A stretch of DNA of 64,000 nt, from positions 5,202 to 69,201 of the IMG/VR virus record IMGVR_UViG_3300002933_000006, one strand, 5' to 3'. The DNA is from a virus. Each line of letters opens with the position of its first letter. Positions within the stretch are counted from its first letter, which is position 1. The notes under the pieces were generated by a model. The model was given only the letters and a program-made list of their open reading frames with translations. It did not search any database and was not told where the DNA came from. Made by a program: the position numbers and the translations under genes. Below, one piece after another: positions 1-64,000 of the stretch.

Positions 1-153
1 GTCTGCAGCCGGTTGTTTATCATCAACTTTAAAACTCAGCACAACAACATCTTGGTCATCGCCGAGTTTACTTTTAAATTCGTCAATATGTAATTCTGGG
101 TGAATTAACCGTGCTAAATCTCCCTTTTCGAGGCCTTCAAATAAATTACGCAT
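1..153 (-). CDS. Hypothetical phage protein, 5' part only (runs off window start)
   Basis: ATG at 153 overlaps the end of the preceding gene; open frame MRNLFEGLEKGDLARLIHPELHIDEFKSKLGDD... continues to position 1. Confidence 0.7.
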   Translation of the reverse strand, partial: MRNLFEGLEKGDLARLIHPELHIDEFKSKLGDDQDVVVLSFKVDDKQPAAD

Positions 154-700
154 TTGGTGTTCCTTCTTCGGGTGCTTGTCCCGGTGCTTCTGCTTCAATT
201 GAATGATCAACAGCTTCGTTGTCTGCACCGGTTTCGTATGCATTGTCGATATCTTCTAAATCAACAGTACCGGATTCTAATTCCAATGCACCTTGCTCAA
301 TATCATTCATTAGCTTTTTAGGCATAACAATAGTAACTAACCACACAGGACTTTGTACCATCTTAGGAACTTTAGTACCTGGCTTATAATCGGTGGGGCT
401 TTTTACTTTTTTAGTGTGTTCGAAGAAATCTTGTTTAAATGTAACATCACAATCATATTCCGATAACCGTGCTGCACCCTTGGGATTAGGCATCTTTTTG
501 TACGGCCACATAAACGTACATTTTACAAAGTACTTTTCGTATACAGGACCTTCTACAAGTTCGCCTTGTTTCCAGTTGTCAAACGCATACAAGTCAAGCT
601 CATCTAATACTCGTTCAAAATCCAGCAATGTACTAACTGCTGAATCTGTCATGAATATCTCTTTTGTGTTGTTTAGTAGGTCTCTAATATTTGCCGGCAT
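146..700 (-). CDS. Hypothetical phage protein (184 aa), late-promoter context
   Basis: ORF with acidic C-terminus; ATAAATA motif 8 nt upstream of ATG. Confidence 0.75.
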   Translation of the reverse strand: MPANIRDLLNNTKEIFMTDSAVSTLLDFERVLDELDLYAFDNWKQGELVEGPVYEKYFVKCTFMWPYKKMPNPKGAARLSEYDCDVTFKQDFFEHTKKVKSPTDYKPGTKVPKMVQSPVWLVTIVMPKKLMNDIEQGALELESGTVDLEDIDNAYETGADNEAVDHSIEAEAPGQAPEEGTPNA

Positions 701-723
701 AGTATACTTATTTATCTGTGTAA

Positions 724-1380
724 CTATGTTCTTTCCGACATTTTAGTGTGCGATCCACGGAGTATTTCTTTATCAAGCCAATGATCATCTATATATTTTA
801 CGTATTTGTGGTTAGCATCTTCTGCAATAAACCGCATAATATCGGGGTTATCATACGCAATAGGAAACGCCAGGATCTTACTTAACCACTTCAAATAATG
901 TGTTGTATGCAAGAAGAACGCTTCATGATCAATGAAGTGTATAGGGAAATTACTAGGCAATAACGTATTATAATAGTAATCCTGTGCTATAGGAGTAGTA
1001 TGTTCTTTACGAACACGTAACTGCTGTTCTTTGTTAATGTTTTGATCACGTACTACAATAGCAATTTCTACTTCCACACCTACACTTTTAGCAAACTCAG
1101 CAACTTCGAGTATCTTGGGTATATGTCTAACACCATCGTAAAAGAATGGACAACTAACATTAGCAAAGAAGTAATTCTTAGAATCAGTGTGGTGGAATAT
1201 ATCAGCAGTTAAGCGTTCAGGATAGACCCAGTACTCTGCAAAAGGTTCCTGATCACTAGGTACCCAATACTTAGTTAATAGTTCTTTCCATCCCTCTACC
1301 TCGGGATGCAAACTTAGTAAGCGACTAAACACATGATTGCCCGAGCCCTGTGGTCCAGTAACAATTAACAGTTTTTTCAT
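724..1380 (-). CDS. P-loop / sulfotransferase-like protein
   Basis: N-terminal LLIVTGPQGSGNH and later IVVRD motif resemble the 5'-PSB/3'-PB motifs of the sulfotransferase/kinase fold. Confidence 0.55.
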   Translation of the reverse strand: MKKLLIVTGPQGSGNHVFSRLLSLHPEVEGWKELLTKYWVPSDQEPFAEYWVYPERLTADIFHHTDSKNYFFANVSCPFFYDGVRHIPKILEVAEFAKSVGVEVEIAIVVRDQNINKEQQLRVRKEHTTPIAQDYYYNTLLPSNFPIHFIDHEAFFLHTTHYLKWLSKILAFPIAYDNPDIMRFIAEDANHKYVKYIDDHWLDKEILRGSHTKMSERT

Positions 1381-2042
1381 GGTTGATTTGTTTTAGCTAA
1401 TTCTTCTAAGTATGCTTCTGTCTTATCTGTAATGATACCTGTAAGTTGTAGTGTAACTCTAGGATGGAATCCGGCGTTAGCAGTACTATGCGGAACATTC
1501 TGCCAATCAAATGTAGTTACATCTCCGGCTTTCCAGTTGCGGTGATTGTAGTTACCGTAACTCCAGAATTGTCCTGGTTGCCAATCAGTTAATGCAATAA
1601 AGTAACGTCCAACTTTCTCTGGTTGCTCCGGAAACCATTTATATAACTTGTCGATATGTAAGTGCCATACTTGTCCTGGCATTTGTACGTGGATACGTTC
1701 CATGCAATCTTGTAGACCAAATGCATCACTTATTGCTTGGAACTGCGGACTTAGTGTCCAATCCAAATTTGTAATAATAACTTTAGGATCAATTCCTGCA
1801 CGTTCTAAATCATATTCTTCTTCTACTAACTCGGGTTTAGGCACATTAACACCTTCACCTTTAAAGCCACGTGTTTCCCAATTGGCAGGTTTACTACGTG
1901 CAACAATACCTGCTACATCATCTGCCCACTGACTAGCACTTAACCGGCCGAGTTGAACAACAGTATCCCACCGTGAATCTATAATGTCATTATCAAAATG
2001 ATACTGGCTTTTTTCTTTTAATTTATCGTAACTGCTTTTCAT
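1377..2042 (-). CDS. Cupin / 2OG-Fe(II) dioxygenase-like protein
   Basis: RIHVQMPGQVWHLHID (HxD) ... WKAGDV ... PHSTANAG ... RVTLQLTG, the Asp/Asn beta-hydroxylase-like DSBH pattern. Confidence 0.7.
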   Translation of the reverse strand: MKSSYDKLKEKSQYHFDNDIIDSRWDTVVQLGRLSASQWADDVAGIVARSKPANWETRGFKGEGVNVPKPELVEEEYDLERAGIDPKVIITNLDWTLSPQFQAISDAFGLQDCMERIHVQMPGQVWHLHIDKLYKWFPEQPEKVGRYFIALTDWQPGQFWSYGNYNHRNWKAGDVTTFDWQNVPHSTANAGFHPRVTLQLTGIITDKTEAYLEELAKTNQP

Positions 2043-2656
2043 ATTACTTTTACTCCTAAGTCTGATCGGTTATAGTCTTGAAAATATTCATCTGTTGGGT
2101 TAACAATGCCTAAAATATATGCAAGTGTGTGATTATTTGTTGGCATACGACCATCATACTTGTCCCATGCCAATTTTATATCGGCATTTTGTTCTTTAAT
2201 AATTGTTGCCATTGTTTTTAAATCTTTGTAGTACTTAGCATAGCTAGGATACGTGATATTAAAATGCCCGCATTTAACCCACCAGCCTAGACAACTATCA
2301 TCACTACGGTACGCTAATATAATAGGAGCATCGGGCCAGGTGTGTCTTAGAAAGTCAACATTGTGAGCAAATATATGGCTCTTGATAATACGCACACCCG
2401 AACCCGAAAACGGCTCATCGAACCGACGCTCTAGTTCTACTTTGCTTAACGTAGATAGATCTGCCGGTAAATCAAATTCCATACCGGGATCAAAGTAAGC
2501 ACCTAAGTGCATAAGTTCCAATTGTCCTGGAGCATCGTGCCAATATGTGCGAGCTTCACTATAGTCTGTACGATCCACACTTGGACTATAATAAATGTTT
2601 TTAATCAGGCTCGACCATTTACTGCCCGGAGCACCTGCACAAAATATATATTTCAT
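2039..2656 (-). CDS. P-loop / sulfotransferase-like protein
   Basis: YIFCAGAPGSKWS, RIIKSH and IILAYR motifs. Confidence 0.55.
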   Translation of the reverse strand: MKYIFCAGAPGSKWSSLIKNIYYSPSVDRTDYSEARTYWHDAPGQLELMHLGAYFDPGMEFDLPADLSTLSKVELERRFDEPFSGSGVRIIKSHIFAHNVDFLRHTWPDAPIILAYRSDDSCLGWWVKCGHFNITYPSYAKYYKDLKTMATIIKEQNADIKLAWDKYDGRMPTNNHTLAYILGIVNPTDEYFQDYNRSDLGVKVI

Positions 2657-3627
2657 TCTTTGCTTAGGTCAATTGTTTTAAGTACAGGTAAGAATGTAGA
2701 TCGAAGCGTTTCTATTTGTTTATGTAATCCAGCTGTGGTAAGTTCTTCTTCTTCGTAAAATACTACATTTTGTCTACGCCAAGTTTTATAATCTTCACTA
2801 CGTATTGCTTTAGCAAATTCTCGTTGATACCATGCAACTATATCTGGCGGAGTGCCTTTGGGTAATTCGATACTCCATGCAGCATATACATTAATACCAG
2901 GAGCAACTGTGTTTAACAACGGAACATTGGGATATTGTGGCATAGTACGAGTACCAGTGAATCCAATGATTTTAACTTTACCTGCTTCTACTAAAGGTCG
3001 GGCAACAGCAATAGGCATAATACCAAACTCTGTTCCTTCCTTGCCATCAAACGATGCTACACTTGTTACAGCTGGTAACGGACCGTTAAATCTAATAGGT
3101 TTAACCATGTCGGTATTACCGTGATTCCTTATCATTAAATATTCAAATGCAGTACGATGCGCTCCTCCACCGACTGCAACATTAACAGGACGAGTAGTAG
3201 TAGCAATTAATCGAGCAAAATCAACAGGGGTATCGACATGACTTTGTGGGCTTGCTACTAAAGCTAATGGACTTTTGCCCATAGTCAACACATCAATGAA
3301 ATCATCATACTTAAACTTCTTAGTCTTTGCTTCCCAAATGTCGTTAGTAACGTATGTACTCATATGACTAGGCAAGTTAATTGTATATCCATCAGCCGGC
3401 TGTGTTAAAAAATGATTTTGGGCTATTACCGAATCGGCCCCGGGTCTATTTTCTACTACATAAACAAACTTAGGATTAGTCTTTTGTACAATACTAGCTA
3501 ACTCTCTAAATGCAATTTCGTTTCCTGCCCCGGGAGTGTTACCCACAATAACTGTAACTGTCTTTGTTGGTTCCCATGCAAATGCTAATACTGGCACTAA
3601 TAATAATACAGCTAATAATTTTTTCAT
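2653..3627 (-). CDS. Bug/TctC family tripartite tricarboxylate transporter substrate-binding protein
   Basis: Signal peptide (AFA-W); P.K.V.VIV..PGAG.E...R, VVENRPGA, PADGYTI and YPNVP motifs. Confidence 0.85.
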   Translation of the reverse strand: MKKLLAVLLLVPVLAFAWEPTKTVTVIVGNTPGAGNEIAFRELASIVQKTNPKFVYVVENRPGADSVIAQNHFLTQPADGYTINLPSHMSTYVTNDIWEAKTKKFKYDDFIDVLTMGKSPLALVASPQSHVDTPVDFARLIATTTRPVNVAVGGGAHRTAFEYLMIRNHGNTDMVKPIRFNGPLPAVTSVASFDGKEGTEFGIMPIAVARPLVEAGKVKIIGFTGTRTMPQYPNVPLLNTVAPGINVYAAWSIELPKGTPPDIVAWYQREFAKAIRSEDYKTWRRQNVVFYEEEELTTAGLHKQIETLRSTFLPVLKTIDLSKE

Positions 3628-4181
3628 TTTGTTTCCTTGAATAATAAATTTTGAATTTCATCCGGTAACCAAGGCGTTGACATGCGCTCTGGGTGCCACG
3701 TTATACCTGCTAAATTTCCTTCAATCCAAGCTTCGCAATTGCCTGCTGGATCTACGCACAATACTGTGGCTTTATCATGTACTTGTTTAATTGCTAATGT
3801 GTGATAACTGTTAACTTCAACAACATCACCAAAGTACATAATTTCATGTTTGACATTGTAGTGATTGTCTACTTCAACTATAATACCACCTAAAACACTT
3901 TGTAATAAGAATGACCCATGGCAAACACCTATAATAGGTTTGCGTTGTTTCATCATTAATGTTGCTAATTTTAATTCTACATTACGGCGTAATAAACTAT
4001 CGTCGCCCCCTGTTATAATTAATGCATCTAATTGTACTGCTAAAAGTTCAAAGTCCTGTGCTAAATCATTTGGTACTGGCACAAGCGTATGATCTTTTAA
4101 ATATGAATACCATCCGTGCTGGGTGGCATCATACGCTTGTCCATTATGAACCAGGATTCGTTGTGTGATTCCTATCTTCAA
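3624..4181 (-). CDS. Class I glutamine amidotransferase / peptidase C26 family
   Basis: LIITGG, PIIGVCHG (nucleophile Cys), VNSYH and WHPE catalytic triad motifs. Confidence 0.85.
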   Translation of the reverse strand: MKIGITQRILVHNGQAYDATQHGWYSYLKDHTLVPVPNDLAQDFELLAVQLDALIITGGDDSLLRRNVELKLATLMMKQRKPIIGVCHGSFLLQSVLGGIIVEVDNHYNVKHEIMYFGDVVEVNSYHTLAIKQVHDKATVLCVDPAGNCEAWIEGNLAGITWHPERMSTPWLPDEIQNLLFKETK

Positions 4182-4182
4182 A

Positions 4183-4878
4183 TTACCAACCGTACGCTTC
4201 TGATACTAACTCTTTTGCTTCTGCGGTTGCTACACTATTTGCACAAGAGATATCGAACAAATCTTTACGCATAGCAGATGCTAACGCAGTTGCACGTGCT
4301 TGTGTGCTAGAGTCAACACATAGTTGTTCTAATTTAAGAGCACCGATACTAGCGTGAAATCCTTCGTCGCGAGCAATCTTAGCATAACGTGAACTGATAA
4401 ATTCATCTTCGATGCACTCGGCCATTGTGTTCCAGTTTACTTCTGCACGACCTTCGGCAATAAACTGATAAACTGCTAATGCTAGTTCGTCTGTTTCTGC
4501 TTCGTACTTGGCCAATAATGCAGCGCCTTTAGCTGTCGGTTTAGCTTGTTCTGCGGCAATAGCGGCTTCAACATCTAGTTCACTGCCAGTAATATGTTCA
4601 ACAACTTCTTTAACCATACGGAAATGAATAGCTTCATCCATTGCTTGTTTAGCTAAAAGTTGTAGTTCTTCTGGACTAGCACTTGCTGGCATACCAGCAA
4701 TACGAGCACTAATTTCACTCATATTCATACGTTCGTTGACCATACGGCCAATGAAGTGTTCTACTAGTGCGTCTTGGTTAGGATTGCTGGCAAAATATGC
4801 CTTAACATTTAATGCACCTGCTGTAAATAATGCTTGATTATCCTGCGCCAATTGGGCTACAAATTGTTTGCTATTCAT
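4183..4878 (-). CDS. Ferritin-like di-iron carboxylate protein
   Basis: Two ExxH motifs (DEAIH, DEGFH) plus candidate Glu ligands (NERMN, AEGRA) in a helical protein. Confidence 0.8.
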   Translation of the reverse strand: MNSKQFVAQLAQDNQALFTAGALNVKAYFASNPNQDALVEHFIGRMVNERMNMSEISARIAGMPASASPEELQLLAKQAMDEAIHFRMVKEVVEHITGSELDVEAAIAAEQAKPTAKGAALLAKYEAETDELALAVYQFIAEGRAEVNWNTMAECIEDEFISSRYAKIARDEGFHASIGALKLEQLCVDSSTQARATALASAMRKDLFDISCANSVATAEAKELVSEAYGW

Positions 4879-4971
4879 GTAAACTCCTTAAATATATTTA
4901 ATGAAAATACAAGAGTCCGTAAAATTTTTTACCATCTTGTAAAATTATTTATCAAATAAGAGAAAAATCAA

Positions 4972-5700
4972 ATGAATAACAAAATTTTTAACCTAATTAC
5001 TAAAAATTTAGAAGAAACCTTTAATTTACCTAAGTATAAAAGTATTGTAATTGGCAAAGATACTATTGTAGACGAATTGCCATGGACTCCGGCACGGTAT
5101 CGGAAATTTAAGGATCATGTAGAAACAGAACTAATGTTAGATGACTGTAATTTCAATGGTCCATTACTTAAAATTGTAGATACTATCAGTGAACGTTATA
5201 TTCTACGCTTCTTTGGGGAAATTTGGAAGCCACGCACCGATGACTATTCTCACACAGGATGGAGTTTAGTTGAGGAAATTAATGCACTTAAACCACGTGC
5301 AGTATTAGATGTAGGTTGCGGATATCATCCTTTTAAAGGACGAATTGATAACTTAGTGGGTATTGACCCATATAACGATGCTGCTGATTATCAAGTTGAT
5401 ATTTTAGAGTACAAGGTTAAACACAAGTATGATGTTATTATTGCACTAGGATCAATTAACTTTAACAGCCAAGACGAAATTGAAGCTAGGTTTGGGCATT
5501 GTGTAAATTTGCTTGAAACTAGTGGTAAGTTCTACTTACGTGCTAATCCCGGCATTGCACATAAAGCAGGACCATATGTGGAAATCTTCCCGTGGTCGTT
5601 TGAGATTGTTAATGACTTTGCTGAAAAGTTTAATTTGAAGCTATTAGAGTTTAAGAAAGATGCTAACAACAGATTGTATTTCGTTTACGAAAAGTTGTAG
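4972..5700 (+). CDS. Class I SAM-dependent methyltransferase with N-terminal ACP-like helical domain
   Basis: VLDVGCG motif I, GIDP and YDVIIALGSI; the N-terminal ~75 aa has carrier-protein-like spacing but lacks the DSL serine. Confidence 0.75.
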   Translation: MNNKIFNLITKNLEETFNLPKYKSIVIGKDTIVDELPWTPARYRKFKDHVETELMLDDCNFNGPLLKIVDTISERYILRFFGEIWKPRTDDYSHTGWSLVEEINALKPRAVLDVGCGYHPFKGRIDNLVGIDPYNDAADYQVDILEYKVKHKYDVIIALGSINFNSQDEIEARFGHCVNLLETSGKFYLRANPGIAHKAGPYVEIFPWSFEIVNDFAEKFNLKLLEFKKDANNRLYFVYEKL

Positions 5701-5822
5701 CACGGTCTATTACTTATGCCTTAAAATAAATGATAAACACGCCGTTTATATTTTGACAAAACCCTCCTAAATATTCTTGTAGTTCGAGCAATAATACAAC
5801 AACGTTTATTTAGGAGGCATAA

Positions 5823-6596
5823 TTGGCCAAACGTCAAAACCGAAGAGCTGAGGCTCTTGTAACAAATGGTAGTAACCACCACACAAGTAGTAACTTCAAA
5901 GGCAACAACACAGTAGTACTGGACTCGTATCGCAAACCGCAACAACAACGTCCAATTACACTACTTCCAAAAAGTCTGACACAAGAAACATACATAGACC
6001 TTTTAACAGATCCAACTAAACTAATAGTTTTTGCTACTGGCCCAGCGGGCACAGGCAAAACAATGCTGGCTGTATTAGCCGCACTTAAAGCTCTTAGATC
6101 TGGCGAATGTGACCGTATTGTAGTTACTCGGCCTGCTGTAGGTGTAGATGATGAACAACACGGATTTTTACCAGGAGACTTAAATGAAAAGATGGCTCCG
6201 TGGACAAGACCAATTTTTGACATTATCGGTGAATATTATCGCCAATCCGAAATCGCTAAGATGCTAGATGAACAAACTATAGAGATCTCTCCCCTAGCAT
6301 ATATGAGAGGTAGAACATTTAAGAACTCGTGGATTATTGCAGACGAAATGCAAAATGCGACACCAAGTCAGATGAAAATGTTACTCACACGATTAGGTGA
6401 AGATAGTAAGATGATTGTAACCGGTGATACACGCCAAGCAGACCGTAGCGAAAACGATAACGGATTGTTGGATTTTCAGCACCTAGTAGAAGATTACAAA
6501 AAGTGCAAATACGTTACTGGAGTAGAATTCCAGCACCGTGATATTCAACGACATCCTGCGGTGCTGGAAATCTTAAAAATCTACAAGGAGGTTTAA
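5823..6596 (+). CDS. phoH: PhoH-like ATPase
   Basis: GPAGTGKT, RIVVTRPAV, GFLPGDL.EK, PLAYMRGRTF, ADEMQN, GDTRQAD, QRHP; TTG start with GGAGG RBS. Confidence 0.95.
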   Translation: MAKRQNRRAEALVTNGSNHHTSSNFKGNNTVVLDSYRKPQQQRPITLLPKSLTQETYIDLLTDPTKLIVFATGPAGTGKTMLAVLAALKALRSGECDRIVVTRPAVGVDDEQHGFLPGDLNEKMAPWTRPIFDIIGEYYRQSEIAKMLDEQTIEISPLAYMRGRTFKNSWIIADEMQNATPSQMKMLLTRLGEDSKMIVTGDTRQADRSENDNGLLDFQHLVEDYKKCKYVTGVEFQHRDIQRHPAVLEILKIYKEV

Positions 6597-7177
6597 ACGG
6601 TAATTATCTCGTAAATTTCTTTCCAGTTTTTAACTGTACGTACATGGTCATGGTAGTGGTGCATATTATGACCATGTTCCATGAGTAAACTATTAAGTCC
6701 CAAGTCAGCGCCTAGTTCAGCGTTCTCAACTTTATCTTCGATCCAGTAGCAACCGGTATCTCTGTATGGATACAATGCCGCATCCTTAGGAGCCGCAGTA
6801 TCTAAACATACAATCTTTTGGAATGCAGTTTCGCCAAATAACTTACGTAGGTTCATTTCACGCAACTTAACAGTATTGGGATCTACACTTACCGAAGTGA
6901 TGCAATGGAATACGTATCCATGTTCCTTGTGCAACTTTTCAATATAGTGCATAGCATCACGCAAGGGCGGAAGGAATCCAATTGCGGCACTTTCGTTAAA
7001 CATCTTAATCAGACGCATAGTTTGTTCTATGCTAATTCCATAACGCTTGGCAATGCTGTAATCAAATTCGCCGCCGGGGATCTTTTCAAATCCGTGTTGT
7101 TCAATCCATATTTCAAACGCATACTCCCAGTTTAAGAGTACACCGTCTGCATCTACTAATATAACACTTTCTTTCAT
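6593..7177 (-). CDS. HAD-superfamily 5'(3')-deoxyribonucleotidase-like hydrolase
   Basis: ILVDADGVL motif I, WIEDK motif IV. Confidence 0.8.
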   Translation of the reverse strand: MKESVILVDADGVLLNWEYAFEIWIEQHGFEKIPGGEFDYSIAKRYGISIEQTMRLIKMFNESAAIGFLPPLRDAMHYIEKLHKEHGYVFHCITSVSVDPNTVKLREMNLRKLFGETAFQKIVCLDTAAPKDAALYPYRDTGCYWIEDKVENAELGADLGLNSLLMEHGHNMHHYHDHVRTVKNWKEIYEIITV

Positions 7178-7365
7178 TTTCCTAACCACCAGCTTTCTGT
7201 TTTCTTATGTAAACGGTCGTAACGCTCATCAAACGACGCATCACAATACCCTTTAAACCAATAATCCAACGATACATTATCAACATCGGTAGCAGTATGC
7301 CACGAATGGCTAACTCCCATCCCTTCTTTCCAAGCACTATATCCGATATAATAATTCTCGTTCAC
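7174..7365 (-). CDS. Hypothetical protein
   Basis: Small ORF coupled to its neighbours by ATGA overlaps. Confidence 0.55.
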   Translation of the reverse strand: MNENYYIGYSAWKEGMGVSHSWHTATDVDNVSLDYWFKGYCDASFDERYDRLHKKTESWWLGK

Positions 7366-7634
7366 GCTTTTAACAATTCTATAAGTTTTTCAGGTTTAAC
7401 AATATCGTGTACTTGTTTAATATTAAGCACACGCACTTCTAATTCTACAATTTCAAATTCGTGCATAGTTTTTAACATATAATCGTCATGCATACAACGA
7501 GTTAAAAAACTACGCAACTTACCAATGGTGTCAAAGGTTTTACCTTTTTCACTCCACTGGCGATACATAGTACCTTTACTGTACTCGGGAGGATTAGATC
7601 CTCGACGACGAACTTTGTAGTGTATCTCTCTCAT
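7362..7634 (-). CDS. Hypothetical protein
   Basis: ORF in an overlapping gene chain. Confidence 0.65.
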   Translation of the reverse strand: MREIHYKVRRRGSNPPEYSKGTMYRQWSEKGKTFDTIGKLRSFLTRCMHDDYMLKTMHEFEIVELEVRVLNIKQVHDIVKPEKLIELLKA

Positions 7635-7897
7635 TGTACAGGATCTCCACCAACGGTAAAGTTTATAAGTTTAAATTTATCAAAGCAAGTTGGGCATACG
7701 CAATTATGGCCCGGTCCACCACTTGAACTAATAGTCTTGCCACAATCACTACAAGACATAATAGCTGCTGTAGCGACCATACCCGGGCGAGGAACAATAG
7801 GATCCCAATTAGTCTTGCTTGTACGTCTATATCCAATAATTTCTTTTTTCATCTTTAACTCCATTTCAATGTGATTGTGATGATACTCGCCGGTCAT
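7631..7897 (-). CDS. Small zinc-ribbon protein
   Basis: CSDC ... CPTC pairs; start uncertain. Confidence 0.55.
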   Translation of the reverse strand: MTGEYHHNHIEMELKMKKEIIGYRRTSKTNWDPIVPRPGMVATAAIMSCSDCGKTISSSGGPGHNCVCPTCFDKFKLINFTVGGDPVQ

Positions 7898-8217
7898 TAC
7901 CACCACTTCCCGACTTCATCTGGATTGTTATAGTTCACCCAACGATTCTTATCACCGTTCCAATGTCGATTATCACGCAACTGTATATCTATACCATATC
8001 CAAATAAACTAAATGAGAATCTGGGACCGGCGTGATCTTCACCAGACCATGTTAAATCGATAGTAAGTTGAACAAGCCAATAAGCGTGTCGCTCTATCCT
8101 AAACTCAAATGTCTTATTCTTTGTAACACCGTGCTCAAGCTCAATATAAACTTTTTGCCAGTCGTTCATCTTAGACTTCCAGAACGGGTTTTTAATATCA
8201 AAACTTAAACTAATCAT
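7897..8217 (-). CDS. Hypothetical protein
   Basis: ORF in an overlapping gene chain. Confidence 0.65.
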   Translation of the reverse strand: MISLSFDIKNPFWKSKMNDWQKVYIELEHGVTKNKTFEFRIERHAYWLVQLTIDLTWSGEDHAGPRFSFSLFGYGIDIQLRDNRHWNGDKNRWVNYNNPDEVGKWW

Positions 8218-8218
8218 T

Positions 8219-8434
8219 TTAACTCCACTTTAATAAAAACAAACACAGATCTTCCTCTTGAACAAATTCCACTCCACTATAACCAATGCCAATATCTTGC
8301 TGCCATCGTTGTCCATCTCCTCTCGGGCCAAAAGTTTGATCGCACCACTCATACAATTCATAAAAGTTAATAATCGGTCCGAGAAATTCTGCTATATACT
8401 TGCTAGATTGTAATTGATAGCTACGTATATTCAT
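8219..8434 (-). CDS. Small 'FxLxW-terminal' family protein (array 1)
   Basis: EWCDQTFG ... FVQEEDLCLFLLKWS. Confidence 0.75.
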   Translation of the reverse strand: MNIRSYQLQSSKYIAEFLGPIINFYELYEWCDQTFGPRGDGQRWQQDIGIGYSGVEFVQEEDLCLFLLKWS

Positions 8435-8444
8435 TATGCTATTC

Positions 8445-8732
8445 CTAATATGTCTTTGTTAAACTATCCCACACTTCGCCGTGCCAGGGTTTAAATGTTA
8501 TATTCCATTGCCAGGGACTGTCTAAGGTATTGCCCTTTGGCTTTCCAATAAGCTCAGTCCACTCACCTTGCGTATCTTCATATACTACACGATACCGCAG
8601 ACCTTGATTTATGTAAGCATACACATACTCAGCATCGTTAGTGACGCTCAAACAACCAGGGCGATTAAGATCTCGTATAAGCACAATGCCATCTTTTTTA
8701 TTAACTATTTCCCACTCAGCGTGACAACCCAT
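8445..8732 (-). CDS. Hypothetical protein embedded in array 1
   Basis: Starts at a TAATG overlap after AGGTGG; IRDL..SVTNDAE motif. Confidence 0.7.
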   Translation of the reverse strand: MGCHAEWEIVNKKDGIVLIRDLNRPGCLSVTNDAEYVYAYINQGLRYRVVYEDTQGEWTELIGKPKGNTLDSPWQWNITFKPWHGEVWDSLTKTY

Positions 8733-8911
8733 TATGACCACCTTAATAGATACATTGTTGCTAACTTGTCAGGCAATTCGATATACCATTGAGTTCGGAC
8801 AAGCATACCATTTTCTTCATGTTGACAGTCAACATCCCATCTTGGATAATGTTTGTCTAACCATTTCTCTCGTTCTCCCATCACTGGTACTGTAGTGCGT
8901 ATTTTTACCAT
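8732..8911 (-). CDS. FxLxW-terminal family protein
   Basis: Ends LPDKLATMYLLRWS; start at TAATG overlap. Confidence 0.7.
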   Translation of the reverse strand: MVKIRTTVPVMGEREKWLDKHYPRWDVDCQHEENGMLVRTQWYIELPDKLATMYLLRWS

Positions 8912-9126
8912 TATGCCCACCTCAACATAAACAACATTAAATCGTTTTCCTGAGCAAATTCTATCTCTCCGTAGGCAATACCATTTTTCCAACGTGCCTT
9001 AGGAACTGTACCAGCATAGCCGAACGCATCACGGCACCATTTCCACATTTCCTCACCGCTTGACGGAGGCTTAAACGCCGCTATATACGATGTCGATCCA
9101 CATGGTTGATATCCGTATATTTGCAT
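8911..9126 (-). CDS. FxLxW-terminal family protein
   Basis: KWCRDAFG ... FAQENDLMLFMLRWA. Confidence 0.75.
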   Translation of the reverse strand: MQIYGYQPCGSTSYIAAFKPPSSGEEMWKWCRDAFGYAGTVPKARWKNGIAYGEIEFAQENDLMLFMLRWA

Positions 9127-9383
9127 TATGCCCAACTCAATAAAAACAAAGTTGCTAATCTTTCGTCATCAAACTCTACCCACCATGTTGTACTTGTACC
9201 AGATGCCTGCCAACGATTCGCAAGATCGGTTGTTTTAGTCACAATTTTCCAGCCTTGTCCATCTGATGGGTATTTTTCATACTCATACAGCGGCAAGCCT
9301 ATATTCTTATACAACCAAGAACGAATTTCGTTTATCATATTCTCCTCGCCTAAGACATGCGGAGTGATATTAATCATAGTCAT
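9126..9383 (-). CDS. FxLxW-terminal family protein
   Basis: SWLYKNIG ... FDDERLATLFLLSWA. Confidence 0.75.
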   Translation of the reverse strand: MTMINITPHVLGEENMINEIRSWLYKNIGLPLYEYEKYPSDGQGWKIVTKTTDLANRWQASGTSTTWWVEFDDERLATLFLLSWA

Positions 9384-9649
9384 TATGCCCACTTCAACGC
9401 AAATAGCGTAGCCGTTTCGTCATTTTCAAAGTAATAAACCCGAGTAAGTTGCATCTCGTTAGAATTGTGATTGTGAAGCAGGCCTGCATCAACGACGGTA
9501 TTTTCGAAGTATCTACCCGGACGATCTTGAGCCAACCAAGTTGTATACTCAATAGGATCCCATTGTTTAATGCGCTTATATGTAACATGCACTTGGGCCC
9601 AGCCACGCTCTTCTAATGTCTTAACTTGATAGCCATTCCAAAATCTCAT
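9383..9649 (-). CDS. FxLxW-terminal family protein
   Basis: Ends FENDETATLFALKWA; start at TAATG overlap. Confidence 0.75.
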   Translation of the reverse strand: MRFWNGYQVKTLEERGWAQVHVTYKRIKQWDPIEYTTWLAQDRPGRYFENTVVDAGLLHNHNSNEMQLTRVYYFENDETATLFALKWA

Positions 9650-9846
9650 TATGCCCACCTTAATAAGAACAAGACTAAATCTTTTTTCTTTGTAAAATAA
9701 AATGCCAATCCATGTTGTCTCCAAGCATAGTCTTTAAATCTTTCTTCACACCACCCTCGTTGTTTGTAAGTATCTTCCCTGTTTACCTTAGCACTATATC
9801 GATATACAATTTGTTTTGTGCCATAATCAACATTTAATATGTCCAT
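9649..9846 (-). CDS. FxLxW-terminal family protein
   Basis: GWCEERF ... FTKKKDLVLFLLRWA. Confidence 0.75.
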   Translation of the reverse strand: MDILNVDYGTKQIVYRYSAKVNREDTYKQRGWCEERFKDYAWRQHGLAFYFTKKKDLVLFLLRWA

Positions 9847-9849
9847 GAA

Positions 9850-10038
9850 CTAACTCCACTTTAACGCAAATATTGTAGCATCTTCTTCACATTCAAAATA
9901 TATACCAGTTCCGCCACGTGCGTAATGGCCGTTACCTTCATAATCAACTAACCAGTGCAGTACCTGTTCATTCTTTAGTCGATTGTATGCGACGTAGGTA
10001 TAATTAACGTTTTGATCAACTATTATATTATTTTTCAT
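9850..10038 (-). CDS. FxLxW-terminal family protein
   Basis: Ends FECEEDATIFALKWS. Confidence 0.75.
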   Translation of the reverse strand: MKNNIIVDQNVNYTYVAYNRLKNEQVLHWLVDYEGNGHYARGGTGIYFECEEDATIFALKWS

Positions 10039-10220
10039 GCCCACCTTAGCAAAAACATAGTATAATCTTCTTCGCGGTCGAAGTATATAGTTTCAAATAC
10101 ACAACTCCAACGACCGCCAAAATAATCATACCCAAAATGTTTCTTACACCAGGTAGTAATTTCACTCATTTCAGCAATACCATTGTATTGCCATTTTAAA
10201 ATTTTAGTGCTTGCTAACAC
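10035..10220 (-). CDS. FxLxW-terminal family protein
   Basis: TWCKKHFG ... FDREEDYTMFLLRWA; probable GTG start in a TAGTG overlap. Confidence 0.75.
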   Translation of the reverse strand: MLASTKILKWQYNGIAEMSEITTWCKKHFGYDYFGGRWSCVFETIYFDREEDYTMFLLRWA

Positions 10221-10402
10221 TATGCCCACCTTAGCAAAAACATTGTGTAATCCCGTTTAAATCGAAAGCGACACTTAAACATATAAAATTTCCAAGTGAT
10301 GCTTGGCTCACCTACATTCTCCAGACACCAATCGATTATTTCAAGATGTTTTCGGTAATAGTCTGGTACGTCGTTGTAGTTAATTTTATATCTAAATGCC
10401 AT
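10220..10402 (-). CDS. FxLxW-terminal family protein
   Basis: DWCLENVG ... FKRDYTMFLLRWA. Confidence 0.75.
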   Translation of the reverse strand: MAFRYKINYNDVPDYYRKHLEIIDWCLENVGEPSITWKFYMFKCRFRFKRDYTMFLLRWA

Positions 10403-11073
10403 TATAACACCTTTACATAATTTAAGGTAGTAACTTTTGCTTTACTGTGATACCCATCTTCGGCATGTGACTTAACACGTCCAGAAATCTTGCCTGCTTC
10501 ACATACTCGATCTAAATCTTTAGCCCAATAAAACACTAAATTGTCGTGTTCGGTTACACCGTATACTGCCCAGCAATTGGTATTCTGGATATAACGCTTT
10601 TCAATAAGTGTAAACCCAATGGTAATTTTTTCACCAATGCGCCCAGTATAACGACTTAGCCGTTCGTATCTGGCACCAAGTTCACGCACGTGATCTCGTT
10701 GTTGATATTGATCAACTAAATGTGGTGCCCATGCAACAATACCAAGGTCACTGATTAGTATTTCTTGATTGGCTAAGACTTGATTGAGTTGCCCCAGGAA
10801 GCGATCTGGTTGCCCCTTAAGGCTTTGCATAATCACATTTTGCTCAATGTATTGAATAATGCCATTGGCTTGCTCGCGATGGAAATCATTTACAATGAAC
10901 TTACCATCAAAGGTCCTACTAAATTGTACAGATTCTGATATAAGGTGTCGATTGGAATGATGTACAACACCGTCTATTGTAACAGTATTTCTAATCACAG
11001 ATTTACTATTGTGCTCGTAAGCGGCAATCGCGGTAGCAACTACTTCTAGGGTGGGCAATGCTTTAGTCTTCAT
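10402..11073 (-). CDS. Hypothetical protein, first gene after the early promoter
   Basis: 223 aa ORF directly downstream of the promoter at 11104-11132. Confidence 0.75.
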   Translation of the reverse strand: MKTKALPTLEVVATAIAAYEHNSKSVIRNTVTIDGVVHHSNRHLISESVQFSRTFDGKFIVNDFHREQANGIIQYIEQNVIMQSLKGQPDRFLGQLNQVLANQEILISDLGIVAWAPHLVDQYQQRDHVRELGARYERLSRYTGRIGEKITIGFTLIEKRYIQNTNCWAVYGVTEHDNLVFYWAKDLDRVCEAGKISGRVKSHAEDGYHSKAKVTTLNYVKVL

Positions 11074-11103
11074 TTAGTTGTCCATTATTCCAGTTCATAC
11101 TAT

Positions 11104-11132
11104 ATTATAGCATTATGGGAATTAATGGTCAA
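11104..11132 (-). promoter_or_regulatory. sigma70-type early promoter (repeat family), drives array 1
   Basis: TTGACC-17 nt (ATTAATTCCCATAATGC)-TATAAT. Confidence 0.85.
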
Positions 11133-11378
11133 CTACTTAGATTTGAACTTAGTATGTACGTACTGATGTAGGGTACTTAAATAGGTGTTTTGATTAAGAA
11201 ATTTAGCTTCTAAGGCGTCTAACCGGCGCTTTAATTGCTGGTTTTCTTGTTGTAATTGCTCAAGGGTTACCTTAGTGTCCTTGAGTACTTTTTCGTGACT
11301 AAGTAGGTTAGGACGTGGTGGAGCATTTGGATCCACTGCCCTTTTCTTCTTAGGTTTATACATATCAAACATACTCAT
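11133..11378 (-). CDS. Hypothetical coiled-coil protein
   Basis: Heptad-rich C-terminal half. Confidence 0.65.
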   Translation of the reverse strand: MSMFDMYKPKKKRAVDPNAPPRPNLLSHEKVLKDTKVTLEQLQQENQQLKRRLDALEAKFLNQNTYLSTLHQYVHTKFKSK

Positions 11379-11379
11379 A

Positions 11380-12549
11380 TTAGATATTTATCCGTAGTTG
11401 TTTTTCATCTATAGCTCTTTGTAATTCTTTGTTTAAATGTGTATGATAATTATTGTTCATTAATCGTTGTTGATTATGTTCGACAATAGGTAAACACTTA
11501 ATATAAATCTGTTTTATCACTTCAATTGGTTGGTTAATAAAATCCATAAATGATTTCGTTACCGCTAGTAACCTATCGTGGTTATTTTCTATAATATCAT
11601 ACGATTCGTCTATATATGGACTAAATGTTTTATAACCTTGATCTCTAAGATACTGCAAAGTATAAGGTGGAGCCATCATTATAAACATTTGCCAATGTGC
11701 AATTGAATTAAATACCTTCTCTGAAATGAAAGTAATCCCAGGTTCGGTTGTATAAAAAGTATCTGTTACCATATTAACATAACTATCTAATAATGAGTCT
11801 CTTGGTATGAATACCCACTCTACACTATCATCTAATTCGGGTAAGGGTAATAAATGATCTATGGAATTAGCTGTACTTGTAATAAATTCTATTTCACTGG
11901 ATGTAAACTTGTAACCTAAGTTTCCTGAATTTTTTTGTTTATAACTAACATATCCTTGATCTAATAGATTATTGTTTATAATATGACTAAGTAAAAATTT
12001 CCTATTAGGATAATCTTTTGTACCCATTGAGGTAAATTTTTTAGATCTAGTGACACGATTTAGATTATTGGGTAATAGTTCAGTAAACTGCGGTTGATTC
12101 CAATGTCTAAAAGAATCAAATTCAAAATACATAATAGGAGAAATAGTAAATTTAGCTCGATCATTTATTGAATCATGTTGTGTTGGTAATGCACCAGTAA
12201 AATATATAAGAGGATTATTAATTGTTAAACTGAATTCATTAAGTTTATCGATTACAAGATTGTGTAAATTAATATGAGACCCTATTGCCCATAGTACAAT
12301 AATTTGATCAGGGGATTTTATTGCACTTTTTATGCGATATATAGTTTCGTCAATTTGATCCAGTTGGGTATTATAAAGATTTACAGTAATACCGAGTATG
12401 TCAAACTTATCATCGATGCCAAGTTTTGGTTTTACTGCCTGCGAATGGGCATAAAGTAATTGTATATTTTCATCAGTTATTTCTATTATTTTTTTATTTA
12501 AATAGAAATAAAATATACTGTCGGGTATATTAATATTTGGTGGCAACAT
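11380..12549 (-). CDS. Hypothetical protein, possible glycosyltransferase-like
   Basis: FISEKVF..I....FI......L..LR..GYKTF...IDESYD motif; very AT-rich. Confidence 0.55.
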   Translation of the reverse strand: MLPPNINIPDSIFYFYLNKKIIEITDENIQLLYAHSQAVKPKLGIDDKFDILGITVNLYNTQLDQIDETIYRIKSAIKSPDQIIVLWAIGSHINLHNLVIDKLNEFSLTINNPLIYFTGALPTQHDSINDRAKFTISPIMYFEFDSFRHWNQPQFTELLPNNLNRVTRSKKFTSMGTKDYPNRKFLLSHIINNNLLDQGYVSYKQKNSGNLGYKFTSSEIEFITSTANSIDHLLPLPELDDSVEWVFIPRDSLLDSYVNMVTDTFYTTEPGITFISEKVFNSIAHWQMFIMMAPPYTLQYLRDQGYKTFSPYIDESYDIIENNHDRLLAVTKSFMDFINQPIEVIKQIYIKCLPIVEHNQQRLMNNNYHTHLNKELQRAIDEKQLRINI

Positions 12550-13749
12550 TTACAATTTCCAATATGGCGCAAATTCTGGAACTACATCTAATACATATTC
12601 ATTGCGTACTTGATCCAGTTTTTGTGTAGTTGCTATTACTGCTTCCCACGACATTGACGGTGATTGATACATGTAAGTAATTACTGCATCAATTTTGTCT
12701 TTAAGTATTTCGTATTTACTACTAGACAATAAACGATCTCGGGCTAGATCTTTTAACTCAGCAGGTAAGTTAGTAATATTTTGATCAAATGGGCCATGTG
12801 ATACAGTTAAATCAGTTCCTTCAAAAACTGTACTATTATCAAATGCAAAATCAAATACTTCCGCTAAATGCAGGATGTTATATACGGTGATCACTATGTT
12901 AAATTTTAATTTGGTATTAGGATATGCTAGTACTGTTTTAATATTTTTTTGTGTGTTTGCCCAATCGGCACCAGATCTAATATACTCCAGCAATGGCCCA
13001 ACAGCGTCAAGACTTACAATAAACAATATATTAGTAAATCGTTGTAAATATTCTTCTAAGCGATGTTTACCAAAACTTAACTTACTTAAATTTGTTGTGT
13101 AAGTAATACGAATATCGTGTAAGCCAAGTTGATCTAAATGATCTAACATTGCCCAATGCTCTGCTTGAAATAATGCTTCTCCGCCGGCAAAGTACACTTC
13201 CTTTAATTCACTCAGGTCTCCGTACTTGGAAATAATGCTTGCCCAATCGGTTGTATCATGTGCTTGTATTACAAAGTCTTTACGGCCGGTACCACGATAT
13301 GATTCTTCTGCCCAGGTATGACTATAAGCAGGACCACACATGCGACATTTATAGTTACAGATGTTGCTAAATCTACTGTCCCAATATTGCATTTTAAAAT
13401 CATGCAACGTGCCATCACTATCAGTGTTGCTTAATAATGAATCAACATCTATATTAAAATTCTTAATATCTAAATTCTTATTTGTACGGAAACTATTGAG
13501 ACCAACACTTTCTTCTCGATAGCATTGACTACACGCAGAGTTCTTATTACCGGCTAGCATATCTGTTCTAACTTCGCGCATTGATTTAGAATTCATTACA
13601 GATTCTGCTGAGTCAAAATCTCTTAAATTACCAAATTGCTTATTAATAGTATTAGCAGAACAACAGGGCTGAATATTACCACTGGGCTCATGAAAGAAAT
13701 GAATCCATGGTAATATACAAAAGGTATTACTCGGTAGGGGTTTCTTCAT
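12550..13749 (-). CDS. Radical SAM protein with N-terminal SPASM/twitch-type Cys cluster
   Basis: CNYKCRMC (CxxxCxxC), YFAGGE, CILPW..PCC..C..C. Confidence 0.9.
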   Translation of the reverse strand: MKKPLPSNTFCILPWIHFFHEPSGNIQPCCSANTINKQFGNLRDFDSAESVMNSKSMREVRTDMLAGNKNSACSQCYREESVGLNSFRTNKNLDIKNFNIDVDSLLSNTDSDGTLHDFKMQYWDSRFSNICNYKCRMCGPAYSHTWAEESYRGTGRKDFVIQAHDTTDWASIISKYGDLSELKEVYFAGGEALFQAEHWAMLDHLDQLGLHDIRITYTTNLSKLSFGKHRLEEYLQRFTNILFIVSLDAVGPLLEYIRSGADWANTQKNIKTVLAYPNTKLKFNIVITVYNILHLAEVFDFAFDNSTVFEGTDLTVSHGPFDQNITNLPAELKDLARDRLLSSSKYEILKDKIDAVITYMYQSPSMSWEAVIATTQKLDQVRNEYVLDVVPEFAPYWKL

Positions 13750-14107
13750 CTTCTACTTTAGCTTCTACAGGTTCTTCGTCTTTAGGAATAAACTGCTCTA
13801 AATATTCCATATCCAACTGTGCCATTGTTTGAATAACGTACTGTGGATAACCTTCTAGGAAATATTTAAACATTTCATCAAATGTCTTAGTAGTACCAAA
13901 TTTGTTGTATACAATAGTTTTAGTTTGCAAGTTTAAGATAACGCCAGCATACTGACGATCCTTGTTGGTTAGGCCTTTAGTAAACTCAATGCGTTCGTCA
14001 TATTGGTAGTTATCTGGATTCTTGTTCCATCCAGCAATTTGTGTTTGTACTCCGGCACGTGGCTTTTGTACGTAGAATGCAAGTAAGTGAATGTCTTTGA
14101 TTTTCAT
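13727..14107 (-). CDS. Hypothetical protein
   Basis: ORF directly downstream of the clamp loader gene. Confidence 0.7.
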   Translation of the reverse strand: MKIKDIHLLAFYVQKPRAGVQTQIAGWNKNPDNYQYDERIEFTKGLTNKDRQYAGVILNLQTKTIVYNKFGTTKTFDEMFKYFLEGYPQYVIQTMAQLDMEYLEQFIPKDEEPVEAKVEDEETPTE

Positions 14108-14109
14108 TA

Positions 14110-15030
14110 TTATCCTATTTGTGTAAGTTCAACCAATGTGGCTGAAAGATTTATCTCTTGATCTGCTACTAGTGGTACGTTTACAAGTCCTTTGCGAATT
14201 GCTAAGATAGCAGCATCTTGTCCTTCTTGGGTTTTTGACCATAAGTCTAAGTTGTCGTACATCCAACGGAACATATCGTCCATATCTTCTACTGTGGCTT
14301 GACTACAAATAACTTTACGTGCTTCTGTAATTTTACCTGCTTTAAATAGAGCTACTGCATCTAGTTTCCAATCCTTAACACCGCGGTCGTTTTCCCCCGG
14401 AGTGTTTAGTGTACCCGAACTCGAATTTGGTTGCAACAAGTTTAAACATTTACGTAAGTCGGGGTAAGTAGCTTTTACATAAGAATCTAAGGTGTCTAAG
14501 TCAAATTCTACATTTTCTGTTACCAGAATAGTTGCTGCACGTGCAGTAAATTCAGTTACATCACTTTTATCAATGTGGAAACCTTGGCAACGACTATGTA
14601 GTGCTGGGATAATCTTATGTGGCAAGTTACATGTTAGAATGAAACGTGCCGACTCTTGATATGTTTCCATTAATCCACGCATGATAGCTTGTGCATTGTG
14701 TGTTAAGTAATCTGCTTCGTCTAACAACACAACTTTAAACTTACCAAATGGCATTGTACTAACAAAACCCTCAACACGAGTTTTAATAAACTCTACACCA
14801 TTATCACGTGACGCATTGATATGTAGTGTATCATAATCTTCTATACCTAGTTCATTAATAAGAACTTTAGCAAGTGTAGTTTTACCTGTACCCGGCGATC
14901 CGCTTAATAAGATATGCGGAATAACTCCGTCCTTGATCCATGTATCAACTTGATCTCTTTGATTTTGATCAGTGAATACATATTCACCTACTACTTTAGG
15001 TCTATATTTCTCTGTCCAGAGTTGTTTCAT
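14110..15030 (-). CDS. Clamp loader AAA+ subunit (RFC small subunit / T4 gp44-like)
   Basis: LWTEKYRP, GSPGTGKTT, INAS, LLDEAD, RFILTCN, SRC. Confidence 0.95.
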   Translation of the reverse strand: MKQLWTEKYRPKVVGEYVFTDQNQRDQVDTWIKDGVIPHILLSGSPGTGKTTLAKVLINELGIEDYDTLHINASRDNGVEFIKTRVEGFVSTMPFGKFKVVLLDEADYLTHNAQAIMRGLMETYQESARFILTCNLPHKIIPALHSRCQGFHIDKSDVTEFTARAATILVTENVEFDLDTLDSYVKATYPDLRKCLNLLQPNSSSGTLNTPGENDRGVKDWKLDAVALFKAGKITEARKVICSQATVEDMDDMFRWMYDNLDLWSKTQEGQDAAILAIRKGLVNVPLVADQEINLSATLVELTQIG

Positions 15031-15218
15031 TCTTTTACCTGTTTAATAATTTCTTGTGTTATTGTATTAGCTTTGTCGTCATCAATCGAGTATACATGCA
15101 ACCGATCTGCAATTTGTCTAATCTCGTTACTCATTGATTCTGTGCCCATTTCTTGTTCAATTAATTGTGCAAGGTCGTTTAATTGTATTACTGCGTCGAC
15201 AAGTTTAAGGTTTCTCAT
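15027..15218 (-). CDS. Hypothetical protein
   Basis: Overlapping gene chain. Confidence 0.6.
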   Translation of the reverse strand: MRNLKLVDAVIQLNDLAQLIEQEMGTESMSNEIRQIADRLHVYSIDDDKANTITQEIIKQVKE

Positions 15219-15415
15219 TTTGTGCCTCGGAAGAATTTAATAATATTGTTAAAACGTGTTTTAACTTCTTTAAGTGAAATCATTGATGGATGATGCGGGC
15301 ACCGACCTTGCATAAACTCACATGTAGGAGTATAAGTGTGTTTGCATAAACTACAACGTGGTGGTTTACTACTTACTCGTTTTTGAGTATCTGTACTATT
15401 CTTTCCTGTTCCCAT
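15215..15415 (-). CDS. Small Cys/His-containing hypothetical protein
   Basis: CSLC ... C ... GRCPHH. Confidence 0.55.
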   Translation of the reverse strand: MGTGKNSTDTQKRVSSKPPRCSLCKHTYTPTCEFMQGRCPHHPSMISLKEVKTRFNNIIKFFRGTK

Positions 15416-15597
15416 TTTTCTTCCCCAGTAAATGTTGGCAACTTCTTATATTCGTCTTCTAGCCAACATTTTAACATATAAAGCTCTTGTTTGCAATAGG
15501 AACTGGTAAAACCATCATTGTATGGGCTGGATATTTCGCCCAAAATACCACCCAGGGCTATTCGAGCCTGATTGAAATTTGGTTTGCGAAATCCCAT
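15373..15597 (-). CDS. Hypothetical protein
   Basis: Overlapping gene chain. Confidence 0.6.
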   Translation of the reverse strand: MGFRKPNFNQARIALGGILGEISSPYNDGFTSSYCKQELYMLKCWLEDEYKKLPTFTGEEKWEQERIVQILKNE

Positions 15598-15598
15598 G

Positions 15599-15970
15599 TT
15601 ACCAGCGTGTAGCGTGGTCTTTTAGGATAGCACTACTCAATGTATCGTCCGACGGCTCTTCGTCCGAAATGAGCAATACATCGGCTGGGTCAATACGCCG
15701 AATCGTGACTTCACCGGTTGAATCTTCGATCTTAACTCCACGTGTCCAACGACCGTGAGTTACTAATACCCATTTACCAACAGCAATATCTTGCTGTTCT
15801 GGACCCACGGCATATACTTGAGCCCAGCGTGGGCGCACACCTGCTGTACGCATGTCATCATCTAGCAAGTGAATACCGGCACTAGTAGTTCTAGCACCAA
15901 AATTCATATCAGCTACTAGAACGTGATCATTTAATGCTCTGATTGAATTAACTTGATGTGGTGTGTACAT
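15599..15970 (-). CDS. GroES-like co-chaperonin (functional analogue of T4 gp31)
   Basis: IRALNDHVLV, RTTSAGIHL, VYAVGP, IAVG pattern. Confidence 0.8.
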   Translation of the reverse strand: MYTPHQVNSIRALNDHVLVADMNFGARTTSAGIHLLDDDMRTAGVRPRWAQVYAVGPEQQDIAVGKWVLVTHGRWTRGVKIEDSTGEVTIRRIDPADVLLISDEEPSDDTLSSAILKDHATRW

Positions 15971-15971
15971 A

Positions 15972-16421
15972 TTAGATTCTTGATGGACCGTTTGATTTTG
16001 CTTTTTCTTGTGGTGTTTTTAATGATTCTTGTGTTACTGTAGTTTGTTTAGCAACAGAGTCTGCTAAACTACCACGGGCAGATGGAGTAACAGGTGCATC
16101 TATATTAGCAGTTGGCGTAACTGGCACAATTGAATTATTAATTAAGTCATTCAATTGGCGAGCATTACTTGCTTCTAATAATCCTTGTTGTTGACTATAC
16201 GTTTCTGGATCATTTGGGCTATATCCGCCGTTACTAGATGGTATAGAGTACATCTGGTCCATAAGTTGATTGCGACCAGCAACTACTTGTCCTCCGGCAC
16301 CCAATAAATCTCCACGAGCATTTACTTTCATATTACCAACTGCCACAGCAGATTCGTTAGCCAATTTAACTTTATCAATATCAATTATTTTGCCTTTTGC
16401 TGTTTTATATATATTTGCCAT
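15972..16421 (-). CDS. Hypothetical late protein
   Basis: AVGNMKVNARGD.LG motif; TATAAATA and AGGAG upstream. Confidence 0.75.
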   Translation of the reverse strand: MANIYKTAKGKIIDIDKVKLANESAVAVGNMKVNARGDLLGAGGQVVAGRNQLMDQMYSIPSSNGGYSPNDPETYSQQQGLLEASNARQLNDLINNSIVPVTPTANIDAPVTPSARGSLADSVAKQTTVTQESLKTPQEKAKSNGPSRI

Positions 16422-16439
16422 TTAATTCTCCTTGTATGC

Positions 16440-16447
16440 TATTTATA
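16440..16447 (-). promoter_or_regulatory. T4-type late promoter TATAAATA
   Basis: Exact TATAAATA followed by AGGAG RBS and ATG at 16421. Confidence 0.7.
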
Positions 16448-16458
16448 AACTGGGTAGT

Positions 16459-16980
16459 TTACTTTAAAAATTCTTCAATCGGAAGATCGTAATATAGCGA
16501 GTTAACTTTATGTATTCCTAATAGGTATAATACATAACTTGCTACACTTGAACCACGACCCAATCCCCATACTACATTATTCTTACGCATCGTATCTACG
16601 AAATATTTGAGATAGCGTAACAGGTTAAACAAGTCACGTTCCTGAAATAATAGTAATTCTTCACCGACTCGTTGTAATTCTGGTTCTGTAGTGCATAGAT
16701 CTAGTATATGCTGTGCTATGTCTAAAGTCTTATATTCATCGGGCATGTACCAATCCAATTGATTTAAGTAATCAAATTGTTCAACTGTAATGTCACTACC
16801 GATATTGCCTAAGTATGGTTTTAAATGTTTAAACCCTGCATAAGTTTTATCTACGGCTGTATTAAACGTATTAGGATCTTCTACGTAAAATAAGTCTAGC
16901 ATTAAATTGGGGTTTTGATAAAGCATATCACAAAGTTCATTCTCTGTTGTATAGCCTTGCCCAAACTTGTCAAAGTTCAT
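16459..16980 (-). CDS. DNA polymerase III alpha (DnaE)-like N-terminal fragment (split gene)
   Basis: RV.EEL..F ... WGLGRGSSVASYVLYLLGIHKVNSL.YDL.IEEFL; stops before the PDIDxD motif. Confidence 0.85.
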   Translation of the reverse strand: MNFDKFGQGYTTENELCDMLYQNPNLMLDLFYVEDPNTFNTAVDKTYAGFKHLKPYLGNIGSDITVEQFDYLNQLDWYMPDEYKTLDIAQHILDLCTTEPELQRVGEELLLFQERDLFNLLRYLKYFVDTMRKNNVVWGLGRGSSVASYVLYLLGIHKVNSLYYDLPIEEFLK

Positions 16981-17216
16981 TGTATATCGATAATATTTTT
17001 AAATTGTTTAGAGTGCTTTTCCATTTCTTCCAATTGCTTGCGATTACGATTATTCATTTCTTCTTGATAATCTTGCATAAGCAACTGCAATTGACCAACC
17101 ATATCACTTTGTCCAATTCTATAAGCATACATAAGACGCTTTTGTAAATCGGCCATTTTATTTGTAACTTCGTCAATTGACAATTTAGATAAGTCTGGTG
17201 TTAAAGGGTGACCCAT
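16977..17216 (-). CDS. Hypothetical helical protein
   Basis: Overlapping gene chain. Confidence 0.65.
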   Translation of the reverse strand: MGHPLTPDLSKLSIDEVTNKMADLQKRLMYAYRIGQSDMVGQLQLLMQDYQEEMNNRNRKQLEEMEKHSKQFKNIIDIQ

Positions 17217-17404
17217 GACGGAATGTCTCCTAATTTTGGTTCTACATATTCTTGTTTTAATTCTTCGCCGTTAAGCAAAGCTGTCAGGTCTATCATTGAT
17301 TGATTTCCAACAATGGATACCCATTCCCCGGCCTCGGTTTTGTGGTAGGTTAATTGTGCCATTTTGTTATTAGGCAGTACAACAGATATTTTTCTTTGTT
17401 CCAA
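17201..17404 (-). CDS. Hypothetical protein
   Basis: TTG start with AGGAG RBS. Confidence 0.55.
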   Translation of the reverse strand: MEQRKISVVLPNNKMAQLTYHKTEAGEWVSIVGNQSMIDLTALLNGEELKQEYVEPKLGDIPSWVTL

Positions 17405-17465
17405 AATAAAACTCCTTGTTATAATTATATAGCAATTATTTCAAGGAGTCAATTGATTTTTAGTA

Positions 17466-18716
17466 TTAGAATGTTGTTAGAGCGACTTTCTTCCAGTTTC
17501 CCGGTGCAATACAGATATACAGATTACTACCATCAAAACTTAGTTGCCCTGCTACACCTCCTGCTGTAGTAGACGAAGTAGGTACAAATGTATTTCCGGT
17601 AATTACATTTCCATAAAACTTAACACTTTGATCATTTTCAATACCAACAGCTTGGCGTTGGCGCAAGAATCCTAAGCTACCTGTTCCGCTTGGTGCAGTA
17701 AACAATCCAATATTACCGCCCAAGCCAGTTGCCATATTAGATCCGGTGGCAAAGAAATTAATACCACTTAAACTTTGTATGGTATTACCTGAACCCGTGC
17801 CGGTCATTGACAATGTATTAACGTACCCAATAAAGTCTCCACTTCTAACTGGAGCAATATTGCCAGCATCGAGATTACCACGGAAACCTGATATAGTATA
17901 ACCGGCAGTAGGACTAAGATCGCCTTGAGTGTAAAATACATTACCTGTATAGTTTGCATTAGTACTAACGCTATTGTAACTACCACGAGCACTAACTCTA
18001 TCTTCGCCTTGCTCTAATGCAAGTGCTATAGGTAATGCTGTTGCTCCATATCCAAGTAATAAAGTAGAATTAACCATTGAGTTAAAATATAACAGTGGAT
18101 CGCGCAATGTAGCACGATTACGAGTTACGTCAAAAATTAAATAATCGGCACCGCCATCAACTGAGCTAATGTCGAATATATAAGATCCGGGAGTATCGAA
18201 TGTGATAGTGTTTGTTCCATCATTATTTAATACTTGACCTGCAATATCACTAATACCAATATTAACACTAGCAGGGGTTGTTACAGTATGAGTGGTACTT
18301 GTAACAACGATCCACACTCTCATTAATCCATACCCCAATGCACCTGCACCTACAGAACTTGGCCAATTAGTAAATGATAATGTTATTGGAGCTGCTGTAG
18401 TAAGCTTCTGAAAATTAGCTTGGTTGAAGTCTAAAATGATTGTCCCGCTTGTTGCACCTAAATCTAATAGACTTTGTGTCCATGCTGTTAATTGTGGGCG
18501 ACGTATCTGTGTTCCAGCCATGTCGTTACTAATAGTTTGACCATTAAGCGCACTAGTTACTAAAACCTTAGATTGTAAATCTGAAATTTCACTTTCAGCA
18601 AATATTAGATTGTTTCTAATATTTGTAAAATTATCACGAAATCCTTGACTAGAATTATCCTGGTTTGCAATTGGGAATGTACCGTCGACGTTGTATGGAT
18701 TAATGTTTGATGCCAT
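17466..18716 (-). CDS. Virion structural (tail/baseplate-associated) protein
   Basis: N-terminus FPIANQDNSSQGFRDNF shared with its neighbour; Gly/Thr/Asn-rich; C-terminal G.AGQ..FD...LYIC...NWKKVAL. Confidence 0.75.
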   Translation of the reverse strand: MASNINPYNVDGTFPIANQDNSSQGFRDNFTNIRNNLIFAESEISDLQSKVLVTSALNGQTISNDMAGTQIRRPQLTAWTQSLLDLGATSGTIILDFNQANFQKLTTAAPITLSFTNWPSSVGAGALGYGLMRVWIVVTSTTHTVTTPASVNIGISDIAGQVLNNDGTNTITFDTPGSYIFDISSVDGGADYLIFDVTRNRATLRDPLLYFNSMVNSTLLLGYGATALPIALALEQGEDRVSARGSYNSVSTNANYTGNVFYTQGDLSPTAGYTISGFRGNLDAGNIAPVRSGDFIGYVNTLSMTGTGSGNTIQSLSGINFFATGSNMATGLGGNIGLFTAPSGTGSLGFLRQRQAVGIENDQSVKFYGNVITGNTFVPTSSTTAGGVAGQLSFDGSNLYICIAPGNWKKVALTTF

Positions 18717-18733
18717 TTATTCTGTCCTGTTTC

Positions 18734-19624
18734 TTAACTTAAAGTTACGTTGGCCCATTTGGTGCCGTTATATACTTGAATATTACCTGTAGTATAGTTA
18801 TATACTGTCATGCCAGGTTTAACTGGTGCGATAGTGTTTATCTGTGTTGTGGTTAAATTTGCAAATTGTATAGCATTGGACAATGTAACAAATCCAGTAT
18901 TTGTGATAGTCATGGCATCAGTGGCGCCGGATCCTACAACAAAGTGAATATTACCTGAACTATATGTACCTAATGCTAAGTCAGTAGTTGCACTTGCTAG
19001 ATATACCATTCCTGATGTACTAAATGCGCCGGATCCAGTAAAAGTACTTGAGTTCATACCAAACTCACCGTAGTTAGTTGTAGCTGTACCTAGATTGTTG
19101 CTTACATTAAAGTTTGTACTAGCATTGGTTGCGGCATTTTGATTTTGCAAAATCAATTGATTATACCCGGCAGTACTACTTGCAATGGTCCCAATAATAC
19201 CAGTATCGGTATACCCAATTGGTGTGCCAATACTCAAGTTACCGGCTAAGTTGATGTTACCACTAACGCCAACCCCACCAGTGACAATTAATGCACCAGT
19301 ATAAGCATTGCCGGACATCGCCCCACTTTTAATATAAACTTCGGTTGATAATGGGAATACAACATCGCCTATACCATCTGGATTAATGGTAATATTACTA
19401 CCACTACCGGCCGGGCTAATAATAGTATTTGTTATTACATTACCTTGAACTGTTATATTTCCTGCGTAATTATTAGTGGCCTGCAATGTAGAAATTTCGC
19501 TAGCTGCGATAGTAAAGTTATTTCGTATATGTTGATAATTGGTTCTAAAACCCTGTGTATCGTTATCCTGTCCAGCAATTGGAAAGGTTATATCTATGTT
19601 TGATGGGTTAATTAGTGACGTCAT
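18734..19624 (-). CDS. Virion structural (tail fibre-like) protein
   Basis: N-terminus FPIAGQDNDTQGFRTNY; TGALIVTGGVGVSGNI beta repeat; C-terminal GMTVYNYTTGNIQVYNGTKW. Confidence 0.75.
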   Translation of the reverse strand: MTSLINPSNIDITFPIAGQDNDTQGFRTNYQHIRNNFTIAASEISTLQATNNYAGNITVQGNVITNTIISPAGSGSNITINPDGIGDVVFPLSTEVYIKSGAMSGNAYTGALIVTGGVGVSGNINLAGNLSIGTPIGYTDTGIIGTIASSTAGYNQLILQNQNAATNASTNFNVSNNLGTATTNYGEFGMNSSTFTGSGAFSTSGMVYLASATTDLALGTYSSGNIHFVVGSGATDAMTITNTGFVTLSNAIQFANLTTTQINTIAPVKPGMTVYNYTTGNIQVYNGTKWANVTLS

Positions 19625-19657
19625 TTTAAATTAAATACTCCGTGATATACTATTTAG

Positions 19658-22600
19658 TTAGGTAAAGGTACTATATTGAGGAAACTTCAAGTACTGTCCT
19701 TGATCGTCTGGGGCATAGTACTGATCTCTGAAATTAAAGAATCTAGTGGTATCTCCGTTAAATGAGGTTCTAGTAGTAACCGCGACCGATTGTACTTTGT
19801 ATATCGAATACGATGGTACATTTTGCCCAGGATTCAAAATTTGATTATAAAATAAAATAGATCCACCGTATGTACTACCAAATAAAATACGCAGGCGTTG
19901 GCTTGGGAGAATTTCTAATATTGGTAGTAAAACTACAAAATCATTGATAATTTTAATTTGCCAAATACCACCACGTTGATTTATACTTGATCTAATCTCA
20001 ATATTGGGACTAGCAATCGGTGCACTAGGCGGGGTATTAAATATTAGACTATTACCAACTACTGAATATTGATTACCGGTTTGAACTTGACCATTGACTA
20101 CTACGGTTATTGAAACCACACTAGTTTCGGCCTGGCTCATAGTAAATGTACTCTGCACATTATTTCCAGTAAATTGGTCTTGAGTAGAACTGCCATTGTG
20201 ATAGACTACAATATTTTTTGTATTTGGTGGAACTGTAGGAATAGGCGGTGGTGTAACAAATGTAATACTATTAGTTCCTATAGTATAGCTACTTGCAGAT
20301 TGCAACAATCCATTGATATATACATTTACACTTTTGCTATTTGGCGTAATATTAAACTGTGTAGTTAATCCATCCCCGGTATACAGAATACCAGTTTGCG
20401 AGCTTTCTGTATAGCCAGGCACAATATTATAAGTATCATATCCTTCGGCATCGTATCCTTCGATTGGTACAGTTAAAATACTATCGCCAATCCATGCATC
20501 TGTATAGTCAACCCAACCATCGTATGCTCCGGCATTTTCAAAATTTTCTTGTTTGGCAAATATTATAGTATCGCCATCTTGAAAGTTAGTGACTCCATCT
20601 AATCCGCCATTGGCATTGATATAGCTAACAAGTCTTCCGTTAATTTGATTAAACGGAACAGTCACAGCATAACTAACAGAAGCAACTAATGTTCCAATAT
20701 TTTGATTTGGTAATACATCAAATGTAGTTTCTCTACCTAAATCAAATCGTTTGGTTGTTGTATTAAAGTTTGTTGTATAGAAATCATCAACAATATATCT
20801 ATCAACTGTGAAATTAATACGGTTAAAATTGATTCCCGAATTACGCAATCTATATGCAATTAATTTAGCAGCGCCAGGAATAGTATATGCTAAAACTACA
20901 GCTTTAGTAAATCCCAATGGTGGTGCAAATTTGTTTATATTAGTTGTGTCTGGCTGATTACTAGTCATCCAATTTGGTAAACTACTTTGATCGTAATATC
21001 CAACATTGCTAATTAATTGTTTAACCATATTATCTGAACTGTTTGGATATATAATTTTATAATTGTTTCCATTGGCATCTATATAAGGGTTTGTTATTGT
21101 ATTCGTTAAATCCAGCGGTGACACTGGTCCAATACCACTTGAGTTTTCCTCAGGGTCAATGACATTAACATAAACTACTTCATACTTAACATTGTAATTA
21201 CTATCCAATGCAACGGCTGTACTTATATCACCAAAGGTATATGTTTTAGTATAATGATTTTTAATAATAGCATTAGCATACGTAGACATGTCGTCTGGAT
21301 TTAATCCAGGTAAAAATAACATTTCGATATCGTCACTAACACCAAACCAAGCATCATCGGGGCGATAAATTAATTCAGGTACAAAAATTTCAGTGTTGTT
21401 CATTACACTATTAAAGATCTGTCTTTGATCAGTTGCAGGCATTGCTTTTAAATAGAGATTATTGTATGGCGCAATATCGATGATATTAAGAGTTAGAGTA
21501 AATTCTCGAGTTGACGTAGCACTTGGTGGAGTTAATATACTACCATCACTACCATATACAGTATCTGCTGTAGCAACTTCTACAGTAAATTTATAAACTC
21601 GGTCCAATGTAAATGTATCTCCGTCGATTGTAGTAGCATAATCATCTAAGCTAAAAGCTTCAAATGTTACTCGCCCGGACAGCAAACCTAAATATCTATT
21701 GTTTTGTTTAGATGTTATTAATTCAATCCCTTGAGGCAACCTAATAGGAATTCCAGCAGCATCAAGCAAAGTATACACAAGTGGTTTACCTTCGATGCTA
21801 ACGGCTTCGATGAATAACTCACTAACAGACCCATTGTCTATAGTTCCTAAATTTTCAGGAGTAACCCAATTGATATTATTGTTTACATCGCCGAGTACCG
21901 GCAAACTGAAATAATATGGAACACTGGAATATTTAATACCATTTCTAGTTTTACTTACAACAATACCAAATCTGTAATTTGAAAATGATGAGCTCTGTGT
22001 ATTTAATAATCCGTATACCCACCCAGTTTGAGAATCTAGTAGTACCCCAGGTAAATTAGTTTTCGATGTTCCGCTAGGATCAAAGCTATCAAACCCGATA
22101 CCGGTACGCGGAGTACCAAGTGTACCTTCCGATTCGGGTGTACCGCCTGGGCCAGTACCATTATTATCAAAACCTTCATCGGCACCAGTTACGTAAGCAT
22201 CAAAGGTACCTACTGTATTTGATAAACTATATGTTAGTGTGTCGCCTTGGAAATCAAGCCCGGTAAATTTAAATGCGTAGTAGCTTCCACCTCTACCAAC
22301 AGGTAATGTAGTAACAGTATTCAATAATACAGGAATGTAATTATTAGTTGCATCAACTAGTAAGAATGTATTATCTGCACTAAATTGTGTATTGTCAGCT
22401 GTAAAGCCTGTTCTACTAACAACATTAATTATATAGTTTTGTAAATCGTAGTTAGCACCATCAAATGCACGAATTGTAAAACTATAACTTAACGTTTGGC
22501 TCAATTGATTAAAATCATATGGCCCAAAGTCGTATTCTTGTTTAACTGTTAATCCGCCTTCACCAACATATTGAGATATAGTACCGGTACCCGGATTGGG

Positions 22601-23803
22601 TAAATCTTGACCATTATGAATAGCAGTAAATATTGTACCGACCGTATTTGTTGTTGCTCCATATAAAGTAAAATCGGTTGTGCCTAAACTTTGTATTTGG
22701 TATTGTTGTCCAAATACAAGATATGGGGCAGAAATAACCATATTGTATATACTTGCAGTACCAGTACCAGTACCAATAGCAGTAGCCGTAAATACTGTAC
22801 CAACAATGTTATCTGTCGCTCCAACTGTTTTAAAATTTGTTGTTCCTATGCTACTAATTTGATAGACTACATTCGCTACTAGTGAACTAGCAGGAACAAT
22901 ATTATCACCAGTGCCGGCATCATACCCGGATGGCCCAAATTGGCTTTCTATTACAGCTGGTAGTATGTATCCACTTAACAAACCTGTTGAGTCTAATGTA
23001 ATACCTGGTGGCAACATACCAATGTTAGACCAAGTTATGATAGTATTAGGATTTGGTTCTACTACAGTTAATTGCTGACTGTAGTAGCTACCATCAAAGA
23101 ATGATCCTAAATTTTTAACATTTGCACTAAATGGTTCAATGACTGGACCAAACACGTTAGTTATGCTTAAACTAAATGCTCTATCTCTAATATGTCCTTG
23201 ACTACTTGTTGCTCTTATTGTAAATCTAAAATCTTGTGCAGTATTTGTTGTAATTGCAGTTGTTAAAGTTGGAACTCCTTGTAGATACCCAATTGAAGTT
23301 GGGACACCATTTACGGTACCAGTGGCAACTACTTGCATCCCGGGAGGTAACTCGCCAGAAATAAATTTAAATGTAGTAGTAACATTAGCCTGTGTTTCAG
23401 CAACCTCCAATGGTAACTGATAAAATTCACCATTCGGTACAGTACCCAACGATCCACTAGGTGTTACCCATGAAAAATCTGCATTTACAACGTTTGTAAT
23501 TATTAAACTAAAACTTCTATCAACTGGGGTTAAATTATTACTAGTAGAAAGTCTAATTATAAAATTATAAGTTAGTGTAGTAAAGTTATTATTACTAGGA
23601 GTGCTATACCCAGGTGTACCAGAAATAACACCTGTTGCAGAATCGAGAGTTAACCCAGGAGGTAGCTCACCGCCGATGAGTGTATAAGTTAGAATGCCAC
23701 CATTATTAGTAGTATCTACTGCTAGTAATGTAACCGATTCTAATAGACCAATTGGTAAATTACCAATTGTGCCCGACGGAGTAACCCAACTTAGTTGTGC
23801 CAT
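19658..23803 (-). CDS. Large virion protein with putative Ig-like (He_PIG/cadherin-like) repeats
   Basis: Repeated WVTPSG.LG and G.LPPGL.L...G.ISG.P ... FTIRA ... R.FSL.I units over 1381 aa. Confidence 0.85.
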   Translation of the reverse strand: MAQLSWVTPSGTIGNLPIGLLESVTLLAVDTTNNGGILTYTLIGGELPPGLTLDSATGVISGTPGYSTPSNNNFTTLTYNFIIRLSTSNNLTPVDRSFSLIITNVVNADFSWVTPSGSLGTVPNGEFYQLPLEVAETQANVTTTFKFISGELPPGMQVVATGTVNGVPTSIGYLQGVPTLTTAITTNTAQDFRFTIRATSSQGHIRDRAFSLSITNVFGPVIEPFSANVKNLGSFFDGSYYSQQLTVVEPNPNTIITWSNIGMLPPGITLDSTGLLSGYILPAVIESQFGPSGYDAGTGDNIVPASSLVANVVYQISSIGTTNFKTVGATDNIVGTVFTATAIGTGTGTASIYNMVISAPYLVFGQQYQIQSLGTTDFTLYGATTNTVGTIFTAIHNGQDLPNPGTGTISQYVGEGGLTVKQEYDFGPYDFNQLSQTLSYSFTIRAFDGANYDLQNYIINVVSRTGFTADNTQFSADNTFLLVDATNNYIPVLLNTVTTLPVGRGGSYYAFKFTGLDFQGDTLTYSLSNTVGTFDAYVTGADEGFDNNGTGPGGTPESEGTLGTPRTGIGFDSFDPSGTSKTNLPGVLLDSQTGWVYGLLNTQSSSFSNYRFGIVVSKTRNGIKYSSVPYYFSLPVLGDVNNNINWVTPENLGTIDNGSVSELFIEAVSIEGKPLVYTLLDAAGIPIRLPQGIELITSKQNNRYLGLLSGRVTFEAFSLDDYATTIDGDTFTLDRVYKFTVEVATADTVYGSDGSILTPPSATSTREFTLTLNIIDIAPYNNLYLKAMPATDQRQIFNSVMNNTEIFVPELIYRPDDAWFGVSDDIEMLFLPGLNPDDMSTYANAIIKNHYTKTYTFGDISTAVALDSNYNVKYEVVYVNVIDPEENSSGIGPVSPLDLTNTITNPYIDANGNNYKIIYPNSSDNMVKQLISNVGYYDQSSLPNWMTSNQPDTTNINKFAPPLGFTKAVVLAYTIPGAAKLIAYRLRNSGINFNRINFTVDRYIVDDFYTTNFNTTTKRFDLGRETTFDVLPNQNIGTLVASVSYAVTVPFNQINGRLVSYINANGGLDGVTNFQDGDTIIFAKQENFENAGAYDGWVDYTDAWIGDSILTVPIEGYDAEGYDTYNIVPGYTESSQTGILYTGDGLTTQFNITPNSKSVNVYINGLLQSASSYTIGTNSITFVTPPPIPTVPPNTKNIVVYHNGSSTQDQFTGNNVQSTFTMSQAETSVVSITVVVNGQVQTGNQYSVVGNSLIFNTPPSAPIASPNIEIRSSINQRGGIWQIKIINDFVVLLPILEILPSQRLRILFGSTYGGSILFYNQILNPGQNVPSYSIYKVQSVAVTTRTSFNGDTTRFFNFRDQYYAPDDQGQYLKFPQYSTFT

Positions 23804-23804
23804 A

Positions 23805-26039
23805 TTAAATAATCACCGCTGTAATAACTTTTTCGCCATCTTCTGTGTTTGTTTCGATTGCTTTAGCAAATACAGCCTGACCGTATGAGGTATCTGTGCC
23901 AACACTTACTGCAAATCCGGCATTGCCTGCAGTAACTAAGCTGTCGCCTTTAGTAACTGGACCATATACTTTAACCGGAATACGTCCTCTTAATGCAACC
24001 GGCAATCCACTTGCTTCGCTATTCATTAAGTATGCAGGGTTAGTAGAAACGGCACCTGCAACACGAGCATCTGCAAATATTGTAGTAGTTGTGATTTCTT
24101 GACTTCCACCAAATATAACAACAGTACCCGGCTCATAGACCGAATCAGTTGCATATATTTCTGCTAAGTCGGCGTATAATGCTGTAGTTGCTGTGGCAAA
24201 GACTGTATTAAATGCTGCACCAATGGCACCGATGTTGCCGGTACCGCTTGTACCACTGTGAGTAATACTTGGAACAGTAATGCCTGTAGTAGTTAGTGAA
24301 TTAAGACCAAAGTATGCTACTGTGTTAACGTTAGCACTTGTATAGAGACTTGTAATTTGTGTTTGCTGAGCGCCAGCATTGGCAAACAATGTAGTAATAT
24401 TATTTGTTGCTGTGCCTAAATTTGCATTAGTAGCAATTTGATACGCACCAATGTTTGCATTTGTACTGGCAATAGCCAATTGATGTCCGCCAATGTTTGC
24501 ATTAACAGAAATTTCATATGCGCCAACGTTAGCGTCTAGTGTATTTACGTGGGTATATACTGTACCGAGATTGGCACTAATTGTTTGTACTGCGGTATTG
24601 GACCAAGTTTCGTACGCACCAATGTTAGCATCTAATGTGTTTACGTGATTAAAAATTACACCAACGTTAGCACTATCTGCAATTTGATACGCACCGATAT
24701 TAGCAGATAATGTTTGTACCTGTCCAACAGTTGGAATACCGGTTAAGAAACTACCATCCCCTAAGTAATAACCAGAGCTTATGTTTCCGCTTACAATAAC
24801 ATTTCCTGCATAGGTATTAGCTGTAGATGTTAAAGTTGTAGCAGATATACTAAACAATCCGCTCATGGCTACACCAGTTGCTGTAATACTACTAGTAACT
24901 GTTAAATTTTGTATTCCGATACTAGTAGCACTGATGCCCGATGCATTCAATGTTGATCCATTTGTTAAACTCAAACCAGTCAATGTGCCAACGCTAGTAA
25001 TATTTGGTTGAGCAGCAGTTTGCACGGCTCCATATAACGATCCAACAAAACCACCTTGTGATGTTACATTACCAAAAACACCAATACCACCGTATGGTAC
25101 AACAATAGCACCAGTAAGATAGGAGATACTTGCTGCCGCCGACGGATACACAATATTACCAGTAATGAGAGCACTAGTACCATTATAAATTGCACCAATA
25201 CCGCCACTACTTGTAGTGATAACTTGACTGCCGCCAATATACATATTTGTAGTAGCGTTAACATTACCACCAACTGCCAAGTTGGCCGCAATGCCGGCAC
25301 CGCCTGCAACAATTAATGCACCTGTGGTTGTGCTTGTTGATTGAGTAGTGTTACTGAATAAGCCACTACCAAACTGTAAGTTACCGTATACCCCACCAAC
25401 AACAATATTATTACCCGATGTAGTATCTCTATCAGTAATCTTATAAATGAAGTTATTAGTTGTATATTGATGTCCAAAGAAAGCATAGGTATTAGCACCA
25501 TTATAATCGGATGTAATATTTCCTAGAATACCTGTATCTTGTAAGTCACCGACAAATGCGTTAGCATGGATCTTTAAAATACCTGCGTCAGTGGATTGTG
25601 AAATTTGATTAGTAGACACAGTTTGCAGAACATATAAGTTAGCAAAATGTCGGGTAGGACTACCAAGGTTATATACGCCATCAACAGTTGGAATAATATT
25701 TCCACTAACATAAGTATTACCGGCAAGATATGTTACGCCCGAACTATATAATCCTGCATTGGCAATAATATTAGCAGAGTAACTATTACCAGTAAAACTA
25801 GAAGTTGTACCAGTGGCATTGGCAATAAATGAATTGGTAATGTTACTGAATGTAGCTTGAAAATTAAACTCAACGTTAGCATTGGTCCAATCTTGATTAA
25901 ATTGTGATAGTTGTGCAGAAATATTACCAAAGTTACTATCAACTTTATTAAACGCATCGCGAATATTATCGCCAGTGCCATCATTGGGGCGAGTACCCTC
26001 ATTGATGTTTATAATTTGTCCATTATTCCAGAATGCCAT
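23805..26039 (-). CDS. Baseplate/tail fibre protein (T4 gp9/gp10-like N-terminus)
   Basis: INEGTRPNDGTGDNIRDAFNKVDSNF; TTTGALIVAGG, QPNITSVGTL; C-terminal YADLAE.Y..D..YEPGTVV domain. Confidence 0.8.
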   Translation of the reverse strand: MAFWNNGQIININEGTRPNDGTGDNIRDAFNKVDSNFGNISAQLSQFNQDWTNANVEFNFQATFSNITNSFIANATGTTSSFTGNSYSANIIANAGLYSSGVTYLAGNTYVSGNIIPTVDGVYNLGSPTRHFANLYVLQTVSTNQISQSTDAGILKIHANAFVGDLQDTGILGNITSDYNGANTYAFFGHQYTTNNFIYKITDRDTTSGNNIVVGGVYGNLQFGSGLFSNTTQSTSTTTGALIVAGGAGIAANLAVGGNVNATTNMYIGGSQVITTSSGGIGAIYNGTSALITGNIVYPSAAASISYLTGAIVVPYGGIGVFGNVTSQGGFVGSLYGAVQTAAQPNITSVGTLTGLSLTNGSTLNASGISATSIGIQNLTVTSSITATGVAMSGLFSISATTLTSTANTYAGNVIVSGNISSGYYLGDGSFLTGIPTVGQVQTLSANIGAYQIADSANVGVIFNHVNTLDANIGAYETWSNTAVQTISANLGTVYTHVNTLDANVGAYEISVNANIGGHQLAIASTNANIGAYQIATNANLGTATNNITTLFANAGAQQTQITSLYTSANVNTVAYFGLNSLTTTGITVPSITHSGTSGTGNIGAIGAAFNTVFATATTALYADLAEIYATDSVYEPGTVVIFGGSQEITTTTIFADARVAGAVSTNPAYLMNSEASGLPVALRGRIPVKVYGPVTKGDSLVTAGNAGFAVSVGTDTSYGQAVFAKAIETNTEDGEKVITAVII
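24400..24720 (-). repeat. Intragenic tandem repeat (xxxAN[IVL]Gxxxx, about 7-8 copies) in the fibre gene
   Basis: TLSANIGAYQI, TLDANIGAYET, TISANLGTVYT, TLDANVGAYEI, SVNANIGGHQL, STNANIGAYQI, ATNANLGTATN. Confidence 0.75.
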
Positions 26040-26114
26040 AGCTTTGATCCTTATATACGTTATTTATCGCATATAAGACAAAGCTGGTTTTTGGTTTGGA
26101 TTTAAGTGGGTAGT

Positions 26115-26438
26115 TTATACAGAGAAACTGCTACCGCACCCGCATGTAGATACAGCCTGCGGATTATTAATTACAAAGCTAGATCCCATTAATTCGTTTT
26201 TATAATCAATAGTGGCGCCAGCTAGATACTGCCCACTCATAGAATCGACTAGAAGTTTAACTCCATCAACGTCGAAGCTAAAATCATCTTCGTTTTGTTC
26301 TTCGTCGAGTGTAAAACCGTAACTAAAGCCGCTACACCCCCCGCCCTGTACAAATACTCGTAGATTTATTGCAGGGTTATTTTCTTCTGCAAGAATATCT
26401 TTAATTTTTAATTTCGCTGATTCTGTAATTGTTATCAT
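26115..26438 (-). CDS. erpA: A-type Fe-S cluster carrier (ErpA/IscA/HesB)
   Basis: [24 protein letters not shown]. Confidence 0.93.
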
Positions 26439-27001
26439 AATAGGTTACATTGGACTGTATACCAGTCAATAATTTTCCAGAAGTTATCAATGTACTCAGC
26501 TTTCTTTTCAGCATAATCTAGATTGTAAGCGTGTTCCCACATATCCAAAATGAGTACTATATCTGTACGAACTTCGTGGTTTTTGATTGTTTTGATTTTG
26601 CCAGACTTAGTTAAGTAAACCCAACCAGACCCTTGCAACTTCATTGCTTCTTCTTTAAATTGCTTTTTAAAGTCAATAAATGATTTAAAATTTTTATTAA
26701 TAAGATCGTTTACTTTGCCCACAGGACGATTGCCCTTTTCTGGAACGCTAGGAGTACCCGGTTTACCAAATTGTCCAAAATAAACAGTATGCAACCATGC
26801 TCCGGCACGATTAAACTCGTGGTCACCTTCGCCTTTGTTAAAACGGTCAACATAACCCTTGAACAGTTTACCATAGTGATATTCTATAGTTTTCTTGCTC
26901 ATTACTGGTGCCAATGCTGATTCAGAGTACCGTAACGGAATCTGAAAGAAAGTTTCCTTGCTTTTTGCTTCTAATAGGTTTAATGTATCGCGAATGTCCA
27001 T
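26435..27001 (-). CDS. Fe/Mn superoxide dismutase
   Basis: [18 protein letters not shown] and LDMWEHAY retain all four metal ligands; probable start MDIRD at 27001 just after ATAAATA. Confidence 0.9.
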
Positions 27002-27005
27002 ACTA

Positions 27006-27224
27006 CTATTTATTGCGATAAACAACTCTTCCGCGGCTTAGATCGTATGTTGACATTTCAACATCTACTCGATCACCTAGTAATATGCGTATATTATTCT
27101 GTCTTAATCTCCCGCCAATTGTGGCAGTAATTTTGTGTCCATTTTCTAGTATTACACGAAACATAGCGTTTGGTAGGCATTCCTCAACAACGCCCGACAT
27201 TTCAATCATATCATCTTTAGCCAT
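27006..27224 (-). CDS. infA: Translation initiation factor IF-1
   Basis: [29 protein letters not shown] ... [24 protein letters not shown]. Confidence 0.95.
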
Positions 27225-27269
27225 TTAAATCCAGATTACATCTTTAAAAATTTTCATATACTTCTCCTT

Positions 27270-27668
27270 TTAACGTCGCATAGTACTTATCTCTACAGCC
27301 TCTTCATCGCTGAAAATAGGCACAGCATTACTTTTGTGCATAGTGCCAATACCTTTAACTTTAGTACCTGTGTACTCTTGATTGGCAGGAGTAGTGCAAG
27401 CTACCCATCCTGTGTCTTGACTGACAATCTTAGGAGTTTCTCGACCTGGTGGAGTTTTAGGTGCGCCCATTGACCAGTCACCTTTGCGCTTAGGTGCAGG
27501 TTTAGTATTACTAAATCTAGGTTTCATTCGATCAAATTCTTTGAGTTTGAGTTCCCAATCAAGTTTGCGCTGTTCGGCTTTATGTTTAGCTTCAGCCGAT
27601 TCCCATTTTTTTGGACCACGTTTTTTGCCAGTGGTACTAAGCCACGGTCCTTCGATATGCATTGTCAT
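27270..27668 (-). CDS. Conserved hypothetical phage protein
   Basis: YTGTKVKGIGTMHKSNAVPIFS motif. Confidence 0.75.
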   Translation of the reverse strand: MTMHIEGPWLSTTGKKRGPKKWESAEAKHKAEQRKLDWELKLKEFDRMKPRFSNTKPAPKRKGDWSMGAPKTPPGRETPKIVSQDTGWVACTTPANQEYTGTKVKGIGTMHKSNAVPIFSDEEAVEISTMRR

Positions 27669-27675
27669 AATAAGT

Positions 27676-27704
27676 ATTATACTTTATTGGGGTTTATTGG
27701 GCAA
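27676..27704 (-). promoter_or_regulatory. sigma70-type promoter
   Basis: TTGCCC-17 nt-TATAAT, ending 7 nt before the ATG at 27668. Confidence 0.6.
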
Positions 27705-28049
27705 GCGAGCGATTTGCGGTTCCCAATTATGTTTAGCACATAATATATGATTGGTAGATTCGAAATAAAAGATATGTTGCGGGAATCGTGTTTTAAGAAT
27801 ACTGATAATTTCTTGATCGGACTGCCCTTGTGCAAGGAACTTATGATTATCTTGATCGTACCAGTAATATATATCTCCCCGCTTTTCAATTTCAACTCTG
27901 TGTACTATTTCGTCTAAGTGTTTAAGTAACCGTCGCTCTAGTTCATCTGCGGTTGACGACAACCTGTTGGTTAATCCAAAAGTAACTTGCACAATGGCAT
28001 AAGTGCAAGCAATCCAAAGCAATAGTATTGTTGTGTCTTCAAATAACAT
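27684..28049 (-). CDS. Hypothetical protein with N-terminal transmembrane helix
   Basis: Hydrophobic residues 7-26; FLAQG motif. Confidence 0.7.
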   Translation of the reverse strand: MLFEDTTILLLWIACTYAIVQVTFGLTNRLSSTADELERRLLKHLDEIVHRVEIEKRGDIYYWYDQDNHKFLAQGQSDQEIISILKTRFPQHIFYFESTNHILCAKHNWEPQIARLPNKPQ

Positions 28050-28050
28050 A

Positions 28051-28707
28051 TTAATCCCAAAGTGTTCTAAAATATTTTCCGAATAATCTAAGTCCGTTTT
28101 CGATGCGTTTGTGATGCGCTTCTAAACCTGCTCGATCAACTTTTAACTTGTGTATACTTTTATTAAAGTCTTTTTCTTTATTACTTTCGCTGTGATCATA
28201 AAATTGCCTTTCGCCGTTGTCATCGTCTGCTAACTGCTCAAAAGTCCAAATAAGTTCGGTCATTACCCAGCTATAGCGAGCTTCTGCATAGTTGTCCCAA
28301 TCGTACTTATTCTTGATACCTTTACGAGCGCCAGGTGCAGTACTACGCAGTTCTTTTGGTACATCCTTATTGTCAACCCATCCATAACCATGCTTTTGCG
28401 TATTAAGTTTTAACAACATAGGATGAATAATAAGTGCAAGGGTACCATCCATGCCCCAGACATCGTAATTGTCGATCTTAATATACTGAGTACGCTTACG
28501 CTTACTTTGCACCCATTCACAAAAATTAGCTAACCAACTAGAGTCACCATTCTTATCTTCGGCTAACCATGTGCCAAAATCATGCACCCAGTCAGGCTTA
28601 CTCTTGATCCCATATTCGTCTGGTACTTTCTTAACCCAGAAGCATAGTATCTCGGCTATTTGATATGGACCGATCCAATTTACATACTTGCCGAGATACA
28701 CTTTCAT
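28051..28707 (-). CDS. Conserved hypothetical phage protein
   Basis: IKIDNYDVWGMD.TLA.II.PML ... GLRLFGKYFRTLWD. Confidence 0.8.
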   Translation of the reverse strand: MKVYLGKYVNWIGPYQIAEILCFWVKKVPDEYGIKSKPDWVHDFGTWLAEDKNGDSSWLANFCEWVQSKRKRTQYIKIDNYDVWGMDGTLALIIHPMLLKLNTQKHGYGWVDNKDVPKELRSTAPGARKGIKNKYDWDNYAEARYSWVMTELIWTFEQLADDDNGERQFYDHSESNKEKDFNKSIHKLKVDRAGLEAHHKRIENGLRLFGKYFRTLWD

Positions 28708-28708
28708 T

Positions 28709-28924
28709 TTATTTGTTGTTTAGCTTGTCGAGACGTTCATTGATTTCTGCTTGAATCTTAACATATTTGTAAGAGCTGAAGAAAAATACTGCTACCCCAA
28801 GTCCAATTATCACATTACCTATTCCAATTAATGTAGTAAGGACTGCAAATGCAAGTCCTGCACACACTGAAATACCAATTGTTTTTAGCAATTCTAAAAT
28901 TGCTTGTTTTGTATATTTTGTCAT
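28709..28924 (-). CDS. Small two-TM membrane protein
   Basis: Two hydrophobic segments; downstream of an early promoter. Confidence 0.65.
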   Translation of the reverse strand: MTKYTKQAILELLKTIGISVCAGLAFAVLTTLIGIGNVIIGLGVAVFFFSSYKYVKIQAEINERLDKLNNK

Positions 28925-28973
28925 ACTATTTTTCCTTATTCCGGAGTTATCATTGAGTTACTACTACAACTAC

Positions 28974-29002
28974 ATTATACATTATTGGGAATTAAAGGTC
29001 TA
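28974..29002 (-). promoter_or_regulatory. sigma70-type early promoter (repeat family)
   Basis: TAGACC-TTTAATTCCCAATAATG-TATAAT. Confidence 0.75.
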
Positions 29003-29237
29003 GCCACCTATATATAAGCGTCATTGCTTCGTCATTATTGATTGCATAGTATAAGGCTATGCTGTCCCGCATACCTAAATCGCCATCTGCGTTCATAATC
29101 TTATCTACTTCGGCGAAGTAGTTTAAGAACGCTTGTCCTAGTCTGTAGTCCGGAGTACTAAGTAATTGCCAAACATAGTGCTCCTGGAATTCAGCCCATT
29201 TTGCTTTGGATATTTTATATTGATTTGGATTAGTCAT
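28992..29237 (-). CDS. Hypothetical protein
   Basis: YRLGQAFLNYF motif. Confidence 0.65.
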   Translation of the reverse strand: MTNPNQYKISKAKWAEFQEHYVWQLLSTPDYRLGQAFLNYFAEVDKIMNADGDLGMRDSIALYYAINNDEAMTLIYRWLDL

Positions 29238-29275
29238 AATTTAATAAATACTTGTTTACTGGATTGGGATGTTAA

Positions 29276-29557
29276 ATGAATAATATATTTTTTAGTGGGT
29301 TAAGTGGTTTAAATATTGTAATTGGGTGTGCAATGTTTTTATTACTATTCACTGATATTACTAAAAATTGGAGTACCCTGGCTCGAATCGGGTTTTATAC
29401 CATGTCTCTTGGTTTACTAGGACAGGCCATTTATGTTATTGCTGGCACGTCTCTAGAAGCACCAATCTGGGAACAACTATGGATATTTAAAGATTTAGGA
29501 GTAGCCATTTTTACTTTTGATTTAATTATACAGTTTATATCAAGGCATACCAAATAG
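29276..29557 (+). CDS. Small three-TM membrane protein (holin-like candidate)
   Basis: Three hydrophobic segments and a basic C-terminus; ATAAATA upstream; counter-oriented to neighbours. Confidence 0.5.
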   Translation: MNNIFFSGLSGLNIVIGCAMFLLLFTDITKNWSTLARIGFYTMSLGLLGQAIYVIAGTSLEAPIWEQLWIFKDLGVAIFTFDLIIQFISRHTK

Positions 29558-29561
29558 GTAT

Positions 29562-29759
29562 TTATGCCCATTTCAACTGAAATATCATTGCATCCGATTC
29601 TTCTTTAAAAGCAAAATCTATTAGCCGGGTGTTATTGGGGTGCATATCTGAACCAATATAACTTGCACACCGGTCCATTGCCCATTCTTGCATTTCAGAA
29701 AACCGAAGATCAAACTTCGCTGGGATTATTGTTTCTCTGTTGACAGTGACTATATGCAT
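29562..29759 (-). CDS. FxLxW-terminal family protein (array 2)
   Basis: Ends FKEESDAMIFQLKWA. Confidence 0.75.
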   Translation of the reverse strand: MHIVTVNRETIIPAKFDLRFSEMQEWAMDRCASYIGSDMHPNNTRLIDFAFKEESDAMIFQLKWA

Positions 29760-29971
29760 TATGAATACTTTAAACAAAATAAACTTACTGCTGGATTTTC
29801 GGGATCATAAAAACGCATTTCAATATAACCTTTAGATACAAAGTTGCAATCGTAATCTCGATTTACCTCTAACCCGTGTTCTTTAAGTTCTTCTTTGATG
29901 CGTAGAGTTTTAACTGCCCAAAGTTCTTGGCCTCTTTCATTTCTATCGTGTGGTATTCTAATTATCTTCAT
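29759..29971 (-). CDS. FxLxW-terminal family protein
   Basis: Ends FYDPENPAVSLFCLKYS. Confidence 0.7.
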   Translation of the reverse strand: MKIIRIPHDRNERGQELWAVKTLRIKEELKEHGLEVNRDYDCNFVSKGYIEMRFYDPENPAVSLFCLKYS

Positions 29972-30216
29972 AACCATTTCAATCTGAATAATGTTGCATC
30001 TGCTTCATCTTTATAGTATAGCGTCTTATTATGATAAAAGCAATCGGGTAAAGTTTCACCGACCCACGCTTTTAGTTCTATATCTCCGTATACCCAGTTG
30101 CCCGGCCCATAAAGTTTCTTATAGTCAGCATATTTCAATTCTATTAGAAATGCCGCATCAAGGGAATCAGCCATTTGTTGCGCTAGATCATTGGCGATTG
30201 CTTCTTCTAAATTCAT
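29968..30216 (-). CDS. FxLxW-terminal family protein with capsid-helix-like N-terminus
   Basis: MNLEEAIANDLAQQMADSLDAAFL ... YKDEADATLFRLKWL. Confidence 0.7.
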   Translation of the reverse strand: MNLEEAIANDLAQQMADSLDAAFLIELKYADYKKLYGPGNWVYGDIELKAWVGETLPDCFYHNKTLYYKDEADATLFRLKWL

Positions 30217-30425
30217 AGGTACTTTAATGTAAACGATGTTGCATCTGCAGGATTGTAAAATTCAAATTCTATGCTGGGTAATCGTATTTCGTGAGTTTCC
30301 CAACTGTACCCTCCCTGTAAGAATCTATAACTAAAATCTGCGTGTTGACGCAAAGTTAATCTAAGTTCCATGACTATCTCAAGTGCCCGGTCTGCGTCGA
30401 CATTTTGTAAAATAACAGTAGTCAT
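30213..30425 (-). CDS. FxLxW-terminal family protein
   Basis: Ends FYNPADATSFTLKYL. Confidence 0.7.
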   Translation of the reverse strand: MTTVILQNVDADRALEIVMELRLTLRQHADFSYRFLQGGYSWETHEIRLPSIEFEFYNPADATSFTLKYL

Positions 30426-30658
30426 AACCATTTCAACTTAAAGTGTGTAGCATCTGCTGAATTTTCAAATCTGAAACAAAATCCTTCTGTGCTGTTAAAT
30501 CCCCGTAAATGGTATTGGCCGCCTTCTGCTGTTTCAACCCAGTCCAGTATTTCCCTAATAGGATATTTAGGACCGCCGAATACATCTCGCCATAGTATTA
30601 TGACTTCTTCCCACTCAGTGTGCGGACCTTTAATATACTCAAACGGTATTTGTATCAT
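30422..30658 (-). CDS. FxLxW-terminal family protein
   Basis: Ends FENSADATHFKLKWL. Confidence 0.75.
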   Translation of the reverse strand: MIQIPFEYIKGPHTEWEEVIILWRDVFGGPKYPIREILDWVETAEGGQYHLRGFNSTEGFCFRFENSADATHFKLKWL

Positions 30659-30882
30659 CTATTTAAAACCCACCACATGTAATCTGCGTCGGTTTTGAAT
30701 TGAATATTGACGCTTACGGTGTATGTATCGTAATTAAATATAGGTTCTAACGTGTACGCATCGTCCATATACTGTTGCAAGTATTCTACCATACGAGCTT
30801 TAGTAATATCGTTAAATAGTTCGCCCATAAAATCAACCATAAGATTATTGGCAACGTATTCTAAACTAGGTATTGTTTTCAT
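30655..30882 (-). CDS. Divergent FxLxW-terminal family protein
   Basis: DFMGELFNDITKARMVEYL ... FKTDADYMWWVLNR. Confidence 0.65.
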   Translation of the reverse strand: MKTIPSLEYVANNLMVDFMGELFNDITKARMVEYLQQYMDDAYTLEPIFNYDTYTVSVNIQFKTDADYMWWVLNR

Positions 30883-31136
30883 TTAAATTTTAAGGTAAAT
30901 GCTGTTGCATCTTGTGCATCGATAAACCAAAATACCACTACATAATCGTGTACATAACTTGTGTCAGAAGTATCTAACATTTCTGACCATATTAAACTTA
31001 AATCATTTTCGTGGCACCACTTTTTCATTTTCCACGTTACAGTCGTTGGGTCCGCTATTAATACTTGATGGCATTGTTTAAGTACATCATTGGGTGGCTT
31101 AAACATATCTAAATAGTTTTCGGGATTAACGTGCAT
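30879..31136 (-). CDS. FxLxW-terminal family protein
   Basis: KWCHEN ... FIDAQDATAFTLKFK. Confidence 0.7.
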   Translation of the reverse strand: MHVNPENYLDMFKPPNDVLKQCHQVLIADPTTVTWKMKKWCHENDLSLIWSEMLDTSDTSYVHDYVVVFWFIDAQDATAFTLKFK

Positions 31137-31435
31137 TATGAGTACTTCAACTTATAAAATGTGTATTTTGCTTCATCTACGATTTCAAATGTTTGCCCGA
31201 TCATATTATCCAGGCGGTCGATTCGAAATCCGTATGTTTCTTCTAACCAAGTAGCAAATCCTTCTAATTCAAACTTTAGCCCTTCTGCTATACGTAGGTT
31301 ATCATATTCTGCTTTGGCTATCTGTAATGAACGCCAATGATCGTATTTGTCTAGTCCATCTGGCGTTGGTACTCCGCCCAATAGAGTATCTAACTTGGCT
31401 TCAAAGTCCGAGTATAAGTGATTGTTATTTGCCAT
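31136..31435 (-). CDS. FxLxW-terminal family protein
   Basis: TWLEETYG ... IVDEAKYTFYKLKYS. Confidence 0.7.
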   Translation of the reverse strand: MANNNHLYSDFEAKLDTLLGGVPTPDGLDKYDHWRSLQIAKAEYDNLRIAEGLKFELEGFATWLEETYGFRIDRLDNMIGQTFEIVDEAKYTFYKLKYS

Positions 31436-31631
31436 CTACATTGTCCAATACTGTTTTTGCATACCATCCCATACGTCCCTCTGGATCCATACGTTGTATA
31501 TCTTCTAATCCTACCCGCATTAATTCGTTTTGTTCTTCTAATAGATAAACACGATTACGTAGGTTGCCGGCAGTCATCCACGACATAAGCATAGATACAA
31601 ACTTACCCGCTATAGCACCCCAATCAATCAA
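31425..31631 (-). CDS. Hypothetical protein
   Basis: Overlapping gene chain. Confidence 0.6.
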   Translation of the reverse strand: MIDWGAIAGKFVSMLMSWMTAGNLRNRVYLLEEQNELMRVGLEDIQRMDPEGRMGWYAKTVLDNVDGK

Positions 31632-31915
31632 TATTCATTCCTTAATATATCAAATGCATCGCCGTATTCATATTTGTCGTATTTCATTACCGGAAACTTA
31701 CTGTCTGATTGAAATCGACGATAAACGGTCTTACCCCATTGCCACTTTCCGTGTATATCCCGGACAGGACGCCATGCAAACCACCTTTCCCACTTTGGCA
31801 TTGCAGTTTTAACATCAAATTCGGGAACTATTCTCCAGTTGACGCTATCGTACATTTCCCAGTTATTAGTAGTTGTCTTAAAACGTAACTGTCCTGTAAC
31901 TGGTTGTTGAATCAT
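31628..31915 (-). CDS. 'WFAWxPV' family small protein
   Basis: WERWFAWRPVRDIHGKWQWGKTVYRR ... YGDAFDIL. Confidence 0.75.
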   Translation of the reverse strand: MIQQPVTGQLRFKTTTNNWEMYDSVNWRIVPEFDVKTAMPKWERWFAWRPVRDIHGKWQWGKTVYRRFQSDSKFPVMKYDKYEYGDAFDILRNEY

Positions 31916-31925
31916 CTATCGTCCT

Positions 31926-32243
31926 TTATCCGTGTGGTCTCGGTGCAGGCGGTGGCGGCTTGGGTGGCCGTTGCCCGGTTGCTTGTTTTGGTGTGTCGAT
32001 ATCTTTAAGCAAATCAAAGTCTGTAGCATAATCACAGCCGGCATAGCGTTGAAATACTGTTGAATTGCGACGGTATATGCTTTTAAGCCATACGCAATCG
32101 CCGCTGATAGTCGTAACAGGATGCCACGCATACCACCGACGCCATTCCCCGGGTGCTCCGCCCATATTGCGTACCATTTCATTTATCTCTGTGGATAATT
32201 TATGTATTTGGTCTACCAATTGTTTTATTTGTTGGTTATTCAT
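31926..32243 (-). CDS. 'WFAWxPV' family small protein
   Basis: WRRWYAWHPVTTISGDCVWLKSIYRR ... YATDFDLL; Pro-rich tail. Confidence 0.75.
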   Translation of the reverse strand: MNNQQIKQLVDQIHKLSTEINEMVRNMGGAPGEWRRWYAWHPVTTISGDCVWLKSIYRRNSTVFQRYAGCDYATDFDLLKDIDTPKQATGQRPPKPPPPAPRPHG

Positions 32244-32470
32244 CTATCGTCCTTTAATCTATCAAAGTCGTCGCTGTATCGACGACGCACGCCGCCTGGG
32301 CCAAATCGTTCTGTATACCAAATCCATTCACGCCAATACCAGCGACCATTTACCCTGCGTGGAATAATGCTACAGAAATGTTTTTTCCATTGAGGCTCTG
32401 GCTCTTTGTACGTTACACCCATAGGACCACCATTCCATTCATCTTTAGGCTTCCTCCTGTAAGATGCCAA
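32240..32470 (-). CDS. 'WFAWxPV' family small protein (start uncertain)
   Basis: WKKHF..IPRRVNGRWYWREWIW ... YSDDFDRL. Confidence 0.65.
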   Translation of the reverse strand: MASYRRKPKDEWNGGPMGVTYKEPEPQWKKHFCSIIPRRVNGRWYWREWIWYTERFGPGGVRRRYSDDFDRLKDDR

Positions 32471-32606
32471 ATACTGTATCTGTATAGTAGATAACCAACT
32501 CTGTGTCTTTGCGATATATCATTTTAAGCCAATGCCATTTATTGTTAATCTTAATAGGTTTCCATGCAAATACTCTTTTCCACTTAGGTGCTTCTTCTCT
32601 TGTCAC
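32445..32606 (-). CDS. 'WFAWxPV' family small protein, not in ORF track (53 aa, GTG start)
   Basis: Manual translation: (V)TREEAPKWKRVFAWKPIKINNKWHWLKMIYRKDTELVIYYTDTVFGILQEEA*. Confidence 0.65.
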   Translation of the reverse strand: MTREEAPKWKRVFAWKPIKINNKWHWLKMIYRKDTELVIYYTDTVFGILQEEA

Positions 32607-32640
32607 TGTTATGCTACCGTCTGGATAGTAAATAACATCC

Positions 32641-33072
32641 TTAGGCCCACCTCAACGTAAACATAATGTAATCCCGTTCATCACGGAAAGTTATACTGCA
32701 TAATCCTGTATACCAACGTGACCAAGCATCTGGATTCTTTGGTTTCCGACCAAACTGTTCCTCTGCCCAGTTTAACGCATCTTTCCAATCCTGTGGCTCG
32801 ATATCAACCCTGTACCATTTAGCACGGCTAAAGTTCATTGGTTTCTTGGTAAACACTCTTGTATCCTTTTGATAGAATTGTAATGGGATATACGGTGCAT
32901 AGAACGCACCCATAGACATAGACATTGGCTGTACGCCCACGATATCATTAGCCAGTAAATCAGGAACTGTCTGCCTAATTATAGAAAGTACGGCCTTTTG
33001 TGTATTGGCGGTATTCGGTTGCCCTATAAATTGAGCAAGTGCATCATTCAATTGTTTCTGGATTGTATTCAT
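32641..33072 (-). CDS. Chimeric FxLxW-terminal protein with major-capsid-like N-terminal segments
   Basis: AVLSIIRQTVPDLLANDIVGVQPM and GAFYAPYIPLQ, then NWAEEQFG ... FRDERDYIMFTLRWA. Confidence 0.75.
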   Translation of the reverse strand: MNTIQKQLNDALAQFIGQPNTANTQKAVLSIIRQTVPDLLANDIVGVQPMSMSMGAFYAPYIPLQFYQKDTRVFTKKPMNFSRAKWYRVDIEPQDWKDALNWAEEQFGRKPKNPDAWSRWYTGLCSITFRDERDYIMFTLRWA

Positions 33073-33287
33073 TATGACCATTTCAACATAAAGACTGATG
33101 CATCTTTTGCATCCTTAAAATAAAATGTGCTATCCTCGTTTATCCAACCAAATCGCCAGCGATACTTACGTCCACCTGGACCGAATGATTCTTCGCACCA
33201 AGATATAATCTCAGTTTCTTGTTTTCCTGTAGTAAAGGGCACGGTAATCTTTGTTTTATATTTGCTTTTGCGTTCTGCTACTATCAT
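33072..33287 (-). CDS. FxLxW-terminal family protein
   Basis: SWCEESFG ... FKDAKDASVFMLKWS. Confidence 0.75.
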   Translation of the reverse strand: MIVAERKSKYKTKITVPFTTGKQETEIISWCEESFGPGGRKYRWRFGWINEDSTFYFKDAKDASVFMLKWS

Positions 33288-33472
33288 GCCCATCTCAATG
33301 CAAATAGTGTAATATCTATTTCTTTATAAATCATAATAACATAACTCCCCCATTGATCGTCGGGATCTTCTATATATTTCCATCTGTCCATATTATGGCC
33401 AAACTGCTCTACGCACCACTGCAACATTTTCGCAGTTCTTTCGCTTACCATCGATACCCGGTGATATATCAC
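33284..33472 (-). CDS. FxLxW-terminal family protein
   Basis: QWCVEQFG ... IYKEIDITLFALRWA. Confidence 0.75.
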   Translation of the reverse strand: MIYHRVSMVSERTAKMLQWCVEQFGHNMDRWKYIEDPDDQWGSYVIMIYKEIDITLFALRWA

Positions 33473-33750
33473 GAATATTTCAACCTAAACACAGTTTCCT
33501 CAGCAGGAGTATCAAACTTCAGTACCCACTTACTCGATCTATACATACTATCACCTACACGGAACTCTCTAACAACAATGCGATAGTTACCGGGCCAGCG
33601 TAGTTTCATTCTGTCGGTAATCATATCTAATGTAGTATTAGGGTCGCGATCACTCATTTCCCAATCTGTTAACCATTCCCATGGTGTTTTCACTTGATAT
33701 TTCTCCTCGATGTTAAACCAAGTTTTTGCTATTCCATAACTAATTGTCAT
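33469..33750 (-). CDS. FxLxW-terminal family protein
   Basis: Ends FDTPAEETVFRLKYS. Confidence 0.7.
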   Translation of the reverse strand: MTISYGIAKTWFNIEEKYQVKTPWEWLTDWEMSDRDPNTTLDMITDRMKLRWPGNYRIVVREFRVGDSMYRSSKWVLKFDTPAEETVFRLKYS

Positions 33751-33950
33751 TCTGCCGCCGCCAATATATCAAACATTGTAGCATACTCTGTAAAAGGTTC
33801 TTCGTGCATACCAGTATAACGCCAGACAATACGTTTATAACACTTGCGAAACCAAATCCATTGGCCTGTAATCGTACGGTGCGGAAAGACAGCGAAACTG
33901 GGCCACCAGTCTATCTGTACAGTAACTAATTCATTTATATATTTCATCAT
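33747..33950 (-). CDS. 'WFAWxPV' family small protein
   Basis: WWPSFAVFPHRTITGQWIWFRKCYKR ... YATMFDIL. Confidence 0.7.
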   Translation of the reverse strand: MMKYINELVTVQIDWWPSFAVFPHRTITGQWIWFRKCYKRIVWRYTGMHEEPFTEYATMFDILAAAE

Positions 33951-34249
33951 GCCCACCTTAACGCAAACATCATTGATTGTTCTTCATCTGTTATATCAAC
34001 TACATAACCTGTGCGATATCCACACCAACCACCTATGACTCGATCATCATAATCTTCATAGTATGCTCTGATTTCCCATCCCGCCCCAATATATAATGCA
34101 ACTTCCTCGCCATTGTCTGTTAGTGGTGTATCGCCCCGGCAATAATATTCGCCAACATTCTCTTCTAACCACAATTTGATATCCTGTAATCTATGTTCAT
34201 GTTCGCGGATATCCTGTATTTCACGGCGAGAGATTTCAAATATACCCAT
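33947..34249 (-). CDS. FxLxW-terminal family protein
   Basis: LWLEENVG ... ITDEEQSMMFALRWA. Confidence 0.75.
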   Translation of the reverse strand: MGIFEISRREIQDIREHEHRLQDIKLWLEENVGEYYCRGDTPLTDNGEEVALYIGAGWEIRAYYEDYDDRVIGGWCGYRTGYVVDITDEEQSMMFALRWA

Positions 34250-34459
34250 TTATAACCATCTTAATTTAAACATTGTAGCATACTTTTCCTCAGAGAAGTA
34301 GAATGTATAACACCTAAATGGTGCATCTACGGTCCATGGATTATGCCGATTTACATTATCTTTCCAAATAGCTTGGTTGCCAATATAGGTATTACACCAT
34401 TTAACAATTTCCATATACTTTTGGACATCAATATCTAATTCAACTTGGTCTGCTATCAT
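34250..34459 (-). CDS. FxLxW-terminal family protein
   Basis: KWCNTYIG ... FSEEKYATMFKLRWL. Confidence 0.75.
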   Translation of the reverse strand: MIADQVELDIDVQKYMEIVKWCNTYIGNQAIWKDNVNRHNPWTVDAPFRCYTFYFSEEKYATMFKLRWL

Positions 34460-34698
34460 GCCCACCTCAACATAAAAGTCATCCGTTGTTTTTCGTCCAT
34501 TATTGTAAAACTAGCAAACTGGCCTTTTTCGTCAGTCCACTGATTTCTAAATCTAAAATCAATACCGTTATTGTTAAGCCATTGCCACACCAAGCTAGTA
34601 TATTCACCGTAAGGACAAGGTATCTTAACAGTTGCGTTCATATCTGCTACCAGTTCCGGGCTCGGTTTGTATGGATTCTGTTCGTTGTATACAATCAT
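34456..34698 (-). CDS. FxLxW-terminal family protein
   Basis: QWLNNNG ... IMDEKQRMTFMLRWA. Confidence 0.75.
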   Translation of the reverse strand: MIVYNEQNPYKPSPELVADMNATVKIPCPYGEYTSLVWQWLNNNGIDFRFRNQWTDEKGQFASFTIMDEKQRMTFMLRWA

Positions 34699-35000
34699 CC
34701 CCACCTCAACAAAAACATAGTACGATCCGCATCGTGGTCAAAGTGTAAAACCATCCCTGTTTGCCTAATGCCAGACCCGTACTCGTCTATCCACTTCTCA
34801 ATGTCTTTTTGATTGTTAACCCAATGTACGTAATCTTCGATGATTAGCATAAGTGCACCTGTCACAGGTGACATAGCAGGAATAAACTTGCCGCCGGCTT
34901 GCATTTGTATTACCCCGTTGAGAAACTGTAGCTTTTCTCCATTTTCTTCTATAGTAACTAAATCTAAGCCGGGCATTATATTTTTAAGAGTTCTTTTCAT
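34695..35000 (-). CDS. FxLxW-terminal family protein
   Basis: KWIDEYG ... FDHDADRTMFLLRWG. Confidence 0.75.
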   Translation of the reverse strand: MKRTLKNIMPGLDLVTIEENGEKLQFLNGVIQMQAGGKFIPAMSPVTGALMLIIEDYVHWVNNQKDIEKWIDEYGSGIRQTGMVLHFDHDADRTMFLLRWG

Positions 35001-35337
35001 ATGTCAGTGTAATGCGATTAAGTGCTTGTCTGGGGTAGATATGTTTGCTTTGTACATAGATCTGCCCATCAGGAAAGTCATAAGTTAGCATCCAATTAAA
35101 ATAACGCTTATCGTATATTTGACCTTCTTTGTACATTACCGTTTCCACTAAGTTAGGTAATGTACGCTCTGCAGGATATACGCCACCTGGATTCTTAATA
35201 CGATCAATTAAGATTTCGTCTTGTAATTCTCTGTAAGTCAGCGGTTCTACTTCAATATCAGTCCATAGAGGATTTTTACGTTCTTTATTTAGGAACGCAA
35301 TCATGTCCTTGTCCCGCATAATAAGTTTTACTTTCAT
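34984..35337 (-). CDS. Hypothetical protein embedded in array 2
   Basis: Starts at a TGATG overlap after AAGGTGG. Confidence 0.65.
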   Translation of the reverse strand: MKVKLIMRDKDMIAFLNKERKNPLWTDIEVEPLTYRELQDEILIDRIKNPGGVYPAERTLPNLVETVMYKEGQIYDKRYFNWMLTYDFPDGQIYVQSKHIYPRQALNRITLTYEKNS

Positions 35338-35513
35338 CACGACCACCTTAACATAAAAAAATTAACATCTTCCATTCGTTCAAAATATATAATAGGCAAA
35401 TCTCCGCGGCAGTCAACGAGATCGCCAAAGTTTTCTTTTGCCCATTCTTGCATCTCTATACGCTTACGATATGATGCAGAACCTATAGTTACTTCAATAT
35501 GTTGTTTTTCCAT
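35337..35513 (-). CDS. FxLxW-terminal family protein
   Basis: EWAKENFG ... FERMEDVNFFMLRWS. Confidence 0.75.
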   Translation of the reverse strand: MEKQHIEVTIGSASYRKRIEMQEWAKENFGDLVDCRGDLPIIYFERMEDVNFFMLRWS

Positions 35514-35728
35514 TATGCCCACCTTAACGCAAATAACACCGCATCTTTGTCATCTTCGAACTCTACAAAACATTCTTTTGTCCAGCTAGGTGATTCATAA
35601 AACCGTGCTTGACATTTTGCGTTACACCAGTACCGTAGATCAAAGTTCTTTAAAAGATCTCTACTGTAATAAACACGATGTAGCACTGGCAGATGTATAC
35701 CTGGCATTGTTTCTTTATAGGTAATCAT
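35513..35728 (-). CDS. FxLxW-terminal family protein
   Basis: YWCNAKC ... FEDDKDAVLFALRWA. Confidence 0.75.
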   Translation of the reverse strand: MITYKETMPGIHLPVLHRVYYSRDLLKNFDLRYWCNAKCQARFYESPSWTKECFVEFEDDKDAVLFALRWA

Positions 35729-35970
35729 GACATCCTTAAGGCAAATAATGTTACATCCTGCGCCGAAGCAAATCCCAACTTTATAACACCGTTGGCATTG
35801 GCACTATAAAGAATATTGTGCTTTTCTTCAAACCACCGAACCATTGACTCGTTTGAATAATCCCTTTGATTATTTGGCAATGATACTTGGTGGGCCCGCC
35901 ACTCATCAAGTACGTTACTGTAGGGCTTTAATAATCGCTCAAAGCGAACGTAATACCTATCTCTCATCAC
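35725..35970 (-). CDS. FxLxW-terminal family protein
   Basis: RWFEEKH ... FASAQDVTLFALRMS. Confidence 0.7.
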   Translation of the reverse strand: MMRDRYYVRFERLLKPYSNVLDEWRAHQVSLPNNQRDYSNESMVRWFEEKHNILYSANANGVIKLGFASAQDVTLFALRMS

Positions 35971-36236
35971 AGCGACTCTATATCCCTACAAATAAGTTTA
36001 AGCCATACAAGTTCTTGTTCATTGACTTTGCCCCAACTTGTGTTATTACTAGGTGCTTTAACAAGTGTAACACCATTGGCATTTTCTAGCCACACACGAT
36101 TGCTGTTCTTTAGTGCTTCGTCGTGCAAGTACCTCCATCCTACTGTACCGGGTTTAACATCAGTAATACTAAGGTACTTGTGCGTATTGCCAAATATAGT
36201 AATGTTGTCTTGAATTTCGTAATAGTAGTTAATCAT
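35967..36236 (-). CDS. Hypothetical protein
   Basis: Overlapping gene chain; ends ELVWLKL... Confidence 0.65.
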   Translation of the reverse strand: MINYYYEIQDNITIFGNTHKYLSITDVKPGTVGWRYLHDEALKNSNRVWLENANGVTLVKAPSNNTSWGKVNEQELVWLKLICRDIESL

Positions 36237-36460
36237 AGTCTTGACTCCAGTCCCGGGACCTTCATTACCTCTATAATATTACAATGTATGCATCGCTTAT
36301 TAAGAACATAGTGCTGTATAGACGTATAATTCTTGTCTTTGATCCACTGTCCCTTGTTCCAGTGTGTCCAACGATGTATACCAAAACGACACCAAAAACT
36401 ATTCACAAGTGGAGACTCATCCTTTAATGCTCTAACTGTATTTTCGTGTTCGATATTCAT
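36233..36460 (-). CDS. Small putative zinc-binding protein (paralogue of 36457..36645)
   Basis: ENTVRALK ... WCRFGIHRW ... CIHC. Confidence 0.7.
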   Translation of the reverse strand: MNIEHENTVRALKDESPLVNSFWCRFGIHRWTHWNKGQWIKDKNYTSIQHYVLNKRCIHCNIIEVMKVPGLESRL

Positions 36461-36645
36461 TTTGTCTGATTAAATTGATGTTTATTACAGCAAAGGCATT
36501 TTCTGTATTGTGTCCATTTTTCATTTAACATAGGTTCTTTCCAAAAACTCCACCTGTGTAATCCCAAACGGCATTGCCAACGGTATACAGGAAATGGTTC
36601 ATGCCCTTTAAGGACTCTCATTGTATTCTCTTTATCAACATTCAT
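36457..36645 (-). CDS. Small putative zinc-binding protein
   Basis: ENTMRVLK ... QCRLGLHRW ... CLCC. Confidence 0.7.
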   Translation of the reverse strand: MNVDKENTMRVLKGHEPFPVYRWQCRLGLHRWSFWKEPMLNEKWTQYRKCLCCNKHQFNQTK

Positions 36646-36961
36646 CTGTGCGATTCCACTCTTCTTCGTAAAAATCAACTTGCTGTTGTATGTCTCGATC
36701 ATCATAATGCTCAACACGCATTAATGTCAGTTCGCCTTCGTACTTTAATTTTAGCATACTTTCTTGCTTATCATCAACGGTATCTACCCAATATTCTGCT
36801 CGGCCTGCTATCGAAATTGGCTGTCCGTTACGGTGATTAACAAGATTATGAAAATCATGTGATTCGACTTTAGATTCAAGTTTATTGCAACACCCGGTTA
36901 TCCAATTATAGTCAGCTTCATCTAACTGTGGCCGGTCAATACGCCAACGCTTTAATATCAT
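36635..36961 (-). CDS. Hypothetical protein, possible extended FxLxW family member
   Basis: Internal TVDDKQESMLKLKYEG. Confidence 0.6.
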   Translation of the reverse strand: MILKRWRIDRPQLDEADYNWITGCCNKLESKVESHDFHNLVNHRNGQPISIAGRAEYWVDTVDDKQESMLKLKYEGELTLMRVEHYDDRDIQQQVDFYEEEWNRTDEC

Positions 36962-37143
36962 AGCCAATACAATGCAAACAAGCTCGCATCCTCTTCTCGT
37001 ACAAATTGTATAAACTGTGTACCAAAAGCAAATCGTTGATACCAACGGTCTAGTCGCATATGGCCAAACTGTTCAGCACACCATCGAGCAATTTCTATAT
37101 GCTTGTGATAATACTCGTCGCGATCTAATGTAAATTCAATCAT
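36958..37143 (-). CDS. FxLxW-terminal family protein
   Basis: RWCAEQFG ... FVREEDASLFALYWL. Confidence 0.75.
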   Translation of the reverse strand: MIEFTLDRDEYYHKHIEIARWCAEQFGHMRLDRWYQRFAFGTQFIQFVREEDASLFALYWL

Positions 37144-37361
37144 AGCCATTGTAATCTAAACATAGTTTCTGCGGCATCATCAAAGAAGTCTAAATGCACT
37201 TCTTCAATATAAGTGTGCTTTACATAACGAGCTTCAGCAAAACGTGGACAAAATCCCAATTCGCGACGCATCTTTTCTCGAATCATAGCCGTAGCTTTGC
37301 CGTGTTTTTCCTCTATGTTATTACGAACAATAGACCATTCGTGCTTTGATAATGTAATCAT
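37140..37361 (-). CDS. FxLxW-terminal family protein
   Basis: Ends FFDDAAETMFRLQWL. Confidence 0.75.
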   Translation of the reverse strand: MITLSKHEWSIVRNNIEEKHGKATAMIREKMRRELGFCPRFAEARYVKHTYIEEVHLDFFDDAAETMFRLQWL

Positions 37362-37534
37362 ACAAACCTCAGCATAAATGCTGTTAAATCTTGCTCAGTC
37401 TTATAAACTATACCAGTAACATATATTTCATACTGCCCATTATCATCACACCAATCTTTGATTTCAAAAAGCTCATCCCAATTCTTCCATTCAATGGCAA
37501 TATGGTTGTAGCGTTGATCGACTGTTAGTTTCAT
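37358..37534 (-). CDS. FxLxW-terminal family protein, not in ORF track (58 aa)
   Basis: Manual translation MKLTVDQRYNHIAIEWKNWDELFEIKDWCDDNGQYEIYVTGIVYKTEQDLTAFMLRFV*; ATGA overlaps at both ends. Confidence 0.75.
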   Translation of the reverse strand: MKLTVDQRYNHIAIEWKNWDELFEIKDWCDDNGQYEIYVTGIVYKTEQDLTAFMLRFV

Positions 37535-37782
37535 TCTCGAATACCTAAGTATTTTAAGTTATAGTACGTAAGTGCTTCGCCCGTTAATGGTGCGTATATA
37601 CGAATCATAAATCCATAATCGTGTGAGTCGCAGAAGAATACTAAATCATCACACTTTGTTTTAAGCCACTGAGCTTCTTCGGTTTGTTCCCACTGATATA
37701 TAGGATCAGCGGCATACAAATAAGGATCTTCACAATCGCCCATGCGTATTTCTTTAACTAAGGTTCCTCTACCATTCTTCAT
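37531..37782 (-). CDS. Divergent FxLxW-terminal family protein
   Basis: MGDCEDPYLYAA.PIYQW ... LTGEALTYYNLKYL. Confidence 0.7.
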   Translation of the reverse strand: MKNGRGTLVKEIRMGDCEDPYLYAADPIYQWEQTEEAQWLKTKCDDLVFFCDSHDYGFMIRIYAPLTGEALTYYNLKYLGIRE

Positions 37783-38269
37783 AGTTATAGTTTTTCTTTA
37801 ATGCGTAAAATGTAAATTGTTGTTCCATCAGGTCAATAAACTGGTTGGCTTGATCCAATGACTCTAATATAATACCTGTTGCTACACGATTAGGAGTGCC
37901 ACGTTCAAATAACCCTCTTATAAAATAGTCTCGGTTGTTGTCATTTACCATCCACATAGCTTCACAACTAATCCACTGCACTTCCCATTTGACATACTGC
38001 TCTAATGAAAACGTTTGTTCAGGAACGGGATCCGCAGGGTTAGGCGGCATAGTCTTATAACTCCACAGCATACCGGGATTCTTAGCACGATAGTATTCTA
38101 CATTGTAGCCAATGCCTAACTCACCTGGCTTTATGTTATCAAATATAATCTCGCACAATCTAAACTTGGTTATATCCGCTTCAATAGGTCCCAACTCACA
38201 CCAATCAACGTACCACTTATCGGGGGCGCCTGGGCAACGATCAATCTTAAACTGGCTTTTAAAGTTCAC
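37769..38269 (-). CDS. Hypothetical protein
   Basis: 166 aa ORF in chain; ends FTFYALKK... Confidence 0.65.
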   Translation of the reverse strand: MNFKSQFKIDRCPGAPDKWYVDWCELGPIEADITKFRLCEIIFDNIKPGELGIGYNVEYYRAKNPGMLWSYKTMPPNPADPVPEQTFSLEQYVKWEVQWISCEAMWMVNDNNRDYFIRGLFERGTPNRVATGIILESLDQANQFIDLMEQQFTFYALKKNYNYEEW

Positions 38270-38954
38270 GGTGTAAGTTAGTGTAAGCTACCCAAAACTT
38301 ATAAACAAGTTCCGAGTTATAATCATCAAAACCTAAGTAATCATACAATTCCTGCATCATTTGATTAAACGGGTGCCATTCCATAAATGTATTATCAACA
38401 TCAATCATAAATGAATCAAGTTGATAAAACTCTTGATCTTTGTAATAATATTCTCTAGCAGAGATATAACCATTGTCGGTTAGAGTATGTTTGCTACTTT
38501 TTAATGTTGCTGCTAATGCACGAAAATTATCAAAGTTTTTAAATTCTATAATCTTTGCCTGCGGATAGATTAGCATTTGCTTCATTAGTGTACGATAATC
38601 GTGTGTTATTGTACAGGAAAGTTTTCCTTGGGTTAGAATATCATTTAATACTACATTACAACTAATTCGTTCTCTTATAGTTTTAATATTGTTTTCTTTA
38701 TAAAAATCTTCGTGAATTCCGTATAGCTTATCGCAACCAAATTCGTAGTCGAACCAGTTTCTCATATTATCAATTGGTGGCAAAGATTTCATTACACTTT
38801 TAAGTTTAAACTCATAGTATGTAGGATCGAATTTTTTAAATTTTAAATCTAGTCTGGCCAAAGGTTCGCTTTGTACAACACAATGTCTACTGAGTGCTAG
38901 GCAGTTAGCAATAAACTTTCCGCCGGTATATGTTGGGTATACTAATATTATCAT
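38259..38954 (-). CDS. P-loop / sulfotransferase-like protein
   Basis: IILVYPTYTGGKFIANCLALS; C-terminal M.ELYDYLGFDD; AT-rich. Confidence 0.5.
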   Translation of the reverse strand: MIILVYPTYTGGKFIANCLALSRHCVVQSEPLARLDLKFKKFDPTYYEFKLKSVMKSLPPIDNMRNWFDYEFGCDKLYGIHEDFYKENNIKTIRERISCNVVLNDILTQGKLSCTITHDYRTLMKQMLIYPQAKIIEFKNFDNFRALAATLKSSKHTLTDNGYISAREYYYKDQEFYQLDSFMIDVDNTFMEWHPFNQMMQELYDYLGFDDYNSELVYKFWVAYTNLHREL

Positions 38955-39212
38955 TTAAAGTCCATTAATTAATCCGCCGACAAATTCTGCTGTGTATTCT
39001 TCTTTATAACGACGCACACCGCCAGTCTTTAATTGAAACATAAGTGCATCTTGTTCGTTGTTAAATGTAAAGTCCATCCAATCGTGTGTAGGATTAAAAC
39101 TTACATTTTCGCCGGGTAACCCATAGGTCTCTACAGTCCAGGCAAGTAGTTTAGTCCATTCTCGGGCAGTATCATCGTTGTAGTTCCACGGTACTCTAAT
39201 CGTTACGCTCAT
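38955..39212 (-). CDS. FxLxW family protein with C-terminal extension
   Basis: AWTVETYGLPG ... FNNEQDALMFQLK. Confidence 0.7.
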   Translation of the reverse strand: MSVTIRVPWNYNDDTAREWTKLLAWTVETYGLPGENVSFNPTHDWMDFTFNNEQDALMFQLKTGGVRRYKEEYTAEFVGGLINGL

Positions 39213-39414
39213 TCTTTGCTTTCAACATGCGCCAAGCTCTTGGTTCTAAACGCCGACAATCCCAATATAACTTCTTCTTAACACGACTGTATCTAAAGTA
39301 AACATACCAACGATCTAAACTTAATACAAATCCTACGCTACGATCACCTGGGCGCCAAACGCTTAATCCAGGTTTAACCGGGTCGCCTTCTTTGCGCCAC
39401 TGTATTATGCCCAT
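39196..39414 (-). CDS. Hypothetical basic protein (start uncertain)
   Basis: ORF fills the gap in the gene chain. Confidence 0.5.
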   Translation of the reverse strand: MGIIQWRKEGDPVKPGLSVWRPGDRSVGFVLSLDRWYVYFRYSRVKKKLYWDCRRLEPRAWRMLKAKNERND

Positions 39415-39662
39415 TTTAATGTTGCCGCTAAAAACATTTGTTCTGCATCTTTGCGATTACGATACTTCCATCTACTTCCCCACGTACCAGATTTATTGCG
39501 TAGAGGGTCAAAGAAGTCGCGAATTTCGCGTTCAACCTCGTGTTCTAATGTCCAAGCTTCGCAACGAACTTCGTACCACTTCTTATCTTTTTTCTTGCGT
39601 TGCACAAGAGCAAAGCATCCAACTTCGCTTAATGTTTTATTCTGATTACTCAATGTGCCCAC
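39405..39662 (-). CDS. FxLxW-terminal family protein
   Basis: Ends YRNRKDAEQMFLAATLKWA. Confidence 0.7.
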   Translation of the reverse strand: MGTLSNQNKTLSEVGCFALVQRKKKDKKWYEVRCEAWTLEHEVEREIRDFFDPLRNKSGTWGSRWKYRNRKDAEQMFLAATLKWA

Positions 39663-39850
39663 CTTAGTCTAAATAATGTTTCACTCGCTGAATCGGGTAA
39701 ATAGAACCTCCAATGATAACTGGGAAAGTCTGTCATAAAGTTCCATTTACCCGATTCAAAATGTCGATTACACCATCGTATAATTCTCTCGATTTGTGTT
39801 GGGGTTAGTTTAGTTGTATTAAGTACTACACAGTTGGGTTTAGAAGTCAT
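39650..39850 (-). CDS. FxLxW-terminal family protein, first gene of array 2
   Basis: RWCNRHF ... LPDSASETLFRLRWAH. Confidence 0.75.
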   Translation of the reverse strand: MTSKPNCVVLNTTKLTPTQIERIIRWCNRHFESGKWNFMTDFPSYHWRFYLPDSASETLFRLRWAH

Positions 39851-39855
39851 ATGTT

Positions 39856-39884
39856 ATTATAACATATTGGGAATTAATTGTCAG
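39856..39884 (-). promoter_or_regulatory. Early promoter (repeat family) heading array 2
   Basis: CTGACA-ATTAATTCCCAATATGT-TATAAT, 5 nt before ATG. Confidence 0.7.
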
Positions 39885-40288
39885 GGTTTTTTGAGCGTGT
39901 CCCACACGGCTTTTTGATCCAAAAACTTCTTTTCGAGTTCTCTGTAACGGTCAGCACACTCTTTGAGTTCGTCAAACTCTTTTTCGAGTGCGGGATTGGG
40001 TTGCATGATAGCCATACGTTCGTGCATGGTTATCAAGGTCTTGTGTAAACTTAGGCCATCAATTTCGATATCCGAATCCGTAATTTGGACTTTTGGTTGC
40101 TTATTGTAATATGGTGCATATGGTGCTGCGGCTGTTGACCAAATTGGATTTACACCGGTTGCAGTGGTATAAGTCAATCCGGCGCCGCCGGTGAGTGTTA
40201 CGTTACTGTAATTTCCAGGATGTGAGTGTCCGCCGACACCTGCTCCAGTCACTGGTATTGTTGTTGAATAATTTGGTTGATTTGCCAT
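39881..40288 (-). CDS. Hypothetical phage protein
   Basis: Low-complexity N-terminus, then DIEIDGLSL ... ERMAI..PNPALEKEF.EL. Confidence 0.7.
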   Translation of the reverse strand: MANQPNYSTTIPVTGAGVGGHSHPGNYSNVTLTGGAGLTYTTATGVNPIWSTAAAPYAPYYNKQPKVQITDSDIEIDGLSLHKTLITMHERMAIMQPNPALEKEFDELKECADRYRELEKKFLDQKAVWDTLKKP

Positions 40289-41154
40289 TATAGTTCAATC
40301 TCAAATTCATTGGCTTTAAACATCTCTGCACGATCTTCATAGTTTTTGTAACCACGTGGGTTGCATACAATACGGGTGCTACCAATCATATAATCAAATA
40401 CATCATGAGTGTGCCCATGTGTCCAAAGTTTGATCTGTGGATTTTCCAAAATAAATTCACTTAGGTCACTACTGTAAGCACCATTCATTAAGGTATCACT
40501 GACATATTGTGGTTTAGTACTTGCTTTGCTCGGAGCGTGATGAGTTACCACAACAAACTTTTGTGCAAATTGATCTTTAACTGTTTCTGCAATAAATTGT
40601 CGACTTGCATAATGATCACTTACAGTACGTTCCGGATCTAAACGATGATAAACATTCTTAGCTTCATTGAATTGTGTAATCTGTTTGTAATCATTCATAG
40701 CCGACTTCATATGGAACATGGTTAGTGGATCTGCTTTGTTCATATCGGTCCACAGGGTTGCGCCAACAAAGATAACATCATCAATTTGATGTGTTTGGTT
40801 TTCAAGCAAGGTTACGTTGCTGGGTAGATTAGTGGCAATGTGTGCATACGTCTTTTGGTAGTTGTAACCATAGTGTTCGTGATTACCCATTACCATAACT
40901 ACTTCGCGGTATTTACTACATTCTTCATTGAAGAAACGTGCATAACGATCAATGCGACGCTCAGGGCGTCCGCCCTCTACTAATATAGTTTTCATTAGGT
41001 CTGGGTGAGCAGACACAAATGCAGGAGTCTTGTATAAGTCTTGTTTAAGGTGTTTGGCTTCGCAAATATCGCCCGACAGGATTAGGATATCGCCGCCAGG
41101 TAAGGTAAGGTCTGCGAAATCAAGATGTACGTCCGAAATAACATTGATTTTCAT
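40288..41154 (-). CDS. Calcineurin-like metallophosphoesterase
   Basis: SDVH, GD, GNHE, THHAP, HGHTH, NPRGY. Confidence 0.92.
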   Translation of the reverse strand: MKINVISDVHLDFADLTLPGGDILILSGDICEAKHLKQDLYKTPAFVSAHPDLMKTILVEGGRPERRIDRYARFFNEECSKYREVVMVMGNHEHYGYNYQKTYAHIATNLPSNVTLLENQTHQIDDVIFVGATLWTDMNKADPLTMFHMKSAMNDYKQITQFNEAKNVYHRLDPERTVSDHYASRQFIAETVKDQFAQKFVVVTHHAPSKASTKPQYVSDTLMNGAYSSDLSEFILENPQIKLWTHGHTHDVFDYMIGSTRIVCNPRGYKNYEDRAEMFKANEFEIEL

Positions 41155-41160
41155 ACTGCT

Positions 41161-41189
41161 ATTATACTACAGAAATACTTATTCGTCTA
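41161..41189 (-). promoter_or_regulatory. sigma70-type promoter
   Basis: TAGACG-17 nt-TATAAT, 6 nt before the ATG at 41154. Confidence 0.55.
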
Positions 41190-41547
41190 CGAATCTTCTG
41201 GTTAATAATAGCCAACCAATTTGATCAAAATCATTTTGGATTTCTTCAGTAACATAGCTTTCTTCTACAAATCCAGTGAAATCTGTACCAACAAAGCCTG
41301 TACCACTACAGTACCAATCAATATAGCTGTCATCTTCACGTATTTCTGCAATCATTTCTGCAGCATAGTTCCAGGTGCAATCCCAATTGATATTACTTAG
41401 AATACCCCAAACATCTTTGGGAGTATATTGATTATTGCATAGTGCGGCATACAAATTTTGAGCATAGATCTCTTGGCGTCGTACTTTGGATATAATCCAT
41501 TGTGTACTACGGATATCACGCTCAAGATTGAAAACTTTGCGGCCCAT
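41179..41547 (-). CDS. Hypothetical protein (paralogue of 43220..43663)
   Basis: YAQNLYAALCNN ... W.CTW ... YIDWYCSG ... E..VT.EI..DF..IGW. Confidence 0.75.
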   Translation of the reverse strand: MGRKVFNLERDIRSTQWIISKVRRQEIYAQNLYAALCNNQYTPKDVWGILSNINWDCTWNYAAEMIAEIREDDSYIDWYCSGTGFVGTDFTGFVEESYVTEEIQNDFDQIGWLLLTRRFVDE

Positions 41548-41566
41548 ATAGTATATATGATGGACG

Positions 41567-41592
41567 TAAAAAAACCCACCGAAGTGGGTTTA
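41567..41592. terminator. Rho-independent terminator
   Basis: AAAAAAAACCCACCGAAGTGGGTTT hairpin; UUCG loop and U-tract on the minus strand. Confidence 0.8.
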
Positions 41593-41618
41593 GTATGAAA
41601 ACAACATTAACTACTTAA

Positions 41619-41912
41619 TTAAGCAACTAAACCTTGTGCAATAGCACGGTAAGCGATCTGAACCATTTTGCGTGATGCTTCGCCATAACGATACTCAGTT
41701 ACTTTAACGCCATTTCCAGCGGTACGTTGGTTGCCGTAGATAGCAAAACCAGCGTGGCGAATTTCGCTGATAGTAGCAGTGGGGTTCTTAATACCAAAAC
41801 GGCTAGTAATCTGTGCTGGTGTTAATACTTCGCGTTCTTTAACTAAAGCATTAAACAATTTACCTTGTTTAGTTTTTGGGTCAAACTTCTTGAATTTTAC
41901 TGTAATAGACAT
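41619..41912 (-). CDS. Small winged-HTH-like DNA-binding protein
   Basis: LTPAQITSRFGIKNPTATISEIRHAGFAIY; basic. Confidence 0.6.
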   Translation of the reverse strand: MSITVKFKKFDPKTKQGKLFNALVKEREVLTPAQITSRFGIKNPTATISEIRHAGFAIYGNQRTAGNGVKVTEYRYGEASRKMVQIAYRAIAQGLVA

Positions 41913-42025
41913 GATGTCTCCTTTTTAAATTTAAAAGCTGTTAATTAACAGCATGATGCTAGTGTAACATTTTTATATCTTTAATTGCAACGACTAATTT
42001 TACCAAACTTAAAATAAATATTAGT

Positions 42026-42196
42026 ATGACTACCCCTACACCCGAAACTGGACGAGCACGACATAATCCAGATCCTTATAATACTAAAGTGCCTGCTGTA
42101 GCAACTCCTGCACATACGCCATTAAATACTCCTATAGGTGTATTCCCACAATTTGAGCCCAAGGATGAATCATGGCCTTGGGTGTATGGCAACTAA
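42026..42196 (+). CDS. Pro/Thr-rich 56 aa peptide, not in ORF track
   Basis: ATAAATA 5 nt upstream of ATG; MTTPTPETGRARHNPDPY ... ESWPWVYGN*. Confidence 0.5.
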   Translation: MTTPTPETGRARHNPDPYNTKVPAVATPAHTPLNTPIGVFPQFEPKDESWPWVYGN

Positions 42197-42810
42197 TTCT
42201 GTTGAGTGGTAATACCACGCCCTAATATAGTTCCATATACAGGTTGTTCTTCGGTGTATAGTACGTCGAATCCATTTGCTAACAACAATGGAATCACACT
42301 TCCCGATTTACCTGAGTAGTGTCCCCACCACTTATTAAACCAAGTATCATCACATACCACTAAGCAATGTTCGGCCATGTGCGGCAAGGCCGAAATCATC
42401 TGTGATAAATGGGCACTTTGACTATTTACGTTATTCATAACCATACCAAGTTCGGTATATCGTTCTTGTTGCTCGCGAATAACATCCTCGGGCTTATCTG
42501 GATGCCAATCCCAATCAAAGTTATCTAAGTATAAAAAACTAATTGGTTGCATACCATATATACGGTTACGTAAGTATTCCTCGCCCTTGGCTGTAACTAT
42601 TTCGACATTAATTAAATCCATATTTCGAACAAACTCACAGTTCACTGGATCTACGTCTATAGTAGTTAATTTAGTACCCAGGTCTCTTGCCCACTTAGCC
42701 AGTGTTGGTGTACTACTATCATCGCCTTGACGACTAGTACCTATTTCAACAAACTCTCCTGCATCAAGTTGACTTAGGTACTGTTCAGCCACTCTAAATA
42801 CTTGTCCCAT
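42193..42810 (-). CDS. Class I SAM-dependent methyltransferase-like protein
   Basis: FVEIGT, TTIDVDP, ISFLYLD, VVCDD ... GK. Confidence 0.75.
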   Translation of the reverse strand: MGQVFRVAEQYLSQLDAGEFVEIGTSRQGDDSSTPTLAKWARDLGTKLTTIDVDPVNCEFVRNMDLINVEIVTAKGEEYLRNRIYGMQPISFLYLDNFDWDWHPDKPEDVIREQQERYTELGMVMNNVNSQSAHLSQMISALPHMAEHCLVVCDDTWFNKWWGHYSGKSGSVIPLLLANGFDVLYTEEQPVYGTILGRGITTQQN

Positions 42811-42971
42811 TACTCTTTATCGCGTTTGCGGTTTAATGCTTGACGTGCTAGTGCTTCTTCAACACGTGCATAACCCTTAATGAAATCACGACGTTGATTC
42901 TTGTTGGTGAAAGTTGCAGCAACACGCTTTACGGATTTTGATACTTTTACTGCTCGTGAATCATATGACAT
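42810..42971 (-). CDS. Small basic hypothetical protein
   Basis: VKVSKSVKRVAAT; TAATG overlap with the next gene. Confidence 0.6.
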   Translation of the reverse strand: MSYDSRAVKVSKSVKRVAATFTNKNQRRDFIKGYARVEEALARQALNRKRDKE

Positions 42972-42972
42972 T

Positions 42973-43209
42973 TTATTTTCCTTTAAGTTCATTTAATACA
43001 AGTTGTTTACTGCGTTCAATATCTTCTTTGTCTATGGCTAACATTAGCCTAGGACCTAGCAAGTTAATAGCCGTTAGTATAGCACGGTTACCTTCTTCGG
43101 TCAAGTGGCAGTATTCTGGCCCTACTGTTGACTTATGAAAGTACTGCCGATCCTTTAATAGTTCCTTAATAGTACCTACAAGCATCTTTTCAAGATCACG
43201 GGTTATCAT
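42973..43209 (-). CDS. Hypothetical protein
   Basis: Probable start MITRD after GGAG. Confidence 0.65.
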   Translation of the reverse strand: MITRDLEKMLVGTIKELLKDRQYFHKSTVGPEYCHLTEEGNRAILTAINLLGPRLMLAIDKEDIERSKQLVLNELKGK

Positions 43210-43219
43210 TTGACGTCTC

Positions 43220-43663
43220 CTAATCTTCAGGCCAAGGACTTGGTGTCCAACCCAGAGCCGCAAAATCTTCACAAATTTCATCTGTTACTGTTCCCTCTGG
43301 TACATGTTTACGTTCAATAAAAATTCTATCTTTCATCTCGATATGTTCTATAAAATCATATCCCCCAACAATACCCGAACAATACCAATCCATGTAATCT
43401 TCTACTGTACCATCTACCCCATTGCGGAAGTCTGCTACAATACCGCCAGCACTACGCCATGAGCAAGACCAGTACTCGTCTGTAAGGATAGGAATAACTT
43501 CAGCAGGTTGCCAGCGCATATTGCACAGAGCGGCATAGACGTGTTGGGCATAGTCTTTGCGGGTTCTTACTTTTTCTATAAACCACGCACAAGCACCGAG
43601 TTCGGCTTCTAAATCACGATCCAAGAACACGTACCTCTTGAACATTTGCAGTTTTAAAGGCAC
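43220..43663 (-). CDS. Hypothetical protein (paralogue of 41179..41547); start probably near 43630
   Basis: YAQHVYAALCN ... WSCSWRSAGGIVA ... YMDWYCSG. Confidence 0.75.
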   Translation of the reverse strand: MPLKLQMFKRYVFLDRDLEAELGACAWFIEKVRTRKDYAQHVYAALCNMRWQPAEVIPILTDEYWSCSWRSAGGIVADFRNGVDGTVEDYMDWYCSGIVGGYDFIEHIEMKDRIFIERKHVPEGTVTDEICEDFAALGWTPSPWPED

Positions 43664-43919
43664 GCCATTCTGACTTATCTAAACACCATACTGTAATAGT
43701 TTCTGGCTTGTATAGTTTTGTTTCGTGTAAGGTTGTTGCTTCACGTTGTGGCATAGCTTCCTTACGTAATGTACAAGGCATAGTACGTACTGTACCATCC
43801 TTCTTAGTAAAGGTCACTTCACAATCGTGCTCGTAGAGCAAGTGCGTAATTTCACGTTCACGGTCTTGGATGTCCAAGTCGTTTAATTCTTTTGCTTCGT
43901 ATTTGATATCAAAACTCAT
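43614..43919 (-). CDS. SH3-like/WYL_2 (DUF2693-type) phage protein
   Basis: VTFTKKDGTVRTMPCTL ... V.CLDKSEWRAFK. Confidence 0.75.
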   Translation of the reverse strand: MSFDIKYEAKELNDLDIQDREREITHLLYEHDCEVTFTKKDGTVRTMPCTLRKEAMPQREATTLHETKLYKPETITVWCLDKSEWRAFKTANVQEVRVLGS

Positions 43920-44254
43920 GTGTAATCCTTTTTTAAGTCTATTAGTAGTGCCTTCTGTTCCGCTTCAAATGCTCTGTATAGTGTAGCAAAGTAAGCAAAT
44001 ACAATCAATGATTCCATAATACCAAAATTAATATATCCAACTTCTAATGCAGTTCCGCTACCGTCTGGGCCAAGCCATAATCTCACAATACCAGCAAGGC
44101 CACTAGATATAGCAAGACTAATCACAGTCCAAACACAAATTAGTTCTCCGCCAAACTGATCCACAAAATCATCCCAGAAACCACAAGGGCCAGCAACAAG
44201 ATTATGAAAGAATTTACGGATTAACCATAAGATAAATTGGTGTGCTTTAATCAT
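43916..44254 (-). CDS. Two-TM membrane protein (paralogue of next gene)
   Basis: QFILWLIRKFF ... YRAFEAEQKALL. Confidence 0.7.
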   Translation of the reverse strand: MIKAHQFILWLIRKFFHNLVAGPCGFWDDFVDQFGGELICVWTVISLAISSGLAGIVRLWLGPDGSGTALEVGYINFGIMESLIVFAYFATLYRAFEAEQKALLIDLKKDYT

Positions 44255-44255
44255 A

Positions 44256-44597
44256 TTAGAACTCGTACTCCTCTTTAAGTGCTTTAACTAGTGCTTCTCG
44301 CTCTCGTTTAAATGCCCAGTACATTGCCCGTATCATAGCAGATAAAACAAAGGCACCTGCGAATGTCCACCAAGCAATAATAGTATATACCGCTCCTTGT
44401 TCGTTGCCGATTGCTTTTACTACCATACCTAAAAGGATGCCAGACATCATAACCATACCAAATATAAATATGCCAAATGGTATGCCGGCGTCCCTAAACT
44501 CCCGAGCGAACCCTTGATGAATACGGCTAGGTGCGGATATCAATCTACCAAACATTTTACGAGCAATCCATTTAACGAACTGTACCGCTTCAGTCAT
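44256..44597 (-). CDS. Two-TM membrane protein
   Basis: QFVKWIARKMF ... YWAFKREREALV. Confidence 0.7.
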   Translation of the reverse strand: MTEAVQFVKWIARKMFGRLISAPSRIHQGFAREFRDAGIPFGIFIFGMVMMSGILLGMVVKAIGNEQGAVYTIIAWWTFAGAFVLSAMIRAMYWAFKREREALVKALKEEYEF

Positions 44598-44794
44598 TCT
44601 TCAACTCCGAAATGTTCACTATATAAGTTGTGCAAGGCCAGCCAAGTACTGTGACCCAAGAACCCCGAGTTGATTTTTTCACATTCCTTAATAATCAAGT
44701 TGGCGAACTTTTCAACAAATACTGGATCATAATAATGAATTGAATCTCCGTTATTTTGAGCCTTGACAGCAAGTTCTTTAATCTTCTCGTTCAT
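44594..44794 (-). CDS. MNERIKEL-family small protein
   Basis: MNEKIKELA ... EKFANLIIKEC ... HFGVEE. Confidence 0.75.
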   Translation of the reverse strand: MNEKIKELAVKAQNNGDSIHYYDPVFVEKFANLIIKECEKINSGFLGHSTWLALHNLYSEHFGVEE

Positions 44795-45021
44795 TTCTTC
44801 TTTCCAATTCCGTAGCGTTTAATTACTGCTTTAATAAAGTCTTCAGTTCCTTCTACTCGGTTTCCATTATCAATGGCGGCGTAACAACCCAGCACATCAT
44901 TAATAATCAACTCAGCAAACTTTGCTACGTTGGGATTACCGTCATCTATATCAACGCCATAGCCAAAATAGTCTAATTTGATATTGGCCTGTAACGCAAG
45001 GTCTTTAATCCGCTCGTTCAT
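44791..45021 (-). CDS. MNERIKEL-family small protein
   Basis: MNERIKDLA ... KFAELII. Confidence 0.75.
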   Translation of the reverse strand: MNERIKDLALQANIKLDYFGYGVDIDDGNPNVAKFAELIINDVLGCYAAIDNGNRVEGTEDFIKAVIKRYGIGKKK

Positions 45022-45146
45022 AATGACCAAGCTCCTTTTACAGCTAAACCAAATAGGAATAATCCTGCGGTATTAAGAACGGCAAACACAATAACACCCG
45101 CCCACCATAAGATTGTTTTTAGTAGTTCTTTAATCCGCTCGTTCAT
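45018..45146 (-). CDS. MNERIKEL-headed membrane peptide (42 aa), not in ORF track
   Basis: MNERIKELLKTILWWAGVIVFAVLNTAGLFLFGLAVKGAWSL*. Confidence 0.6.
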   Translation of the reverse strand: MNERIKELLKTILWWAGVIVFAVLNTAGLFLFGLAVKGAWSL

Positions 45147-45312
45147 ATTCACCACACCAATCATCAATATTTGTTAGAGGAAAACTAATATCACGCGAAG
45201 CTCCAGATGGAGGAAATCTTCTACATCGGCCCGAGCCATAGATAATATTCTCAGGATTCAGTTTCTTCCAATATTTACAATTAAAACAAGTGTCTTTAAT
45301 TCGTTCGTTCAT
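45130..45312 (-). CDS. MNERIK-headed Cys-rich protein
   Basis: MNERIKDTCFNCKYW ... GRCRRFPP ... DDWCGEY. Confidence 0.7.
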   Translation of the reverse strand: MNERIKDTCFNCKYWKKLNPENIIYGSGRCRRFPPSGASRDISFPLTNIDDWCGEYERAD

Positions 45313-45415
45313 TACCGACTCGCTATCAAAATTATTAATCCTAAAACACATCCTGTTATTGGGTATCCTAACGAGATTCCTGTTATAGTAAATACCCAGG
45401 CCAACACTATGGGCA

Positions 45416-45694
45416 TCATTCAACTCCAAAATGTTGTTTAATCTGATCCGCAGAAAAGTATGCGCCTTGGCCAAATTCTGGAGCAATATCGTTATTACAG
45501 TCCCCTACTTCGATGCATACTTTAGTACATTCTCGAATAATCAACTCAGCAAACTTTTCATTAAACTGTTCCATCCAATCTACGTGCCCATCTTCCCAAA
45601 TCTTGCCCGGTGTTTTAGAACGAACAGGCGGAGTATATACTTCATTTACGTATTCGCCGGCTTGTTGAGCAAGTGGTTTAATCTTTTCGTTCAT
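45416..45694 (-). CDS. MNERIKEL-family small protein
   Basis: MNEKIKPLA ... EKFAELIIREC ... IKQHFGVE. Confidence 0.75.
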   Translation of the reverse strand: MNEKIKPLAQQAGEYVNEVYTPPVRSKTPGKIWEDGHVDWMEQFNEKFAELIIRECTKVCIEVGDCNNDIAPEFGQGAYFSADQIKQHFGVE

Positions 45695-45954
45695 TATATC
45701 TTTTCTCTCCAAGTGGCTAGTTTTACCAATTCTTCATATGTAGTGTTTTCTTTCTTTATGGTCATATCCAATAAACTTTCAAACAGAACCATAACAAACT
45801 GTGAAGCTAACCCACCATTAACACAATTATCTAAAACTTCCAATATTTGCAATGCAGTTGGTTCATCATTCCATTTTTCAATAAGTGGAAACACACATGG
45901 ATCCAACTGACCTTCGGGTGCTTCTAGTAAAGTTTCTTTAATCTGTTTGTTCAT
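45694..45954 (-). CDS. Hypothetical protein with MNKQIKE head
   Basis: ATGA overlap with the ligase stop. Confidence 0.65.
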   Translation of the reverse strand: MNKQIKETLLEAPEGQLDPCVFPLIEKWNDEPTALQILEVLDNCVNGGLASQFVMVLFESLLDMTIKKENTTYEELVKLATWREKI

Positions 45955-47261
45955 AATTTCTCTCCTGGTTCAAATCCGCGGAATCCTTTAAAACGTGGGA
46001 ATCGTAAACTGTAAGTGCCGTCTTGGTTTTGTGTTACAGCATCAGCACGGACTTCAACCAACTGCCCAATAACACTAGCACTATCACGCCAAATGTCGTT
46101 TCGCATATCATCAGTGAGCCCACTACCAACATTGACGGTAATAGACTTCCCGTCGTCTTGTCCTTCACAAACAAGGGCTCCAAGACGTCCAACATTCTTT
46201 CCTGTACCTTCTTCAACATTCTTAACCTCCAAAGTTACTTCAATATACGGCTTTTGTTTTAACCAAGCTACACTACGTTTACATTCATACCCAGCTTCGG
46301 GATCTTTAATCATAATGCCTTCGTATCCACCAGCAATAGCACTAGCATTGATAGCACTAAATTCCTGAGCACCTTCTGGGGTATCTAAGTCCACAAGCGC
46401 ATTTTCTAACACAGTAATATTAGGCATATGGTCACGAATAGGGCTGTACCAAATCTTTAGTGCATTACTACGTTCACGCTGGGTAACCTTACTAGCACCA
46501 GTTTTAAACTCAGCTAATGTAAGAATATCAAACAAGTTTAACACAGCGTCATTGGCCAGCACATCACTCTTACGATGTACTTGTGTCATTAAGTCTTGGA
46601 AACTACTAGACATAATCTCACCATCAAACACAACGGGTTCTGGTAAGAATACTGCGTGTTTTGCAAACTGCTCTTTAACGTGTGGAAAGTTTACCAGTTC
46701 TTTACCGTTACGGCTGTACATATCGACATGCCCGCTAGGATACACAATAGTAATAACGCGAACTCCATCCAATTTGACTTCAATGAATTTCTTCCCTGAA
46801 ACTTTGGATTCGTGGTTAGCTCCATCATGAGCCAACTGACAGCTAAACACAGGTATAATATAATCAGCATTTACTTTTCCAGCAATCTTATTAATAGTTG
46901 TTTCACTAGTACCACAGCGCAAATCTTTAATAAGAATACGACGATACCACAAGTTCCACTCTGCTTCTCGTGCATTCATACGCATATGATTGATTGCGGT
47001 AAGTGCGGCATTGCCAGATAATTCACGTGCGGCTAGCTTATTAGCAGTTTGATAAAAGATATCAGAATTTAAGCCTTTACCATCTCCAGTCTTTTCTGCA
47101 ACTTGGCGGACGCCAAAGGTAACCATGCTGTCGAGAGCAAGTCTGGTACCATCAAAAAATGCAGTATTGCCCGCTTCAGCTTCACGCTTAATGACGGCTT
47201 CTTTGGCCAACCGACTATTATCTGCTTCTAGCTCTGCAATTACTTCCCATGGTTTCAACAT
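45951..47261 (-). CDS. ATP-dependent DNA ligase
   Basis: EVKLDGVR (KxDG), FDGEI, FDIL, EGIMIK, WLKQK, SLRFPRF. Confidence 0.95.
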   Translation of the reverse strand: MLKPWEVIAELEADNSRLAKEAVIKREAEAGNTAFFDGTRLALDSMVTFGVRQVAEKTGDGKGLNSDIFYQTANKLAARELSGNAALTAINHMRMNAREAEWNLWYRRILIKDLRCGTSETTINKIAGKVNADYIIPVFSCQLAHDGANHESKVSGKKFIEVKLDGVRVITIVYPSGHVDMYSRNGKELVNFPHVKEQFAKHAVFLPEPVVFDGEIMSSSFQDLMTQVHRKSDVLANDAVLNLFDILTLAEFKTGASKVTQRERSNALKIWYSPIRDHMPNITVLENALVDLDTPEGAQEFSAINASAIAGGYEGIMIKDPEAGYECKRSVAWLKQKPYIEVTLEVKNVEEGTGKNVGRLGALVCEGQDDGKSITVNVGSGLTDDMRNDIWRDSASVIGQLVEVRADAVTQNQDGTYSLRFPRFKGFRGFEPGEKL

Positions 47262-47476
47262 TAAGCTACCTCTTTCTCACGGAATGATAAAATTATATCA
47301 CGTACACGCTCACGGTCTACGCTGTCACCTTCAAATTCTGTTTGACCAAAATCTTCTTCCATACAAACTTTGTATAACTGGGTTGCAAGGATAATCTGCT
47401 TTGAAGTAAAACCATAATCATAAATGCCATTAGGACCATAAAAATCTAACATATATTTGGTAAAATTTAAGTTCAT
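47261..47476 (-). CDS. Hypothetical protein
   Basis: FEGDSVDRERVRDI motif; AAGGAG RBS. Confidence 0.7.
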   Translation of the reverse strand: MNLNFTKYMLDFYGPNGIYDYGFTSKQIILATQLYKVCMEEDFGQTEFEGDSVDRERVRDIILSFREKEVA

Positions 47477-47506
47477 TTAATGCTCCTTGTTATTCACTAT
47501 ACAACT

Positions 47507-47535
47507 ATTATAGCATTTTGGGAATTAACGGACAA
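47507..47535 (-). promoter_or_regulatory. Early promoter (repeat family)
   Basis: TTGTCC-GTTAATTCCCAAAATGC-TATAAT then AGTTGTATAGTGA...AAGGAG. Confidence 0.8.
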
Positions 47536-47540
47536 CCACT

Positions 47541-47817
47541 TCAGAAGTGGAAGTCCCTTACCCAATCAAACCGTGTAGTAGCGGGAACCCAACGTCTTTG
47601 CTGTCTTTTGTGCTCAGGCAGATGTAGATCGAACTCAACAAGAACCCAGTCCCGTTGTTGCGAAAAAGCAACAGTTTCTTGGGTGCGTACAACCCGAACA
47701 AAACGATCGTTAAAACGAGCAACAGTTATTGTCATACACCCTCCTATATAAGTTAAGTAAGGGTAAAGTCCACCACGCTTTACTGTAACGGTGCTTCCGA
47801 TCAACGTCAGTAGCATT
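47541..47817 (-). CDS. Hypothetical protein (start uncertain)
   Basis: Lies between two promoter repeats. Confidence 0.5.
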
Positions 47818-47854
47818 TCTGCTACTAGTATCTCCTGCTCCTCACTATACAACT

Positions 47855-47883
47855 ATTATAGCATTTTGGGAATTATTGGTCTA
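47855..47883 (-). promoter_or_regulatory. Early promoter (repeat family)
   Basis: TAGACC-AATAATTCCCAAAATGC-TATAAT. Confidence 0.75.
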
Positions 47884-48133
47884 CCGTTTTCTTATGGGGT
47901 TTTAGCCCAGTATCTGTTACACCTTGCTTATACCATGCAGTAACAGGATCATCAACTGGAGTCATGTCATGGACATGATTAGCCCAAGCCGACATTATAC
48001 TTTTACCAACACCGGAACTGGCATACATAACCGAAAGTTCACCACGCTTTAAACCAGTAGAAAAATGTTTTTGCCAAGGTTGTACGTCAGCCATTGAATA
48101 CTCAGTTAAAGTTTCAAGTTCTTTATTGTTCAT
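47873..48133 (-). CDS. Mini-gene containing a DnaB-like Walker A fragment
   Basis: TGLKRGELSVMYASSGVGKS; C-terminus duplicated from the neighbouring gene. Confidence 0.6.
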   Translation of the reverse strand: MNNKELETLTEYSMADVQPWQKHFSTGLKRGELSVMYASSGVGKSIMSAWANHVHDMTPVDDPVTAWYKQGVTDTGLKPHKKTVDQ

Positions 48134-48758
48134 TTTTTACTCTGTGTGGTTCTAATCCTGTGTCTTTTACACCTTCCTTATACCACTGAGTAACGTCATC
48201 TTCATTTTCAGCTTCGTACTCAGCCATTGACTCACTAATACCAAACTGTTCGTCTAGCTCTTGCGGCAACTCGTTTTTTACGTCTTGACTATCCATACCA
48301 GATAAATCGTAGTCAGTTACACCATGTTCATCGTAAATACCAGCAAATGCCGAACCCGGTTCATACCAAGATGCATAAATGCGGAAGCCTTGATTAACTA
48401 AAGATTCGTATGCTTGGACTGGTGGAGACCATGCACTATCAAAATAAGCAACGAGCTCGTTATCGTCCCAAGTGTTAATGCCTTGACTATTACCTACGTC
48501 CCACTTAGTTCCCCATTCGTTAATACACCAATCGTACCAGGACTCATATCCATACTTGGCTTTATTAGCGGCACGAATAGCATCATATTTTTCAGCATGA
48601 GGACCACCACGTGAACTTGCACCATCTGTACATAATTCGTTAGGTACAGGAATAAACTCTTGCAAGAAGTTACCGGCGGCAAAAGCATCTTTTGCCCTTT
48701 TGATCATGTTGGGATCATCGTGCCCCAAGGTAATCATATTTGAACACCAATTAGGCAT
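48123..48758 (-). CDS. YubB/DUF1281-like ferredoxin-fold protein
   Basis: MPNWCSN, WYDWC..EWGTKWD, FDSAWSPP, YEPG. Confidence 0.8.
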   Translation of the reverse strand: MPNWCSNMITLGHDDPNMIKRAKDAFAAGNFLQEFIPVPNELCTDGASSRGGPHAEKYDAIRAANKAKYGYESWYDWCINEWGTKWDVGNSQGINTWDDNELVAYFDSAWSPPVQAYESLVNQGFRIYASWYEPGSAFAGIYDEHGVTDYDLSGMDSQDVKNELPQELDEQFGISESMAEYEAENEDDVTQWYKEGVKDTGLEPHRVKNEQ

Positions 48759-49122
48759 GGTTATTCTCCTGTAATTGATTCCACATATACTTCTGTTCGC
48801 ATTGTTTGTAGTAAGCATCGCGAGCTTCTTTGTTCTCGCACCAGTCAGCTACAGCTTTATAACTACCTTGAGCTTCTCTAGGAGCACATTCGCGAATCCA
48901 CATAGCCAAACCCCAGAACGATTGCTTATTGGCCATATCGGCATTGTATAAAGCACGTTCAAAGTCATAGGCAAACATAGCTTCTAAGTGCCCGCCTGGT
49001 GGTAACCCGTCGAACAAAAAACGATTTAATGCTTCTGTAGTTTGCTCAGAGAATCGCATACCCATATACCTAAGGTTTTCGTGTACGTCTCTTTCAAGAT
49101 CAAGTTGAATACGATCGCTCAT
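48751..49122 (-). CDS. Hypothetical phage protein
   Basis: GLPPGGHL.A ... GSY.AV..W. Confidence 0.7.
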   Translation of the reverse strand: MSDRIQLDLERDVHENLRYMGMRFSEQTTEALNRFLFDGLPPGGHLEAMFAYDFERALYNADMANKQSFWGLAMWIRECAPREAQGSYKAVADWCENKEARDAYYKQCEQKYMWNQLQENNHA

Positions 49123-49328
49123 TTTTTATTTCCATATTTTAATTCAATAAATGACACTAAGGTATCATCCACATTAAGACCTAATCCTGCAACCCTTAAC
49201 CCAAGATTATCTAAATGATTAGGGAAGTCAATTGGATCGCCACCTTCTGCTAAAAACTCTGCCCGAGAGTCCTGGATATATCTATACACTATATCTCTTT
49301 CTCTAAGATCTCGAAAATTATAAATCAT
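49119..49328 (-). CDS. Hypothetical protein, possible outlying FxLxW member
   Basis: Ends VDDTLVSFIELKYG. Confidence 0.55.
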   Translation of the reverse strand: MIYNFRDLRERDIVYRYIQDSRAEFLAEGGDPIDFPNHLDNLGLRVAGLGLNVDDTLVSFIELKYGNKK

Positions 49329-49528
49329 ACCAATCCTTCTACCATAGAAATAAGGATCATCTTAATATCCTCAATGGTTTCAGCATCGTGGATACGTTTG
49401 TGGATCCACTCCTTACGCTCGTCTTGTGCATACTGTTCTGCTTGTGCGTCTGTTCCGTGGACGGGGCAGTCTGGATCTACTGTAATCCAAGGCCCACCCA
49501 TTTCATAACAGCGATGTCCGCAACTCAT
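49325..49528 (-). CDS. Hypothetical protein
   Basis: C..RC ... DPDCPVHG. Confidence 0.65.
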   Translation of the reverse strand: MSCGHRCYEMGGPWITVDPDCPVHGTDAQAEQYAQDERKEWIHKRIHDAETIEDIKMILISMVEGLV

Positions 49529-49740
49529 TGTTCAACTCCGAAATGTTGTTTAATCGAATCAACTGCTTCAAAAGTTCCCATATTATAAGTGTTGTAACCT
49601 TCTCGTGGCTCTTTCCTATTAGACTCAACGGCTCTTATACATTCTTGAACAATCAACTGGGCCAGTACTTGAGCACGACCGGCAATTTCAGGTGCGGCAT
49701 ATCCTGCCTCTAGCATTAGTTCTTTTAATCGTTCATTCAT
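49525..49740 (-). CDS. MNERIKEL-family small protein
   Basis: MNERLKELM ... AQLIVQEC ... IKQHFGVEQ. Confidence 0.75.
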   Translation of the reverse strand: MNERLKELMLEAGYAAPEIAGRAQVLAQLIVQECIRAVESNRKEPREGYNTYNMGTFEAVDSIKQHFGVEQ

Positions 49741-50186
49741 CTTGTTTCCTCTTGTTCGGCAATTTCCTTAGCAACTTCTTCGTGCAAGGGCTTAAACTTG
49801 CCACGATAGGCCTTAACATACCAAACACCGTGATCATACAAATAAAAGTATTCGCAATCATTATAAAAATTAACCCAGGTATCTTCACCGTCAAAGCTCT
49901 TAAACTCAACACCTTCTTCACCACGATCGCGACCATAGAAGCGACATTGTTGAGCATAGCCATCGGCATCATCATATACCATACGATCATTGAAGCTGAT
50001 CTGCTCACCAATCTCCTTGCCCAACACACTCATATCGCCCATGGAAATCAACTTGCTTACTTTAACAGAATCTGAATAGTTCTCTAATAGAACCCGACCA
50101 TTATATGCCAAGTATCCGTCACTGTGACAGTAGATGGATTTAATACGATCGCCATGTTTGATTGCAATGCTTGAACGTGTACTCAT
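49737..50186 (-). CDS. Conserved hypothetical phage protein
   Basis: MSTRS.I ... IYCHSDGY ... YGRDRGE ... EYFYLY. Confidence 0.8.
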   Translation of the reverse strand: MSTRSSIAIKHGDRIKSIYCHSDGYLAYNGRVLLENYSDSVKVSKLISMGDMSVLGKEIGEQISFNDRMVYDDADGYAQQCRFYGRDRGEEGVEFKSFDGEDTWVNFYNDCEYFYLYDHGVWYVKAYRGKFKPLHEEVAKEIAEQEETR

Positions 50187-50539
50187 TATACCTTCTCCTC
50201 TATTGATTTAATATGACGGCATTCGCCTCTAAATTTAAAACCGCTACAAGTACAAGTATACACATTTTCTATTTTTTGGACAACATAAGAGTTGCCTTTA
50301 CTACCATCTACTTTCCAAGTTTCGCCCGGTGCTTCGTCTAGGTTAATCTCACCTAGCTCTTTAACTTCTACAAAAGTTCTACGACGTGCATCAAAGTTTA
50401 ACGGTTTTTTAAATGTAAATGTATCACCCGATCTTGATTTAATGTAACCATACATCTTGCTCTTATCAGTGGAAAGCAAGTATGTATGATTAGGAGTTGG
50501 CGTAGACCAATCATTGGTAGTTTCTTTGAAAAATTTCAT
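50186..50539 (-). CDS. SWIM zinc-finger protein
   Basis: GSKGNSY.V ... CTCSGFKFRGECRHI. Confidence 0.8.
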   Translation of the reverse strand: MKFFKETTNDWSTPTPNHTYLLSTDKSKMYGYIKSRSGDTFTFKKPLNFDARRRTFVEVKELGEINLDEAPGETWKVDGSKGNSYVVQKIENVYTCTCSGFKFRGECRHIKSIEEKV

Positions 50540-50540
50540 A

Positions 50541-50771
50541 TTAGAAACTTGGATCCATGTATTCGTGTTTACCCGGCATCAAGTAGCAATATTTACAACC
50601 AGTTTGGGTGTAATACTCTCGACCGTCTTTAGCAACTTTGCGAGTATATTGACGACCAGAATCTGTAAAAATAAAACGCTTAGTCATACGCACAATTTTA
50701 CCATCGTAATAACGATCTCCGCCAATACCATGGCTAACATCATCACCAATATTGTAAGTTACTGTAGTCAT
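50541..50771 (-). CDS. Hypothetical protein
   Basis: AAGGAG RBS; first gene after a promoter repeat. Confidence 0.65.
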   Translation of the reverse strand: MTTVTYNIGDDVSHGIGGDRYYDGKIVRMTKRFIFTDSGRQYTRKVAKDGREYYTQTGCKYCYLMPGKHEYMDPSF

Positions 50772-50801
50772 TTTCTGCTCCTTTATTTTCACTATACATA
50801 T

Positions 50802-50830
50802 ATTATACAATATTGGGAATTAATGGTAAA
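50802..50830 (-). promoter_or_regulatory. Early promoter (repeat family)
   Basis: TTTACC-ATTAATTCCCAATATTG-TATAAT. Confidence 0.75.
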
Positions 50831-50847
50831 CCGAAATTTTAGCCAGC

Positions 50848-50873
50848 AAAAAACCCCCAATTAAGGGGGTTTT
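50848..50873. terminator. Bidirectional rho-independent terminator
   Basis: AAAAAACCCCC-AATTAA-GGGGGTTTT. Confidence 0.75.
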
Positions 50874-50875
50874 AA

Positions 50876-50895
50876 GTGTTGTTTTTATGCAACAC
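50876..50895. promoter_or_regulatory. Palindromic operator-like site
   Basis: GTGTTGTTTTTATGCAACAC; sister copy at 54358-54377. Confidence 0.5.
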
Positions 50896-50915
50896 AATGT
50901 ATTAATAAATATAAT

Positions 50916-51410
50916 ATGTTTTCAATATATAAGATTACTAATACAGTTAACAATAAGATCTATATAGGATTTTCGTCCAGGAACCCAATGGATAGATGGT
51001 ACAATCATCAACGATGTGCCATAAACAGTAAAAAAAATACGCATTTATATAATGCTATGAGAAAATACGGTCTTAATAATTTTCAATTTGATATTATATA
51101 TCAGTCCAATGATTGTACCCATACTCACAAAATAATGGAAAATTACTTTATTGTAGAATATCGTACTTATGTTGGCTTTCCGGACTGCAACGGTTATAAT
51201 ATGACCCTCGGCGGCGAAGGCGCAGTAGGAAGAGTAGATACTCCCGAAACTACAACAAAACGATCTACTGCAAAAATAGGTAAAAAAAGAGCGTCGATGA
51301 CATTAGAGCAAAAAGCTAAGATATCTGCATCAAAAAAGAATAAACCCTGGTCTCCAGCAAGATTAGCAATAGGATACAAAAAGAAACCCACAGAAGTGGG
51401 TTCCTGTTAG
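50916..51410 (+). CDS. GIY-YIG homing endonuclease (free-standing) with NUMOD3-like tail
   Basis: SIYKITN..NNKIYIG, R.YNH, AMRKYG, GYNMTLGGEG, EQKAKISAS. Confidence 0.9.
   Translation: MFSIYKITNTVNNKIYIGFSSRNPMDRWYNHQRCAINSKKNTHLYNAMRKYGLNNFQFDIIYQSNDCTHTHKIMENYFIVEYRTYVGFPDCNGYNMTLGGEGAVGRVDTPETTTKRSTAKIGKKRASMTLEQKAKISASKKNKPWSPARLAIGYKKKPTEVGSC
51383..51403. terminator. Hairpin between the convergent GIY-YIG gene and tmRNA
   Basis: GAAACCCAC-AGAA-GTGGGTTCC. Confidence 0.65.
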
Positions 51411-51680
51411 TTTCTGTTACGAGGTATAACTACCCTAAGCAGTTTTTAGGCTGCTAATGCGAATGTATTATCATTTGCGGTTACTTCTTATTTGCTGATT
51501 ACGTCAGTCAACTCTCGTGTTGCCTCTTTCGTTATCTCACCATGTCGAAACCGGTCGGACCCAACGAAATATACTCTGTTACATGTCACCGCTTCGCGCT
51601 TGCGGTCGAATATACTTCGGTGGATCCGGGGAGAATCGAACTCCCGTCCACAGCGCCTTCACTACGAAGGAATTACAACA
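51385..51680 (-). ncRNA. ssrA: Circularly permuted (two-piece) tmRNA, tag (A)ANDNTFALAA
   Basis: Order on the minus strand: T-arm GGGAG-TTCGATT-CTCCC and 3' acceptor CGGATCC-A (51645-51621); intervening hairpin; 5' acceptor GGGTCCG at 51562 with G3:U pair; GGTTTCGAC; tag ORF 51478-51446. Ends are approximate. Confidence 0.92.
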
Positions 51681-51696
51681 ATTCTTTACTTACCGC

Positions 51697-51945
51697 TTAT
51701 ACTGTTAAAACTAAAGCAATAACCGGAGGGGGAGAAAATGTATTAATAAATGCTATCCATTCATTCGCGGCCTCTTCGGTGGTCCAAATACGACTCGATG
51801 TTTTAGTATTTGGGTCATCTGTGCTGTTAATAAAAGTTCCATCTGTTGCTCCGGCACTAACCAATTCTGCAATTTTAGCGTCACGGATCGGTCTTTCTTC
51901 GGCAGTAAGAGATCTTGCAAACTTTACCTGAGTTGTGATTGTCAT
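51697..51945 (-). CDS. Hypothetical protein
   Basis: R.WTTEEAANEWIAF motif; AGGA RBS. Confidence 0.65.
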   Translation of the reverse strand: MTITTQVKFARSLTAEERPIRDAKIAELVSAGATDGTFINSTDDPNTKTSSRIWTTEEAANEWIAFINTFSPPPVIALVLTV

Positions 51946-52057
51946 TTTAAATAATCCTATTAGTAATTATCTAGCCAGTCTTTAAGTTCTATCATTACGT
52001 ATAATAAAACTGCTACTACAATCAGACTGGCCAGATATGTCATACAACTATTTAGCG

Positions 52058-52426
52058 TTAAACACAGCTCGGTCCGTACTTATTTTCACCTGGTGTGCTG
52101 GGGATAAACATGATAGCCAGGCTAACGACCCATCCAACATATGGTACTAGAGTTAGTAAAATCCATACACCACTTTGGTCAAAGTCACGAATACGTTGAC
52201 TACCTGCGGCCCAACTGGTTACACCAACTGCAATGAATCCTGCGAATACTGCAAAAAATAACAAATATGCCAACGGTGCAACTGTGTCTGCGAGTGCTCC
52301 TGCAACACAACCAACAATAGCCAACCCAATTAATGCACCAATTTGAGCCAACAGTAATACATTATAACTTTGGCGATTACGACGTCCACTGAACTTAAAT
52401 AAATCTTGAAATACTGGCTTACTCAT
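52058..52426 (-). CDS. DUF805 (YhaH/YhaI-like) inner-membrane protein
   Basis: FSGRRNRQSY, QRIRDFDQSG.WILL..VPYVG, PSTPGENKYGP. Confidence 0.9.
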   Translation of the reverse strand: MSKPVFQDLFKFSGRRNRQSYNVLLLAQIGALIGLAIVGCVAGALADTVAPLAYLLFFAVFAGFIAVGVTSWAAGSQRIRDFDQSGVWILLTLVPYVGWVVSLAIMFIPSTPGENKYGPSCV

Positions 52427-52447
52427 ATAATACCCCTTTAATTAAAC

Positions 52448-52763
52448 TGTTATATTGAAACATACTACAGGAAGAACCACATCGCTCAACACCACTTGTT
52501 GCTTTGCTTTCTCATTACTGCCTACTGTTATATTCCGCCGCCTCAGATTTATATTGTTGCTACCTCGGACGCGATGGTGTCTTGTCCTACTTTGCAACTA
52601 CCCCTGGTTTCATGGATTGTATACTCCCTTCATGCTTCTAGCAAGGCTAGCTCGCTAGCGAATCGGGCATTATTACAGTATACAATCCCTAACGGTATAG
52701 GTAACCTAATATGTTTCAATATAACAACGGGACTTATACGTTTCGCAACGAGTGCCCGTTATT
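52448..52763 (-). ncRNA. Candidate structured non-coding RNA of unknown class
   Basis: Perfect 17-bp closing inverted repeat (52448-52464/52710-52726), perfect 12-bp inner stem (52614-52625/52677-52688), further stems and a GCGA tetraloop hairpin; no credible ORF. Confidence 0.7.
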
Positions 52764-52767
52764 AAAA

Positions 52768-53112
52768 TTACTCTGCTACTGCGTCAAGCAATGCACGTGC
52801 TTTGATATCTTCCAATGATGGCTTAGTCTTAACTTTAGCACCTTTAGTAGATACTACGCCATTGTACTTGGCATCAGCCGCGTCGATTGCTGCTTTATAG
52901 TCAGCATTTGCATACAACTCTGATGTCTTAAGGAAAGTAACCAATGCCGGCTTGGTCATTGCTGTTGGCAACTCTAACAAATTAATGTCTGAGTCTGTTT
53001 TAGCCAAGATCTTAACACGTGTCATGTCACCAGCGAAACGTACTTTGTACTGGCCTTTAGTTTTAGAAACACCACCAACTTTGAACAATTTAGTCATTTT
53101 GTAAAACTCCAT
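52768..53112 (-). CDS. Small basic phage protein
   Basis: FKVGGVS....YKVRFA.D..RVKIL.K...DINL.ELP..MTK. Confidence 0.75.
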   Translation of the reverse strand: MEFYKMTKLFKVGGVSKTKGQYKVRFAGDMTRVKILAKTDSDINLLELPTAMTKPALVTFLKTSELYANADYKAAIDAADAKYNGVVSTKGAKVKTKPSLEDIKARALLDAVAE

Positions 53113-53161
53113 TTTTAAGTTAAATTAAATTTACTGCTTTATGCTAGACACACTCCAGCAT

Positions 53162-53210
53162 ATTTCATATTATAGATTATTTCGAATTAAAATGCAACCA
53201 TAATATGAAA
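53162..53210 (-). promoter_or_regulatory. Promoter bracketed by a 12-bp inverted repeat
   Basis: TTGCAT-17 nt-TATAAT between ATTTCATATTAT and ATAATATGAAAT. Confidence 0.6.
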
Positions 53211-53225
53211 TTCCTTTTACCAAAA

Positions 53226-53354
53226 TTATTTGGCTAATTCTGTACTTTGGGACTTAACGGTTTCAACACCCTTGTCCAACATTTTGGCAATACCACCGAA
53301 GCCAACTGTTGCCAGGATTAAACCAAATACAGTCCCAATAATAAACATTTTCAT
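53226..53354 (-). CDS. 42 aa membrane peptide, not in ORF track
   Basis: MKMFIIGTVFGLILATVGFGGIAKMLDKGVETVKSQSTELAK*. Confidence 0.65.
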   Translation of the reverse strand: MKMFIIGTVFGLILATVGFGGIAKMLDKGVETVKSQSTELAK

Positions 53355-53356
53355 GA

Positions 53357-53539
53357 TTAGTCTTTCTTGCTAATATTTGTTTTAAACAAGGCCGTAATAA
53401 CTCCCGCGGCCAACCAAGTATCAAATCCTAACTGAATATTGAGTGCCGGGAATAATGTATTCAATGCCCAAATAGTTGCAATAGGACCAATAACGATCAT
53501 TACCAACGTAAACACTAATACCAATAATGCTTTATCCAT
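53357..53539 (-). CDS. Small membrane protein
   Basis: GPIATIWALNTLFPAL.I ... TWLA. Confidence 0.7.
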   Translation of the reverse strand: MDKALLVLVFTLVMIVIGPIATIWALNTLFPALNIQLGFDTWLAAGVITALFKTNISKKD

Positions 53540-53541
53540 TT

Positions 53542-53823
53542 TTATGCTACCTCCAACATGTTTGCAGGGACCTTGTATACTGTACCAGTTGTGGTACGCA
53601 CCAAGACGTTTTTAACACTAACCTTTTCTACTACACCGTTATAAGTAATGCCACGACGTGAATCTGTAAACTTAACTGACGTACCCTTTACTAGTGCACC
53701 TTTATTCTTGTGGCCTAACTGACTACGAGCAAATTTTATTGCTTGACTAATATCGTCTAGTTCTGCATTGGTAAAAGTACCAGAAATAATACTACTACGA
53801 ATATCGTGTAAACTTGCAATCAT
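53542..53823 (-). CDS. Small SH3/KOW-like protein
   Basis: G..VKF ... GVVEKV..KNVLV ... YKVPANML. Confidence 0.7.
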   Translation of the reverse strand: MIASLHDIRSSIISGTFTNAELDDISQAIKFARSQLGHKNKGALVKGTSVKFTDSRRGITYNGVVEKVSVKNVLVRTTTGTVYKVPANMLEVA

Positions 53824-53963
53824 GATCTTCCTTCCAATTTAACCAATTCAAATTCCATTGCACGAAACTTTGGATCTAGTCCGCCACGTGGTCCACGAAC
53901 ACGAGCTAATTCTTGTTTAAGCTCACGGATTCTTGCTAATTCTTCAGGGGTAAATTTTGGCAT
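53820..53963 (-). CDS. Hypothetical protein (true start MPKFT)
   Basis: GGAG RBS; the upstream part of the track ORF overlaps another gene. Confidence 0.55.
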   Translation of the reverse strand: MPKFTPEELARIRELKQELARVRGPRGGLDPKFRAMEFELVKLEGRS

Positions 53964-53964
53964 A

Positions 53965-54120
53965 TTAAACTCCACAGGCTTTAAGGAAACGGGCTTGGTC
54001 AAATCTTGGGTTAACCGAAGCACAAATTTTAGCAGTTTCGATCGCGTTTTGCAAACGAATTTCCATATTAGGAATTTCACTAATTTTTTTAGCTAAAATT
54101 ACGAAGTGTTTTCTAGTCAT
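53965..54120 (-). CDS. MTRKHF-type small phage protein (51 aa), not in ORF track
   Basis: MTRKHFVILAKKI ... NPRFDQARFLKACGV*; AAGGAG RBS after a promoter. Confidence 0.8.
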   Translation of the reverse strand: MTRKHFVILAKKISEIPNMEIRLQNAIETAKICASVNPRFDQARFLKACGV

Positions 54121-54140
54121 TTTCTGCTCCTTATTAGTTA

Positions 54141-54290
54141 CTATACAACTATTATACTATTTTGGGAATTAATGGACAACCGTTTTGCTAAGTCTTTGTA
54201 CACACGGTAGTCTTCAAAATCGCTTACTGCACGGGCGGCTTCTGCTTTTATGAGTAAAATTGCATACTGTTTTCTGGCTTCTACACTCAT
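54141..54290 (-). CDS. 49 aa hypothetical protein, not in ORF track
   Basis: AAGGAG RBS; MSVEARKQYAILLIKAEAARAVSDFEDY...; runs through the next promoter. Confidence 0.5.
   Translation of the reverse strand: MSVEARKQYAILLIKAEAARAVSDFEDYRVYKDLAKRLSINSQNSIIVV
54151..54179 (-). promoter_or_regulatory. Early promoter (repeat family)
   Basis: TTGTCC-ATTAATTCCCAAAATAG-TATAAT. Confidence 0.8.
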
Positions 54291-54320
54291 TTACCGCTCC
54301 TTATTAATCACTATACATAC

Positions 54321-54349
54321 ATTATACAATATTGGGAATTTTGGGTCAA
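54321..54349 (-). promoter_or_regulatory. Early promoter (repeat family)
   Basis: TTGACC-CAAAATTCCCAATATTG-TATAAT. Confidence 0.85.
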
Positions 54350-54357
54350 CCCGAAAA

Positions 54358-54377
54358 GTGTTGCTTTTTTGCAACAC
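54358..54377. promoter_or_regulatory. Palindromic operator-like site
   Basis: GTGTTGC-TTTTTT-GCAACAC. Confidence 0.55.
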
Positions 54378-54431
54378 TATTTTTGGTAAATAACTATAAG
54401 AGATGTGTATAAAAACAATAAAGAATTCAAT

Positions 54432-54456
54432 AAAAAACCCGCTTAGTGCGGGTTTT
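54432..54456. terminator. Rho-independent terminator after the amidoligase gene
   Basis: AAAAAACCCGC-TTAGT-GCGGGTTTT. Confidence 0.8.
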
Positions 54457-54461
54457 GTGTT

Positions 54462-57245
54462 TTATGCTTGCATCTTTGGACGGCAACTAAACTTACCAGG
54501 ATCTTCTGCGCCAATACCACGTAAATAACTTTGTGCTGTAGCCCAGGCGCTGTGGTGGTCATGGTCGGCAAATTCGTGTACTACATGTCCGTTGTCACGT
54601 TCGTATACTTCCCACATAGGTACGCCGTTTGGTGCTGTGGCCTGCACAGGATCGCCTGCACGATATTGCACAAACGCATCATCACGACCAGTTAGTTGAT
54701 TAACATATAATCGAGCAGCACGGGCAACAAACGGGCTACTGGCACCAGTTGGTAAATAACCGTATACTCTTTCGCCAGCTTTAACTTCATAGTAATCGCC
54801 AGTAGCAGGACGTTGACTTAACATGCCTTCTGGAGGTGTATTAGTGTCTTGGTCTTGTTGCGGAGTACGATCGGCTACACGTTCTGCACTTGCATCTGTT
54901 GGAACTGTACGCATACTAACATCATAACGTTCTTGATATCTACGCTTAGTTTCTTCTGCTTGTGCTAGTGTAAGATCGGGGTGTGATGCAATAACTTGTC
55001 CTGTGGTATTGTTTATGTATTGCCAGGTACGTGGAATATCGTTTGCATCTTGCGGTGTGTCTTTTTCGTTGTGTAGTTCTAAATTAGCCACACTACCAAC
55101 ATCGTGTTGTTGTGCTACTTTAACTAATAGTTTCTGTGCTTCTTCACGACTAACATTGAATATTTGATCAATGACCCGACCAGTTGGGCGATAAACAACA
55201 TTCCAATTTGGTTTAGGTGCTTTAATACGCTTGGCTAACTTTTCACGTTGGCTTAACTCTGGTTCTGGTGCTTCCGGATCTGCCGGACGTAAATTAAACG
55301 GAATGTTTTGATCAGCATACTTGTCATATACTGCGTCAGCGGCTTCTCCCTTAGTAGCAAAGCCGTGTAGAGTTTCTAATGTTTCGCCAGTTTCGTGGTT
55401 ATACACTTCCCAATCACCCGACTCAGACTTCAATGGTCGTAGTGTATATTGTTTCTGGAAGCCTTCCATACTACCGCCAGGACTTAATCGTTTCTTAGCT
55501 TTTTCCCAAGCATCAGATTTTGTATATCCATGGAACTCTTCTCCGGCAACAGGTTTGCCATACGAATCCCATAGTTTCCAATCGCCCTTTGGTTCGTTGC
55601 TTAGTGCTTTATCGGCCCAGGACTTTTTAAGTTCTTCACTGCTGATAGCGCCTGTAGCAAAACGAGCAAATAGATCTAATGCGGGATCTCCTTCTACTGG
55701 ACTAATAAGTTTATACAACTTCTTATAATATTCTTTACGTTCTAAGTCCGGACGACTAGCTACATACATAGCCTGTGAATAACGCATTAATGTATTTTGT
55801 AGTTTAGCAATATCTTCAAAATAGTTTGTGCCGCCAGCACTACGGAACTCAATGTACTTGGCACCACGGTTCTGTGTAGGATCGCGACTTGTTTGTCCAC
55901 CTTGTGGATTAATACTTGTATATTTGCCAAATCCTTGATTATTAATTTCTAATGCTTTTTGTGCTAGTTCTAATAGATTGTGTTTCATTAAATCCAATGC
56001 ACCGGCTACAGCTTCTTTGTTGCCTTTAACACGAGTCTTAATCTTTTTCATTGCAGCTTCGCAGAAGTGATTACCACTACGGCTAAACTCTTTAAGTACA
56101 TGTTCGTCGCCTAAGAATAATGCTAACTTAACATAGTCAACATCGCCGCCTTTGCCCGGTAAACTAACGCCCATATGGAAACCAGTTGAACTGTTAGCAT
56201 AAGCACCATTATCTGCGGCCCATTTAAAAAAGTCTTTCATCATAGTAAGACATTGTTGTAACGGCATAGGAGGACTAACGATCTCCACTGGCATGTCATC
56301 CGAGTCATTGGCATCTAAACTTGAGTCTGGTTCAAAGATCCAAGTAACTGCATCACGCTTAGCCGAATGGTATCCTGAACTTACTTTAGTTCTAATACCT
56401 AAGCGTTCTGCTAAGTCGTCAGCTAATCTTTCAGCATTATGTTCACTAAAGCCGCCTTCACTACTACTACCAGTGCCAGCCATGACAGGCCACATTAAAT
56501 CAAATTTGTCTTGAACATCACTCATGTAACGTAAGCCAACGTCTGCAAAGAATCCAGAATCATCATCTATACTGTAACTGTCGCGGAATTCGTCTAATGC
56601 GTTTTGCCAATTGTCGTCGTGATCATTTATACTTTGCTCAACTTGTTCGGTAATTTCTGCTTCAGCTAAAGATTCGGCTTCTTTGTATGCTTCGTATGCT
56701 GGATGCGTAGCAATGAAATCTTGTTCTTCACTATGAGATTTAAAACGTGGTGCGTCATTGGCAGCCGCGAATGCAGCTAATACTTCTTTATCGCTATAGG
56801 TGTCTTGTAAATATTCTCTAATGAATTCTTCTTCGTCAAAGTCATCTTCAATTTTTTCACGAACGAGGTCTTGTTCTTCGTTTTCAAAGTCCTGCATCAT
56901 TTCATTGTCAAACCACTCATAGTACATTTCGTCTAATTTTTCTTGTAGGTCACGTGAGGCACGATTGCCTAATCCATAACCATACTCATCGTTTTCAAAG
57001 AAGTCGATAACCTGCTGAATACTATAAGCACGTTCATCGGCTTCCATATCGGGTTCAAAGTCTTGATCGTAATCATCAGATTCGCCCATGCCGGTAAACA
57101 CTAGTTCGGCTTCAAAGCCGGCCATAATGCCTTCTGCTTCTGGGCTACTAGCAAACTGTTGTAGTGTGCTGGGATTCATACGAAGCTCGTCTAATTGAGC
57201 TTCTTTTAATGTTCGTGTGCGTAGTTTGAATTGGTTATATCTCAT
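54462..57245 (-). CDS. Putative amidoligase (COOH-NH2 ligase type 2) with acidic insert and C-terminal repeats
   Basis: GFEAE, EPDSSL, VEIVSPP, NSSTGFHM, KYTSIN, YIEFRSAGG. Confidence 0.8.
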   Translation of the reverse strand: MRYNQFKLRTRTLKEAQLDELRMNPSTLQQFASSPEAEGIMAGFEAELVFTGMGESDDYDQDFEPDMEADERAYSIQQVIDFFENDEYGYGLGNRASRDLQEKLDEMYYEWFDNEMMQDFENEEQDLVREKIEDDFDEEEFIREYLQDTYSDKEVLAAFAAANDAPRFKSHSEEQDFIATHPAYEAYKEAESLAEAEITEQVEQSINDHDDNWQNALDEFRDSYSIDDDSGFFADVGLRYMSDVQDKFDLMWPVMAGTGSSSEGGFSEHNAERLADDLAERLGIRTKVSSGYHSAKRDAVTWIFEPDSSLDANDSDDMPVEIVSPPMPLQQCLTMMKDFFKWAADNGAYANSSTGFHMGVSLPGKGGDVDYVKLALFLGDEHVLKEFSRSGNHFCEAAMKKIKTRVKGNKEAVAGALDLMKHNLLELAQKALEINNQGFGKYTSINPQGGQTSRDPTQNRGAKYIEFRSAGGTNYFEDIAKLQNTLMRYSQAMYVASRPDLERKEYYKKLYKLISPVEGDPALDLFARFATGAISSEELKKSWADKALSNEPKGDWKLWDSYGKPVAGEEFHGYTKSDAWEKAKKRLSPGGSMEGFQKQYTLRPLKSESGDWEVYNHETGETLETLHGFATKGEAADAVYDKYADQNIPFNLRPADPEAPEPELSQREKLAKRIKAPKPNWNVVYRPTGRVIDQIFNVSREEAQKLLVKVAQQHDVGSVANLELHNEKDTPQDANDIPRTWQYINNTTGQVIASHPDLTLAQAEETKRRYQERYDVSMRTVPTDASAERVADRTPQQDQDTNTPPEGMLSQRPATGDYYEVKAGERVYGYLPTGASSPFVARAARLYVNQLTGRDDAFVQYRAGDPVQATAPNGVPMWEVYERDNGHVVHEFADHDHHSAWATAQSYLRGIGAEDPGKFSCRPKMQA

Positions 57246-57310
57246 AATCAGTCATAAAAATAGGGTAAGTTGTCTTACCCTAGTATTTATCAGTTTAACT
57301 TTGTGTTGTC

Positions 57311-58135
57311 TTAATCTGTATCTGCGTTAGCACCACATTTTTGACGTTTGGCGTTTGTCAATGCACCAAAATTAACTGGCCATTCTTTACCTGGTTGTAA
57401 TTCAACACCGCCCGGGGGTAATGGGAAATTTACACCGGCGTCTGCCATGATAGTAGCAACAGGAACACGGAATTTGGTTAAGTCATTGCCCAAGTTAGGG
57501 TATGGTGCTGTGTGCGGGAATCCCCATCCAGCGTACTGTTTAGTTTGGTTATCAATAACAATTTTGTAGAAGCCATGTGGAACAATTACGCCCTTGCCAA
57601 TAACTTTATCGCCTGGGCCGTATAAGCCACCAGCGATAACTGTAAATGAATTATTACCCTGTACTGCCCAACCACGTACACTAGTTTCTAATAGTTTCCA
57701 AATACCACGGTTTAAACTGCCAGCTTGTGGACTCATATTAGTCATTAAGAATGATTCAAATTCAACTTGTGTGTCCCATGACAAGTCACCGTCTGGGGCC
57801 ATATGTCCTTTGTCGTATCCTGTACCAGCATAGTCGCCGGGAACAGCACCGTTTTGAACAAATTGGTTTGGAGCAAACGCATTAGTACGTGCTACGCAAC
57901 CTAGTGCGTTCTGTGGTAGTAGTTCGTACATTACATAGTTAGGTAACTTGGCAACCGCATCGTACCCTACCAAGTATGCTTGCTGGCAAATTGGTTGTAA
58001 TTGACGTTGAGTTTGCGGGAAACCATATGGTGCGTGTACCGCACATTGAGCTGGCGGGAAAGGTTGACGCTGTGTCCATGCAAACGCCGTAGTTGTAGCG
58101 AGGGCAAGAGTTAATACTGTTAATAGTTTTTTCAT
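57311..58135 (-). CDS. Secreted DNA/RNA non-specific endonuclease (NucA/EndoG family)
   Basis: Signal peptide AFA-W; YDKGHMAP, ESF.MTNMSPQ...LNRGIWK.LE, VPHGFYK. Confidence 0.92.
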   Translation of the reverse strand: MKKLLTVLTLALATTTAFAWTQRQPFPPAQCAVHAPYGFPQTQRQLQPICQQAYLVGYDAVAKLPNYVMYELLPQNALGCVARTNAFAPNQFVQNGAVPGDYAGTGYDKGHMAPDGDLSWDTQVEFESFLMTNMSPQAGSLNRGIWKLLETSVRGWAVQGNNSFTVIAGGLYGPGDKVIGKGVIVPHGFYKIVIDNQTKQYAGWGFPHTAPYPNLGNDLTKFRVPVATIMADAGVNFPLPPGGVELQPGKEWPVNFGALTNAKRQKCGANADTD

Positions 58136-58157
58136 AATTAGAAATCTTCCTTGTGTA

Positions 58158-59096
58158 TTATTTAGTGTATGGTACTAAAGCAGGAATAGTGTCTAACCCA
58201 CGTGCTCGAGCCGCTGTTAGACGATGATTACCATCTAGAATCCACCCCTCTGCGTCTGCTACAATAGGCTTCCGCTTAATGTCGGACATCTGAATGCCCT
58301 TAACATGGTCCCAATTGATGTCAATAACACGACGATATGGGTCATCTTGGTGTGCAAACTCGGGACTTTTTAACTCACTGATTGGTATATTTTTCAATAC
58401 CCATGCTTTATGTGCTAAGATGGGTTTAGGCATGTGATATTCTTTGTGAATACCGTTAACGTACTTTAATACCTGTCGTGATGTGAATAATTTACCTTCA
58501 TGTGGATTAGTAACGTCAAGCACATCATCTTCAAATACTGTCATTTCAAATTGCTTGGGTTTAATTTTGCCACGTAACGCTAAACTAAGTTTATGTAGGG
58601 CTTCTTTACAATTTTCGGGTTTATACAGAATACCAATGCCGCCATTTGCTTCCCAAAGTTTGATGTTTGTTTCCCAGTCGTCAATTAAGATGTTAGGAGT
58701 ATCATCGGCCTGTTGTGCAAACTTGTATTTTTCATGATCAAATATAACTGCTTGTGGTTGGTAATTTTTTAAATGACGTTCTAACCATGCGGTTTTTTCT
58801 TTGCTAGAATCTTCTACGTTGCTTAGTAACGGACTACTTAGAATACTGTACTTGCTGGCAAGAGATATTATGCCTTTAATTAATCGACCTGCATTTGGTA
58901 ACACAGGTAACATTTTAAAAAAGCCGGGCTCTTGGGCAATTTGATCTACACCCAAATCTTTACGATGTATTTCACGCCAGTATGCTACGTCGTGCTCACG
59001 TGCCACTTCACCAAAGAAGTCAGCAAGAACTCCATCCATATCTACATAGACTATGGGTTTTGCACGACCTTCTGTTTCAAATTGAAATGACCTCAT
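58158..59096 (-). CDS. 5'(3')-deoxyribonucleotidase (HAD) fused to a ParB/Srx-like domain
   Basis: VDMDGVLADF, ILSSP, ILIDD ... W...GGIGI; C-terminal PIV....ILDGNHRLTAA. Confidence 0.85.
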   Translation of the reverse strand: MRSFQFETEGRAKPIVYVDMDGVLADFFGEVAREHDVAYWREIHRKDLGVDQIAQEPGFFKMLPVLPNAGRLIKGIISLASKYSILSSPLLSNVEDSSKEKTAWLERHLKNYQPQAVIFDHEKYKFAQQADDTPNILIDDWETNIKLWEANGGIGILYKPENCKEALHKLSLALRGKIKPKQFEMTVFEDDVLDVTNPHEGKLFTSRQVLKYVNGIHKEYHMPKPILAHKAWVLKNIPISELKSPEFAHQDDPYRRVIDINWDHVKGIQMSDIKRKPIVADAEGWILDGNHRLTAARARGLDTIPALVPYTK

Positions 59097-59123
59097 AGTA
59101 CTATTTATGAGGTCATATAAGGG

Positions 59124-59678
59124 TTAGCCGTATAATTCTTGGTACAAGGCCCAGTTCTTTTGCAAGAACATATGATACATATTGCGCTGTTTAATACAGA
59201 TTTCTTTATTGATAGTAATCCAATTAGCAGGTTCTAATTTAACTTCCACTTCGCTGTCGCCGTACATATTACGGGTTTCTAATCCGTGCTTGTGACATAA
59301 GTGTTGTATAGGTTTATTCCATCCTAAGCAATGCATATATAGTTCTTTATACCCACGATTACGTGCCCACAATAATGCTTCTTCCATCATTTGGTTAGCA
59401 ACGCCGGTACCACGATAATCTTCGTGTACAATAACACCAAACTCTACAACACGGTTATGTACTGCAATATGAATAGTACCTACCCAACGCTCGCCATCTT
59501 TGGCTACCAGAAAGTAATGATCATCGGGATTTTTAATAATACGATCCACTAATACATCAATAACATGCTGGCTACCCGCTACCCCAAAGTATAATTGACG
59601 AGTTTCTTCGTCTTGAATTTCTAGCCAGTCTTTATACTGGGCATAATTGTTAGCGGGCAAAAATTCGGTAATAATCAT
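59124..59678 (-). CDS. GNAT family acetyltransferase
   Basis: EFGVIVHEDYRGTGVA..MM..ALLWA..RGY, N.PIQHL..KHG. Confidence 0.88.
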   Translation of the reverse strand: MIITEFLPANNYAQYKDWLEIQDEETRQLYFGVAGSQHVIDVLVDRIIKNPDDHYFLVAKDGERWVGTIHIAVHNRVVEFGVIVHEDYRGTGVANQMMEEALLWARNRGYKELYMHCLGWNKPIQHLCHKHGLETRNMYGDSEVEVKLEPANWITINKEICIKQRNMYHMFLQKNWALYQELYG

Positions 59679-59742
59679 TTTAGGTATCTCTCATGGTTTA
59701 TACTAGTATACAGTATTTATACCATGCAATGCAACAATTATA

Positions 59743-60882
59743 TTAAACTATTTTGTTCGAATCAAATTCAAACAATTTGTTTAAATTTTCTCTACGGTGT
59801 ATGTTTTTGTATTTACTTAATGTAGGTAGTAGGTCGGGATTAATTAGAGATTTAGTAATTGTAGCATTAAGAAATTGTGGAATTAAATCGTTTATATCTA
59901 ACTGTAGCAATACTTTAACAATTTCTATATTTTTGAATGGTGTCCACGTTATAGTATTTCCTAAATGCCAATGTTGATGGTCATTGACTAACATATCAAT
60001 AACATGATTGTGTAGTAACTCAACTGTTGGAAATCGTGCTTTAATATAGTGTCTTTTATCCCAGTCTTTTTGAAATATTGAAATATTCTTTTCTTTAAAG
60101 AAATACGGTGTGTGGTAACTGTCTGGGGAATTGTAAAGTAATTTTTCTAAATCGATACCATGCCATGCACATAATAAACTTACAGTAGCCGGACCTCTAA
60201 GAAAGTATTCATCACCGCAACTGCCAGTTACAAAATAAGTCGGGTCCTTCCAATGATGTATTTGAGTATATGCCCAATAATCTGTTAACCAATCTGTATT
60301 ACGCATAACAAACAAATCAAGTTCAACTAATTCGTAATCTAATAATGTAAAAGGTTTATTAGTATAGTCGAGCATACTATATAATAGTAACGTATCTAAA
60401 CCACCACTGCAAAAAATATTCATATGGTCCGATGTATGTTGGTAAAAATTCTCAATATTGGTAGTCAATATCGATCGTATATTATCAACGGCCTGTCCCG
60501 TAGTTAATGTCCCTTGCGGAATTTTAAAATCCACAGGCATAGGAGTTAGTTCTACTGTTCCGATAGAATTTACTTTAAGGGATTGGTCCGCCCATACCGA
60601 TTTATATTTGTTGCCGGTATACAGATTAGTTACACTATCAGCCGAATAACGTAGGGGAAACGATCGATTCTTATTATGTAAAATCTGTACACTATTTCCG
60701 GAATCTTCTATAATACAAAAGTTTCCAGTGGCGTTATTCTCTAATATACCTAAATCTGCATACCCTTTAACAAAACTTGTGCCACGTTGTTGCCATCCGT
60801 TATCACAGTTTAAAAACCCTGTAGATAACGGATAACTATTAGGAAAATTTAAATCGGGCGTTGACGAAATATTAAAAAACAT
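59743..60882 (-). CDS. Asparagine synthase-like (PP-loop) protein
   Basis: IFCSGGLDT PP-loop, TGSCGDE; degenerate N-terminal glutaminase region. Confidence 0.7.
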   Translation of the reverse strand: MFFNISSTPDLNFPNSYPLSTGFLNCDNGWQQRGTSFVKGYADLGILENNATGNFCIIEDSGNSVQILHNKNRSFPLRYSADSVTNLYTGNKYKSVWADQSLKVNSIGTVELTPMPVDFKIPQGTLTTGQAVDNIRSILTTNIENFYQHTSDHMNIFCSGGLDTLLLYSMLDYTNKPFTLLDYELVELDLFVMRNTDWLTDYWAYTQIHHWKDPTYFVTGSCGDEYFLRGPATVSLLCAWHGIDLEKLLYNSPDSYHTPYFFKEKNISIFQKDWDKRHYIKARFPTVELLHNHVIDMLVNDHQHWHLGNTITWTPFKNIEIVKVLLQLDINDLIPQFLNATITKSLINPDLLPTLSKYKNIHRRENLNKLFEFDSNKIV

Positions 60883-61502
60883 TATCTCTTAGTAACAACT
60901 TCGTCTGCAAGTCCGTACGCAACTGCTTCCTCTGCTGATAGGAATGTGTCAAACTTCATAGCTTCGTAAAGTTCATCGTACTCTTTGCCTGCGGTGTTGT
61001 GACGTGCATACAGTTCAGTTAGGCGTTTATTAATACGAACGCTTTCTTCAAATGTACGCTTTGCATCTTCAAACTGCAAGTCTTGTACATGTACCGAACC
61101 ACGTGTGCCAGGAGTACCAGAACTAACACGGTGAATCATTGTACGAGATTCCGGGAGTACTATTCGCTTACCTCGGGCTCCTGCTTGGGCAAGAAAACTG
61201 CCCATGGAGCAAGCCTGCCCCAAAACAATAGTGGATACGTCGGGCTTAATAAACTGCATTGTATCGTAGATAGCCAAGCCTGCTGTAACTGAACCGCCGG
61301 GGCTATTAATGTAGAATAATATGTCTGCATCTGGGTTTTCACTTTCTAAAAATAACATTTGTGCAACGATTAAACTTGAACTATGTTCGTTAACATCAGT
61401 GTCTAACATGACAATGCGGTCTCTAAGTAAACGGCTATAAATATCATAGGCACGTTCTCCATTGGATGTTTTTTCCAATACTGTAGGTACAAAATTAGGC
61501 AT
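60882..61502 (-). CDS. clpP: ATP-dependent Clp protease proteolytic subunit
   Basis: ERAYDIYSRLLRDRI, YINSPGGSVTAGLAIYDTMQ, GQACSMG (Ser), MIH (His), D.FLSAEEA..YGL.D. Confidence 0.96.
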   Translation of the reverse strand: MPNFVPTVLEKTSNGERAYDIYSRLLRDRIVMLDTDVNEHSSSLIVAQMLFLESENPDADILFYINSPGGSVTAGLAIYDTMQFIKPDVSTIVLGQACSMGSFLAQAGARGKRIVLPESRTMIHRVSSGTPGTRGSVHVQDLQFEDAKRTFEESVRINKRLTELYARHNTAGKEYDELYEAMKFDTFLSAEEAVAYGLADEVVTKR

Positions 61503-61556
61503 AATTCCTCTTTAGTTAATTAGTAAGATTAGTATAACAGAAATGCTATTGTATGT

Positions 61557-62036
61557 CTAGCACTTTGTGAAGTCTTGATGTTTAAACCAACGTTTCTGTC
61601 CGTGTGCTGTTTTTAAATTAAGACCGTAAAACTCAAATCGATCTCGCCATGCAAAAAAGCTAGGACCATGTGCACCACTATCAGTTGGCATACCGTAATC
61701 AAACCGGTGTATATCCCACTGATATTGATGTACCATTTCGTGACTTAGCGTTTGCATAAACCACTGTGGGCAAAACCATTTATCCATGATTTTAATAGTG
61801 CAATAACTACCGTTGCCTTGCTCTTCATCTTCCCACTGGCAAAATCCCCAGGTACTTCTACGGGTGCCTTGTTCAATTTCTGGCATTCTTAGAGAATTGT
61901 CAAAGCAATAACGGTTGATTATATTATATGCGTACTTAATGTCTGCATAACTGGGGCGGAATAGCTTACGACGTTGGTATGTAATGCTAGGTAAACTACC
62001 TTCCATTATATAACGTATCGGGTTTGGTCTTGCCAT
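61557..62036 (-). CDS. SprT-like zinc metalloprotease
   Basis: TLSHEMVHQYQ (HExxH) ... HGPSF. Confidence 0.85.
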   Translation of the reverse strand: MARPNPIRYIMEGSLPSITYQRRKLFRPSYADIKYAYNIINRYCFDNSLRMPEIEQGTRRSTWGFCQWEDEEQGNGSYCTIKIMDKWFCPQWFMQTLSHEMVHQYQWDIHRFDYGMPTDSGAHGPSFFAWRDRFEFYGLNLKTAHGQKRWFKHQDFTKC

Positions 62037-62097
62037 GTGAACGCCTCCATAGCTATTTACTCCTGGCTATGAAAGCGTTTATGTACTGCGTTAATGT

Positions 62098-62826
62098 TTA
62101 GTTGGGAATACTAGTTTGACCTACTACAGCACCAGGTTTTTGGATAGCTTCTGCTCTACGTGCTTGATATTCAGCATTATTAACAGGAAGTAAGTTGAGT
62201 GTGGACTTTGAGCCATCTGGTTGCACTACACTAACTTCTTTCCCCAATTGTGGAATTACTGGGGCAGAATCAGTTATAGGTTTATTACCGGTAATTTCAT
62301 CAAGTTCCTTAAATGCATCTTTACTGCTACGAGCCGAGTCCTTAGAGTTTTTCATAATATTCGAAGAACCGATTGGGAGAGCTACTAGTACAAAACTACG
62401 GATTCGATTACCTTCTGCAACGTGTTTCATTTCTACCGTTTCTACACCAGTAATATCAATATCTGGGCAAATACTACGGATAGCCATTTCACTTTGCTCT
62501 GTAGTATTAACACCATCGTCCTTGGAATAGACTTTAGTTTGACTACGTACTTTACCACCTGCGGCTGTACAAATCTTAGCGTATGCAATTGCCTTGGCTT
62601 TCATATCTGCCATAGCAAAGTCTCCGGATGTTGCTGTTGCACTTTCGTAGACAGCGTTAGCCGACTTAGGAAGTTTACTCATCCATTCAGGTGCTTGGTC
62701 AATTGCTGATTGTTGCTGTTTTGGACTTGGTCCAGTTGGGTACAAATCTGCACGTGTTTGATATCCAGTAGTGCCACATGCACTTAACAGACCTGCTACG
62801 GATGCTACAATTAATAATTTCTTCAT
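62098..62826 (-). CDS. Lipoprotein (LPP20-like)
   Basis: Lipobox LSAC; APEWM ... A.MKAK..A. Confidence 0.75.
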   Translation of the reverse strand: MKKLLIVASVAGLLSACGTTGYQTRADLYPTGPSPKQQQSAIDQAPEWMSKLPKSANAVYESATATSGDFAMADMKAKAIAYAKICTAAGGKVRSQTKVYSKDDGVNTTEQSEMAIRSICPDIDITGVETVEMKHVAEGNRIRSFVLVALPIGSSNIMKNSKDSARSSKDAFKELDEITGNKPITDSAPVIPQLGKEVSVVQPDGSKSTLNLLPVNNAEYQARRAEAIQKPGAVVGQTSIPN

Positions 62827-62876
62827 TTCATTTCCCCTTGGGATTTGGTTACGTTAACAACAGTTTAACATTTTGA

Positions 62877-63431
62877 TCAATATTTGTCAATCACTCGCCA
62901 CTTTGAATTTGGAGTGGCATCCATCTTACAAATTACACCTTGGTACAACCATAAATTTGCATTTTTGGTATCACGTTCAACAAACATACGGCACACACTA
63001 CGTTTATACACAAAATCTTTACGTTCGGTAGGAATACTGTGTATATCAGTTTCGGACTGCCATATGATATCACCAATCCGAACTGCGTGTACGGTAATTT
63101 CAGGTAAATCACTACATACCATTTGAGTATCTGCACGAACACTCTGCGGAGTCATTTCTTCCAAGATACTTCCACGATTGATATCTATTGCTTGAGCACA
63201 TGCTGTACCTTCATCTGGGCCGTAACCGGCACCTTCCGCTGTTTTCCAGTTGCCGCTTACTTGAACACGATATCGCATAACACATTTTTGTCCACGTAAA
63301 TCCGGTGTAACTAACTTTTGCCAATCTACTGGTTGTCCTTGAGTTAATCTAATAGACGATCTTACATAACACTCAGCATGAATTATACCCGATGCTAGTG
63401 TTAGAAGTAATAGTAATAGTAGTTTTTTCAT
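62877..63431 (-). CDS. Secreted Cys-containing protein
   Basis: Signal peptide ...IHA-EC; several Cys; ends W.VIDKY. Confidence 0.7.
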   Translation of the reverse strand: MKKLLLLLLLTLASGIIHAECYVRSSIRLTQGQPVDWQKLVTPDLRGQKCVMRYRVQVSGNWKTAEGAGYGPDEGTACAQAIDINRGSILEEMTPQSVRADTQMVCSDLPEITVHAVRIGDIIWQSETDIHSIPTERKDFVYKRSVCRMFVERDTKNANLWLYQGVICKMDATPNSKWRVIDKY

Positions 63432-63724
63432 TTGTATCTATTAGGGTTATTGCAACCAATACGTAAACTCCAAATAACAACCTTGGCACGACTGTTATAT
63501 TTGCGATCTTCCTCTGTTGGTAGATCTTCAGGATTCCTGCCGGTATAGCCTTTAAGATATAACTGTTGATTTATAGTTTCGCTAATTTGATCCACCCGTG
63601 AGCAATCATTGTCATGAACTACAATACTTTCAATATCTTGATATGACCATGCTCGTTGTTGGTAGGGAGTACGACTGGCGCATCCCACTAACCCAGCTAT
63701 TAACAAGACAGCTAACAATTTCAT
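63428..63724 (-). CDS. Lipoprotein
   Basis: Lipobox LVGC. Confidence 0.75.
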   Translation of the reverse strand: MKLLAVLLIAGLVGCASRTPYQQRAWSYQDIESIVVHDNDCSRVDQISETINQQLYLKGYTGRNPEDLPTEEDRKYNSRAKVVIWSLRIGCNNPNRYK

Positions 63725-64000
63725 TAGAACTGTGCCCGAGCTAAACGTGCTTCACGATTACGTTCCCAACTTGCATTAAGATCTGTATCATGTTTAAAAA
63801 GTTTGTAGTATGCACGATCCGTTACACCATTTCCTTCATTGATATAACCCTTTTCAATAAAGTCATAGTCAATGTCATAGCGTGGGATCAATGTTACTTG
63901 TGCATCTGCATCATGCAAGATCGGTAGTTGTTGCCACTGGAACAATAATCGTTGAATAGTCTGTTCCCATTGTGTCTTAGCCCATGGTGTCTTGGCACGG
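63724..64000 (-). CDS. Hypothetical protein, 3' part (start outside window)
   Basis: Frame open to the window end; TAATG overlap with the next gene. Confidence 0.6.
   Translation of the reverse strand, partial: RAKTPWAKTQWEQTIQRLLFQWQQLPILHDADAQVTLIPRYDIDYDFIEKGYINEGNGVTDRAYYKLFKHDTDLNASWERNREARLARAQF

What the first reader, a model, noticed from the sequence alone, without database searches (positions are those of the whole stretch)
52448..52763. Unassigned, highly structured RNA of about 280-320 nt near the tmRNA
Seen: a gap of about 340 nt in an otherwise gene-dense genome. TGTTATATTGAAACATA pairs perfectly with TATGTTTCAATATAACA about 245 nt away. GGATTGTATACT/AGTATACAATCC forms a perfect inner 12-bp stem. 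AGGACAAGACACCATCGC pairs imperfectly with GCGATGTGGTTCTTCCT around a purine-rich domain. An upstream hairpin has a GCGA (GNRA) tetraloop and a U:G pair that work only on the minus strand. I do not recognise it as a tRNA, riboswitch, intron or RNase P RNA. Inference: a processed multi-stem phage ncRNA, possibly a protein sponge, antitoxin mimic or ribozyme.
Basis: partly seen in the sequence, partly recalled or inferred. Interest (0 to 1): 0.72.

Follow-up and report, generated by a model that had tools for sequence, protein, structure and literature searches.

The report
Uncatalogued folded RNA of giant phages
The gap holds a real gene for a tightly folded non-coding RNA from an uncatalogued family that more than a hundred uncultured giant freshwater phages carry, usually beside their tRNA genes; what the RNA does is still unknown.

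Summary
Window 52448-52726 (minus strand, 279 nt) is closed by a 20-bp stem and contains the 12-bp inner stem.

It is one member of a conserved structured-RNA family. A profile built from 58 other copies, with the window left out, hits the window once (E 1.7e-18).

Covariation is strong. In the family structure 87% of cells pair, against 39-43% in slid controls, and 56 of 73 pairs change on both sides.

The strand is set by three results:
- G-U outnumbers A-C 469 to 88.
- tRNA neighbours lie only on the same strand.
- Sigma-70-type promoters sit upstream of 17 of 84 copies.

Rfam 15 has no match. Isolated phages have none, nor do 185,579 prokaryote species genomes.

The gene is accessory: 3 of 3 near-complete close relatives lack it.

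My best reading is a stable, trans-acting RNA cut out of stable-RNA transcripts through its closing stem. Its target is unknown. This scan reported the same family before on other genomes.

The parts
52448..52726 (-). Gene of the structured RNA (279 nt), from the outer end of the closing stem P1 to its other outer end
   Evidence: The profile of 58 other family members (window left out) aligns 52726-52451 to profile positions 3-219 of 222, E 1.7e-18, and this is the only hit in the window. The inverted repeat bounds it. Homology of relatives that lack the RNA stops at 52721-52729.
52705..52726 (-). P1, 5' strand (closing stem)
   Evidence: It pairs with 52448-52471: 18 bp plus 4 bp, with a 2-nt bulge. 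In the family, helix 1 has 16 of 18 pairs with changes on both sides and 91% of cells paired.
52448..52471 (-). P1, 3' strand
52688..52706 (-). Most conserved block, GGUUACCUAUACCGUUAGG. It holds the 5' strands of P2 (52697-52701) and P2b (52691-52695).
   Evidence: 16 of its 19 positions are invariant in 59 sequences. As a pattern it recovered the family from viral contigs.
52521..52525 (-). P2, 3' strand (GUAGG), pairs with CCUAU at 52697-52701
   Evidence: Family helix 3: 97.7% of cells paired, 3 of 6 pairs with changes on both sides (CCUACA/UGUAGG, CCUGA/UCAGG, CCUAG/CUAGG, CCUAUA/UAUAGG).
52535..52539 (-). P2b, 3' strand (GGCGG, inside the conserved GGCGGCGGA at 52534-52542), pairs with CCGUU at 52691-52695
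   Evidence: Family helix 4: 98.9% of cells paired. One pair alternates U-G and U-A (34 and 23 sequences).
52614..52688 (-). P3 arm: 12-bp stem 52677-52688 / 52614-52625, with a distal extension that is longer than in most members
   Evidence: Perfect 12-bp repeat. The base of P3 covaries in the family: helix 5 has 5 of 6 pairs changed on both sides. Fold.
52607..52614 (-). Conserved junction CAUGAAAC between P3 and P4
   Evidence: A, G, A, A are invariant columns in 59 sequences. Coordinates.
52556..52606 (-). P4 arm, long form ('type B'), with the loop block GACACCAUCGC at 52571-52581
   Evidence: Fold. The same long arm with GACACCAUC is present in L012, L070, L077, L078, L087, L130 and L162. 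The base of P4 covaries: helix 10, 4 of 4 pairs.
52512..52525 (-). Conserved GUAGGCAGUAAUGA (P2 3' strand plus the junction to the 3' domain)
   Evidence: GG, G, U, A, U, G, A are invariant columns. Coordinates.
52472..52511 (-). 3' domain (short 'type B' form), with GUGGUGUU at 52488-52495. This block can pair with the P4 loop ACACCAU as a candidate kissing contact.
Evidence: Coordinates. The core 5 bp never vary among type B members, so the contact is neither supported nor contradicted by covariation.
52727..52759 (-). 3' hairpin of the upstream 114-aa gene (GCGA loop). It abuts the RNA but is not part of the family.
   Evidence: It is conserved in L002, L004-L006, L005, L007 and others that lack the RNA, and its inner stem shows a compensatory change. 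The terminator scan did not flag it.
52768..53112 (-). Upstream gene: 114-aa protein of no known family, conserved in 53 viral loci
52058..52426 (-). Downstream gene: DUF805 membrane protein
   Evidence: Pfam PF05656, E 2.1e-21. It is missing or cut in relatives.
51355..51722 (-). Two-piece (permuted) tmRNA gene, same strand, about 740 nt downstream of the RNA
   Evidence: Rfam beta_tmRNA 169.3 bits and tmRNA_permuted 123.8 bits. ARAGORN reports the tag ANDNTFALAA.

Best explanation
Window 52448-52726 (minus strand) is a gene for a stable, compactly folded non-coding RNA. It belongs to a family that Rfam does not list and that is so far seen only in uncultured huge freshwater phages.

Shown:
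- Family membership.
- A covariation-supported architecture. A closing stem of about 22 bp (P1) joins the two ends. A long-range helix P2/P2b opens into a three-way junction carrying arms P3 and P4. A separate 3' arm follows. The near-invariant nucleotides cluster at the two junctions.
- The coding strand.
- The usual place of the gene: on the same strand as tRNA genes, often 0-15 nt in front of one, or behind a sigma-70-type promoter of its own.

Inferred:
- The RNA is transcribed with the neighbouring stable-RNA or early genes. In this window that means with the 114-aa gene, reading on towards DUF805 and the tmRNA.
- It is released by host nucleases: RNase III on the two-turn P1 stalk, and RNase P at the 5' end of a following tRNA where there is one.
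- It then acts in trans during infection. Its conserved junction core would bind a protein or RNA of the host's tRNA or translation apparatus. The peripheral arms would only brace the core; in this type B copy they would do so through a P4-loop / 3'-loop kissing contact.

My odds:
- Real RNA gene of this family: about 0.95.
- Excised trans-acting stable RNA rather than a cis element: about 0.6.
- Target in tRNA or translation biology: about 0.35.
For: - Membership: the leave-window-out profile hits the window once, at E 1.7e-18 over 217 of 222 profile positions.
Of these, 117 also match the whole-RNA profile, which was built from 58 of them. There are 91 distinct sequences.
- Structure: RNAalifold finds 32 of 44 pairs with changes on both sides.
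- On a 73-pair structure, 87.1% of cells pair against 39.4-43.2% in six slid controls. 56 pairs change on both sides against 31-38 in the controls. The covariation score is 0.409 against 0.067-0.092. None of 500 shuffles reaches any of the five measures.
- Six members folded singly give the same architecture.
- Strand: 469 G-U against 88 A-C cells.
- None of 79 copies has a tRNA on the other strand.
- 17 of 84 copies have TTGACW-N16-18-TAnnnT ending about 10 nt before P1.
- Context: of 79 distinct full-length copies, 33 have a tRNA gene starting within 15 nt downstream, 48 within 200 nt, and 51 have a tRNA or tmRNA within 1.5 kb. The next tRNA is Glu 13 times, Asp 11, Leu 4, Ser 3 and Tyr 2.
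- Not coding: the median longest open stretch is 32 codons, and lengths fall in all three classes modulo 3.
- P1 is about two helical turns: 18 + 5 pairs in the family and 18 + 4 here. From established knowledge of bacterial RNase III, that is the size of its substrates, such as the rRNA processing stalks.
- Subtypes keep the same junction core but differ in their peripheral arms.
Against: - There is no direct evidence of a transcript, its ends or its abundance.
- The window copy has no recognisable promoter of its own. It sits behind a hairpin that could stop transcription.
- The RNA is dispensable on evolutionary time. None of 5 records of close relatives holds the motif, and 3 of those are 97-100% complete.
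- L004 and L006 have lost it together with the 5' part of DUF805.
- One pond contig keeps only the outer P1 arms, around 22 unrelated letters.
- No protein gene recurs beside it, so there is no hint of a partner.
- 28 of 79 copies have no tRNA within 1.5 kb, which makes the tRNA link loose.
- How the 3' end forms in the promoter-driven copies is unexplained; no terminator follows P1.
- The kissing contact never varies in type B. The analogous loop-loop pairing in type A is only weakly suggested.
Confidence: 0.6

Rival explanations
1. It is a cis-acting operon leader. The RNA would stay on the nascent transcript and control what follows it. It might make RNA polymerase resistant to termination across long untranslated tRNA arrays, or sense a ligand, or guide processing of the tRNAs or tmRNA behind it.
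For: It is always on the same strand as the following tRNAs, and it abuts one within 15 nt in 33 of 79 copies. Many copies sit directly behind promoters (17 of 84 with a consensus sigma-70 type) and have tRNAs only downstream. In the window it lies upstream of DUF805 and the tmRNA on the same strand.
Against: - What lies downstream is not constant. It may be tRNA-Glu, Asp, Leu, Ser or Tyr, small unrelated ORFs that have their own promoters, or DUF805 here.
- No alternative terminator/antiterminator pairing is visible, and P1 encloses the whole element.
- Where a tRNA follows at 0-15 nt, RNase P cleavage would cut the tether at once (inference from established RNase P function).
- Two copies stand in tandem in L168.
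Confidence: 0.15
2. It is a catalytic or ligand-binding RNA, that is, a new ribozyme or a trans-acting aptamer. The invariant junction nucleotides would form an active site or pocket, and the interchangeable peripheral arms would only stabilise it.
For: Near-invariant unpaired nucleotides concentrate at two multi-helix junctions, while the helices covary freely. Two subtypes keep the core but use different peripheral arms and different candidate loop-loop contacts. By recalled analogy, large ribozymes show this pattern.
Against: No Rfam ribozyme or riboswitch model matches even at E up to 10. No substrate or cleavage site can be named. It is not placed where a self-cleaver or an intron would be needed, since it is intergenic and interrupts no gene. 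Conserved junctions fit protein binding equally well.
Confidence: 0.1
3. It is a DNA-level mobile element, a MITE-like insertion with terminal inverted repeats. The RNA-like fold would be incidental.
For: 20-bp terminal inverted repeats. Presence or absence in relatives falls exactly at the repeat's outer edge. One strain has the body missing but the arm ends kept. Close relatives lack it altogether.
Against: - There is one copy in the window and its contig, and one copy in 4 of 5 complete genomes.
- The arms differ completely in sequence between clades yet keep pairing, including 469 G-U pairs that only work on one strand. That is the opposite of transposase-recognised ends.
- The interior, not the ends, is the conserved part.
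- No flanking target duplication is visible in the sequence.
- No match was found in 185,579 prokaryote genomes.
Confidence: 0.03
4. It is a chance cluster of hairpins or terminators in an intergenic spacer, with no function of its own.
For: AT-rich phage spacers often fold well, and both strands have similar z-scores.
Against: Profile match with the window left out at E 1.7e-18. Covariation far above the slid and shuffled controls. Conservation across 91 distinct sequences.
Confidence: 0.01

Closest known systems
Phage T4 small stable RNAs rnaC (species 1, 139 nt) and rnaD (species 2, 119 nt), annotated at the end of the T4 tRNA cluster (record AF158101.6)
   Same: They are phage-encoded stable RNAs that are neither tRNA nor mRNA. 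They lie on the same strand as, and directly beside, the phage's tRNA genes (for T4; for this family). Recalled, not from a call: their function is still unknown and they mature with the tRNAs.
   Different: There is no sequence or profile similarity. Searching the T4 region with filters off gave only a 0.1-bit hit elsewhere, and none of the family's core motifs occurs in rnaC. GGUUCC occurs once in rnaD. This RNA is about twice as long and has a long closing stem. The window copy stands beside a tmRNA gene, not tRNAs.
GOLLD and ROOL RNAs (large ornate RNAs of phages and prophages)
   Same: They are encoded in phages and prophages, 'often near tRNA islands', have an ornate covariation-supported structure and no known function. 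No protein partner has been identified for ROOL (passages of PMC12286853 read). That is the same kind of genomic setting as this family.
   Different: Rfam 15 holds these families, and no model matched the window copy at E up to 10 or eight other copies at E up to 1. ROOL and GOLLD are much larger; the paper says many GOLLD RNAs exceed 800 nt, against 197-301 nt here. They form multimeric cages, and nothing here tests that.
The same uncatalogued family as reported earlier in this scan on other genomes (e1-5322397, e1-5322417)
   Same: A typical member (L075) shares 50 of 68 short words with those stretches. The earlier descriptions agree on five points: about 215-230 nt, a 22-bp AU-rich closing stem, giant freshwater phages, a position at the head of tRNA operons or as a stand-alone early gene, and one copy per genome.
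   Different: - The window copy is a divergent, longer member: 279 nt, with an expanded P3 and the long type B P4 arm.
- It has a different P1 sequence.
- It has no tRNA within 1.5 kb.
- It sits at a site where relatives carry other RNA modules or nothing.

Membership tests
   nhmmer with the profile of 58 other members gives one hit in the 64-kb window: 52726-52451(-), E 1.7e-18, 61.2 bits, profile positions 3-219 of 222.
Uncatalogued huge-phage structured RNA family | The conserved blocks GGUUACCU-N3-CCGUUAGG, CAUGAAR, GYGRCGG, GUAGG and GUAAUGA, in this order | tested here: met
   All are present in order at 52688-52706, 52607-52614, 52534-52542 and 52512-52525. They correspond to the invariant columns.
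Uncatalogued huge-phage structured RNA family | The consensus helices P1, P2, P2b, P3 and P4 can form in the candidate | tested here: met
   P1 has 18+4 bp, P2 5 bp (one U-G), P2b 5 bp, P3 12 bp, and the P4 arm forms. The fold constrained to P2 and P2b costs 5.9 kcal/mol over the free fold (-92.1 against -98.0).
Uncatalogued huge-phage structured RNA family | Setting: same strand as adjacent tRNA genes, or behind its own promoter | tested here: inconclusive
   The window has no tRNA gene, and the scan found no sigma-70-type promoter in front of the RNA. A tmRNA gene lies 742 nt downstream on the same strand. 28 of 79 other copies also lack a tRNA within 1.5 kb.
T4 rnaC / rnaD stable RNAs | Sequence similarity to rnaC or rnaD | tested here: not met
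   nhmmer --max on T4 69000-75000 gave only a 0.1-bit hit (E 0.78) outside both RNAs. The core motifs are absent, except GGUUCC once in rnaD.
GOLLD / ROOL large ornate phage RNAs | Match to the Rfam covariance model | tested here: not met
   No match in the window at the gathering score, in 52300-52900 at E up to 10, in 15 related loci at the gathering score, or in 8 copy-bearing loci at E up to 1.
GOLLD / ROOL large ornate phage RNAs | Homo-oligomeric cage formation | not testable with these tools
   This needs cryo-EM or native gels. The property is taken from passages of PMC12286853.
MITE-like mobile element with terminal inverted repeats | Several copies with ends conserved in sequence, plus a target-site duplication | tested here: not met
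   It is single-copy. The ends covary instead of being conserved. No duplication flanks 52448-52726 (read).
Riboswitch / cis-regulatory leader | A constant downstream gene class and an expression platform (alternative terminator or sequestered ribosome-binding site) | tested here: not met
   Downstream elements vary: five tRNA identities, unrelated small ORFs with their own promoters, and DUF805 here. No terminator-like site lies between the RNA and DUF805.
Known self-cleaving ribozyme classes, RNase P RNA, group I/II introns, 6S, Y RNA (as held in Rfam 15) | Match to the family's covariance model | tested here: not met
   There are no matches other than two chance-level ones: mir-960 at E 2.1 and RMST_3 at E 4.9.

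The most novel reading that the evidence does not exclude
The family is a new class of functional RNA core, either a ribozyme or a trans-acting ligand or tRNA-binding RNA. Giant phages would use it to remodel the host's tRNA or translation system. The invariant nucleotides of the two junctions would form the active pocket. Subtypes A and B would be alternative peripheral scaffolds for the same core, much as large ribozymes have structural subtypes.
Probability: 0.12. Interest if true: 0.85.

Novelty: new variant of a known kind. Interest (0 to 1): 0.62.

Why it matters
Giant phages carry large tRNA and tmRNA gene sets, and why they do is debated. This RNA is a conserved, elaborately folded companion of those genes, and no catalogue lists it. 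It is as conserved at its junctions as riboswitches and ribozymes are.

At about 220-280 nt it is small enough for chemical probing, crystallography or cryo-EM. It therefore offers a tractable way into the old question of what the non-tRNA stable RNAs of phage tRNA clusters do. That question has been open since the T4 species 1 and 2 RNAs and covers GOLLD and ROOL too.

The window also shows that such RNAs behave as exchangeable modules. At the same site behind one conserved gene, relatives carry this RNA, a different structured RNA, or nothing.

Tried and rejected
- Rfam: only the tmRNA passes the gathering score in the window. At E up to 10 on 52300-52900 there are two chance-level matches. 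Nothing lies over the RNA in 8 other loci, in 15 loci at the gathering score, or in L012 3300-4300.
- Isolated phages (INPHARED): blastn found no match for the window copy, for the 6-kb surroundings (megablast), or for a typical member. A bare 19-nt core match would fall below those E-value limits, so distant copies in isolates are not excluded.
- Prokaryote genomes: the motif scan gave 51 stretches. Fourteen gave profile matches at E up to 0.01, and these covered little more than the motif itself. The longest, L179, lacks the other blocks. So 0 of 51 are members. Sixteen specified bases are expected by chance at about this rate.
I used an nhmmer profile and the count of structure pairs instead, so no Infernal scores or R-scape statistics exist.
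- Expression: no RNA holder was listed among 21 runs.
- The run X20 is labelled RNA-Seq but is flagged 'probably DNA'. Its contigs lie on the tmRNA, part of DUF805 and the 114-aa gene, with no cover over 52260-52707. Nothing can be concluded from this.
- T4 rnaC/rnaD homology is rejected.
- A small ORF is rejected.
- A multi-copy mobile element is rejected.
- A recurrent protein neighbour: in 23 copies without tRNAs, the flanking ORFs fall into many small unrelated clusters, the largest with 5 members.
- Loop-loop covariation in type A: the P3 loop is GCCG or GACG with P6 loop GACGK, switching to GGCA with GAUGCG in L079 and L161. This is suggestive, but the third base pair is not consistently kept, so it is left as a hint.
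- Papers: five searches and term look-ups in PMC10690425 and in preprint 10.64898/2026.10.21.760802 turned up no description of this RNA.
- The supplementary tables of PMC10690425 list 8,495 candidate structured RNAs from the same viral collection. They could not be opened and may include this RNA.
Full report
**1. Setting**

The window is part of a 69-kb viral contig that is estimated to be 19% complete, which points to a phage of several hundred kb. Nearly all ORFs run on the minus strand. They include a clamp loader, a DNA ligase and tail proteins. The flagged stretch is the 341-nt gap 52427-52767. It lies between a 114-aa ORF of no known family (52768-53112) and a DUF805 membrane-protein ORF (52058-52426). 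A two-piece tmRNA gene of the betaproteobacterial type follows at 51355-51722 on the same strand. The window has no tRNA gene.

**2. The observation**

The inverted repeats are as described. The arms 52448-52467 and 52707-52726 are 20 nt long, 95% complementary and 239 nt apart. The inner stem 52614-52625 / 52677-52688 is 12 bp and perfect. The arm sequence occurs nowhere else in the window; the only other match has 3 mismatches, and 11 of 100 shuffles give as many matches. Either strand folds better than all 100 shuffles (z -3.47 and -4.11). Folding energy therefore says the stretch is unusual but does not choose a strand. No Rfam family matches apart from the tmRNA. At E up to 10 only two chance-level matches appear.

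**3. Relatives at the same site**

The 114-aa protein recovered 53 related viral loci. DNA comparison showed that their homology with the window runs through the 114-aa gene and its 3' hairpin and then stops at window 52721-52729. That is the outer edge of the repeat.

- In L004 and L006 the hairpin is joined directly to the middle of DUF805 (window 52214). The RNA and the first 71 codons of DUF805 are missing there.
- In L002, L003, L005 and L007 a different conserved non-coding block follows the hairpin.
- Only L012, L013, L014 and L016 carry a diverged homologue of the flagged element at this position.

In L002 and L004 its inner stem and loop change in a compensatory way, to a GUGA loop.

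**4. A large family**

Aligning the window with L012 and L016 exposed a conserved block. Many lie on contigs of 200-520 kb.

The rows used for the alignment were chosen as follows:
- The 175 loci then held contained 123 motif occurrences in 83 distinct segments.
- My script could delimit 61 of 84 segments, counting the window.
- The 23 failures were copies cut by contig ends, copies with divergent ends, one evident chance match in coding-like sequence (L143), and the window itself, which I delimited by hand.
- Alignment A1 holds the window plus 58 of the 61. I left out L106, L153 and L156 because they have long insertions.

A profile of A1 finds 123 matches in 122 of 176 sources: the window, 4 of the 57 loci found through proteins, and 117 of the 118 motif loci. 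The 59 training rows match by construction. L168 holds two tandem copies. There are 91 distinct sequences.

The independent test is the profile rebuilt without the window. It hits the window once, at 52726-52451 on the minus strand, with E 1.7e-18 and 61.2 bits, over profile positions 3-219 of 222.

**5. Structure and covariation**

RNAalifold on A1 predicts 44 pairs, and 32 of them have changes on both sides. Single-sequence folds of six members (L075, L016, L070, L066, L059, L133) each return the same architecture:

- a closing stem P1 of about 22 bp;
- a helix P2 continued by P2b across a 4-nt bulge;
- a three-way junction bearing the arms P3 and P4;
- a separate 3' arm (P5/P6).

I projected the L075 fold onto A1 as 73 pairs and counted:

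| Measure | Family structure | Six slid controls |
|---|---|---|
| Cells forming standard pairs | 87.1% | 39.4-43.2% |
| Pairs with changes on both sides | 56 | 31-38 |
| Covariation score | 0.409 | 0.067-0.092 |

None of 500 shuffles reaches any of the five measures. The structure was derived from one of the aligned sequences, which favours it somewhat against the slid versions. The margin is still very large. P1 changes on both sides in 16 of 18 pairs. The arms are wholly different in sequence between clades and yet still pair. That is what an RNA helix does and what transposon ends do not do.

The near-invariant nucleotides lie in or next to the two junctions:
- GGUUACCU..CCGUUAGG
- CAUGAAR
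- GYGRCGG
- GUAGG.AGUAAUGA
- UUCC

**6. Strand and expression signals**

Over the 73 pairs there are 469 G-U cells against 88 A-C cells. The RNA is therefore read from the strand that carries the motif, which is the window's minus strand and the strand of its genes. None of 79 distinct full-length copies has a tRNA gene on the opposite strand. Seventeen of 84 copies with enough upstream sequence have a near-consensus TTGACW-N16-18-TAnnnT promoter ending about 10 nt before P1. There the primary transcript would start at or just before P1. The family is not coding: the median longest open stretch on the sense strand is 32 codons, and lengths fall in all three classes modulo 3.

**7. Genomic context**

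The tRNA neighbours of the 79 distinct full-length copies that have at least 300 nt downstream are as follows:

| Feature | Copies of 79 |
|---|---|
| Same-strand tRNA gene starting within 15 nt | 33 |
| Same-strand tRNA gene within 200 nt | 48 |
| tRNA or tmRNA within 1.5 kb | 51 |

For the 33 close neighbours, the following tRNA is Glu 13 times, Asp 11, Leu 4, Ser 3 and Tyr 2. The remaining 28 copies lie among small unrelated ORFs, each with its own promoter, and no recurrent neighbour appears.

Four of five complete genomes that carry the RNA have one copy. The 524-kb record has two, on opposite strands. None of five records of the window's closer relatives holds the motif even with one mismatch, and three of those are 97-100% complete.

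A pond-metagenome contig related to the window (X7, record 21) joins 52460 to 52715 through 22 unrelated letters. It keeps only the outer ends of P1. Another contig (X4, record 10) spans 51664-52915 with the RNA in place.

Together with L004 and L006, this shows that the RNA is an accessory module that is gained, replaced and lost. At the site behind the 114-aa gene, relatives carry this RNA in one of two subtypes (L016 type A; the window and L012 type B), or a different RNA, or nothing.

**8. The window copy**

It is a long (279 nt) and divergent member. All conserved blocks are present in order. P1 has 18 + 4 bp. P2 is CCUAU/GUAGG with one U-G pair. P2b is CCGUU/GGCGG, separated from P2 by a 9-nt rather than a 4-nt bulge. 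P3 is the perfect 12-bp stem with a long distal extension. P4 is the long form.

Forcing P2 and P2b costs 5.9 kcal/mol relative to the free fold (-92.1 against -98.0 kcal/mol). The free fold of this one sequence misses these helices; the family evidence puts them in.

The window shares several features with L012, L070, L077, L078, L087, L130 and L162. These are the long P4 arm, whose loop holds ACACCA, and a short 3' hairpin whose loop holds UGGUG (rows). These loops can form 5 bp in those members and 7 bp in the window and L012. The five core pairs never vary, so covariation is silent on this contact. L126 lacks both loop blocks, which fits co-dependence but is a single case.

It is particular to this sequence.

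In type A the P3 and P6 loops (GCCG or GACG with GACGK) switch together to GGCA with GAUGCG in L079 and L161. This hints at a loop-loop contact, but the third pair is not consistently kept.

**9. What it most likely does**

Shown: it is a real RNA gene of a conserved family, with a defined fold, a defined strand and a stable-RNA or early-gene setting.

Inferred:
- *Release.* P1 is two helical turns of duplex that bring both ends together. From established knowledge, that is the substrate form of bacterial RNase III, as in the stalks that flank rRNAs. Where a tRNA starts 0-15 nt behind P1, RNase P would free the 3' side.
- *Action.* A core of invariant junction nucleotides braced by exchangeable arms fits an RNA that presents one specific surface to a partner. 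I take that partner to be a protein or RNA of the tRNA or translation apparatus, because of the company the gene keeps. This last step is the weakest; I put it at about 0.35.

Against any essential role, close relatives do without the RNA. The window copy has no promoter of its own that the scan recognises, and the scan does not call the upstream hairpin a terminator. I therefore assume co-transcription with the 114-aa gene.

**10. Rivals**

- *Cis-acting leader*, for example protection of long untranslated tRNA transcripts from termination. It fits the same-strand adjacency and the position behind promoters. It does not fit the variety of downstream elements, the tandem pair in L168, or the immediate RNase P site.
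- *Ribozyme or aptamer.* It fits the conservation pattern, but there is no model match and no identifiable substrate.
- *MITE-like DNA element.* It fits the presence/absence pattern, but copy number, covarying ends and G-U asymmetry contradict it.

**11. Comparison with what is known**

By setting, the closest are the T4 stable RNAs rnaC and rnaD, which are annotated beside the T4 tRNA genes. There is no sequence relationship. GOLLD and ROOL are phage and prophage RNAs 'often near tRNA islands' with unknown function (passages of PMC12286853). Their Rfam models do not match, and they are far larger.

I found no description of this family in:
- Rfam 15;
- the isolated-phage collection;
- 185,579 prokaryote species genomes;
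- five paper searches.

One caveat: PMC10690425 predicted 8,495 candidate structured RNAs from the same viral collection (passages read). Its supplementary tables, which I could not open, may list this one without a name.

This scan itself reported the same family earlier on two other genomes (e1-5322397 and e1-5322417). I reached the family, its tRNA context and the T4 comparison before that look-up. The earlier summaries agree with mine.

**12. Verdict**

- The interpretation as a novel structured phage ncRNA is supported.
- The family is new to the catalogues. It belongs to a known kind: stable structured RNAs of phage tRNA islands with unknown function.

Noticed in passing
L012:3733-3958 (also L009, L017, L077, L095, L097, L113, L119 and others); not present in the window: A second conserved non-coding block of about 225 nt ('RNA2', ending ...ACCACCGGGGTTCGCAGAGCATT). 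blastn finds it in 49 of the held loci, and in 15 with at least 80% coverage (8 distinct sequences). 11 of 48 RNAalifold pairs change on both sides. There is no Rfam match. In L097, L119 and L160 its 3' end runs straight into P1 of the RNA studied here.
   Followed up: partly
L012:3967-4112; L002:~3388-3545; L003, L005, L007, L016: A third conserved non-coding block of about 145 nt ('RNA3'), closed by AAGTRTTTGAG...CTCAAAYACTT. It is in 34 loci, and in 17 with at least 80% coverage (10 distinct sequences). 13 of 43 predicted pairs change on both sides, and there is no Rfam match. In L002, L003, L005 and L007 it occupies the very site behind the 114-aa gene's hairpin where the window has the flagged RNA.
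   Followed up: partly
window 51355-51722 (-); L002:3811-4908: The phage carries a two-piece (permuted) tmRNA of the betaproteobacterial type with tag ANDNTFALAA. In the relative L002 the tmRNA homology is split. Window 51633-51690 matches L002 3811-3868, while the rest matches around 4466-4908. An open reading frame starts in the intervening sequence. This may be an intron or a homing-endonuclease insertion in a tmRNA gene.
   Followed up: no
window 52058-52426 (-); L004:3388-3634; L055, L056: The DUF805 membrane-protein gene is patchy. It is intact here and in L055 and L056 (75% identity, different upstream sequence). Only its last 51 codons remain in L004 and L006, fused to the upstream hairpin. 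It is absent from most relatives.
   Followed up: partly
window 52395-52460 and 52715-52915 (run X7, record 21): In a pond-metagenome contig at about 87-90% identity the RNA body (254 nt) is replaced by 22 unrelated letters, while the outer 11-13 nt of each P1 arm remain. DUF805 is skipped as well, at a joint from 51995 to 52395. It looks like a deletion remnant of the module.
   Followed up: partly
window 52768-53112 (-): A 114-aa lysine- and alanine-rich protein is conserved in 53 viral loci (36-90% identity) and has no Pfam or PHROG family. In this phage group it marks the start of the stable-RNA island.
   Followed up: no
G010 (record of L112): C1:121727-121745(-) and C1:422482-422500(+): The 524,565-bp record holds two copies of the RNA motif, on opposite strands about 300 kb apart. 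Four other complete genomes hold one copy each. This may be two genome copies joined in assembly rather than a true duplication.
   Followed up: no
window 54462-57245 (-): A 927-aa protein carries a putative amidoligase domain (PF12224, E 2.7e-8, residues 268-360) and nothing else recognisable.
   Followed up: no
L061, L063, L064, L075, L080, L129, L168 and others, 30-60 nt upstream of P1: In tRNA-array copies the RNA is preceded by an AT-rich motif (TCTTTAAAAAGT..., then TGTAGTA or CATATAG) and a short GC hairpin that abuts P1. The last letters of P1's 3' strand (...TTTTAATATAG or TTTTCATATAG) repeat the CATATAG-like motif just before the next tRNA (rows). These may be phage-specific promoters or processing signals; I did not analyse them.
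   Followed up: no
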